A stretch of DNA of 64,000 nucleotides from Podarcis bocagei (lineage: Eukaryota): the NCBI GenBank assembly GCA_964188305.1, contig OZ076892.1, one strand, 5' to 3'. The position numbers and the translations under genes were made by a program. Under the pieces are notes generated by a model. That model was given only the letters and a program-made list of their open reading frames with translations. It had not been told where the DNA came from and searched no databases. Positions 1-64,000 of this stretch are shown here, piece by piece. Position 1 is the stretch's first letter, and every line of letters starts with the position of its first letter.

Positions 1-376
1 ACACCCCTTAACAATGTAAACACCAGCACCAGATGGTAACTATGGTTAAAGTAAACCAGGTTCCCACCAGGGTTTGCGAAGCAGCTGAGGCCTCTTTTAA
101 GTTCAGCTTCAACAGTCAGTCATTAAAAAATGGCCGCCTTTAACAGTTTTCTTCTCAAAGAGAGGCAACAATCCTCAGCCAGAGATGGCTGCTCACATTT
201 ACGAATGATGCCGAAAATGTACAAGGAGATGATGGTTGGTCTTTTCACAGGAGCCCTCTGGATTCAAGATTGGCTGTTTGTTGTGTCCTGTTTGTGGGGC
301 TGGGGTAGCTCAGGCAGTGAACGCAGAACAGTCACCTGTTTGCTCAACTCTTTCCCCCCTCCCTTCTCTGTTCCAG

Positions 377-438
377 AGTTCCTACCCCATCTGGGAAGAT
401 TTCAACTCCAAGGCAACTAAACTCCACTCCCAACTGCG
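377..438 (+). CDS. MTSS2: MTSS2 exon 2 (62 nt)
   Basis: ttccag|AGTTCCTAC...CTGCG|gtgagt; SSYPIWEDFNSKATKLHSQL(R). Confidence 0.95.
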
Positions 439-2114
439 GTGAGTTTCTCAACAGAGCTGGCACAGCAACAACACAGCTGCCATTTGTCCCCCAGCCTGGT
501 CTTCTCGCCATGTGTGTCATGAAAAGAGACTCTTGATTTCTTCTATGCTCCCAGCTTCCTCTCCCCACACCCTCCTTTCTTTAGAAAACAAACTGTGTCC
601 CCAGCTGGTTCAGGTTCTTTTGAAACCCCACAGGCAGTAACGCTGTACATAGTGAGAGTGCCCTCCAGCTGCTTTGGACTACAACTCCCATCAGACCCAA
701 AATCACCTAGTCATGCTAGCTGTAGCTGATGGGAGTTGTAGTCCAAAACAGCTGGAGGGTGGCAGGTGATGGGGTAGATTTTGCATGGCAGATTACAGTT
801 TTATCAGGCGCTTTTGGCCAAACAGCAGTGCAAGCTGGGCAAATATCCCCAAGTGGTGTATATTTTCCAGCTGGCAGCTGCTCTATGAGTTGAACGACAT
901 TGGCCAGAGAAATGAGAGCTGATGGGTGGCGGGGGGGTTGGATTATTGTAATCTGCTGCAAGCTACCTTGGATATCATTGGATCCAAAAGCTGGGTGGAG
1001 GTCTTCTCTCAGACGAAATGCAGTCTAAGTCTATTTTTTAAAAACCACCCTGCCTCATTTCTATGTGGGGAAACAAAACCTGTGCAGATCTGTGTCAGTT
1101 TTTCTGAGTGTGTCATAGGGCTCAATCTACATTCTTCCTTCCATTCTTCCTTCTCTCCCTTTTGATAGATCATCACTGTGATCTTGTTGTTAGTTCTTTG
1201 TATCCTAGGGGTTTTTATTTTCTTTCAATATTTTTCAGACCTTGTGGCTCTTTTTCTTTTGTAACAAAACAAAATTGAAGTACCAGCCCATGTACAGGCA
1301 AAGTGCTATTGAGTCTTTTAATGGCTCCTTTGCCTTTTTAATTAAACAATTCCTGTTTGGAGATTTAACTCATAGCTTTGTGATTAGCACTGGTTCAAGA
1401 TTAGTGGTGAGTAGCTTTTAATATCCTCCTGAATAGCCTTTCCTAATTGCCTTAATATTGGTTGCGGTTCCCATGGGGAGGGGAAGCTCCATTTATCATT
1501 TTTGTTTTTTAAAAAAATCATTTTAAAAAATAGCAGAATACATTTTTGGCTATATAAAAATGAGGGGTGTGGTGTGGAGACACACTTAAGGAAATCTGTA
1601 ATCCAAGCCCCCACCCCATGGGAACAGAAACTGACCCTAGGCCGGCAATTAACCAAGTGCATTCAAGGGGCACTTAATAGGCTGTTCATAATTGATGCCA
1701 GGTAGCATAAAATGGGATCATTCTATAAGGAGTAAACTTTTAATTAAAGCTTCTGAAAACCTTTCATGAACAGGATTTTCTTGTGAGTTAATGTTATAGA
1801 AGTATCTAGAGAATAATAGATAATACAATGCCATTTTAAGGCATTGTGTGGAACCTCTGTTTTCATTTTTTTTTTAGTTAATTGAACAAAGTGAGTGCCT
1901 CAGCAGCCCTAAAGGATTCAAGTGAATATAGCATTTTCCTGGTATTCTCTAGGGAAAAGTACCTTTCCAAACTACTTTGTGGCCCAACCCAGTATTTGAG
2001 TAGAGCCTGCCTCAGTTCTGCATATTTGACTATATTCCGTTAGTCTGCTAATAGCATCTGTGGCAGTTGTTTTTTCTAACAGTTACCTTGGGCATAATTT
2101 TTTCTAATGTTTTC

Positions 2115-2150
<36 letters not shown>

Positions 2151-3749
2151 TTATATTTCATGAGTGTGCTAGTTGCAGTGAGTGGATGCCAATTGTAAGT
2201 ACAATATCGGGCAACCTTGGCAGTTTCAAATTTTTAATCTTGTTTACTAATCAAATGTAAAATAAACATGATAAATTAGAATATTATGTAGGGCATCAGA
2301 AAAAAATCCTGTACAAATCACTGATCACAGTTCAAAAATTTATGGAAAACACTGTTTTCTTATGCTAGTGCTATTTCATACCTGAGTTTCTTGACGTTTT
2401 GCTGGAGGAAGGGTAGTGTATAGAACGGTGTTATCCTGGGATTAAAAAAACTAAAAACTAGGGACTGTGCCCCTGTTTCCTCCACTTGCAACACCCAAGG
2501 TGGGGAACCATTTTCGCTCTGCAAGCCATATCCTTATCAGGATCTGCCTTGTGGTCCAAAATTGACAGGTGGGCAAGTCCATCCACCTGCCAGTCAAGTG
2601 ATGTCACAAATGGCATCATGCTTCTAAGCCTGGACATTAAATCACCTCTCAGGCAGCTGCATGCTGCTAAAAAGAAGGTTTTTGCCTTCCTTTTAGTACC
2701 ACGTTGCTGCTTGTGAGGTACTTTGAAGTCCAAACTTCAAGACTCCAAAGCCCAGCAAAATGGAGCAGGGAGATCTCTCATGAACCCAGGTCAAGCTAAC
2801 TTGATCTCCCTTTGCATCAGCTGATGGGTGGAGAGGTCAGGGGCAGTTTGGCGCATCTGTTTGGCCATTTCCCAGAAGGAATGGCCAAACGGAGCTCTTT
2901 GTAAGCAATTGAAATAAAATTGGCAGACAGGGCTATCACCTTTGGTCCACCCCACCCCCCAAAAGTCCTCCTCCCTTTCTCAGGAGGCTCTTCCTCAGCT
3001 GTGTACCCTTTCTCCTCTGCCTCATTTCCTCCTTCAGTCCCTTTCCCTCCTCCTTTTCTTCAGCTTAAACCTCCTGCCCTCCAGTTTCCACCTTCCTCTC
3101 CTCCTAATTGTCATCACGCTGTAGTTTGTAGGGCTAGTGCCATCTGTCAGTGGCCTTGTGAATTACACCATGACAACAGTCTTGTATGTGTTTTACAGAG
3201 AAAAGGGAATTCAGGGGTTGGTGTGTGGAATTAATTGCAGTGCTGATGCAATCAGCTAAGAGCTGGTAGGTTTCAGTAATCAGTGGAAAGATGTAATCTG
3301 GATGCCAAGCTAGGTGTCTCTGCATCCTATCCTTTTACCTTTGGCCCTTATGTACTTAAATGGAGGATTTTACATTCATTTCTATTGAATTTACATTGTT
3401 GGTTTCAGCCCAGCTTTCCAGCCTGTCAAGGCAGTTTTAACCCTCAATTTTGTCTTCTGTAGTGTTAGCTACCCCTCAGTTTTGCATTATCTGCAGTTTT
3501 GATAAGCACTCTCTATGTTCTCCTCCAAGTCTTTTATAAAACGGCAGAGGGCCTAAGACAGAGCTCTGGGGCACCCTGTGAGACCTCCCTTCCATGTTAA
3601 TGCTGAGCCCTTGTGAGCACTTCTTGGGTATCTATGCTGGATAATAATGAGCTAGGGGTCCATTGTGTCACACCTTTGCAACAGAGAGAGTATAGGTTGC
3701 TTTGGTTGAGGTGGCACATGGAACTGAAGGATTCTTTAGTTAATAAAAT

Positions 3750-3790
<41 letters not shown>

Positions 3791-6700
3791 ACCGTCTCCA
3801 GGATTGCTATCTCTTACTCTGATATGCTATAATATTGAAGTAAAAAATGAGGACATTTTTGGGAGCAAGATAATCCAGTGAAAGTAAGAAAATATACTGT
3901 GCCAAGGAGACATGTTGTCTTGCTCAGAAGCCTTGGGGATATTTTCACAGGCTCACCTTCTGTGACAGTTCCAGTGCTTCCGGGTACTTGCCACCTGGTC
4001 CAGCCATTAATCTGGAAACACAGGCCCCTAAAGGAATATGTATATTTTGAGAAAGGCGTAAGTTCTCTAGATACTAAAGAGTACATTATATAAAATATTG
4101 CCAAAATCAGATATTTGCCCTTATCCCTAGGAAGGTAAATGGGAGCAAGATCTGCAGATAAATATTGCTTTAGACAACTGGAAATGCATATGGAACTCTG
4201 CAACTCAAATGAATATGAGCACAAACCTTGAGTTAAAAAGTTTTACAAGTGATTGTGCAGATGATGTTTCTACCCACAGAGACTGAGGGTGCTTCCGGAC
4301 AGCAGCTCTTAAGCTGCAAACAAGTCCTGCATATTCAATTTTTCTGTGTGCACTTTTGGCACACTACCTTCCACGCAATCCCATTTCCCCCCTATCTTAA
4401 TAGTCACTGATATTCTGCTGCTTGACATCCACACTAGTGGATGGATCTTGCCTTAAAATAAAAGAATTTTAGGAACGATGCTACAGAAGCCATGGCAGGC
4501 CATAAACTCCCACTACATCCGTTAGTCGTTCTTTTTGATCATACAGAAATAATACTCTCTAAGGAAGATCAGGAAATGGTTATTTATCTTTTAATGGCTG
4601 CTGGAATATGTATTTCACGTATAACAGGAAATAGGAGGTTACAACAAGCTTTCATTGGCTGTGAAAATGTCTGGGATTTTAGTATGATGAAGCTTACTAA
4701 TTTTACTCAGACAAGAAGCAGAGTAAATTGGAAAGTTACTCAGTTGAGAGTTGAGTAAGATTTTTTGGAATTGGAAAGCAAAGGAACATATATAACCCCA
4801 ATGAGTTACTATGCACAATTTAACAGCACATAAGTTGTTAATTAATGAAAGATTATCAATTCAATCTGTAAATTCTTTGTATTGATGACACAATATGGAC
4901 AAGGCATCCTTTTGTGCTGGTGGGGGGAGGGGAGCAAGCAAGCAAGGGGTGCTAATGGACTTTCTCCATTGCCCTTTCCCCAATAGAAATCCCTGCCTTC
5001 CCCCAAACCATTAGTCCCATCCGGCATGGCTAGTGGCCAGGGATGATAAGTTGTAGTCCCAACAATACAGGGCACCACTTAAGCTACTTGTGACTTGCAG
5101 AGTCACATGATCAGGGTATTAGCTAAGCCCCGCCCCTCCTTTTGTCCCACTACTCCAGCTGAAGTTGGAGCCCTGCCTCCCTGTTGCAGTGAAATAAAAG
5201 AAGTCCACACACGAGCATCATAGTGCCTAGTGTGGCTTTGATTCATTACCAGCTCCTTCCAGCAGCTAAGAGGGCAAGCCCTGGCTCTCCTAAATCCCAG
5301 GTAAATGTGCCAAAATTGTGCTATGTGAATTCTCTCTTCGAGCCATGTTGCTCCTTCCCGTGCAGCAACACAGAAGCAAAGGGGCTGGTTTTGAGAGTGG
5401 CAAGGCAGTTGCAGCATCCAGAGGGAAGCTGCAGAGCCCCCTCCCCACATACCACGGCCCCAGGATCCTGATGCAGTTGAGATCCCAAGAGGTTGAAAGT
5501 TGCCTCGACTGCCTTGCCTGTGAGCAGCTTCCAATCAAAGCTGAGTAAGAAGGTTTCCTCCCCAGAGTTCCCAAAAAGAGCCTTGCTCTCCCCCCCGACT
5601 TGTTCCCAGGGTCACCCCCTTGCTTTGCTTTCCCCCAAGAGTTTTTGGAATCCTCCCCCTTTCTGCTTGCCAGCCACCTCCTCTGGCATATCAAAGGCTT
5701 CTATGAAGGGGCCCTTTCAGCCCGTCCACCCTGGCTTTGCCGTCGCCGGATATGCCTTGTGCGGCTGCCCTATTAATAGCCCCCCTGGCTTCGCTGGTGT
5801 TTCTCAGCCCTCCGTGGAGCTGAAAGAGCCTCTTGTGTTCCGCTCAGCATCTCCTCAGCTGTTTGCGCACTGTGTTCCCCTTCCACTCTCCCAAAGCGCC
5901 TTTTGTGCTCATTGCCTATCTGGAGAGAGTGCTCTCTATTTCCTCCGCTTTCTCTGCACACAGAGTAACTCCACATCGGTTCAGAGCTAGTTTGGGGAGG
6001 GAGAGATTGAAGCTCTGGGCTCTGCCTAACAAGGAGTGTTGGCCAACCCATAAGTAGAAGGGGAGGCTGGACAAACTTGGTGCTTAAAGCCTTTTTTTGG
6101 GAAGAGCCTCCTCTGTTTTAATTAATTAATTAATTGATTGATTGGATTTATATCCCTCCTTTCCTCTCCAAGAAACCCAGGGCAGCAAACACATGTATCA
6201 TTTAAATTAAAGAAACAAAACAAAAGAAAAGAAAACATTTTAAATCGGTTTAAAACATTGTAAAAACAACTACAATTAAAAACATCTAAAATCAGTTGCA
6301 GTTAAATTATTAAAAAAATTCTAGAAGCAGCTAAAAACATTATTCCATCCAATGATCTTAGAGTTACTTGAAACAGTATTTTGTCAGCTACTCCAGAGCC
6401 AGGGAACCACCACTGAAAAGGCCCTGTCACTATCCCAGTTACTTGGCATGCAAACTGTTTGAGGCTCAATTTCTACTGGCAGCTCTAGGTAGGGCTGGGA
6501 ATGGTCTGTGTCTGAAACCCTGGAAAGCCTTGGCTGCCAGACAGTGTTCATAATGCTGCACCAGATAGACCTAGCAGTCTGTTTTGGTATTGAGGCAGCT
6601 TCCTATGTTGCTCAGACTGGGGAGAGCAGGGAGTGCAAAGTCCTTGCAGAAGCTTGGGCCAGCCATGAGCAGCCCACCCGGTTTCCAAGTGCTGCTGCTA

Positions 6701-9179
6701 AACACAGAGGCCAGATGATGTGTAAAGAAGAGGTTGGCAGACTGCAGGGCAAGGAGCCAGCCCTGAGGTGGCCAAAGGCAGCAGGACGTCAGAGAGAGAA
6801 ACTCAGGGAAAGGGAGGCCTCAGGGGGAAAGACAAGAATAAGGAGGGAAGGAAGGAAGCTGAAACAAAAACAAGGCAGGCAATATAGCTCCAAGAAAACT
6901 GAAAAGCTGAGGAAACATTGGTGCTGGCATAGAGTCTATTTGAGCTCATTTCTCTCATTCTTGAGAGAAATGCTGCCCATCCCCCACAAAAAAGAAAATT
7001 GTAGGTTTTCCATCTACCCTCCCAATTTCCTGGGGGCAGGCACCTGAGAGTGATTGCTGTGATTGGTTCCTTAAGCTCTACCTCAGACAGGTGTTTGGCT
7101 TGGCCTAGAAGTTTAGGGTAAGGATCCGTCTCATGCAGGCTTTTTAACATCAGTTCACGTGGATGTGTCATGGGACTCTCTCCATGCCTCTGAGCCATTT
7201 GGCACATGGAATCCCCAGGTTGCTAGCTTGGCTGTCTTGGCCTTGCAGCCAGCCTGTGTCCACAGAGCCCAGAGTATGCGCTGAAACACACAATGTGCTC
7301 CTTTGCAAGGTGGGTACATGTAAGGGGGGGGTGCGATGTCGGTAGAAGGTCAGCTGTGGTCAGCCCATAGTCTTTCTGGACCGCTCAGGAACCCTGATAA
7401 GCTTCAGAGTCCTCCAGACCACAGGCGTGGGCTTTAAATCACTTGTTAATAGGGTATCTGAGGAGAGTTGTGCAAGAGGCACTGGATGTCCTCAAGATTT
7501 TAGAAGCAAACAAGATCCATTTTTCTCAGAATTATTAGCCCAGTTGTACTTTTGACCTCTGATTACCTGAGTCTTGGCAGCATTTCAGGTTTAGGCCTAA
7601 GTGCTAATAATGCAGGTCTGGCCGTGAAGGGATGAGATGAGGCTTACTCACTTGTTGCACCCACCCAGCCCTTTGAGATGGCAAAAGGCTTGTGCTGTTA
7701 CTGCATGAAGACCACCAACCCTCTGATCTCTCTCTTTCTGTCCTTATGTTTTAGGACTACTGTCCTGGCTGCAGTGGCCTTCCTGGATGCCTTCCAGAAA
7801 GTGGCAGACATGGCCACCAACACACGAGGTACGTTGTGGGAGCTTTTTGGACTAAAATCTAGCTGACTGCCTGGCTCAGGCAGCACAGTCCCTGACACGT
7901 TCAAACATCAGAGATGGAGCAAGAATTGTTGTGTGTGTTTCTTTCTGTTTCTGTGACATTCCCATGGGTGACCCTACTGTGGTACTAAATTTAGTGGCTA
8001 TTGCCACATCTTGTGGCAGTGAGTTCCAAAGGCTTTAAATTTTTTAGCAATAAATATGTTTTCCCGAGGAAAAATATATTAGAGGATTTGTTATGTCGCC
8101 TCCCCACTTCTGAGGAAGCATTTGAGGCAGGTCACATCGGTAATAAACAACAGTAATAAAACAGCCAAACGAGAGGGAGGTGGCAGCAGCAGATAAAATA
8201 TGTGTTGCGTTCTGAACCAAGTTCCAGTCAGCATCTGGGAAACCCTGAGCTTGTGGTGCTTAGAGAGAGAGATTAATTTCATGGTAGAGTCTTACGTGGT
8301 CATTGGCAATCCCCCTGCTGATCTCTGCTAATCCAGACATGCTTGTGGAATCACCATGAGGGGAAGAGCAATCATCCTGCTTTTCTAGCAATGCTCATTC
8401 GAAGGCCCTGTGATAAATAGGGACCTCTTTTAAGTGGCACTTCCTTCATTTCTGTGTGGGTGCTATAGTTGCGGGGGAAATGGGCTTCTGGAGGCAGCGA
8501 GGCAGGAGCCCTTAAAAGTTACCTATAAATGAGTTCCACTGACATCAGGCAGGCGCCATCAGTGCACCTTTTGGTTTCCTGCTAAGAATATTTTTGTTCA
8601 GGCAAGTGACAGTAATTCCAGACATGTAGAAGCTGTCATGTGTTTTAATCTGGTTTAGTTTATTGTTGATATTTATTATTTTTGAATGTTTTAAATATTT
8701 GCTTTTACGTGTTGTTGTTTTTACTGATCATTTTATTATGTTTCTAAACTGCTTTGAGATTTTATCAAGCAGTATAGAAATATTGTGAAAGAAAGAAGAG
8801 TTTCAGAGTGTGCCTCTTTTCCCTCCGTGTAGGGGTGTAGCAGGGCGAAGTGACCTATTCTGGGCACCTTGTGGCATGTAGATGGCAGAGGTCTGCACCT
8901 GAGGACCAGTCTTGCTTGTGGCCCCTCAGATTGTCCTTGGATATGGGCACCACCCAAGCACAAATCAGCCAGGAAGCTCACGAGATGGTCTTGATCAAGC
9001 CCTAACCTTGAGCTGACCTGCATAACCTATTTTCACTGCCCTGAACTTCTTCAAAAAAGAGCAGAGGGAAAACACAGCTTTTTAAAAAAGTAATCTCCTC
9101 TGAGCCTTAAAAAGACCAGGTGTAACCATGCCTCCTTGTGTACACATGTAAAGGCCTACCCCTTCTCAGAATTGGCATT

Positions 9180-9246
<67 letters not shown>

Positions 9247-12200
9247 GCCCTTCACCCCTAAGGTCCAGGGTAGATTACAATTAAAACAAGGGCCATGGTA
9301 TGCCACAGTAAAAACTGTGTTATCTAAAGAAGGAGAATCAGCAGGAAGCCAGAGTTGGAAGGAATTGACTGTGCAGGTTAGTTTGTTGTTTGGCAACAAT
9401 TGACAGAATAATGTATGTGGGCAGCATTTGTGTTGAGCCATCAGTTACTGGGATAAATCTCTGAACGCGAGCAGAGAATTGGGTAGGATGGAGCAGGCGA
9501 TAAAGGAAAGCTGCAGATGCTGGTACAAAATAAGGAGATGGAGGGAGGGCTGATGTATTCTGTAGAGATATAGGGAGCACCAAATGGAGCTTGGAAGGGA
9601 AGCAAAATGTAAATAACACCTTTCACCTGAAGCAGAATGAAAAAACTGGTTTAGAATGTGAGTTAATTCCAGAATAAGGCCTGAAGACACAAGAACTCAC
9701 CACTTTGCTAAGCTAAGCAACCCTGGGCCTGGTCTGACCCCTGGATGGGAAACCACCTGGGAACCACAGGAATGCTCCCTTGGATTCGAAGGCCACAGAA
9801 AGGTGGGATAGAAATGTAAGAAATAAAATGTAAAACAAAAAAACCTACAAAGCATTGAAAGAACCAGATGGGTCATTGGCCTGACCCAGCAGGCTCTTTA
9901 TACATTCTTATGAACCTAGTTATTTCCTTTTTTCAGGAAAAGCTTGGGGTGGGAAGGGTTCTTCCTTTGAACGTGACTCTTTGTATGAGGGCAGAAGGGC
10001 TATAGAGCAGTTTCCTGACATTCTATCATGGCTGGTTCACTCCGGCTTTTAGACAAGAAGCCACAGCTTGTTATTTATAAACATCTAGGGAAGGGCTGTG
10101 ATGAGGAAACAAAGGTAGACCTCCATATTTACTTGCACAGGCTTTCTGCACCTACTACTCAAACCCATGTAGAGATTTGCGTTTGCTGCTGAGATGATGT
10201 GGCGATGCCAGCGACCCATGCCAGGCCAGGAGTGTGTATGCCTAGCAAACACATGCTCATCTGTTTGGTTATAAATCATGGGAGGGAGTTTCCCCTTTAA
10301 TGCAAAATGGACCACATGACATGTGGGGAAATGTCCTAAAGAAGTAGGGAAAGGGAGCAAGGTTCAAACCCACCTACCCTTGTGTGCTTACTTTTAGTTT
10401 TAGAAGTAACCCCCCTCTTCCAAACCAGTGGGCAACACATGTTTAATGAACAGGTCCATGCCTGGCTTAGCCCAGCCTGCCACCTCCCCCAAGTCCACAG
10501 AATACCCTGTTCTTTAGGTCTAGGGAATTAAGGGAAGCCTTAGTGGACAGATGTGCAGGGTGATTACTAAAGGAGGGAGCCACAGGTAATAGAAAATACA
10601 GCCATGGCTGTGATTTGGAAAGGAGGTCAGGGGAGGGGAAAGGGAGTCCTTTAGGAGGAGGGGCTTCTGGGCTGCCTGGTAGCTTGAAGTGTGTGGCCCT
10701 TTGGAGGATTCCACAAGAGGGGAGACTGAGGCATAGATCATGCAAATGGAAAATGAGGTGGTAAAACTTTTCATCTGCGCCATTTCAGATCACAAGTGGG
10801 AAACAGTTGCATGCTTCTCAATAGTAGTAGTAGTAATTATAATTATAATTTATATTCCGTCATCTGAGCAGCTTCCAGCAAATTAAATATTAGCATGTTA
10901 TTAGCATAAGAGCATATAAAACTATTCCTTACCCCACCCCCAGCTTTCTATATGTGAGTCTCAGGCTGTGAATGAGAGTTGCTTTGCTCTGTAATTCTTT
11001 TTGACATCCTTCTTGCCTGCCTAGCCTGTGGGCTGCACTGCTGACTCAGACCATAGTGAATGTCCCATCTGATGCATCTGGATCTATCTTGGGAACATAG
11101 CTTCTATGCTTGAACCACATGCCTAGGACATCACCCAGTTCCATACTCTCAATTTTTCCTGCAGACTAGAACTGCCAATTCACCCATAGCTGTTTACTGA
11201 AAGAATGGCTGAATCCAATTTTTCACCATCCAGGTATTTTGTGTGGGTGGGCAGTTTCTGCCTCTGGAGGTTAGATGTCTTGGTTATGGCATGAAACTAA
11301 AAGGAACTGAATTATATAGAGTGGGACATGATAGGTAATCACCCAGAGCCAGTTGGCAGCTAGATATCATCCTTCTCTTTGGGTCTCCTTCTGTGCAGCT
11401 GTTCAGCAGAGAGCAGCTGAGAGGGAAGACTTTGATGATGTGCAAAGTGTGCAATTGTGGTTCTTTCTTCTGTAGGAAGATCAAAGCGGAGGCAGGGGTG
11501 TCTCAGGTGGTAGACTTACGTTCCGTACAAATATGCAAAAAGTCATTCATGCATTTCTTTAATTGCGTGCATTAAGTTTTGAGGTTGCCATTGCAATTTG
11601 AAGTTTGAGATGTTGAATAGTTGTAAGGCAGACTTGCAGCTCAGCTGTTATTTGCATTCTTCTGCTGCTATGATTGAGTTTATTTTGCCTTTCGCGCATT
11701 CAGGACAGAAAGGGACGTTGAGAGCTTTTTTTACGAAGTAAAGAAAACATCTAGGGAGAAAATAGAAGGTGAAACAATTTTAGATACACCCCTTTGCTTG
11801 TAGTGTTTGCTCTTTAACTCACAATGCCTTGCCCTGCTCACTGTGTTAGGCCACTCGTGAAAGCACTTTCATGGCGACAGCTTTTTTGATCCTAAAGGCG
11901 GCAGATATGTTCAGGATTGAATGCCTGGTGCATGTGCTTGTACCACTTGGCTGTCCTTAATCAAGGCTGGCTTCATTGCCCCAAGTTTCCTGGAGTAAAC
12001 AAGCAACTAGTCCATGGGAAGGAAGCCATTGTGCCCACAAGCCTGCATCATCTTGGTATTCTAAAGCTGTCTAATGCTTCGACGTGGCAGGAAATTTGCC
12101 AAGGAAATTTACATGCAAAGTTAAAATGGTCAACAATGCAATAAAGCAGTCTGTGGCTCAAGAGTGACTTTTACTAGCACTGTGGGCTTGTCTGGAAAAA

Positions 12201-12579
12201 TAATAATTTTGCCACATTTCCTCATGACTTAGTAATATCTAGGGCAATGCTATATGTGGGGCTGCCAATAAAAAGTGTTGAGAAACTTCAGTGCAGTAGA
12301 TTCAAAGTGTGGTAGACACATATGGACTAGGATCTGCTGTGCTGATAATATTTGACCAGTGGTTGAAAGATGTTCACTGGCTTCTCCAGTTCTCTACCAG
12401 GCTCAGCTCATGTTGTTTGTTTGTTTTCTACCTATAATGCCCCAAGTGGCTTGGAATCATGGCTTTTGAAGGGCTGTCTATCCTAGCTTTCCCCAACTTG
12501 GTGCCCTCTAACATATTTGGAGACAGGGCTGGACAACTCCCATATGAACTTGCCTGTATATGGAGTTGCTTAGCTCTCG

Positions 12580-12610
<31 letters not shown>

Positions 12611-15600
12611 TCCACTCCACTCCACTCCACTCCCATTGCAGGGTAGCGATAGGACCTTTGCTGCAGTGGGGGATCATGCACTGCCCAGTTTTTTCTCCTT
12701 CAGGGCCAAGTGAAAGCTGCCCTGTTATTCTAGTGGGACACCATTAAGGACAGATTTTTGGCTTTAACTTGTTATTAGTGCTGGTTATGTTTTGCTTTTA
12801 GTTGTGTTTGTGGACTCATTTGCTTATGACTGTGTTTTATGGTTTTTATTATGTCAACCACTCTGGGGTGCACAAATGAAGGAAATGAAGCTATTTGCTT
12901 GTTGCATTTTAGCCTGTTTTTTAGTTCGTATTTTGTCCTCGGTGCTATTTCAACAGATGTGTATAAGCTCCCTTGGAAAGGCAAGATGTAAATAATTGCA
13001 AACATAAGGTGTCCTGGAGCTGGAAGTGATCACAATATTATTCAGCTCACAATTCAAAGGAAGGCGAAAACACTGAAGTGCAAAACAGTCACAGGCAGGG
13101 GAGGCACCTTTCCACCAAGGGATGTGGGAAGGGAGCAGGCAGTTCTTCAGGTACCAGCTTCCAAGCAGAGCAAGACTTTACATGTCAGCACCAGTGCACT
13201 AAATGGTCTTAGAAACACACCACAGCTACTGAAACTCCAAGCTTCCAGCCCCAGTAAGTAGCTGAATTTGAGCTCAGTAATTGAAGGAGAGAAAAGAATC
13301 AACTTGGCCCAGCCTTCCCATCCTGACACTGACAACTTTTGAATGCATTGACTCCCCACCCCCACCCCATTTTAAATTTTCTTGTCTGTCTTTCCTCTTT
13401 AATGTTTCGCTGTGGTCCAAGAAGGTTGATGGGTGGGTGAGTAGGAGGTACTACGTCATTTTAACTTTTGTGTTTATGGCAACAAAATTCCCCAGGCGGT
13501 CTCTGAAAAGAGACAGAAGGACCTCTGGGACTGCACGGTTTTATCCACTGAGTTGTTAGTGGGGTGGTGGAAGAGGACAAGGGAAACTGGGGGGTTGCTC
13601 TGATTGCACATGTGTGGACATTGCTCGGGGGGGGGGGCTGTTGCTAGTGAAGTTGCCAAGTGCGATTCAGAATGTGAACCACAAGATCTCAACGTTTGCA
13701 GAAAATGCTGGGAGATTTTTTTCTGAAAGAGATACTAAGGATGTATTTTGTGTCAGGTGATTACAGCCATAGGGTTGGGGGCTGGGGGTAAAATGTCTTG
13801 GCCAAGAGGGAGCAACTCTAAGAGGAAGCAGCACTCCTGGTCAGAACCAGGAAAGGGGGAACAGGAGGAAATGATTTCTCCCTGTCAATGGCTGTGATCT
13901 GCAGCAGAAGCCCCGTTCAGCAAGCTAAGGAAACAAGCAAAGGAAGTGAGTCATCCTCCTCTGTCTATTGCTGCAGCTGCACAGCGGTGGCTCTGGAGCC
14001 AGGATGACCCCCCACCCCCAGTAAGAAGGGGTGTGTGAAGTGCACCACTGTTGTGGAGGTAGTGCTGGTGTCTTTCCATCCTCCATGGTTGGGAGAAAAT
14101 TCCCAAAAGCAACAGAGGGTCAATCACATTAATGTCACCTTCTGATGCTCCAACACTTAAGAGTGTTGCTCTGGAAGGTCAGGCTCAATAGACTGCAGGA
14201 CCAGAACCATAAGCACAAGCAGACTTGCGGAGAATTAGCTGGCCTCATCTGAGGTCAAGAAGGAAATGGTCTTGGGCTCTTGGAATGTACGAGAGAGATG
14301 ACTAAAGCGCAGTGATCATCCTTAGCATTGAGCAAGGCCACTTGGCAAATCATTGCCTAGTAATCCAAGACTAGTAAAAGGAACTGGGTCACTGGTAGGA
14401 CACCTGGCCCTCACAGCTACCCTACCTTTAAGAGCACCTTTTTGATCAAAAGTTTAAAATTGATTAATCTCTGTTTGATTAAAAACTTTGCAGCTCATCT
14501 CTACCCCCCCCCCCCGCAGTGATAGCTGACAGGTCAGGTCAACTCATGGCCTGAATGAGCATCAGGTGCCTCACCCAGAGCTGGATGAAAGATGTCTTTC
14601 CGAGCAGTGTGGTGGCTGGCCTGCTTTAAAGGGCTGTTTTAAGGAGTAGGGTTAGAGAATTCATGTCAAGTGCTCTGGGGCAGCCTCCAAAGATCCCTTC
14701 CTGAAGGCTGTGTCTTGGAGACTCCCTGCAACTTTTGCCACTTCCTGGCCAGCTCAGGCTGGGCAGCAGAAGGTGAACTGTTTTGCAAATTTCTCTCTGC
14801 AGCTTGCACAGTGCTGCATACTGGTGTGCGTGCAGATCCCTCATTAACCTGGATTCATCATGCCGGCTGAGTTGATCATGGTCTGTTGCATCCACTCTTA
14901 ACTTCCTCCCTCCCAGTACCTTTGAGGGGTGGATCTGCCATTCCCAGGTGACACTGGGTTCCTCTGACGTGTGATTTCTGTGCATTCATCTTTCCTGGCA
15001 CAATTGCGTGCCTTTGCCTCATCAATCTTTCACAGTCATTCTGCTACGGTGTTGTGGGAGTACGCAATGTGTTCTTCCTAGGAAGTGCTTAAAAGGCAGG
15101 ATTGAGAGGAAGACATCCTTCGGGGGCACTTTTTATGTATATCTCAAGGAAAACAGAAGGTAGTCTAGATCCTGGAGCCACCTTTGCCAAGTTGGTGCCA
15201 TTCATGTTTTGGGAAGTAACTCCCAACAGCCCCAGTCAGCACAGGTATCATAGTCCAAAGCATATGGGGAGCAACAGATTGGAGAAGGCTCCTCTAGAGC
15301 AGCAATTCTTCTTCTTCTTTGGTGATCACTCATAGCCAAGTAAGATTGTCTTCCATGACCACGGCCTTAACAGTGAGTCTGTAAGTGACTGTGGAGGCAA
15401 ATTCTGGATCCACACGTCCTTCCACAGTGGGGATGTAGGTTTCTGGGTGGGAGTTGATCATGGTGAGGATTTGTCCAAGCTGCCTTCCTCTTAGCTCATT
15501 TCTCCCTTTTGTCCTGAGTTCGTGCTTTGAGGTCAATGACACCTTTAGTAGAGGCTGTTCTCCAACTGGAGCACTCACAGCAATTACGGCACGTGTGACC

Positions 15601-18600
15601 AGGAGCAAGTTGAAATGGAAATGAGCAGAAAGAGACAGAAATCACCTCTGACTGTTAGTTTCTGGTGCTATCAAGGGCATTTAGCTGCGACCCACAGGGT
15701 GCCATCTCATATTGTGTAAAGGCCCCTATAAATGCATGTTCATTTCAATGAGGCTTGCACTAGATAACTTCTCATTGGATTGGGCTCCCATGTGAATTAG
15801 TGTATGTGGGCATTTTACTCTCCCTCAAACAGCAGAATGCCCCAAAATCCATGCTTTGCGAGGGATGCAGTTTGATGGGCAGTTCCTATGAAAGACTGTT
15901 CCATCCATTCATATCTTCATGTTCAAGGCGCAGAGAAAGAGAGAGGGGTCAGTGTCAGTGTGGTTATTGCTACCCCCAATGGACAAAATCTGAATTGCTC
16001 TGTTCTCCTTCAGGCAGGGCCCTAGACTTGGAGCCAATTGTTAGCCTTTGATAGTGATAGCCTTTAACTCAAAGGATATTCTAGAGCTGGGAGGAAAAGG
16101 CAGAAAGGAGCAACCAAAATTATCAAAGGGGCTGGACTAATCAACCCCACTTTACAGGAAGGTTACAACATCTCAGACCTCATCATGGTGTATTTATGGG
16201 TGAAGTTAGGGGGTGTGCCCCAAATGCATTCCCCTCCACACACCTTCTTAACATCAAAATGCATTTGTTTCCTAATCTCCCAGTTTGGAAGGATCCTTCT
16301 GATGCTCTTTAAGTTGCAAACACAGCCTCTAGCTCCACTGTGTAAGAGGAAAAAACCCTTTCTTTTTAATGGAAACTCTTGTGAACATTTTACTAATTTG
16401 TGTAAGATAGGCTATTGCCAAGTGAGTCACTCTAGCATGAATGGAATCCTGGAACAACCTTTGGCAAGGGGAAGAAGTGTTTGTGAGATGAATTGGGTGG
16501 GGGGAGTGTTACAAGCCCACTGGAGAGTCCTTTTTCACCTGTGAAATCCTGGAGGGGAAGATGTTGCCCCAAAGTAATGTTTCATAAGAGCTTCTATTAT
16601 TCTGACTTTTCAGTACCATGTAATGCCTGGGGATAATAGGGGCTTCTGAGGGGACTGGATAGAAAGTCAGACCTGGGACAGTGTTCAGGCGATCCCTGCT
16701 CTGCCACCACCTTCTCTGATGGAAAATGGATGTCTAGAGAGGAGGAACTGAGTCTCAAGTAGAGGCTGAAGAAACAGCTTGCAGGGTTCTTGTGAGAGTA
16801 ACATATGATGCCTTTCTGTATGCCCCCTCAGGAGGAAAGTCAGGAGAGAGCCCTGATAGCTCTGCTTTGCTACTTCTGAAACAAGGTGCTCCTTCCTCAG
16901 ACTCTCAGGCAACTTGGTTTCCCAGCCCATGTGATCTCACTCCCTCACCCAGCCCCAATGTCAGGCTTTCCTTCAGCCTGTGGTGACATCTCAATTCCTT
17001 GCCTCTCCATTTTTTTTTCTCTCCAACTGAACAAGAGAGAAGGAAAGAAAAGAAATTTCGTACTTGAATTTTTCTGCACTACCTCTTGACTGTTGTCCAT
17101 TAACACGAGGGCTGGTTTTTCACCTCAGGAGCCACGAGGGACATCGGCTCCGCTCTAACCCGGATGTGTATGCGGCACCGCAGTATTGAGACCAAGCTGA
17201 GGCAGTTTACCAAGTAAGTGCCTTTGGTTAGACTCGCGTGCTTGTCGTGTGTGTGGGCCAGCCCCAGGCTCCCTTTCCGAAGAAGAGGGAGAGGCTCAGT
17301 GGCCTTGAAAACGGGATTGGGGAGGTGCTGAAATAGGCAAGACATGCAGAAGGAGGCTCAGGGTTTTAGAAACTCGAGCCAATTCCATACTGTAGTCCAG
17401 AGAATGAGTTATTGAGCCATTTGGATCACCTTGGCACATTTATGGGGATTTCATTGCAAACCCTTCTCCGCATCCCTTGGCCCTGCTAACCCGCCTCTCT
17501 CTGGGTGCCTTCCCCCCTCCTGCAGTGCCCTGATGGAGAGCCTGATTAACCCCCTGCAGGATCGGATAGAGGACTGGAAGAAGACTGCTAACCAGCTTGA
17601 CAAAGATCACGCGAAAGGTAAAAGGGCAGGAGGCACCCTGGCTGCCCCATAGCCTGTGAGGCAGTGTCTGGTGCTCAGAGGAAAGCAGTGGCAAGGATGT
17701 GACTGTGGGGCTTAGGGTGGGAGGAGATGAAAGCCAGGAGTTGAGTCTGGGCCCCATAGAGAGCAGTGGCCTCGCTTGTCTGCTCACGCCATGTGGGGGA
17801 CCTCGGGGTCCACCCGCCAAGCTGTTTGCCTTCTGGTCACTTGGAATCAGGCCTCGTGTCTCCCAATTCCTGTCTCCTTAGAATACAAACGAGCCCGCCA
17901 TGAGATAAAGAAGAAGTCCTCTGACACACTGAAGCTTCAGAAGAAAGCCCGCAAAGGTAAGATCTGCCAGGGTCTTTCTGGCCAAAGGGCAGCTCAGTTT
18001 GGCTAGTGATGTTGGCCTCCAACCCCTGATTGAAGAGGGGGACTGGATTTGTTGGGCTGCCCTTGGATAAACTAAATTGCTTCTGCCTTAGCAGTGAACG
18101 TTTCCCTGCACAGGTAAGGGCATGGATGGAGCAAGGACCTTGGTTTAATTCTCCAGTTAAATGCATTGCAGTGTAAGATCCTGGTTAAACTAGGGTGGAG
18201 GCCTCCTTGCGGCATAATGTCCTGGGGCCCAGAGGTTCTCCAAATCCCTTTGTGGGTTGTTTGCTTTGCAGGTGAGACAGAGCTTTGTGTTAGGCAGTGA
18301 CAGAAAAGGGAATGAATTCAGCTTCCTGAATTTATTTGGGGGGGGGGTGTTAAAGCAAGTTTTTGGCCCCTGTGGCTTAACAGTGTGGGTGGGCAATGCT
18401 GGCTGAGGCCTCAGAAACCAGAGGAGATGGCCGAGTGAGAGGTCTGTTGATTAGGCTCACAGCATTCACCTTTGCTCAGTTCAGGAATCTTGGATTTATT
18501 TGTTTTAAGTGCAGAAGAACACACATGCCTCTTAGCTATTGATCCTCTTCAAAGCTGTGAGGCATTTTAACCCCCAAGGAGAAAGAAGGCCCAGCTGTCT

Positions 18601-21600
18601 TCAGAGTTGTGGTAGCAGATTCCAAGGGGAGAAGGGAGCTTGCCTGCTTCTGGTTTGCTTGTGTGTCTGAATGGGTCTTTGTGAGAGTGGCAGTTTCTGC
18701 AGGGGGCGTTGTTCAGCCGGTGCTTTAAGTTTCCGCACTTTTGGTTTGCCCACCCATCTTGTGAACATGTGATTGCCAGGGGAGGGTTTCTTTCAGAGCC
18801 TTGCTAAGTTCTTATTGCCCTAAAATCAGGCCAGTGTGTTGATCCAGGTCATTGCTCCTTGAAGTTACCATGTGTGTATGCTGGTGCTGACTGCAAAGAT
18901 GGGGGGGGGGGCCCTCGGGGATAATTTCCTATCAAAGTGCCTCTCCCTCCCCTTTATGCACACACTCTGTCATGGGAAGAGAACTGTGTTGGTGTTCTCA
19001 GTGTGGCGTCTCATACCATTCTCAGTCCTTCTAGGTATTGAGAGGGGTCTTCCTGGCTCCTGCAGCGGACCCTCTGAGGCCCAAACCAGATGTTGCGTGT
19101 GCACGTGGCCACCAATGACTCCTTGGGAAGACAAGGTGCAGGGTGCAAATGTCTCTGTGCCTTCCTCCTCCTGTTTGGCTGCTCCATGCAAGGTGGATTG
19201 GGGACCTGTGGCATTTGGCTTGGGTCTGGGGCATTTGCATTCTGTCTTGGGGAATCCCCACTCCACCCCTGGACCTGCCACTGCCCCCCACCTGGGGGAG
19301 GTTACCAGAGTCCTGTGGCTCCCACTTTTGCTCCTTGTGCCAGTGGAGAAGACCTGACCAGACGCAGCTGTCCCCTGCTGTCATTTTATGGCGGGAGGGC
19401 AGTTGTGTACCTGGTGATGTGGCTGAGTTGGGTGGTGGTTCTGTGGGGTCCTGTTCCAGGTGGGAAGATGGCTCTATACATCAGCCTGTCTTTCACACAT
19501 TCTTCTTTCTCTCTTCCTCCCTCTCTCCTTTCTCTTCCCTCCTTTCCACATCCTTCCTGTAGAGCTACTTGGTAAGTCAAACGTTGCCATCTCAGCTTCA
19601 TCCAGGCATCCCTCACCCTTCCTCCACGCTCTTGGCTTCACTACCTGTAATCCTCTCCCCCCTCCCTCCCTCCCTCCACTCTGTTTTGGTTGGGCTTGAA
19701 ATGAAATGAAACCTCTGGAGGCCATGCTGACGCAAGTGGTGCATTGAAGGTTGGGAGCAGCTTAAGCTGATGGGGCTGACTGAGGCTCGGTTCAGCTTTG
19801 CTGGAGGCAGAGAGGAGGTGGTGATGAATGCAGGAACCTGAGGTGTAAGGTGCCGACAGGCCACATGGCAAAAACGGAAATACTAAGTTCAAAGTTGCTT
19901 CATTATTCTCAGTGAACCTTGCAACGACCCTGTAAGGCAGGCCAGCATTACTGCCCCCCATGTTGCGGATGGCCAGGCTGAGGCTAAAGAAGAGCAGCTT
20001 ACCTCAGGCCAAATTGGAGACTTGGGAGATTGTTCCAAAGCCATCTTATTTTGGCCTGCTGGCAAGCAAGACCCCATGGGAAATGGGTGTGCGCCTCCCC
20101 TGCTATGTCAACCCCCTGACTAGCCCATCCACAAACTAGCTAAGCACCTGAGATGCCAAAATCCCTGGGGCTCTTGCCTCGCCTCTGTTTAGAGTAATCT
20201 CCCCACTCCCCATTTTGTTGATAGAGTACAACTCCTACCCCCAACCCTTGGCCTTGCTTATGAGGCCTTTTAGGTCAAAATATGAGGCCTATGAGGCTTA
20301 TGAGGCCTTTTAGGTCAAAATATGTGGTGTGTGCCAGGTTTATTTATCTATAGTTTGACCATTTCAACCTTGGGCCTTTCTTGGCCTTGGAAAGTCAAGT
20401 CCCTACCTTTCAGCCTAAGCTCCCTTACAAGGTTGTTGTGAAGCTGTTTTCTAAAGACAGTGTTCTTTGTGTCTTAAAAGAAGCCTAGCATACATGAAAA
20501 CCCTTAGTTTGATTTGCAAGAGTTGCATTCAGGCCCCACCTTCCTGGGGCTGCAAAAAACTGGGTTATTTTACAGAATGTATTGCAGGCATAGGCAAACT
20601 CAGACCTCCAGGTGTTTTGGGACTACAACTCCCATCATCCCTAGCTAACAGGACCAGTAGTCAGGGATGATGGGAATTGCAGTCTCAAAACATCTGGAGG
20701 GCTGAGTTTGCCTCTGCCTGATGTATTGGGTTCAATCCCAGTTTAAAGGATTGGGTAGCAGAAAGCAATGTGAAGGAGGAAGAAGGGGTCCTACCCTCTC
20801 CACCTGCCTGAGACCCCACAGAGCCACTCCTCTGGGCAGGGGTCTGCCTCAGTGCAAGGCTGCTTCATATGCCCTGTTGCCACTTTGAAAAGGGGGATAT
20901 CAAAGGGCACATTCAAAGCACATACACTTTGGTTTCATCAGTTGAACACAAAATGGAAAAACAGCTTGAATTCTCACGGATCCAGACTGGCTCAGTCTCT
21001 CACTCTGGGGCCATCTTCTCCAACCTGGTGTTTTGAACCACAACTCCCATCAGCCTCAGCCTTCTCTGGAGGAAATCCTCCTTGGTATTGCTTATGGCAG
21101 GCATGTCCAAAGTCCATTTCGGGGGCCTAATGTGGCCCACTGGTTGGTTTAATCCAGCCCCTGTGGCAGTTTCTTTCCTGGGGTTAAAACCTAAAAAAAC
21201 CCTCAACAACTTCAATCCTAAAAAAGGTCAATAACATTGGTTGGCCCTTTGGTCAGCCCCCATGGCCCTTCACGTCATCAAATCTGGCCCTCTTTTTAAA
21301 AAGTTTGGACACCACCGGCTTATGGGATTTGTAACCCAAAACAACTGGAGGGCACCGGCTTCAGGGAAGGCTGTTCTGGAAGGTGGCTAGGTCTCCTTCA
21401 GAGGGAGACCACAATTTCCACCTGCAGCAGAGTGCCACCATTTGTCTGGGTACTTAAGGGCCCCAGGTGCTTTCAGTTAGGGACCAAAGGCCTGGTTAAA
21501 ATTGATTGGTGCAGGTTGGAATAACCATTCCTTCTCCCTTAGGCCAAAGCAAAGAGGAGGCCTTCTTGTCTTGTGCTGGGAGACACTCACAAGAGCATCC

Positions 21601-24600
21601 CTATGATCCCTCTTAGTATCCTCACCCTCGTGAACCACAAAGGCATAAGCAACAAGACATTGTCAGTGGGCACTTTTTAAGTTGGCTTTCATTTCAGGCC
21701 TGATCAGCATCACCACAGGGCCTCATTATTCCCATCTGGACACTCCTCTTTCTCTGGCTCTGCTGCACCGCTCCAGAATGGCTCTGGGGCAAATGCTGAG
21801 ATCCACCCACCTTGGGCCCAGATCCGCCCCAGAGAGTGACAGCCTTGAGATTAGGGATGGGGGAAGAGCCACTTTAAAAAGTGGAATTGGACAGGAATGC
21901 ACCCTTCAGCAACAGCTCATCAGAAGGGTGGGTTGGTGCCTTGGCTTCCATTTTCAAAAGGCCAGTTCTGGCTTTCCCCAAGCATTATTAAATTCAGCAA
22001 GCGTTATATAGGTCTCGCAGGTTCCCCTCAACTTTATAGCTCCTTTTCCCTGGGTCTTTTGGCTGCCAAGCCCAAGCATCAGGATCTCAGCCTTAGCCCT
22101 CCAATATCCTGGGGCCCACTGCCTCAACAGCTTGGCTGTTTCTTGACTTTTTCTCAGCAATCAGCCATTCTTCCAGTCTTCCCTGTTCCTCCCCACACTG
22201 GTTTTCCACCCGCCTGGCTGCTCAGTCATCTTGCTTTACCTTCTTTGCATGTGGGCTGGTGGTGGTGGTGGTGGGAGGCAACATATCTGAGTGACAGCAG
22301 GGCTGCGGTTGCACAAGGGTGGTCTTCATTGCTGTCCATCAAGCCAAGCATTTCATGGTTGGTTCTGCACACATTGTGAATTGCTTGCTGGCACCTCTGT
22401 TTTGCATAGCCTGTGATCAATGGGCGGTTGTGAGCATGGACAGCTCCAGGGGAGCCTTGATCCTAAGGGCTCTCTTGGTGTCTGTGCTTCCGACGAACTT
22501 TTGAAGTCCATGTGTCTGTGTCTCCCTTTGTGTGTCCTTGAGTATTTGTATGAGTAGCAATACCCATCCACCCCAACCCAGATTCTCACAGCGCAGTCTT
22601 CCAAGCAACTGAGTCACACAAATTTCAGCACCGCTGTGAAACTAAGGTCTGAACTTGGAATGAATTTGAACTTCTGCTTTTGAATTACAGTGTTGGAATT
22701 GTGAATGGGTTTGTGTGGGAAGGAGAGAGTGATGAATCCAGCACAAACTGGGACGGAGGAGGGAAAGGCAAGGTGCATCATGGGAGCAGGGCAGCCCTCT
22801 CAATTGACTCTAGGCGTCCCAAGGACCACTGTGCTCTGTATCTGGCTAGTGATACACAGATCCACTGCTGGGCCAACTGCTGGGACTCCTCTTGCCAGTG
22901 GGCAATTGGAAAAAGCCTGTGGGGTGAATTCAAAGAAGCAGAAAAGGATGGATCTAGACACACCTGCCCACCTTTGGAGGGTTGAAGAGCCAGAAGCCAA
23001 CATGGGCCTCTTGCCCAATTTTACTGCTACACCCAGAAAATGAAAATGCTGCATAGCAGGAGAAGGCCTCCCACTGCTTTGAGCATGACCCCTTCAGACT
23101 TGTGTGGGCCAATAGGGCTTTCTTCTCCCTGCCACCCTATATGAGAAGGACAACCTGCATCTCATGTAACATCTAGTTATTGCTAGCAGTATGATGGCTC
23201 CTCTCCCAGTCTGGAGAGTAATGCTAGATAGTAGAGGGTTGGCAAAGGACTTGTGTGAATCATGGAGGTGGAGGGAGTGGTAACAGGAGGAGCAGGAATG
23301 GTGGAGCGATTGTGCTTTGCAGAGGTCACGATGGGCCAGAAGGTAGGAAGGTGACTTCACAGATTGAAAGCGAGGAGGCTGCTGTTCCAGATGCTGTAGA
23401 ATGGCATAGTCAAAGGTGCAAAGGCAGAGTAGGGAGAAGAAGGCAGAGGTAAAGGAGAACTTGCTTCAGACTGAGAGGTCAAAAAGAGAAATATTTCATA
23501 GGAAGTGAAGAGGGTGGAGAGCTTGCATCCTTGGTGGGAGCCAACACAGGCGCTTAAGGAGAGGAGCAAGGTGCTCCTTGGAGTGGAGATGGGGACAGTT
23601 GTGACATCCTCCACTCCCTTTATTGCCTCATACGTCTTCATGAATTGGTAGCAGTTGGGGACTATGGGGTGAAATAAGGCTTGGTTCCATCATGACATCT
23701 ACAAAGTCAAATGAAGTCAGTTGAGGGAGTAGGCAGGGGAGGGCAGTGCAAAGAGACTGGGGGGGGGCATTTTTGCAAGCAATATTGAAATAGCATGGTG
23801 GGCATGTTCAGTTATGCAGAAGATGTTCCTGAAAAACAGTGAAGGTTTTGGCTTAGCCCTGTTTACAAATATAGTTATTATTGATAGATTGAGTTTAAAT
23901 TACTTGTAAACTGCTTAATATTTAAGAAAATCCAAAGCTGTATACAAAGTATTCAGTGCACAACATTCAGACTAGAAAAGACATACAGTTTGTTGCTTTC
24001 CACAGTGACCAGTGATATGACATATCTGGCCAATATCACTCCTTTCGGGATGCAGACATGGACAGAAATGTCGCCAGGGCTGATGTGGGCCAGGAGCCCA
24101 GTGCCTCCTGGAGGGCCAGCTACAGATATTAACAGTGGCCCTCACACTTTTATAGACCTATGCAATATATGCAGTCATGATGCTACTTGTCTGAAATCAT
24201 CAATTTTATCACATGTGAACAGCCATGAAAATTAAGCAAGCATGAAACTGAGCTTCCCTCTGTCATAACAATAGGGATTGAGAGCATCAGAGCATCAGAG
24301 CATCACAGTTCATCAGAATGACAAATCCTGGACAACAGGGTCAAAGACCAGTGTTTACTTATTTAAAAAGTCATTTAACCTGCTCCAGGCAAAAAGGCTT
24401 CAAAAATAGCTTGTAGATTGAACAAAAAATAGCCCCTCATAGTGTTTGGCAAACCAACTTGGGTGTGTTTCTTCACAACCCTCTGAGTATTTTAAACATC
24501 TCTCGTACAGGTCAGAGTACTCACAAAATGGTTGCTTTTGGTTCTTGGGAGCTATTCAGTAAGTCTGGATACGGGTGCATTATGCTATAATCAAACTGGT

Positions 24601-35210: not shown

Positions 35211-35345
35211 GGCTGTAGCGGAGTGGTAGAGCACCTGCTTGGCATGCAGAAGGTCCCAGGTTCAACTGTTGGCATCTTCAGATAAGAATAGGAAAGATCT
35301 TTGTTGTGGGAGGCTGCTGCCAAGCAGTGTTAGGCAAGGCTGAGT
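35211..35345 (+). mobile_element. tRNA-derived SINE fragment inside the MTSS2 3'UTR
   Basis: ggctgtagcggagtggtagagcacctgcttggcatgcagaaggtcccaggttcaa: A-box and B-box tRNA-like head without an intact acceptor stem. Confidence 0.75.
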
Positions 35346-37706
35346 TAGGTGGAGTGCTGGGTCTGGGGCAGTGTCCTCTGCCTTTTCCAATGTAAGCCTG
35401 TTTTGGCCAGGTATGGTTATGACTAAACCTGTGAGTGTGTGGCAGGGTGCCTCTTCTAACAGCATCAAAAGGGCCCCCATTTTGTCAATATTGGGTGGAT
35501 ACTTTGAAAGGGGTAAAAAGTATCTGCAGAGAGGGAAATAGCTAAACCAACCCTCTTGGTTGGTTCGTTTACCTTTGGCGATGTTGCTGCTGCTTAGCCA
35601 GATCTGATGTACAGTCAACCACATCCCATTCATGGTACAATTCCCTGATTCACCCTGACCTGCTCATGAAATTAAGAGTCCACTGCTGTAATTTAATATA
35701 TAAAAAAAGTGCCCCAGCAGAAAGTGAGGAAAGAATTGCCACAAGCAGGCTTTAAAAATGGGGGCAGAGGGGATTTACAGAAACAGGCCAGCTCCCTTGT
35801 TCTGGTTTTGACCTCCAGATTTATAACCAGATGAATATTCAGCACGGCTTCTTCCTCTGTGCTTGGAGCTGAAGGAGCATGAGTTGGACTGCAGCTCCCA
35901 GCCAGAAGCTCCAGCTTGGGCCATGCAGCTGCTGTAAGAATATCCACATTTCTCACTGTTTTAGGCCAGGGATGGAGAACTTTTCACCTTCCAATGTTAT
36001 TAAGACTCTCATCAATGCTGACCATGGGCTAGGCTGGTTTCTGGGCCTGATGGGAGTTAAGAGTTCAGCAGGCCTGGAGTTTAGGGCATGCAAGCCAGGT
36101 AGTCAGAAGGAATATAAATACAAATTGTGCCTATCACCTTTTAAAGCTGTTTTGCTTGCTTCCACCTGCCCCCCAAATTTGGAACATACCTGCCTATTCT
36201 GCCCCACAGAAACAACTTGAGGGTTTGGATAAATTCATTGAGCTTATTTATATTAGTTATGTAATGCAACTGTTTTAACAACTACTTATACCCAGATCTG
36301 GAGAGTGCAAGAGACTTGGATCTACCTTGTGCTCACCCTGATATTGTCCCAGATATTCTAGAAATCGGCTGTGTTGGCAAATGGAAAGTGATGTTGGGAA
36401 AGGGGACAGTCTTGAAAGAAAGAGAAAGTGATGGGGAAAGTCAGTGGCTGGGAATTAAGGTGGTCTAAGGTGAGGGGGAAAGAGGGAGAGGCCTTTCCCT
36501 GTGCTTGACTGGGAAGGAATCAGAGAAATGTAGAGTTGGAAGGAACCATGAGGGTCATCTAGTCCAACCCTTTGCAATGCATAAATCCTTTGTCCAAATC
36601 TTTTGGCCCTGGGTTAAGAGTCTCATGCTTTACAGATCAAGCTTCCTCAACAAATGAGGGTCCATTAAATGGCCCCTGCTGCATTACCTCCACCTTTTGT
36701 GTTTGTTGGGCTCAAGAATGAGCATGTCTTGCTTTTCTGTCCTGGGACTGTCGAGTATCCAAGGATCACTGAACAGCACAGATGTAGCACAGATGGGGTG
36801 GCTAAAGTGGGGGAGGCAGAGCCCGTGCTAGACATTAGGGGGCTTCCTTTGTCTTTGGATTGGCCAGGCATTCGAGTACAGAGCTTACCCATGCAAAGAA
36901 AAAAATAAAAGATGGGCTTCTGACAATTATTCCAAGAGAGATGCCACCACGTTTCTCATAGCAGCAGCATGGTGGTCAACAACCCTTTCTAAAGTAGAGA
37001 GAGAGCACAGCTGTGGACAGCGTTGAGTATTGTGTGGTGAGGCACGAGCAAAGCACAGCGGTGGTGAAAACACGAGGTGGCCAAAGCAGCCAACTCAAGG
37101 CCCCTTGCAAGGACTGGGGAGCCTAGAAGCCTCTGAGAAAGCACAACTGCACCTGCTCCCTCTTGCTGGATCCTCCCCGTCTCCCCATCCTTAGCCCCTG
37201 CAAGGCACAGCAGGGCCTGGTGTTGTCGTTGTTGTACATAGAGCCACAGCAGTCCCCTCCACCCTCCCCACAGCCCAGACGTCTTATGTGCGCTTGCGTG
37301 GGTGTCACGTTGTAGCCTCCTTAACTCTTATACTGTCGTAGTAATAACAGTTTAGTTTCTAACCAACCAACCTTCCTGTGGGTGCCCCCCTCCTCCCTGT
37401 CATGGCCAGAAATGACAACAGTGACAATGCGTGAGAAATGTTTGCATTTTGCTTTTTATTTTTATTTTTTTGTACAGAGGAAAAAACCCTTTAAAATGTC
37501 TCTCTCAACTGATGTTAACTATTCTGGTGCTGTTAACTTGTTCTTTTTTCTAATTTATTTTCCCTACCCCCCCCCCTTTTGCTAGCAGCCCTGGCCTTAC
37601 CCACCCACCCTCTTTCATTCTTAAAGTTAATTATCCTCTCCCTTCTCCCTTCATTTAAAATAGTCACTGCTACAAGTAACGAATGCACTGTGAAGATTCC
37701 AGTATT

Positions 37707-37712
37707 AATAAA
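37707..37712 (+). terminator. MTSS2 polyadenylation signal AATAAA
   Basis: cagtatt-AATAAA-agttgtactgt at the end of a U-rich, motif-dense UTR block. Confidence 0.75.
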
Positions 37713-38014
37713 AGTTGTACTGTAATTAACGCAAATTGGTTCCTCCCACCCCATCCCACCCATTCTTACTCTCCTACGCATAAGAGGAACAAAGCAGTTG
37801 TTTCTTCAGGCCAGGCACACAACATCCACAGGTGGTTTTCCTACCTGTAACCCTCCTGGAATCACAACACAAATGCTAACACACATTTGTCCCAGCCATT
37901 CCAGTTCTGAATTTATGGTTACAGAAATGGAAAGGTAAGTGTATTTTTAAAAAACAAAGCACCAGCTTCTATAGTTCTGACCTAGTAGGGGTTCTTGGGT
38001 CTTAAGGTGTATTT

Positions 38015-38190
38015 CAGACGAGCATAAGAGCCTGCTGGATTGTAGCAAAGGCCCATCCCGCTCTGGCAGAGACAAACCAGATGCCTGTAGGAAACTCAAA
38101 AGCAGAGCACAATAGAAACAACTCATGTGATTCCCAGCAACTGGTATTCAGAAGCACACTGCCTACAACAGTGGAGGTAGCAATCAATAG
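38015..38190 (-). mobile_element. CR1-type LINE 3' fragment
   Basis: cataagagcctgctggattgtagcaaaggcccatc...tcccagcaactggtattcagaagca; same family as 48372-48636. Confidence 0.65.
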
Positions 38191-38978
38191 CTGCGTCTCT
38201 CTGTATCTTCTCAAATGGAAAGCAATAAGCATGTGGTGGTGTTTTTTTTAGCCTTCTGGGGCCTTTCTTTTTCTAATGCTGTTGCTCTAAAGCCCCAGCC
38301 CCTGGACTAGGAGAAAGGAGCTGGGCGTTGCTGATTTCTGTGCCAGCCAGTGCATCAATCCCCAACCCTCTTCTCACAGCCATTTGCATAATTCCAACAC
38401 CTTGTAGCAAGAAACTAGCATTTCCATGCCCATAGAATCTAAAGAGCTGCATAGTATCCAAGTGTGCCTGCTTGTGTATGTGGAGAAGTAACAGGGGGGA
38501 AGTCTGAGGGGTATTATTTCTGTAGCTTCCACTATAGCAGCATAGAAGATAGTTCTTCCCCACAGCAAGCTTTACCACAGTCTTTGTCACTGACAGCTGC
38601 CCTTCACATCAATCCCCACCCCTAATCACTGAACCATTTCAAGGCTGGGCTGTGTTAGGCCTCTCCACCAGCCCCAACCTTAGTGAGGCAGCAGGGCAGC
38701 AGCAGTCCTCCCAAGGCTACACGCTGCTCCACTCTGTCTAAGAGGGCAAGACTCTTCCCAACCAGACACAGATTGCTCCCTTTTCTGCAATCCCTCACTG
38801 GCTACTGGCTCCCTTCTGATGGGCTCTCCTTTTCTTGGAGACAGAGAAGGTCCAGTGTGGCAGTTTGACACAGCATGTCAGAGCCTACTCAAAGCTGAAA
38901 GATAGAGATTTTCAGCTGACAAGAGAATTTGCTTAGTTCTACTTCTGAAATGGATGATATCCAATCCAGAACTCCCAC

Positions 38979-39106
38979 ATCCATACATGGAAGGAGAAAC
39001 AGCACTTTAAAGTAATTGTTCAGCAAAGACATTTGAAACAAAAGCAACCTGAAGCACCAGGAAACTCTTGAAAGAAGCCCAGAAAGGCTGGCCCAACTTC
39101 TAGATC
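38979..39106 (-). pseudogene. Candidate decayed IL34 exon-5 relic (frameshifted)
   Basis: Minus strand reads DLEVGP...GASG, then after a frameshift SLLNNYFKVLFLLPC, versus human IL34 DVEVSP...NAPG...ALLDNCFRVMELLYC. Similar spacing, AG/GT-like ends, expected strand and syntenic position. Alignment by eye to a recalled protein. Confidence 0.5.
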
Positions 39107-40079
39107 TGAAATCACCTGGCTTTGGGCTTAAATAAAATACTGCTCATAAGTTCTCTGTAGCCTCATCAGGCAAGTGCCCATTCCACCAAGGGGCAGTGCT
39201 GCCAGTTCCACTGTATTTCTAGCTGGACTTCAATACAGAATATTAGGTAAGGATTCCCTGCAAAGTCACCAGCAGCTCCCAGAACCCAGTTATTTTGAGG
39301 GAAAACAGACTCCCTGAGCTCATGATTATTAAAACCAGACACTGATCTCTCAGCAGCCAGCACATTTTGAACTAAACATCTGGTCCCCGTAATATCTGAA
39401 GGGCATTTGTATCTCTTCAAGCAAGTATCTGCGTTTAGGAGCTGCAGCCAGTCACAAGTTCTACAGACATCTGCACTCTGTCCTCCAGAGGTCAGGAACC
39501 TGTGCCCTTCCAAGTATTTGCTACAGCTCCCATTATCCCTGACTATTGGGCCAGGCTGACTTGGATGAATCAAACCCCTGTATTACATTTAAAACAAGTA
39601 GTCAGCCCACCATACAAACAGAGAGATCTGTCATTCATATGTAATGCAGCCCCAAGAGCAGCTCACAGGGAGGACATGCAAAAGGTTTGCTTTTGAGGAA
39701 AGTAAACATAACAGCAACATTATCTTCTCTGAAGGGCTAGAGTAGGTTGGGAGACAATTCCAGAACTTGAGCATAAACCTCCTTAGGACAGCTGAGAGGG
39801 CTGAACAAGTCTTCCACAGCAGACTAAACGGAGAGTAAGATCTCTAGAGAAATACAGAGCCTAATACTAGACACTGCAAGTGCAGGGAAACGTGGCTTTC
39901 TGCCGTCCAAAGGGTAAGAAGTGCATCATTTTAAAATGAATGATAAGATTGATCTACCCATGAATTTAATGTGCCATTGGCAGAGCTGCTCCCTAGCTCA
40001 TGTCCCCAGGAGCAGGCAAAATTCATGAGAGAAGTCACCAAACAGGTTTGTCAGCCAACCTTTAATCCAGATGCTGGGT

Positions 40080-40085
40080 TTTATT
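40080..40085 (-). terminator. SF3B3 polyadenylation signal AATAAA
   Basis: Plus-strand tttatt, ~535 nt downstream of the SF3B3 stop codon. Confidence 0.7.
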
Positions 40086-40619
40086 AAAGAAAAATCTATG
40101 GCCAGATTCACACAGGCCATCTCTTCAGCAGACAAAAGGCTAACTTGGTACAAGACTCTATTTACAAACACAGAGATAAAAACTGCAGGATGGAAAAATT
40201 ACACCAGCCATGCCCACAAGGCTTCCCAGACACTGGCCAATGGAAGAGGAGGAGCCCTAACGTCCCTGTGCTCATATCTTACCAACTCAGAAAAGGGGAC
40301 TTCATCTAGCTAGGTCACTTGACAAGGAAAGGGCACCAGAGCCTTGTCCACGGGCAGGTAGGTAGTGGGTGCAGCACCCAAACTGTCTGTAAAAAGGGTG
40401 GAGCCAGAAACACACCTGAAAGGGGAGGCCTCGCCACTTGGGAGAACCTGACTGACTCCTGGAACAGCATGGACAGAACAGGTTGATGACATGGTTGGAC
40501 TTTCAAGTCGCTGAAAGAAAACAAGAGTACCAAAGTGGGAGCAACTGGCCAAAAAAGCTCATACCCTTCAAAACATCTTTGGAACAGGAATCCCAGCCAC
40601 GTCCCTGAAAAGGCGCCTC

Positions 40620-40760
40620 TCAGAAAGCATAGCGGGTGCGGATGTCCTCTAGCTTCTTGGACACCTCTGGTGGGGTCCTGTCCAGCTCTTCTGACACGTT
40701 CTTCTGCTTGTTGGGCTCCATGGAGTTGAACTGCTCACACAGATCCCCATCAATGACATT
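40620..40760 (-). CDS. SF3B3: SF3B3 exon 26, coding part
   Basis: [46 protein letters not shown]; acceptor ctag. Confidence 0.96.
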   Translation of the reverse strand, partial: NVIDGDLCEQFNSMEPNKQKNVSEELDRTPPEVSKKLEDIRTRYAF

Positions 40761-43700
40761 CTAGCAAGAGAAAGAAAGGGCGGGGGGCTATTTTAGAAGC
40801 TGCAGCCCATGGAACAAAGGAGGGAATGGGCTCAAGCACAGAAAGCAGACCCAAAGCACACAGAACAAGAGGCCTTGTCTAAGAGGCCCAAAGGTTCTCC
40901 ACAAAAGTCAGAATGAATAAAAGCAAATTCTCTCTTTAAAAAAGTACAGGTGTTCAGCAGACATTTGCTAAAAGTGAGAAATGAAGGTGTCCACAAGTTC
41001 ATGGAATGGGGGGGACAGGACAAAAAACTAGCAAACTCCAGCAAAAAACCTCGAACTGTCTTGCTCAAGATCACCCCAGGGCTTGGCATGTGGTGAACTT
41101 GCAGGTTTAGAGCTACACTGATAATGTTGCAGTCTAGAAATGAAGACTTAACAGTGCTAATGCAAAAATAACCTGCTACATGACTCCTCATTGTCACAGA
41201 AGCATTTCCAGAAATGCGGATTCATATGGGGGGCCAGAAACCAAATTCTGACACCATGGACAGTGCTGCCCTATCCATGATGTACAGGTGACCCAAGAGA
41301 AACACATGGTTTCCCAAGAAAAAAGAAGACCCACCTTGATACCTAGGTTAGTTCTAACGGGATGCTACCATCACCAGGGAGAACTGCAATAGGGAATCGT
41401 GGGGAGGGGGCTTGAAATCTATACTTATCACTTAGAAAAGATAAATATCTATTCAGACAAACCACCAAGATGGTGAAAAAGAAAAAGTCAGAGAATCACG
41501 TAGACATATAGGCCCCACTGCTGATTATCCTTCTTAGCAAGCAGAATCCTGTCCTGGAAAAGCCATTCCAGCAACCTCAGCAGATGCTCTGACCAAAGCA
41601 TAAAATGCAGGGGGAAATTTGGCCTTCAGATTGGCAACTTTTACCCATGAACAGAGCTCAAGTGCTTACTAGCATATGATGGACACGTAGCAGAGACCCA
41701 CAAACTCAGCCTACCTTCACTGGGAAGTAATAGGAGCGGAAGCTGAGGTGGTCTCGTCCACAGAGAGGAGGGTGTTCAGACCTCAGGTGCATCTCAACGT
41801 GCTGGAAGAAGTCATGATCCTGAAAAGAGCAGAGAGCACCATCAAAGGTAAAGGAAAACAGCTGGAAGCAGCAGTGTCATGCCACACCCGGGGCCAGCAT
41901 TGAAAAGAGCAGCGGCTGTGATTGGTACACTGGTTGACAACACGCCACCTGAACAAACCTCTTAGAGCAGGGGTAGGCAACCTAAGGCCCAGGGGCAGGA
42001 TGCGGACCAATCGTCTTCTCAATCTGGCCCGCAGACAGTCCGGGAATCAGCGTGTTTTTACATGAGTAGAATGTGTGCTTTTATTTAAAATGCATCTCTG
42101 GATTATTTGTGGGGCATAGGAATTGGTTCAGGTTTTTTTTCCCCAAAATATAGTCCAGCCCATCACATGGTCTGAGGGACAGTGGACCAGCCCAGGGCTG
42201 AAAAAGGTTGCTAACCCCTGTCCTAGAGAGAGTGAGCCCTCTGCAGGCTGGCATTCATCATTTTGGGGAAGGATGTATTTACATAGCAGGAAGTTCATCA
42301 CAAAGCACTGGTCCAATGTGGATTTCCCTCTTTGGAAACCTGCCTGGACTTCAGATATCACCTTATTTGTTTCTGCCCATTCTTCCAGTCTCCCAAGAAG
42401 GAGCCTGGAAAATAGTTTAGAGGCTACAGCTAACAAACTAACAGGTCTATAACTGGCAGGATTTTTCTAATCACCCTTTTTGTATATTGGGGCAATTATA
42501 CTCAGCTTCCACCCTTCCGGTATGCGACCTGAGCTGTTAATATATGAAAACTGTTTTGCAAAAATGGGTGACCAGAAATCCAGTCTTATCTTATAAATCT
42601 CCATTGGGATCATGTCTTCTCCTGGAGCTTTATTGGCTAGTTGGCTTATAATTAGCCTTTTAATCTGATTGGGCGTGATGTCTGGCCAGTCTGGCAGTTA
42701 TAATAACTGAGTATAGTAAACTTGTGAGGGTGGGTCAGAGTGGGGGCCATATATTCTTGTAAAATATGCCACCCAGTCCTTTCCTTGGACAGATGCTTCT
42801 AACGAGTAGCCCAGCCCATTTGTACCGTGGGCAACCAAATGCCCAAATTTCCATGAGTCCTTTTTAGCTCTGCTTCATTCTGTCATGCAATAAAATTTTG
42901 GTCATGCCTCATGGGCAGAGCCAACTGGCAAATGTGGGTGTCACCTGTGTCAGCAACGGTTTTCAGGGTACATTATATTGCCAGGTATCAGTGTATGCAT
43001 TGGGGAGGGGGGAGACATACAGAGAGCAGAGAGCCATAGGCAGCTCAAGAGGTCGAGCAGCAGCCAAGCTCAGTATGTGCATTAAAGCAGATCCATTTCT
43101 GATCCACACAAGGAAGAGCCAAGAGGCCAACTGTGGGCAGGAAGTGGCATAGCCTCCCCACCCTTTCAGCTTTGTCTTCCTTCCTCCCATAACTCACTGT
43201 CGCTACTGCAGGGCATTAAGTACTCCTGCTGCACTATGTAGATGAACAACTCTTAATATTTCCATCATACAAGAACTTCCTACCTCATGTGATGTAAACG
43301 GGACCAGAATGCCAATGCCCCCAGATAAGGTCGTGTAGACAAGAGATTCAGAGCCTCCGGGGATTAGAGTCGTCTTCTGCAGGGACAGGACTGTTTCCCC
43401 TACATGGTAGTTCATAATCACCTCTGCCTGAAAGTAAGACAAGCAAGACTTCAGCAGGTGACCTAAGATAATGCATTAAATCCAGACAATCTCATTTTCA
43501 TTAAAGAAAACCTACATTTATCACTTCCAGTGGTTGGTGAGGACACACTTATAATGCAAACTTGCAACAGTGATTTCCTATGTGTAATGCTTGGGGAGGG
43601 AGGTACTATTAGGCTACTGGAGTACATTGGACCCCTTCCATTATGAGCACAGTATTTCATTAGGACAGTATTTCACATTTCTAAAATGAAGTGTCAATTA

Positions 43701-46700
43701 AATTATCCCCCCCTAAAACAGGAGGATTGTTGAAATATGTCTTAAAATTTACTTCCTGCTAGCTAAGTGTAAAAAATAAATTTGTGTAGGAGAGTTACCT
43801 CTCCTACAGTAACAGGGGTGCTATGAAACTCGGAAGGCATTTCAAGTATTTGCAAAAAAAAATTTAAGCAAACCTGAATTACTTCATACTCCCTACACAG
43901 TGGTACCTTGGGTTACATACACTTCAGGTTACATACGCTTCAGGTTACAGACTCCGCTAACCCAGAAATATTACCTCGGGTTAAGAACTTTGCTTCAGGA
44001 TGAGAACAGAAATCATGGTCCGGCGGTGTGGCAGCAGCGGGAGGCCCCATTAGCTAAAGTGGTGCTTCAGGTTAAGAACAGACCTCCAGAACTAATTAAG
44101 TTCTTAACCCGAGGTACCACTGTACTGCTCAACAATTACATGGGGTCAGTTGTCCTGGGTTGTTTCTCCCCCATACTGTTTCAAGTTTCATTTAACTAGC
44201 AGGGGTCCCAATGTTCCCCTATTGGAAAGGGAAACTGTCCCTCCTATCCCCAGGAACTTCTCAAAACAGAGTAGGGGGGAAATCACAAAGGTTTTGCCTG
44301 TATCATGTTACAGCATTTCATGAACACAGAAGAGATTTTTCTGTGAACTTTAAAAAAATCCCCATTCCTTTGTGCATGAAAAACAACTATAAGCAACCCT
44401 AATTACAAAGCTCCAAAGGCATCTGCTTGACCACAGGAGTACAATTTCACTCTATGCAGGGGTTTAACTCTGCTCCACACTGCATTTATGTAGATACAGA
44501 AGCCCTTTCAGGCTCCAACCGGCAGACAGTCTTGTTATTAATTCCATACGGACACTGGCTTCTAAAACCAATTCACCATGACATGTTTTTTATCAGTAGA
44601 TTTATGCATAGATTTATATATTTTTAAAAAGGAAGTTGCTGGTTCCAGAAAAAGGCAGGTAATGAAGTTAATAAATAACCAAAGAACAAGAAAGAGCCTC
44701 CAGTTTCTCATCTGAGGAAGCACCCCATTCCCTACACCAAAGTTACCTTTTGAGAAGCCCCATTAAGAAGGCCTCTATCCCATAACGCCTTGTTTCCAGT
44801 TGGGTCCTCGTCTACCTCATCATTTGTGTTGGGTGGTAGCCGCACCTACAGGAGGAGGCATTAAGAGTGTCAAACTCACGTGTGGTCTTAATGGCAAACG
44901 GGAATAACTGGAAGGTGTTGTAAGCATGAATTCAGAAAAGCCCAAACCAGCAAACACTCTGCATGTCACTTCAAACCACAATGAGTGCCCCAACCTGGGT
45001 TCACAGCATGTTTCTCCCCCAACAAACCATGAGAGTTAGCCAAGGTTTGTTCTTAACTCATTGCCTGTGCTTGTTGGAAGCAAACAAACCAACAGGCTGA
45101 TGTCTGAAAGTCACAACAAGCTGTTGCAGCCGCAGCAGGAGAGGAGCAGACCAAGAACTTTTCAGGAGCATGCACTAACACAACCACATAAATCCGCAAG
45201 CTGTTTTTAGCTGTGGGTTGACTATGGTGTGTAATCCAAGCCACAAAAGGAGAGCATCCAAGCATGTGTCTCCATTAACAGAACAGTCACAAGGTGTGCA
45301 CTTTGGCAGAAGAGTGTCCAGAGGAAGTTGCCACCCCCCATGACAGCAGCATGTGAGTGTGGGAGAAAGGTCTCACAGGCCACCGGCTAAATGGTGCTTA
45401 GCAAAAGCAAAAGGCTGGGGTTTCACTGGCATCTCCCACATCAGGGAATCAAAACGACAGCAGGACAGTTCTCAAATGAGCCCCAGGAGTTTCCTGGCTG
45501 CCTTCAGGCTGACTCACCACACAGATGTTGCCAAACTTGTCAGCCCCAGCCACTGTGTCATAGTCGAGGAGGCAGGCAGTGGTGACCCAGCGGGGGTGGG
45601 TGTCATCTGCAAAAATGATCAGCTGGTTCTCGTTCCTCTTGTAGCGCACCCAGATGAAGCTCTCCTGGACATCCGAGACGATCACTCGGTGCCCAATGGT
45701 CTGGATCCCACAGATGTAGTTGGCAATGTGCTGGGAAGTGACAGCAATTCAGAAAAGCAGTTCAAAAAGCAGAAAAGGGAGGCTGTTCAAGGCAAGCCCC
45801 AAAATCCCTTCCTGAGCCACTACGCAAATGAAATCTGAACATCACTGGCATCTCTCTGCAAGGCTATGATCATTTGTAGTGCAACAGCTGCAGCTTTCTA
45901 AGAGAGAAAAGGAGAGTTGGGACATTGCTTATCTGTGATCACTTTCTATATCTGATTGTGCACTGAGAACCAGTGCTAACATCATTCTAGGTAGTTCTCC
46001 TGATTCTAGAAATACTCAGAAGGCCAAACAAACAAGGGAAAAGCAAATCTGTGAAATATGAAAATGTTCCTATTTCTACTTTCTATAACCCAGAACCCGC
46101 CAGAACTACAAATCCCATCATCCTTGACCATTGGCCACGCTGACAATAGCTGATGAGAGTTGTAGTCCAAAACATTTGGAGGGTCCAGGCTGCTCTGTGC
46201 CCTTTTGTGCAAGACGGTTCACTACACCATTATAAAGTTGGTGTCAGGAACGACTAAAAAAAATCCAAAACTTTCAACTATCACCTTGCGTGCATCACAG
46301 GCCATGGCTTCATAAACACAAGACCACACCTTTGAGCCTCAGAGTCTCAATTCTATTCCCAAGGGAAAGAAAGGTACAGAGAGGGTAGAAACAGCCCTGA
46401 AGACTTGCCCCTTAAGCAATCTAAAGGAAGCCAAAGCTCTGGGCAAGAGAATGCTTCCCTGGAACTTGAAAAAAGTTCAAAGGTTTCAACCAAATTTGTT
46501 AAAAGTGATAGGGTATATCTGCATTAGGAAATGCAGCTTCCAGGAGATCTGCACACACAAACACACACACAACGTTCTAAATACCTTATTCTCACACTTC
46601 CGGAGCAGCTTCTTCTTGCCCAAGTCATATACCCGCAAGAGTTTCCCCACACCAATGAGCACTCTGCCTTGGAAGGGGGCAATAGCAGCTGGTACCTCCT

Positions 46701-49700
46701 CTACTGGGGTCTGAACAGAAAGGAAATGAAAGAGAAGAAGCCTTTGTCAAGCAGACTAAACAAAGATCATTAATATTACCCTCACTGCATAGATGACGTC
46801 CCGCCACTGCAGGGATAGGCAAGTTTCAGGCCTGGCAAAGGATGCGGATCCACCACCACTGACTTTGGGGGCCCACTTGAATCAAGTACCCATTGCATCC
46901 ACTGGGGAAGAGATGGACTCTGCAAGCCCACAAGGACAAACTGCCTCTAGGAAGGGGCCTCCTAGTCCGGTTCCTGCCCAACAAAAGAACCTGCCTCCAC
47001 ACAGGTCCAGGCTGCTAGGTATCAACAAGGAGGAAGAATTCAACTTTTGCAGTGCTCTGTACATTGTTGGCTTTCTCCATGTCAACAGAAGCCAAAGTAT
47101 TCAGCAGCCACCATCAGGTGCTGCAAAAGCTCAAGTCAGATCACCTATAAATGACCCATTCACAGGTCTATGCTTGTTTTGCTTCAAATGTCCATTAGAT
47201 AACTGCAACTGTCACACCATTACTATAATTGCTCAAATTTCCCTGGCAGCAAGCAATGTGCATACATTTTGCATGGCAAACACAGGCAAAATCCAATGTG
47301 ATTTTTGATATGGCTGCTGTTTTGTGCACAGAAGGAAAACCATTTGTGGAGTACTTACTAACAGTGATGGTCCTCTGTTCCCAACCAAGAGATTTCCGTC
47401 CCAAAAAGTCGGGTCTCATCAGTACATTTTAGCAACCTCTTGGCAAGCCCCATCCATGTTCATCTTCCCAGATTCCTCCCCCTCCAACCCACTAGTGGAG
47501 GAAATTCTCACCTTGTGCAGGAACTCAAGCTTCTCCCCACTGTTTATCAACTTATAGGTGTAGACAAAGCCTCCAGCCACAGAGCGTGGGTTCAGGATGA
47601 GGTCCTTGGCTACGCCCACTAGAACATGCCAGTCGTCACCACCATTGGCAAATCGGCACACTGCCACACTGTAGAGAGCCAGAACGATAATGTTACTTGA
47701 CAAGACGAAGGGAAGACTGGGAAGGCAAAAGAAGTAGTTGCTTTACAGCAATGAAGAGCAAGAGAGAACACTTTGGGGAAAGGCAGCAGCGAAGGGTATG
47801 TTGTACCATTTGCTTGTGGTAAGGCAGTATAGAAATGCAATACGCAAACTGAATGAGATTTAATTAGGGCCGTTGTCAACTGAGAAGATCATGGTAAATG
47901 ACTGCTATCGGCCCCAAGACCCCAAACAACTTCAGGTAGACCGCATTTTTGCTTTATTTAATTAGATTCTAGAGTCATCTGGCAACAAAGTATAAGTAAA
48001 TATTTGGTTTGACTGGTGTACTTCAAGTATGACCAAAGTATGACCCGGTATAAAGAGTAATTTTCATTATTTAGCAGAAAGGACAGCATTCAAAATGGTA
48101 ACTTGCTTCAGAGGTGCAGACACTGTTCCTTACCTGAAGGCAGCTTCATTTTGCTCCAGCTGGACTAGATCTAATGTGTTTCCTTGGATGGGGTTCATCA
48201 CCCGGACAACAGATGCCCATTGTCCATTTCCTGCTTTTGGGGCACCAAAGATGGACTCAGGAAGGTTCTCGTTCAGAAACGCGGCCGCCATCTCTGCAGC
48301 TAGTTCCCTCTCATCTTCCCCTGCAGCTTCCACCATTTCCTGCAATGCACAAGGGGGCAAAAAAAGGACTGTAAGAACTGCCTGCTGGTTCAGGCCAAAG
48401 ACCTATCTCTACTGCAGCATCCTGTTCTCACAGTGGCCAAAGCAGATGCCTCTTGGAAGCCCAAGCAGGACCTAAATCAATCCCAACAACTGGCATTTAG
48501 AGGCATGCTGCTTTTGGCAATGGAGACAGAATATAGTCATCATGGTTAGTAGGCAACTGATAATCTACTGCTCCATGAATTTGTTTAATGCTCTTTTAAA
48601 GCCATCCAAGTTGGTGGCCATCACTGCTTCTTGTGATTTTGATGGTTAGGCATTCCTAACTGAGGTGCAGAAAGTAAGTGAGCTTTTCCATGGGTTACAA
48701 AAGCAGACTAGCCTCCTCTCTAGAAAGGAAAGTGGTCACTGCTCTGCACTGTGTTGCGACAACTTCCCCACCAAGTACAGCAACAGCAAAAGAAGCTCTA
48801 GCTCACAGAATCCTGTCCCTGCCCTTCTTTGGTGAGAGCTGGACCCCAGGCAGAAGCCAGGCATGTTACCTCCGCCATCTGCTGCTTCCTTTGGGCTTTA
48901 GTGGCCTCAGTATAAGCATTGTGGTCCGTCTCAATGATGATTAGGTTGTTGCTCTCAGGGTGGATGACGAACTTCCTAGGAGTGTACTGCAACGGGAAGG
49001 CAACCTGGTTGAAGACAGCTCCAAGCTTCTCCAGGGCCAAAATCCTGTGGGAGCCAAAAAGTTGCAGACATAAGCTTATCCCAGTGAGCCACCTTAAAGG
49101 AACTAAAAGGACATCCAAGCCAAACAATGGAGCCTCCCTGCTGGGCAAGCATCTGTGGCATGAACAGGCAACCCCCTTTAGTATTCAAGATCAGGAGAAA
49201 CAGCTGCCTCCTGCCCCTGAAGAGAGATCAAGCAGACCTTCAACAAAACCAACATGGCTGCTATTTCAGAACCACCTGATGCTTTGTGAAAATGTAGCGA
49301 AGCCTTTGAAGTGAACACTCCACAGACTGGCTACCACCAAGGAATAATCTCCTCCCAACAACCTGTCATGTTTCAGGTGGGTTGCCGTGGGTGGGTGGCT
49401 GCCATGTACAGCTCTCCTTCCCATCTTGAGCAACTGGGAAGGAGGCCAGATCAAGCCACTCAACGCAGAGTGGGTAAGCCATCTTACCCATGAAAGGTCA
49501 TGTAGAAAGGAGGCGTTCAGGGCAACCCTTTTGGGCACCAACTGCCCCTGCTTTGCACAGGAAGGAGCTTGGGACAGACAAGCAAGACAGACAGATAGTC
49601 CTGTGTGCCAAGAGAGAAGGCAAACAGGTTCCATTATTTGTTTCCTTTCCCACTGCTGGCATTTTGATACGAACCTCAGTGTGTTTGTTGAGATGGCTAC

Positions 49701-52700
49701 TATGCCCTCTGGACACTGCTCTGAAGCAAAGCCAGAGGCAAACTCCAACGTTTCATATGAGAGGGGTGTTAAGTGGAAGCGGGATTGATAGGAGTAACTC
49801 AGCCAAGAACGGCTTGACATGGCCAGCACCTGGAGCAGGAGGAAAAGAAGAGAGAGAAAACTCAGGGAGAGAACAGCAAATGGGACAGAGCAGTTCACAC
49901 CTCTGGGAACCAAGCTGGCTGCCTTCTCCTCCTAGCAGCCCACAATCAAAGGTTCTGTTGGCAGGGCAGAACTAATTACAGGCTCTAGGAGTCCCCAAGC
50001 CAGCAGCATAAGAGAAGTTGTGAGGGGGCCAAATTGAGATTCCTGCATTGTATGGTGTTGGACTAGATGACCCCCAGGGTCCCTTCCAGCTCTACAGTAA
50101 TATGATTCTGAAGGCCACAAGCCTGGCTACTTTATCACCAACTTTCAAAAACACCTTGCACTCTGTAAATCAGGTGCAATGACTACAGCAGCAAGAGCCA
50201 GGCAAACAAAGGACATTGAGTACTTCCTCCTTCTTTAATGGCCCCCTCCCTTTCCCACAAGCAGCTAAAATAAGCAGGACCCAGAAGCAGGCCAAGATAT
50301 TTCCTTTCCCCTGGCCTCATCAACACTCTTGTTTGCTCCCTCACTCACACCCCCATCCAATAGCATGTATTTTCCCTCTGTACCAGACGGTAAACAAGGA
50401 ATTTAGTTGTGAACTCATCCCACCCCAAATTTCTAAAAGATCTTAGTCACCAGATTCACAGTCCTCCTGAAGTTTTTGCTCCTCCCCCTCCAGCTTTTCA
50501 TGAGTGCACTCCTCTGATTCCCCGCTCACTCACCGCTTCTTGGCCTTGCATCCGGACTCGGAAGAGCTTCACAGGGCGCGAGCCCAGATACCTGGTCCTT
50601 GTGTCAGAGAGGTCACCAGTAACTGGATCAAGGACAGTTCGGAGAAGCACACCGTTCTGGGTTACAAGGGCAGATGAGCAAAGCAAGGTGTGGGGAGAGG
50701 GACAAGGGCAGGCAGAGAGAAAAAGAGGCACCAGATTAACTCGGAATACCAATGTATCTTTAGCTCCTGACTTCGGAAGTCTTACTATTTCCAGGTTCTC
50801 TCTGGCATGTACAAAATTAAGTACAACACTGCTAACAAAGCTGCTGTTTCCTCCTTTAACAAACTAAGAAAAGGCTTTTTTGTGAAACAGCTTAAAGTGT
50901 AGGCTACTCCCACTTCCCACCTAAATACAAAGACCCCTGACCCGCTGGAAGATGAGCTCTAACACTTCCACCCTCCTCCCTGGCAGACAGAAGGTATCCT
51001 TCACAATGGGATCAGAGTCTGCCTTAATCAAGCAGGAGAGGGCTCCCTTCCTCAGGAGCTCTGGAAGAGTGAAGAAGGTGGCAGGAGGGACGCAATGTTC
51101 CATTCTGGCAGGCCTTCTGAGAGGGTATGTGGAATGGGTCTCTATAGGGTTGTACGAACTCAAGAGTATGGCTTCCTACACAGTCCAGTCATATGCAGCA
51201 AGACCTGGTCCAATCCCATATATTGAGGATCTAGCAAAGGTTCTCGGCAGTAACTGCTTACCTGCAAGCCAATGTTCAGGTACAAGAAGCCAATCGAGCC
51301 ACGCTCTCCCAGTTCATCCTGCTTCTCAGCTCCACCCATTTCCACAATGCACAGTGATTCTGGCTGGGCAGGGAGAGCTTGCATACTCAGCGGCTGAAGA
51401 CAGTCCTAAGGGATGGAGAAGGAAGACACCATTACTAAAGCAGAGAGAAAGAGCAAAGCATAACACATAAGGTCTTTGTTGCTACCCTGAACCAATTCAG
51501 ACATCAGGTGAGGAACTGTAAATGGCCAGATTCTCCTTTGTACAAAAATGCCTGGCACATTTGAAGGAGAAGACTAGGCTGACCTGCCAATTTTCTATGT
51601 AGGAGGGCATTCAACCACATCCCCCAGCAGTCTGAAGAGATAGACTGAAGAAGCACATGGCAATGTTGATTATGCCAACCAGCTCAAAATGTTTCTCCAT
51701 TTGGGGCAATCTGTGGGAAGATTCATTTCATCTGAGGAAGTCTTTGAAGAATCATTTTTAGCTCTGGCCTTCTTTCAGGCAACCCAGTATCTTCCAAAAG
51801 TTTGGAATACAACTCCCATAATCCTCAGCCAAACTGACTAAGGCTGTGGTGAGTTGTAGTTTAAACCATCTGAAAGTCACCAGGTTGGAGAAAGCTCGTG
51901 TACAACATACACCTTGATTATTGTGAACTGACCTATTATATGGTCACTGAAGCATGACCAGAGGTTTGATGCTCCTTACTGGCATCAAGTCCTTTGGAAT
52001 GCCTGAACCTTCAAATTAAGAGGCAGGGGTATCAAAAAAAGAAGGGGAGGGGAGAGAAAGCAACTGCAGTTTGGGTTGGGAAAAGAGCATGCTAGAGTTC
52101 AACTGGAGTCAGCTAAAACTGGAAGACATATTGGGGTACTGGAGGAGTAAGCCCTGCCTTTGGGGTTTCTGACGAAGCACCAGCAGTTGTATTGCCCACT
52201 TTATGAGTCTGCTTGCTTCCAATATGCTCTCCTTTCATATTAGATAACAAACCCAAGTCAGTCTAGTGCATTCTCACATCCAAAGAAAGGAAAGCCCTGC
52301 TAACTACCCCTGGAATTTCCTCTCACTCAGGTTTTTTTTTTGGGGGGGGGTTAGTTTTGGTTAAAATACTTTAATTCGGGTCAGCAAAGACTTAGCTACA
52401 GGCAAGCGACTCTCAGGAAGCACTTACAGAGGGGTCGAGGGAAATGATGCGCACAGTGTTGTCTACCAGCCCAACAGCAAGGAACCGGGAGCGCTGCTCT
52501 CCTGGGGGAACATTGGCCAAGCTCATGCACACCACATCAGCAGACATCTCCTTCCGCTCTGTGTATTCATTCAGCTGTCCTGACTGGTGTGGGAAAAAGG
52601 CACAATGGAGGAAGGAAGTCACACCTGGATTAGCAGAACCAGACTCGTTTCAGATCAAGAGCTGTGCAGTAAATTCTTTGAACCATGTATGATGACAGGT

Positions 52701-55700
52701 GACCTTGCTTGTTTGAAGCCTGGAGCACTTTGAAGAACACCAAGTTTATCAGAGATAAGCTGGTCTTAAAAAATATGCCAGTCTCTGTAATGGCCCACCA
52801 AAGCAACCCCCGAACACCCACCCCACCCAAATGGCACAAATCACCTGAATGTTATCCTGCACAAGAACCCCTGAAATGAAGGAAAGCGACATAAGGAGCC
52901 CAATAATGCTGTGATGCAGTTCTCATTTGTTTCCACTGCAAGCCTAGTCTGCAAACCCTCATGAAAGTCACACCTCCCTCCAGCTAAGCTCACGTACCGG
53001 GTCCATCTCAAAGTAGACCAGCTCTCCCCCTGTCAGTGCGATCACCACTTGTCTCTGATTCACAGCACATTTGACGATGGTTTTCTTCCCTGGTGTTTTC
53101 CACTCATTAACTCTTTTATCTGCTCTGATGTGCCGGATGCCATCAGGATAAACCTAAACAAATACAGAAATAAGATGCTGAGTCAGTCCACCTGACAGGA
53201 AGTGCCTTTGCTGTTCTTTCCATTATTAGGCTAGCCTTGCAAGTCAGTTCACAGAAGTTATCAGCCTAGCCTTTTAATTTTTTTTCCTAAACTGCTTGCT
53301 CACATACAGTTTTTTACTGTCATTTGGACACACCAGAGGTCAAAAAGGGAAGCAGAAGAACCAGCACCTCTTATCTGGTTTACAAAAGCTTACTCAGCCT
53401 GCTCATCTGTAACCCATTTGCCACAAGTACGTGGCAATATTTCCATGCCTACCTATACAGCTTTTTAGTTTGCAAAGTGATCTATAATCTTTGTCTCATT
53501 CACACAACTAATTTCTGCTGTTCACCATCAAGTGCTCTCATTATATCTAGCTGAGAGAGGGCAAAGTCAACAAACAGCAACTTGAAAAGCGCCACCAAGG
53601 TAAATGATCAAGATTCCACAAGCTCCTATCTACCTTTAAAAACAAAACAAAAATCACAGGGAATATTAGTCTATGCAACCAGTTAAAATAATGCAGTAGA
53701 AGACTAAACGTTTTTTAGTAAGAGCGGAACACCAAGGGAATCTTACTTTGAAAGGCTCTTGAAACAACCCTTTCCCAACCTTAAAGGTGACCTTATCCTC
53801 TAGCCAGTTTGTAGTCACAACTATTAAATTAGCTACCACCACTCCATCCATGCCAGGAGAGCACCACAACCAAACCCTCTCTCCTTGCATTTCTTGAGAA
53901 GGCCAACGGGCCTGGCTGCAAAAGGCAAGCAGAACACAAAGAGGTAAAAGGCCCCTTACCTGTACCAAAGCATCATCTCCCAACAATGAGCAAGACAAGG
54001 TGGGCGTAGTACCAAGGAAACCTGAGTCTGTAACCTCCTCTACAGTTTCTCCGATAGACAGTACCAGGGTGGCATTGACGAAGGACACAATGATATAGGC
54101 ATCAAATTCATCTAATTACAGAAAAAAGAAGACAGGTGCCAATATTTAGAAGGTCAAGAAAGAGGTTTGTAGAACAACTATGGACAACAGAAACTCTTCA
54201 CAAAGGCTACTACAGTTATTTCCATCATCACCATCACACACAAGTTCATGACAGGGGGCAGCATGGCCTTCAGACACTTGGACCATGGTAAAAGGAGAAG
54301 AACACTCAAGGCACAAGGAAGCTACAGCTGTGCAAGAAGTGTGGACCTTCTTTGAGAGCCTCCCCCCCCCCATTTATATCATAATCACATCTGGGTCAGA
54401 GTAGAACTGGAGTAAAAACAGTTACTTTCTCTCCTCCTAACCACAAGAAAATGATCAGACAAGACGTTTAGACGTTTGTGCCTGCAGCCAACAGAACAGT
54501 TTGTTCTCATTTGCTCTCTCTAAATTACACACACGAACACAGCGTATCTGTAAAACAAAAATTGTGATGTAGATCAAAATAAATCCCACAGGTTAATAAA
54601 ATACACCAACCCAGACAATGTAACTTAACTAAAACATGAGATGCAGCTAATTTAGTTCTTTTATAAATAAAAGATGGAGTTGGCAGGAGGGATAACAAAA
54701 CAGTATTATGAAAACAATGAACTAATGAAGCAGATGGAAGCTCAGAGAACAAATGGTTAGCAACCTCTCACAGCTTTTAGATCTTTCCACCAGAAGTTAA
54801 TAGTAAGAAGCCACACACCTTCTTTCCACATTCCAGAAAGAAAAAACCCCAGAATGCCACTGAACTATTAAGCGCCAGATTGAGGAATCTGAGTCAGAGC
54901 AGGCTTTTGCAGAGCTAGAGAAACTTCTATGGCTTCACAGGTATAAATTGCATTGAACCATCAAAATGCAAGATTAGAAGCCACTAGAAAGAGATATGCC
55001 CATGGTGGCAAGATGCCCACCACTGGATCAAGATGCTCTTCTCTTTGCATCTTCCCACAATGGAGCCCTACAGGAGCTCCAGGTCAAGCAGTTGTCCTCC
55101 CTAGAGTTCAGGCTTCCACAATAGATGCTCCGCCAAGCTAAGCAGTTGGCCCCTTATCTCTCTCGCCCTGACCTAGCCACTGTGATCCATGCGACGGTCA
55201 CCTCCAGACTGGATTATTGTAACTCGCTCTACGTGGGGCTGCCCTTGAGACTGACCCAGAAACTCCAGCGGGTGCAGAATGCCGCGGCGAGACTCCTTAC
55301 GGGGTCTTCGCTGCGAGATCACATTCACCCGGTGCTATACCAGCTGCACTGGCTCCCGGTGGAGTACAGGATCAGGTTTAAGGTGCTGGTTTTAACCTTT
55401 AAAGCCCTATACGGCCTAGGACCCTCGTACCTACGGGACCGCCTCTCCTGGTATGCCCCACAGAGAAACCTATGGTCTGCAAATAATAACACCCTCAAGG
55501 TCCCAGGCCTCAGAGAGGTTAGGCTGGCCTCAACTAGAGCCAGGGCCTTCTCGGCTGCGGCTCCAACCTGGTGGAACGCTCTGTCACAAGAGACCAGGGC
55601 CCTGCGGGACCTGACATCTTTCCGCAGGGCCTGCAAGACAGAGTTGTTCCGCCAGGCCTTTGGTCAGGGTGCAGCCTGACTCCCTCCTCTGGCAACCTGC

Positions 55701-58700
55701 ACAGAATTTTGTTTAATCGGTTGCCATCAATTTGATTTTAACTAATTTTATAATGAAATATTTTTAGAACGCGTTATTATTTGATTGTTTATTTGATTGT
55801 TGTTAGCCGCCCTGAGCCCGGCTTAGCTGGGGAGGGCGGGATATAAATAAAATTTATTATTATTATTATTATTAAGTAGCAAGTCCGGTTTAGTTACCAG
55901 CAAAAAGACCAAGGGGATTTCTTGTTCAAGGGGCAGAAGGGAAAGAATTTGGCTGCAGTTTTATGGAAATGAATGGGGACAAAAGGGAAGAATTAAACAG
56001 CAATACTGCCAAGGATGGAGATACCAGGGGGGCAACATGGATTCAAATGAAGTAAAAAAAAAAAAAAAAGTGGGGCTGAAGAAGAGACTGTAATGTTAAC
56101 TAACATAGTGTCCACTCAGCTTGGAAATGGGTACATGAACACTTTCCAGTTGTCTTCTATCCATAGAAACAAAATAGCTTATTCACAGGTTTTAAATATA
56201 GTGCCAGAGATTACACAGGATTTAGACAATGCATAGATATGTTAATATGAATTGTAATTGGCTGTAAGTCGCTTTGGGTTGCCTTGGGAAATATAAAGTG
56301 ACCAACAAATTTAATAATAAACAAATAAATATGTAACATTTTAACAGACACTTCACTGTTCAGTTTCCTCACATTCACTCTGCCAATGAAACCATTTAGA
56401 AATTACCACTATAGCAGAAAACATTTCCCCTGCTGGTGCAATTCCCAGTAGCGATGCAAATACCCCCCAAAAGAAAGCCCTGCAGGGACACGGCCAGTTA
56501 GGGTAGAGAATACTGAGCCAATGGCCCAATGGTCTGAATGGATACAAAGCTGCTTCCGTGTTCCTGTCACCTATGCTTGTGTAGCTGCATTCCACGTTAA
56601 GCACTCTCCAGCTTGGCCTTTTACAGGGGCAGCACACAAATCAGGATCTTAGGCTGTATATTTCTTTTCATCTGTAGACCACCAGCTTCAAAGAACTCAG
56701 ATATGGAAAACAGCCATTCTAAAGAGTTAAATACCAACAGTGGACGGGTCCACCAAGCTTACAGCCAATCCTGTGGAGGCAGCAGGCAAAGGAACAAGCA
56801 ACTGAGCAACTCATATAGGAGGGCTCTAATTAGTTCAGCTTCAATGTCAGAAACTAGATATAGTAAACTTGTAACTTACATATATTTAATTTGTGCAAAT
56901 TCAGCTTTATGTGCTTGGCAAATAAATTAAAAGGGGGCAGGCATCTGTGGGGGGGGCACTTTCACAATATCCTCCAACATGTTTTGACTATATGTGATTT
57001 TGACTTTCAGTGCTATCCCCAGAATGTAAACACACACACCCCGAATAAATTTCAGGCTTACTGTATAGCCTTTACCAAACTGGTGTCTATCCAGCTGTTT
57101 TGGGTTGCCGCTCCCATCAGCTGTGCTGGGGAAAGCTGATAGTTCAAAACAGATGAGAGGGCCCTAAGGCTGGCAAAAGCAAAGCCATTCACACTTTTAC
57201 TTGCTGACCTGTGTGGAACTCACTCCCACCTCAGTGCAGAAGTCCATGACATGTGCTCCACTCTGTCACAATAAAACCTAAAACCGCCACCCAAGTCCTC
57301 CACAGACTCCTAACACAGTTCCAGATCGAGACACTCAGGTGCTCAGATTCACCCACGTCATAAGCTGGATTTGACTGTAATGGATGCACAGGGTTCAGCA
57401 ACACAGGCAGCAAGGCTTCCTTATTCACAAAGCACCCCCACTGTCTATCAGGGTTCCCATGAAGCTTCATCCCTCGTGTGCTTCCCCCACTCTTTTTATC
57501 TACACAATTCAATTTACCCCTTTTAAACACAAGAAACAAATCAATTATATGGAAAATCATAGTGTCCGAATAGTCAGAAGTTCATCATGGACTAGATTGT
57601 TAACAGTATCATTAGCACTGGGAATTCATTCACATACATTATTTTTTGTTGAGATTCCTTTCTTGTTGTTGCAGAAGTAACGTGTTAGATCTAATAAAGT
57701 GCATACATGGCTTTCCTAGCTCAAACTCTCTTGGAAAAATTCAATGAAACTTATGCCCAGTGTCTGGATGCTCCATAAAAGACAGCATCAGCAAAGTTTT
57801 GAGTGAGGGAGGGAGTGATCACAGCAGCACTTGAAGATCACTGTTTAAAAGTTGCAGATATGCCCGTGATCTCATGCCTCTTTGCAAGCAGATTTTAACT
57901 GCTGCATAAGCTATGCTGTATTTAAATTGTTGTGTAAGTCATTTTGTGAGCAGCAGTGAAATGGTAACACCACACCAACTTCCTGCGAAAGGCAGGGGAA
58001 AGAAGTCAAGCCAGAGAGGAATCAAGAAAGGCAAGCAGCACCTTGTTTTCTCCTTCTCAGCACAGAGCAAGGTGAGGCCAACAGGGTGAGTGAGCAGAGA
58101 CAAGGTCCATCATATGTCAACAGCGCATCAGAGACAGCTGCCTGTATTGTTCATTTTGTAGCCAGAGTGGGAACTCTGGTAAGGAACCAGTTACTAAACC
58201 CAGAACTCTGAGGTGTAGAAGGATATGGTATAATGAATATCTAGACTTTAACATCTCTAAACATGAACTGGGTCTCCCCCCCCCCCCATTAACATACTGG
58301 AATGCCCAGGACCAGTGGGCAAGAACAGATGGCAGTTCCTTACAGTTACAGGCATGTGAAGCTTAACTTTATCTTGCGAAAGGCCCCAAGGATGTGGAAA
58401 GCAACTGGACAGTAAAAGCCAGTTCTTATCCCAGGAGCTCAGGAGAGGGCTGAGGACTCAGGTGGTACTTGAATACTGACTTCTTACATAGTTTGTTGAC
58501 AGAGGTGTTTGCAAGAAAAGTAATTTAAAAAGAGCCTCAAAGTTGTGCCTCTTCCTCCCCCCCTCCAGTTACAGCCCTTGGCTGTAGGTACACACCTGTG
58601 GGAGGGGATCAGCACCTCCACCACCAGCCACCTGTGGAAGAAAAAAGAAGGCTTGGTATTGGTAGTAGCAGGGACCACATACCAGCCGAGGTTAGTTTTT

Positions 58701-59810
58701 GCTTGGAAGGGGTTCATATGGTACACATGTAACATGAGAGAATGCAGAACTTCAGAAGCACAAGCCAGACACAGGCAGGATTACCACATTATGACCAAGT
58801 CAGTTTTGTACTACTGGCCTGGTTTGCACACAAAGTGAAGTCATTGTTTGTTTGACCATGTATATGGCACAAGTTGTACCACAGATAATAAAACAAACCA
58901 TGGCTTTCTTTTCCCAAGTTTGGTTTCTTTTCAAGCTGATCTTGCCACATGTCTTTGTAGCTTGGTAGCTTGGTAGCTTAGTGAGGAGGTGGTGAGATGG
59001 CCAAAGAAATAGTGATTGAGGAAATGTGGTGGATTCATACATAATACCAAGCCGTAATTAAAAGCTAAACAAGGTTCCAAAGCCAACAAGAACCCACGGC
59101 TTCAAATTGTGGTTTGTTGGCAGTAAACAAACCATAGTTAAGCCACTGGGCAGGGTACAACCCAACCATGGTTTAAGAAACCATGGCTTAGCATTTTTTG
59201 GACACCAAGCCATTGCATTAACACATTACATGGCGAAAACTGGCACACACCTGGTTAGAGGGAGCCATTAATAAATACTAAGTGCATCAAACAACCTTGT
59301 GCATGATGCAAAACTGAACCAGTAAAGCTATCCTCCTGACCAATGTATTCTACTCAATCACACTGTAACGTGAGAGCTGGGACTCACTTGGGTCACCCAA
59401 ACATTTATGAGGCACTGAAGTCCACATATAATAAATTTATTTTCACACATGGAACAAGTTGGATGGCCATCTGTCATGGATGCTTTAGCTGAGATTCCTA
59501 CATTGCAGGGGGTTAGACTAGATGGCCCTTGGGTCCCTTCCAGCTCTAAGATTCTAAATTCCACTCCATGAAAAACCAGCTGCTGTCTGGGAAAAGTCTC
59601 ACAGGGGCATTTTTCCTGACCACCAGCCATGTGAATGACAAGCAACCCTTGCAGGTCAGGAAAGCATTTTCAGAGCAAATCTTGAACTGCTGAAAATACA
59701 GAAAGGCTGATTAAAACAGGTCCTGGCTTTCCAAAGTTCTGTGCTAGCTAGACAGCTGAGAACAGCACGGATGTCCTGTCTGAAGACCATACACACTTTT
59801 GACTCACAAC

Positions 59811-59847
<37 letters not shown>

Positions 59848-62800
59848 GAGGAGCAAGGGCCTTCAGCAAATGGCAAATGCAAGTCAGGAGGGGTACCTGG
59901 TTATTTCTCAGACACGCCTTCAGGGAAGGGCATTACAACTTCCCCTAATTCCAAAAAAGCACAATACTCTTTCATGATTAAGCAAATGATGTAGTATGAA
60001 GAGTCATAATTGTGCTGTCCATGGAGCTTTTGAGCGAAACAATCATGTTACCACCATAAGCCTAGGATTGTGCATTAAGGCCTCTTCTTCTTCCACAGAC
60101 AGGTCAGGATCTATTGCAATAATACACCCCAAGACAGAATGTCCCAGGACAGCCGCCCAGGTTCATTGCGCCAGCAGATTCCAGGAACACACAGAAGGTG
60201 TAGTAGCACATAAGATACCAAAGGCTGTACGGCAAAGACAATTCCAGTGAAAGGCGGGGGTGGGGGCTGAAGGAACACCATGAGTGGTAATGATCATGAT
60301 AATATAGTACGAGACACCAAGAAAGGCCACAACAGTGAGCTTCAAAGGCAACACTGCCAAGAGAGCACTGAACAGAATGCACTACATCCATAGCAAGAGG
60401 GGCAACAGCACTGTCAGTGCTCCTGTTCTCAGCAGGGAGGGGCTCCTAAAAACCTACAAAAAGGCAGACTTTCTCTCCAAGTTGGCATGTGCAATTTTCA
60501 CACAACATTTGTGCTTACTCCAGTTTAAGAATGATAGTCATAATCCTGAGGCGGGTAGATGCTCTCCAGGCAAAGACAGCTGAACCAAGAAAGGTGACTT
60601 GTAGATGAACAATGAAATTCAATGTGCCATTTACCGCTGCATTTGCATCACAGAAGACTTCCTACCTTCAACATGCCTCCTCACTGTCCATACAGCATTG
60701 GGGTTACCAGGCAACTCTGAGACGGCCATTTCAGATACCTAGAGAAAGACATATTTTATTAATGCTAAAAAGCTTAAAACAGAGCTTTTCTCCACCAAAT
60801 AAAAAGGACCTAATTATTACTATTACACAGGAGAAAACAAAAGAATTATTCTGTCCTTCAACCACTATAAAAATGCTTTACACTGAACCCAACCACTGGA
60901 AAATCTAGCTCAGTATATTTCTCCAAAATCCTTTTTAAGCAGGAGATTCCAGTGATTGAACCGAATACCTTCTTCACCCAATGCACATGCTATTTATGAC
61001 TTCTTATCACATTCTCACACAGTGCAGCAAAGGTGATTCACCTACCTGGCTCTAAAATCCAAACAAACTGTGAGATCAGTTAGGCTGACATTCTAGCCCA
61101 GGCATAGTCAAACTCGGCCCGCCAGATGTTTTGGGATTACAACTCCCATCATCCCTAGCTAACAGGACCAGTGGTCAGGGATGATGGGAACTGTAGTCAA
61201 AACATCTGGAGGGCCGAGTTTGCCTATGCCTGTTCTAGCTCTATTCAGGCATTACAATTTTCAATCCAAGCACACGGGTCAGCTTTCCCCGTACATGAAA
61301 CGGCTTTGCACATTATTATTAACATTTATATACCGCTCTATACCCACAGGTCTCAGGGCCCTCCATGTTCAGTAACATTGCTTTTCCAGGGCTGACAATT
61401 GCAAGGAGGCTTACAACTACCCTTGAAACCTTCCCACTCAATGTAGGGTCAGCATGTTAGGAGTTGACAGGAGACAGGGATGGTGAGCATGGCCCCACAC
61501 ACTCCTCACATTCTGATTTTTGTTTAGGCATAATGCAGTGCCTAGCCCCGTGTGAGCCCATGAGATTCACAGCTGAGTGTTCCCAGCCCCCACCTGAACC
61601 ACTCCACCACACTGGCTCTCCATCCTCCATCTTGACTACATTCAGACTGGGATAGAGGCCTATCCCAGCCCTGCCATCCAAATCCTTTAACAGGAGACAC
61701 TAGGGGCTGAACCCAGGAACTTTTGCAGAGCATGCAGTCGATCAGGACATATCCAGGGCAGCCCTAAACCACCCATCACAAGGTCCCTCAGCTTCAGAAT
61801 ACACCAGTGAATCCATTCTCATCTAACAAAAAAGGTTTCACCTAAGAGGAAGATCCAGAATGGCTTTGCTCTTCATGTCCTGCCCTTCTTACCTCAAGTC
61901 CATGTCTAAGGACCCTCAGTGACGACCGAGGCCCCCTCCCACAGGCCACATATAACTGAGGGGTGTCTTCATTAGCCAGATCAGCTATCTGCACAGAAAG
62001 CAGCCAAGATGCAGGGAAAAGAGAGGAAAAGTGACAGGTTGTTCGATTAAGATCAGTTATCACTTTCAAAGCATCATAAATAGAGCTACAACATTTTACT
62101 CCCATTTGCATATGTGATTGCGGCAAAGGTTCCCACATTTGCCACTTGATAAACTGGTAATCTGCGTTAATAACTAATGGCAAATGACATCAAGTGGGGA
62201 AGATATTCCCCTGAATTAGTCTCACGATTGGAGCAAACTTTTATGGAAGAGCTCATCTTCCAACCTTTTACTCCATGTTTTTCAGATTTCAACTTTTCGG
62301 ATTTCCCTTCAAAATTATATCTAGGCTTTTTTTAATATATATATTCATTAAATTTTCAACAAAAATAACAAACAACAACACAATAACAACCACAAAGAAA
62401 ATATATAAACAATATCAAATCCATAAAGTGGGATTCTCTGAACCCATGACTCTCCCACCCCGTTCCTTTAGTTTTCTTTTCAGCTGCATTATCATCTCTA
62501 CTCCAAATTATTATTTTTTACCTCAGATTTCCTGTACTATTTCTTTAATTTCAAGTATTTTTAAAATCCTGCCAATGTATTAACCTGTTTACAATACTTT
62601 TGCAAATACATAATAAACATTTCCCATTCTTTTTTAAATTTCTTGTTGTCTTGATTTCTGAGCTTTCCAGTTAGTTTTACATTTCAGCATAGTCCATTAA
62701 CTTTGGTTTGCCAATTATGTAGGTTTTTTGAAAGGCTTGCAGTTTTGTGAGGTATTTTAAAGTATTAATTTACATTTTGGTGTTTTGTATAAAATTACCT

Positions 62801-63720
62801 TTTTATAAATCAGGTGCCGCAAGTGGCTCCCCCAAAGGGTTTTTGTTTCCACTCAAGACCTCCAATATTTTAGGCCTTTTTTAAAAAAAAAACAACCTAC
62901 TGCTTCCATAGACCCCCCCACTGTCATGCAGGATTGGCAAAAAAAATGTGGCCTTCAAGCCATCCCTCTCCCAAATTTCACCTTTAAAAAAAAATTAAAA
63001 TTCTGACTGCTCCCACTGGGAGTGGGCTCTCTCCTGACAAAATTCCCTCCCTTCAGATAGTCACTTCTGTAAAAATGCTGCAAAATGACCTACAGCTGGC
63101 ACAATTTAAGAAAATAATATGCTAGCCCACTTTGCAAACTATTGGGGGCGCATAAAGTGTTAAGTCCTGGGCCCCTAACAAATCCTGTGCAAAATTAAAA
63201 GTGGCAAAATTCAGAAGAGTGCAGTGCACTGGATACAACTCCCACCAAGTCAGACACTCTCTCATAGGGGTATCACCTCCTAACTTACAACCCAAAGTAG
63301 CAGCTGTGAAAATAAATGGTGGGAAGAGGAGGGACAGGCATGTTGCGCTAAGCAACTCTGAGGAAAAGTGAAATACAAACATGACAAAGAACTAACTCAC
63401 CCGCTTTGCGTTTCTGATCTAAAAGAGTTTTGGAGACTTATACCATTTTTGGAATTATTCTCAAGGTCTAGTGGGCTATGCAATGTCCAGCATCAGAGGT
63501 CAGCACAGAACCCAGCAGCTTGTCACAAGCTATGGGACAAAGCACACAGCGTACCTGACAACACAAGATGGGAGACAGGCTGTCCAGTTCATCCACCAGC
63601 ACCAAGTTCTTGAGAGGCCGAGGCTGGAAAAAGAATGTGTCTCCTTCCTCCAACGGCATGGCAGAGGAGAACTCTGGCTCCTCATCATCATCCCCCAGAT
63701 GAGCAATCTGATAGAGGTAG
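40620..63720 (-). CDS. SF3B3: Splicing factor 3B subunit 3 (SAP130); spliced CDS span, exons 9-26, 5'-partial
   Basis: 18 AG/GT-bounded exons join in frame from [40 protein letters not shown]... to ...[17 protein letters not shown]; near-identical to vertebrate SF3B3. Confidence 0.98.
41715..41819 (-). CDS. SF3B3: SF3B3 exon 25 (105 nt)
   Basis: [35 protein letters not shown]; AG/GT bounded. Confidence 0.96.
41968..42220. mobile_element. hAT (Charlie-like) MITE, 253 bp
   Basis: TIRs caggggtaggcaacc / ggttgctaacccctg; 8-bp TSD tcttagag / tcctagag. Confidence 0.9.
42250..42900 (-). mobile_element. Non-LTR retrotransposon ORF2 internal fragment (start of RT domain), disrupted
   Basis: [11 protein letters not shown]...[44 protein letters not shown]......[13 protein letters not shown]; in-frame stop; clade not determined. 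Confidence 0.85.
43284..43427 (-). CDS. SF3B3: SF3B3 exon 24 (144 nt)
   Basis: [48 protein letters not shown]. Confidence 0.96.
43898..44122. mobile_element. Tc1/mariner (Tigger-like) MITE
   Basis: TIRs cagtggtaccttgggtta / taacccgaggtaccactg; TA on the right flank, CA on the left; internal cttcaggtta repeats. Confidence 0.88.
44747..44845 (-). CDS. SF3B3: SF3B3 exon 23 (99 nt)
   Basis: [33 protein letters not shown]. Confidence 0.96.
45518..45730 (-). CDS. SF3B3: SF3B3 exon 22 (213 nt)
   Basis: [71 protein letters not shown]. Confidence 0.96.
46097..46190. mobile_element. Degenerate hairpin MITE
   Basis: aactacaaatcccatca ... tgatgagagttgtagtccaaaacatttggaggg. Confidence 0.7.
46585..46710 (-). 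CDS. SF3B3: SF3B3 exon 21 (126 nt)
   Basis: [42 protein letters not shown]. Confidence 0.96.
47512..47668 (-). CDS. SF3B3: SF3B3 exon 20 (157 nt)
   Basis: [52 protein letters not shown]. Confidence 0.96.
48134..48339 (-). CDS. SF3B3: SF3B3 exon 19 (206 nt)
   Basis: [68 protein letters not shown](S). Confidence 0.96.
48372..48636 (-). mobile_element. CR1-type LINE 3' fragment
   Basis: taagaactgcctgctggttcaggccaaag...ctccatgaatttgtttaatgctcttttaaagccatccaagttggtggccatcac; reverse reads [18 protein letters not shown]. Confidence 0.78.
48870..49044 (-). CDS. SF3B3: SF3B3 exon 18 (175 nt)
   Basis: [58 protein letters not shown]. Confidence 0.96.
49675..49829 (-). CDS. SF3B3: SF3B3 exon 17 (155 nt)
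   Basis: [51 protein letters not shown](R). Confidence 0.96.
50534..50656 (-). CDS. SF3B3: SF3B3 exon 16 (123 nt)
   Basis: [41 protein letters not shown]. Confidence 0.96.
51262..51405 (-). CDS. SF3B3: SF3B3 exon 15 (144 nt)
   Basis: [48 protein letters not shown]. Confidence 0.96.
51766..51897. mobile_element. Degenerate hairpin MITE
   Basis: tacaactcccataatcctcagcc ... ggctgtggtgagttgtagt...caccaggttggagaaagct. Confidence 0.65.
52428..52583 (-). CDS. SF3B3: SF3B3 exon 14 (156 nt)
   Basis: [52 protein letters not shown]. Confidence 0.96.
52998..53153 (-). CDS. SF3B3: SF3B3 exon 13 (156 nt)
   Basis: [52 protein letters not shown]. Confidence 0.96.
53960..54111 (-). CDS. SF3B3: SF3B3 exon 12 (152 nt)
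   Basis: (D)[50 protein letters not shown]. Confidence 0.96.
55127..55874 (+). mobile_element. Young 5'-truncated L2-clade LINE: open ORF2 C-terminus to 55679, 3'UTR, (TAT)n tail
   Basis: Uninterrupted ORF with [64 protein letters not shown], typical of L2; CpG-rich; antisense to SF3B3. Confidence 0.93.
58488..58631 (-). other. Candidate poison (PTC) cassette exon in SF3B3 intron 11
   Basis: Acceptor ccttcttttttcttccacag, upstream ctaac, donors cag|gtgtgt (36 nt) or tat|gtaaga (144 nt), in-frame TGA at 58609-58611. Confidence 0.45.
59812..59841. repeat. (AC)n microsatellite
   Basis: Direct reading. Confidence 0.93.
60666..60738 (-). CDS. SF3B3: SF3B3 exon 11 (73 nt)
   Basis: [24 protein letters not shown](D); absent from the ORF track, read directly from the sequence. 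Confidence 0.96.
61099..61232. mobile_element. hAT MITE, same family as 20585-20720
   Basis: TIRs caggcatagtcaaactcggccc / gggccgagtttgcctatgcctg; TSD ttctagcc / ttctagct. Confidence 0.92.
61893..61988 (-). CDS. SF3B3: SF3B3 exon 10 (96 nt)
   Basis: [32 protein letters not shown]. Confidence 0.96.
62320..62720 (-). mobile_element. L1/Tx1-like LINE 3' end (AT-rich)
   Basis: Reverse strand reads [30 protein letters not shown], resembling an L1-type ORF2 C-terminus, then an AT-rich UTR and A-rich tail. Confidence 0.6.
63555..63720 (-). CDS. SF3B3: SF3B3 exon 9 (166 nt)
   Basis: (H)[55 protein letters not shown]. Confidence 0.96.
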
Positions 63721-63901
63721 CTGCAAAGAGAAGAGGGCCACTTCTGATGAAACTGGACCGTTTCCTCCCCACCCCAAGCTTTGCTATTTCAATTATGTCC
63801 AAGATGTAGGGCTGCTTGCTGGAGAAAACACTTTGAGGACAAAGGAGAGTAGCTGCGGGGCCAAGTTTAAGATACATCTTCACTTCCTTATTTGTCTATC
63901 T

Positions 63902-64000
63902 CAGGAGTTGTCAACCTGGTCCCTACCGCCCACTAGTGGGCGTTTCAGGATTGTAGGTGGGCAATAGGGGGTTCTACGGCACAAACTGAATCCTCCCTCC
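63902..64000. mobile_element. Probable hAT element end, cut by the window edge
   Basis: Begins caggagttgtcaacctggtccc, a hAT-like terminus; CpG-rich; second end not visible. Confidence 0.5.

Follow-up and report, generated by a model that had tools for sequence, protein, structure and literature searches.

The window, by which we mean the whole 64-kb stretch of DNA that was analysed, contains zero N and carries MTSS2 on the plus strand and SF3B3 on the minus strand as adjacent, convergent genes. Their stop codons lie 6,694 bp apart, and from one 3' end to the other there are about 2.3 kb without a gap. The last coding exon of MTSS2 (33142-33919, plus strand, ORF at 33179-33919) encodes the WH2 tail: the 246-residue ORF ending at the stop codon (33917-33919) has a WH2 motif (E 7e-06). 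Among named proteins it best matches an MTSS1-like protein from Gekko japonicus (92% identity, against 87% for penguin), two unnamed contigs match it at 92-93%, and the exon aligns with the last exons of gecko and sandgrouse MTSS2. The 3' UTR that follows is about 3.8 kb long (33920-37736) and has an AATAAA at 37707-37712. Over its last 420 nt (37316-37735) it shares 76% identity with the gecko, a similarity that stops exactly at 37735.

On the other side, the last coding exon of SF3B3 (40620-40760, minus strand, stop codon at 40620-40622) was placed by translation and is 90% identical to the last exon of the sandgrouse gene; the ORFs of the exons upstream match CPSF_A. The 3' UTR of SF3B3 is much shorter, about 560 nt (40060-40619, minus strand), with a minus-strand AATAAA at 40080-40085. 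The gecko SF3B3 3' UTR is similar over 40104-40491 (62%), the similarity beginning at 40104, and in single-cell RNA of a close relative the depth is near zero below about 40100 and rises above 40100. The poly(A) signals, the similarity to the gecko 3' UTRs and the RNA depth thus make it fair to take 37736-40060 as the interval separating the 3' ends, as the first-pass annotation had done. The intervening spacer (37737-40059) is where IL34 is expected. It is tiled by independent DNA contigs, holds no IL34 remnant and is unlike the gecko spacer.

Fragments of very high-copy repeats occur on both sides of the MTSS2 poly(A) site, at 35222-35265 and 36529-36581 in the MTSS2 3' UTR and at about 38075-38150 in the spacer, with word depths from thousands to 130,000 in a DNA run. 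They are probably pieces of SINEs or other transposons, and every short-read contig is interrupted there.

Searches for IL34 in the window

We searched for IL34 at the level of proteins and of profiles, exon by exon and with no joined spliced model. The Pfam scan covered every stop-free segment of 25 residues or more between 33920 and 40640 (94 on the minus strand and 97 on the plus strand, 191 altogether) and considered E-values up to 10; none of these segments, on either strand, matched the IL34 profile PF15036. When the goat IL34 exons and 37 mammalian IL34 proteins were compared with the window by tblastn, only noise was returned. The same search with seven sauropsid IL34 proteins (from Pterocles, Indicator, Anas, Anser, Chelonia, Emydura and Chelydra) gave a best E-value of 0.41 over the 64 kb. 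Finally, two IL34 HMMs, one built from sauropsids only and one from a mixture of amniotes, had a best E-value of 0.27 when run against the whole window, cut into 3,100 segments over six frames.

Finding the sauropsid probes depended on the query. From the representative library, a 53-residue exon of goat IL34 drew mammalian IL34 alone and so yielded no sauropsid probe, and a full-length camel IL34 gave mammals alone among the 120 matches listed. Cutting the camel query to 105 residues, which changes the length filter, brought up the bird and turtle proteins. Taxa in the ESM Atlas look-up are given at the level of phylum only.

The same procedures readily recover IL34 where it is present. Pfam identified four IL34 exons in the goat locus (best E 5e-18). 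By tblastn, the bird and turtle proteins recovered the goat exons with E-values between 1e-9 and 1e-7, and one another's loci with values as low as 1e-27. The sauropsid-only HMM found four goat exons (E from 7e-11 to 1.6e-5), and the mixed amniote HMM missed no core exon in goat, turtle or bird. Over all the controls, which comprised the goat, sandgrouse and turtle loci, E-values ranged from 1e-5 to 1e-27. Searches able to detect IL34 across the split between mammals and sauropsids therefore find none in the window. With Pfam, tblastn and HMMs negative and their controls positive, the two central statements of the first-pass annotation are upheld: IL34 is missing from the slot between MTSS2 and SF3B3, and no cytokine-like (here, IL34-like) exon lies between the two 3' ends on either strand. 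The size of the spacer is not a safe argument for this, since 2.3 kb would leave room for the coding part of sandgrouse IL34, which takes only 1.9 kb; it is the searches and their controls that carry the claim of absence.

The slot in other amniotes

In the sandgrouse Pterocles burchelli (locus L009), SF3B3 (plus strand, ending at 5592) is followed by IL34 on the same strand (10001-11902) and by MTSS2 on the opposite strand (from 18089). In the goat Capra hircus (locus L002), IL34 stands tail to tail with MTSS2, 2.8 kb beyond it. The order given for human, with IL34 on the strand of SF3B3 and MTSS2 opposite, is thus seen in full in the bird, and its MTSS2/IL34 pair in the goat. The sandgrouse locus is collinear with the window over the exons of SF3B3 (46712-40615) and those of MTSS2 (33921-28043), and nothing aligns between them. 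More generally, the SF3B3 and MTSS2 exons that flank IL34 in non-squamates are collinear with those of the window, with identities of 76-90%. PF15036 readily detects four or five IL34 exons in Pterocles burchelli, Capra hircus and the turtle Emydura macquarii (locus L008), whereas the lizard and the gecko have none. The coding span of IL34 itself varies widely, from 1.9 kb in the sandgrouse to 9.3 kb in the turtle and more than 7 kb in the goat. The 5' region of the goat gene also contains a tandem array with a 37-bp period (20934-21670), which is seen as regularly offset open frames. The Logan and ENA contigs that carry the last exon of MTSS2 (L003-L007) end less than 3 kb past its stop codon and were left out of the synteny comparison, as was a coelacanth MTSS2-like protein for which no gene is recorded.

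Gekko japonicus (locus L001), the squamate taken for comparison, has the same compact layout as the window, with MTSS2 followed by a convergent SF3B3 and no annotated gene between them. Annotation, Pfam, tblastn and the HMMs all failed to show IL34 at this locus, where the bird and turtle proteins reached a best tblastn E-value of 0.07. A Cys-rich stretch inside the gecko SF3B3 3' UTR (14022-14093) aligned with IL34 residues of about 162-185 (tblastn E 0.046), and we rejected this match as chance because it has no counterpart by Pfam, by the HMMs or in the window. The distance from stop codon to stop codon is 6,694 bp in the window and about 6,640 bp in the gecko, roughly half of the 12,484 bp of the sandgrouse, the one outgroup in which it was measured. 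By its best MTSS2 match, its UTR similarity and its architecture, all of which point to the gecko, the window appears to come from a squamate and, more narrowly, from a wall lizard. The pattern of sequencing runs, with many closely related species and one relative represented by numerous RNA and DNA runs, fits a wall lizard.

Spacer content and transcription

The spacer has a GC content of 46%, its longest ORF with an ATG start encodes 72 residues, and no resemblance between its 2.3 kb and the spacer of the gecko is detectable. Its appearance is that of unconstrained filler in which some repeat fragments are found. Part of it is nevertheless covered by RNA. In a related species, the depth of single-cell RNA, for which the strand is not resolved, lies at 4-25 from 37700 to 39099 and at 0-1 from 39100 to 39899, so that the cover ends in that relative where a second plus-strand AATAAA stands in the window (39131-39136). 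Cover that extends past the conserved MTSS2 poly(A) site in this way (37700-39160) may represent a distal isoform of the MTSS2 3' UTR or read-through. If the distal 3' UTR is real, only about 0.9 kb would be untranscribed between MTSS2 and SF3B3.

No canonical splice joint is listed in the interval. The contigs of the related species have a 29-nt insertion after 39230, and one contig and two reads of that species jump over 729 nt (39291-40021), the ends of the jump being non-canonical. Both differences look like indels in unconstrained spacer, not splicing. A 135-residue ORF on the minus strand (39166-39573) was considered as a gene and set aside: it has no ATG start and no RNA cover, and it is interrupted by the 29-nt indel in the relative.

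Loss of IL34 and its alternatives

We consider it very probable that an ancient deletion on the squamate stem removed IL34 from the slot between SF3B3 and MTSS2 and left UTRs and unconstrained spacer behind. The ancestral slot would have held IL34 between these two genes, the deletion would have taken it out in the stem lineage of squamates, and what is left over would be the MTSS2 3' UTR, some 2.3 kb of unconstrained spacer with a few repeat insertions, and the SF3B3 3' UTR. The timing of the loss is taken from published work (PMC13005343).

Two other readings concern the interval itself. Genes missing from sauropsid assemblies have often proved to be GC-rich sequence left unassembled, so an IL34 segment might have been collapsed or dropped here as well. 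The window has zero N, and GC stands at 46%. The short-read contigs of an independent DNA run from the same organism tile 34500-40499 evenly, at a depth of 10-15, with no unexplained loose ends: they break only at the high-copy repeats in the MTSS2 3' UTR (35222-35265 and 36529-36581) and where a heterozygous SNP stands at 38339. Collinear sequence is also seen in a related species, a 5.1-kb contig spanning 37789 to beyond 40499 with small indels only, and the layout of the gecko is identical. [quoted passage not shown] The description of the interval as gap-free and without sign of collapse therefore stands, and an assembly artefact, which we regard as extremely unlikely, is already largely refuted. 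A negligible probability attaches to the idea that a new gene or non-coding RNA took over the place of IL34 in the spacer. The single-cell RNA that ends near the second AATAAA could be read in its favour, as could the fact that the spacer is also covered by contigs from two runs whose RNA nature is a guess. This cover is most simply explained by a distal extension of the MTSS2 3' UTR, by read-through or by DNA carry-over, and the lack of a canonical joint among the splice joints listed, the short ATG ORF, the indel within the 135-residue frame and the divergence from the gecko all speak against a gene.

The remaining alternative lies outside the interval: in this lineage IL34 might have moved to another chromosomal region, or might survive in a highly diverged form. 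The gene changes rapidly, and profile searches could miss a copy that has diverged very far. The authors of the 2026 study admit as much for homology searches, and they note that in some vipers the locus has been rearranged within its chromosome (PMC13005343). Against this, BLASTn found no IL34 in 261 squamate assemblies, nor in raw reads or transcriptomes (PMC13005343). Moreover, when we drew 62 short proteins of the IL34 family from a database of 5.8 billion, in a search limited by length and shared words, the named ones came from birds, turtles and mammals, and no squamate was among them. We thus hold a move or a diverged survivor to be very unlikely in this lineage, and give as little weight to a relocated or very diverged IL34-like ligand of CSF1R elsewhere in squamates that the published BLASTn-based searches would have missed. 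If there were such a ligand, the empty slot would mark a translocation and not a loss. The first-pass annotation had left it at "lost or moved". Absence from the slot is supported in the window and in the gecko, and the choice between loss and move rests on the published genome-wide searches, our own having covered 64 kb.

Deletion in the squamate stem lineage is also the reading in print, and the suspicion that a loss in squamates had already been reported proved true. Pinheiro et al. (eLife 2020) stated that IL34 'had been lost' in Squamata (PMC7717901), and Salve, Sonal and Vijay (BMC Biol 2026) described its loss by segmental deletion over the 261 assemblies, from a slot given as COG4-SF3B3, IL34, MTSS2-VAC14, with a significantly reduced distance between SF3B3 and MTSS2 in squamates (PMC13005343). 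The absence of IL34 from this slot is therefore already known, common to all lizards and snakes and published in 2020 and 2026. The published deletion concerns the same locus as in the window, with the same SF3B3 and MTSS2 flanks, the same shortened distance and no remnant, and nothing substantive differs between the two. Whereas that work used BLASTn, the present analysis adds searches at the level of proteins and profiles with controls across amniotes, and direct distances between stop codons (6.7 kb in the lizard, 6.6 kb in the gecko and 12.5 kb in the sandgrouse).

CSF1R has two ligands, of which IL34 is one; in mammals IL34 maintains microglia and Langerhans cells. Squamates number more than 11,000 species. 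From the literature we infer that the rest of the genome lacks IL34 as well, that a single event of loss took place in the ancestor of squamates and that CSF1R now relies on CSF1. The dependence of CSF1R signalling on CSF1 is the reading of the authors of the 2026 study, who report relaxed or altered selection on CSF1R (PMC13005343). The window adds to their account a confirming instance and a more sensitive check, at the protein level, of the empty slot. Squamates without IL34 would provide a natural knockout in which to ask how CSF1 alone supports microglia and Langerhans cells, a point already made in print.
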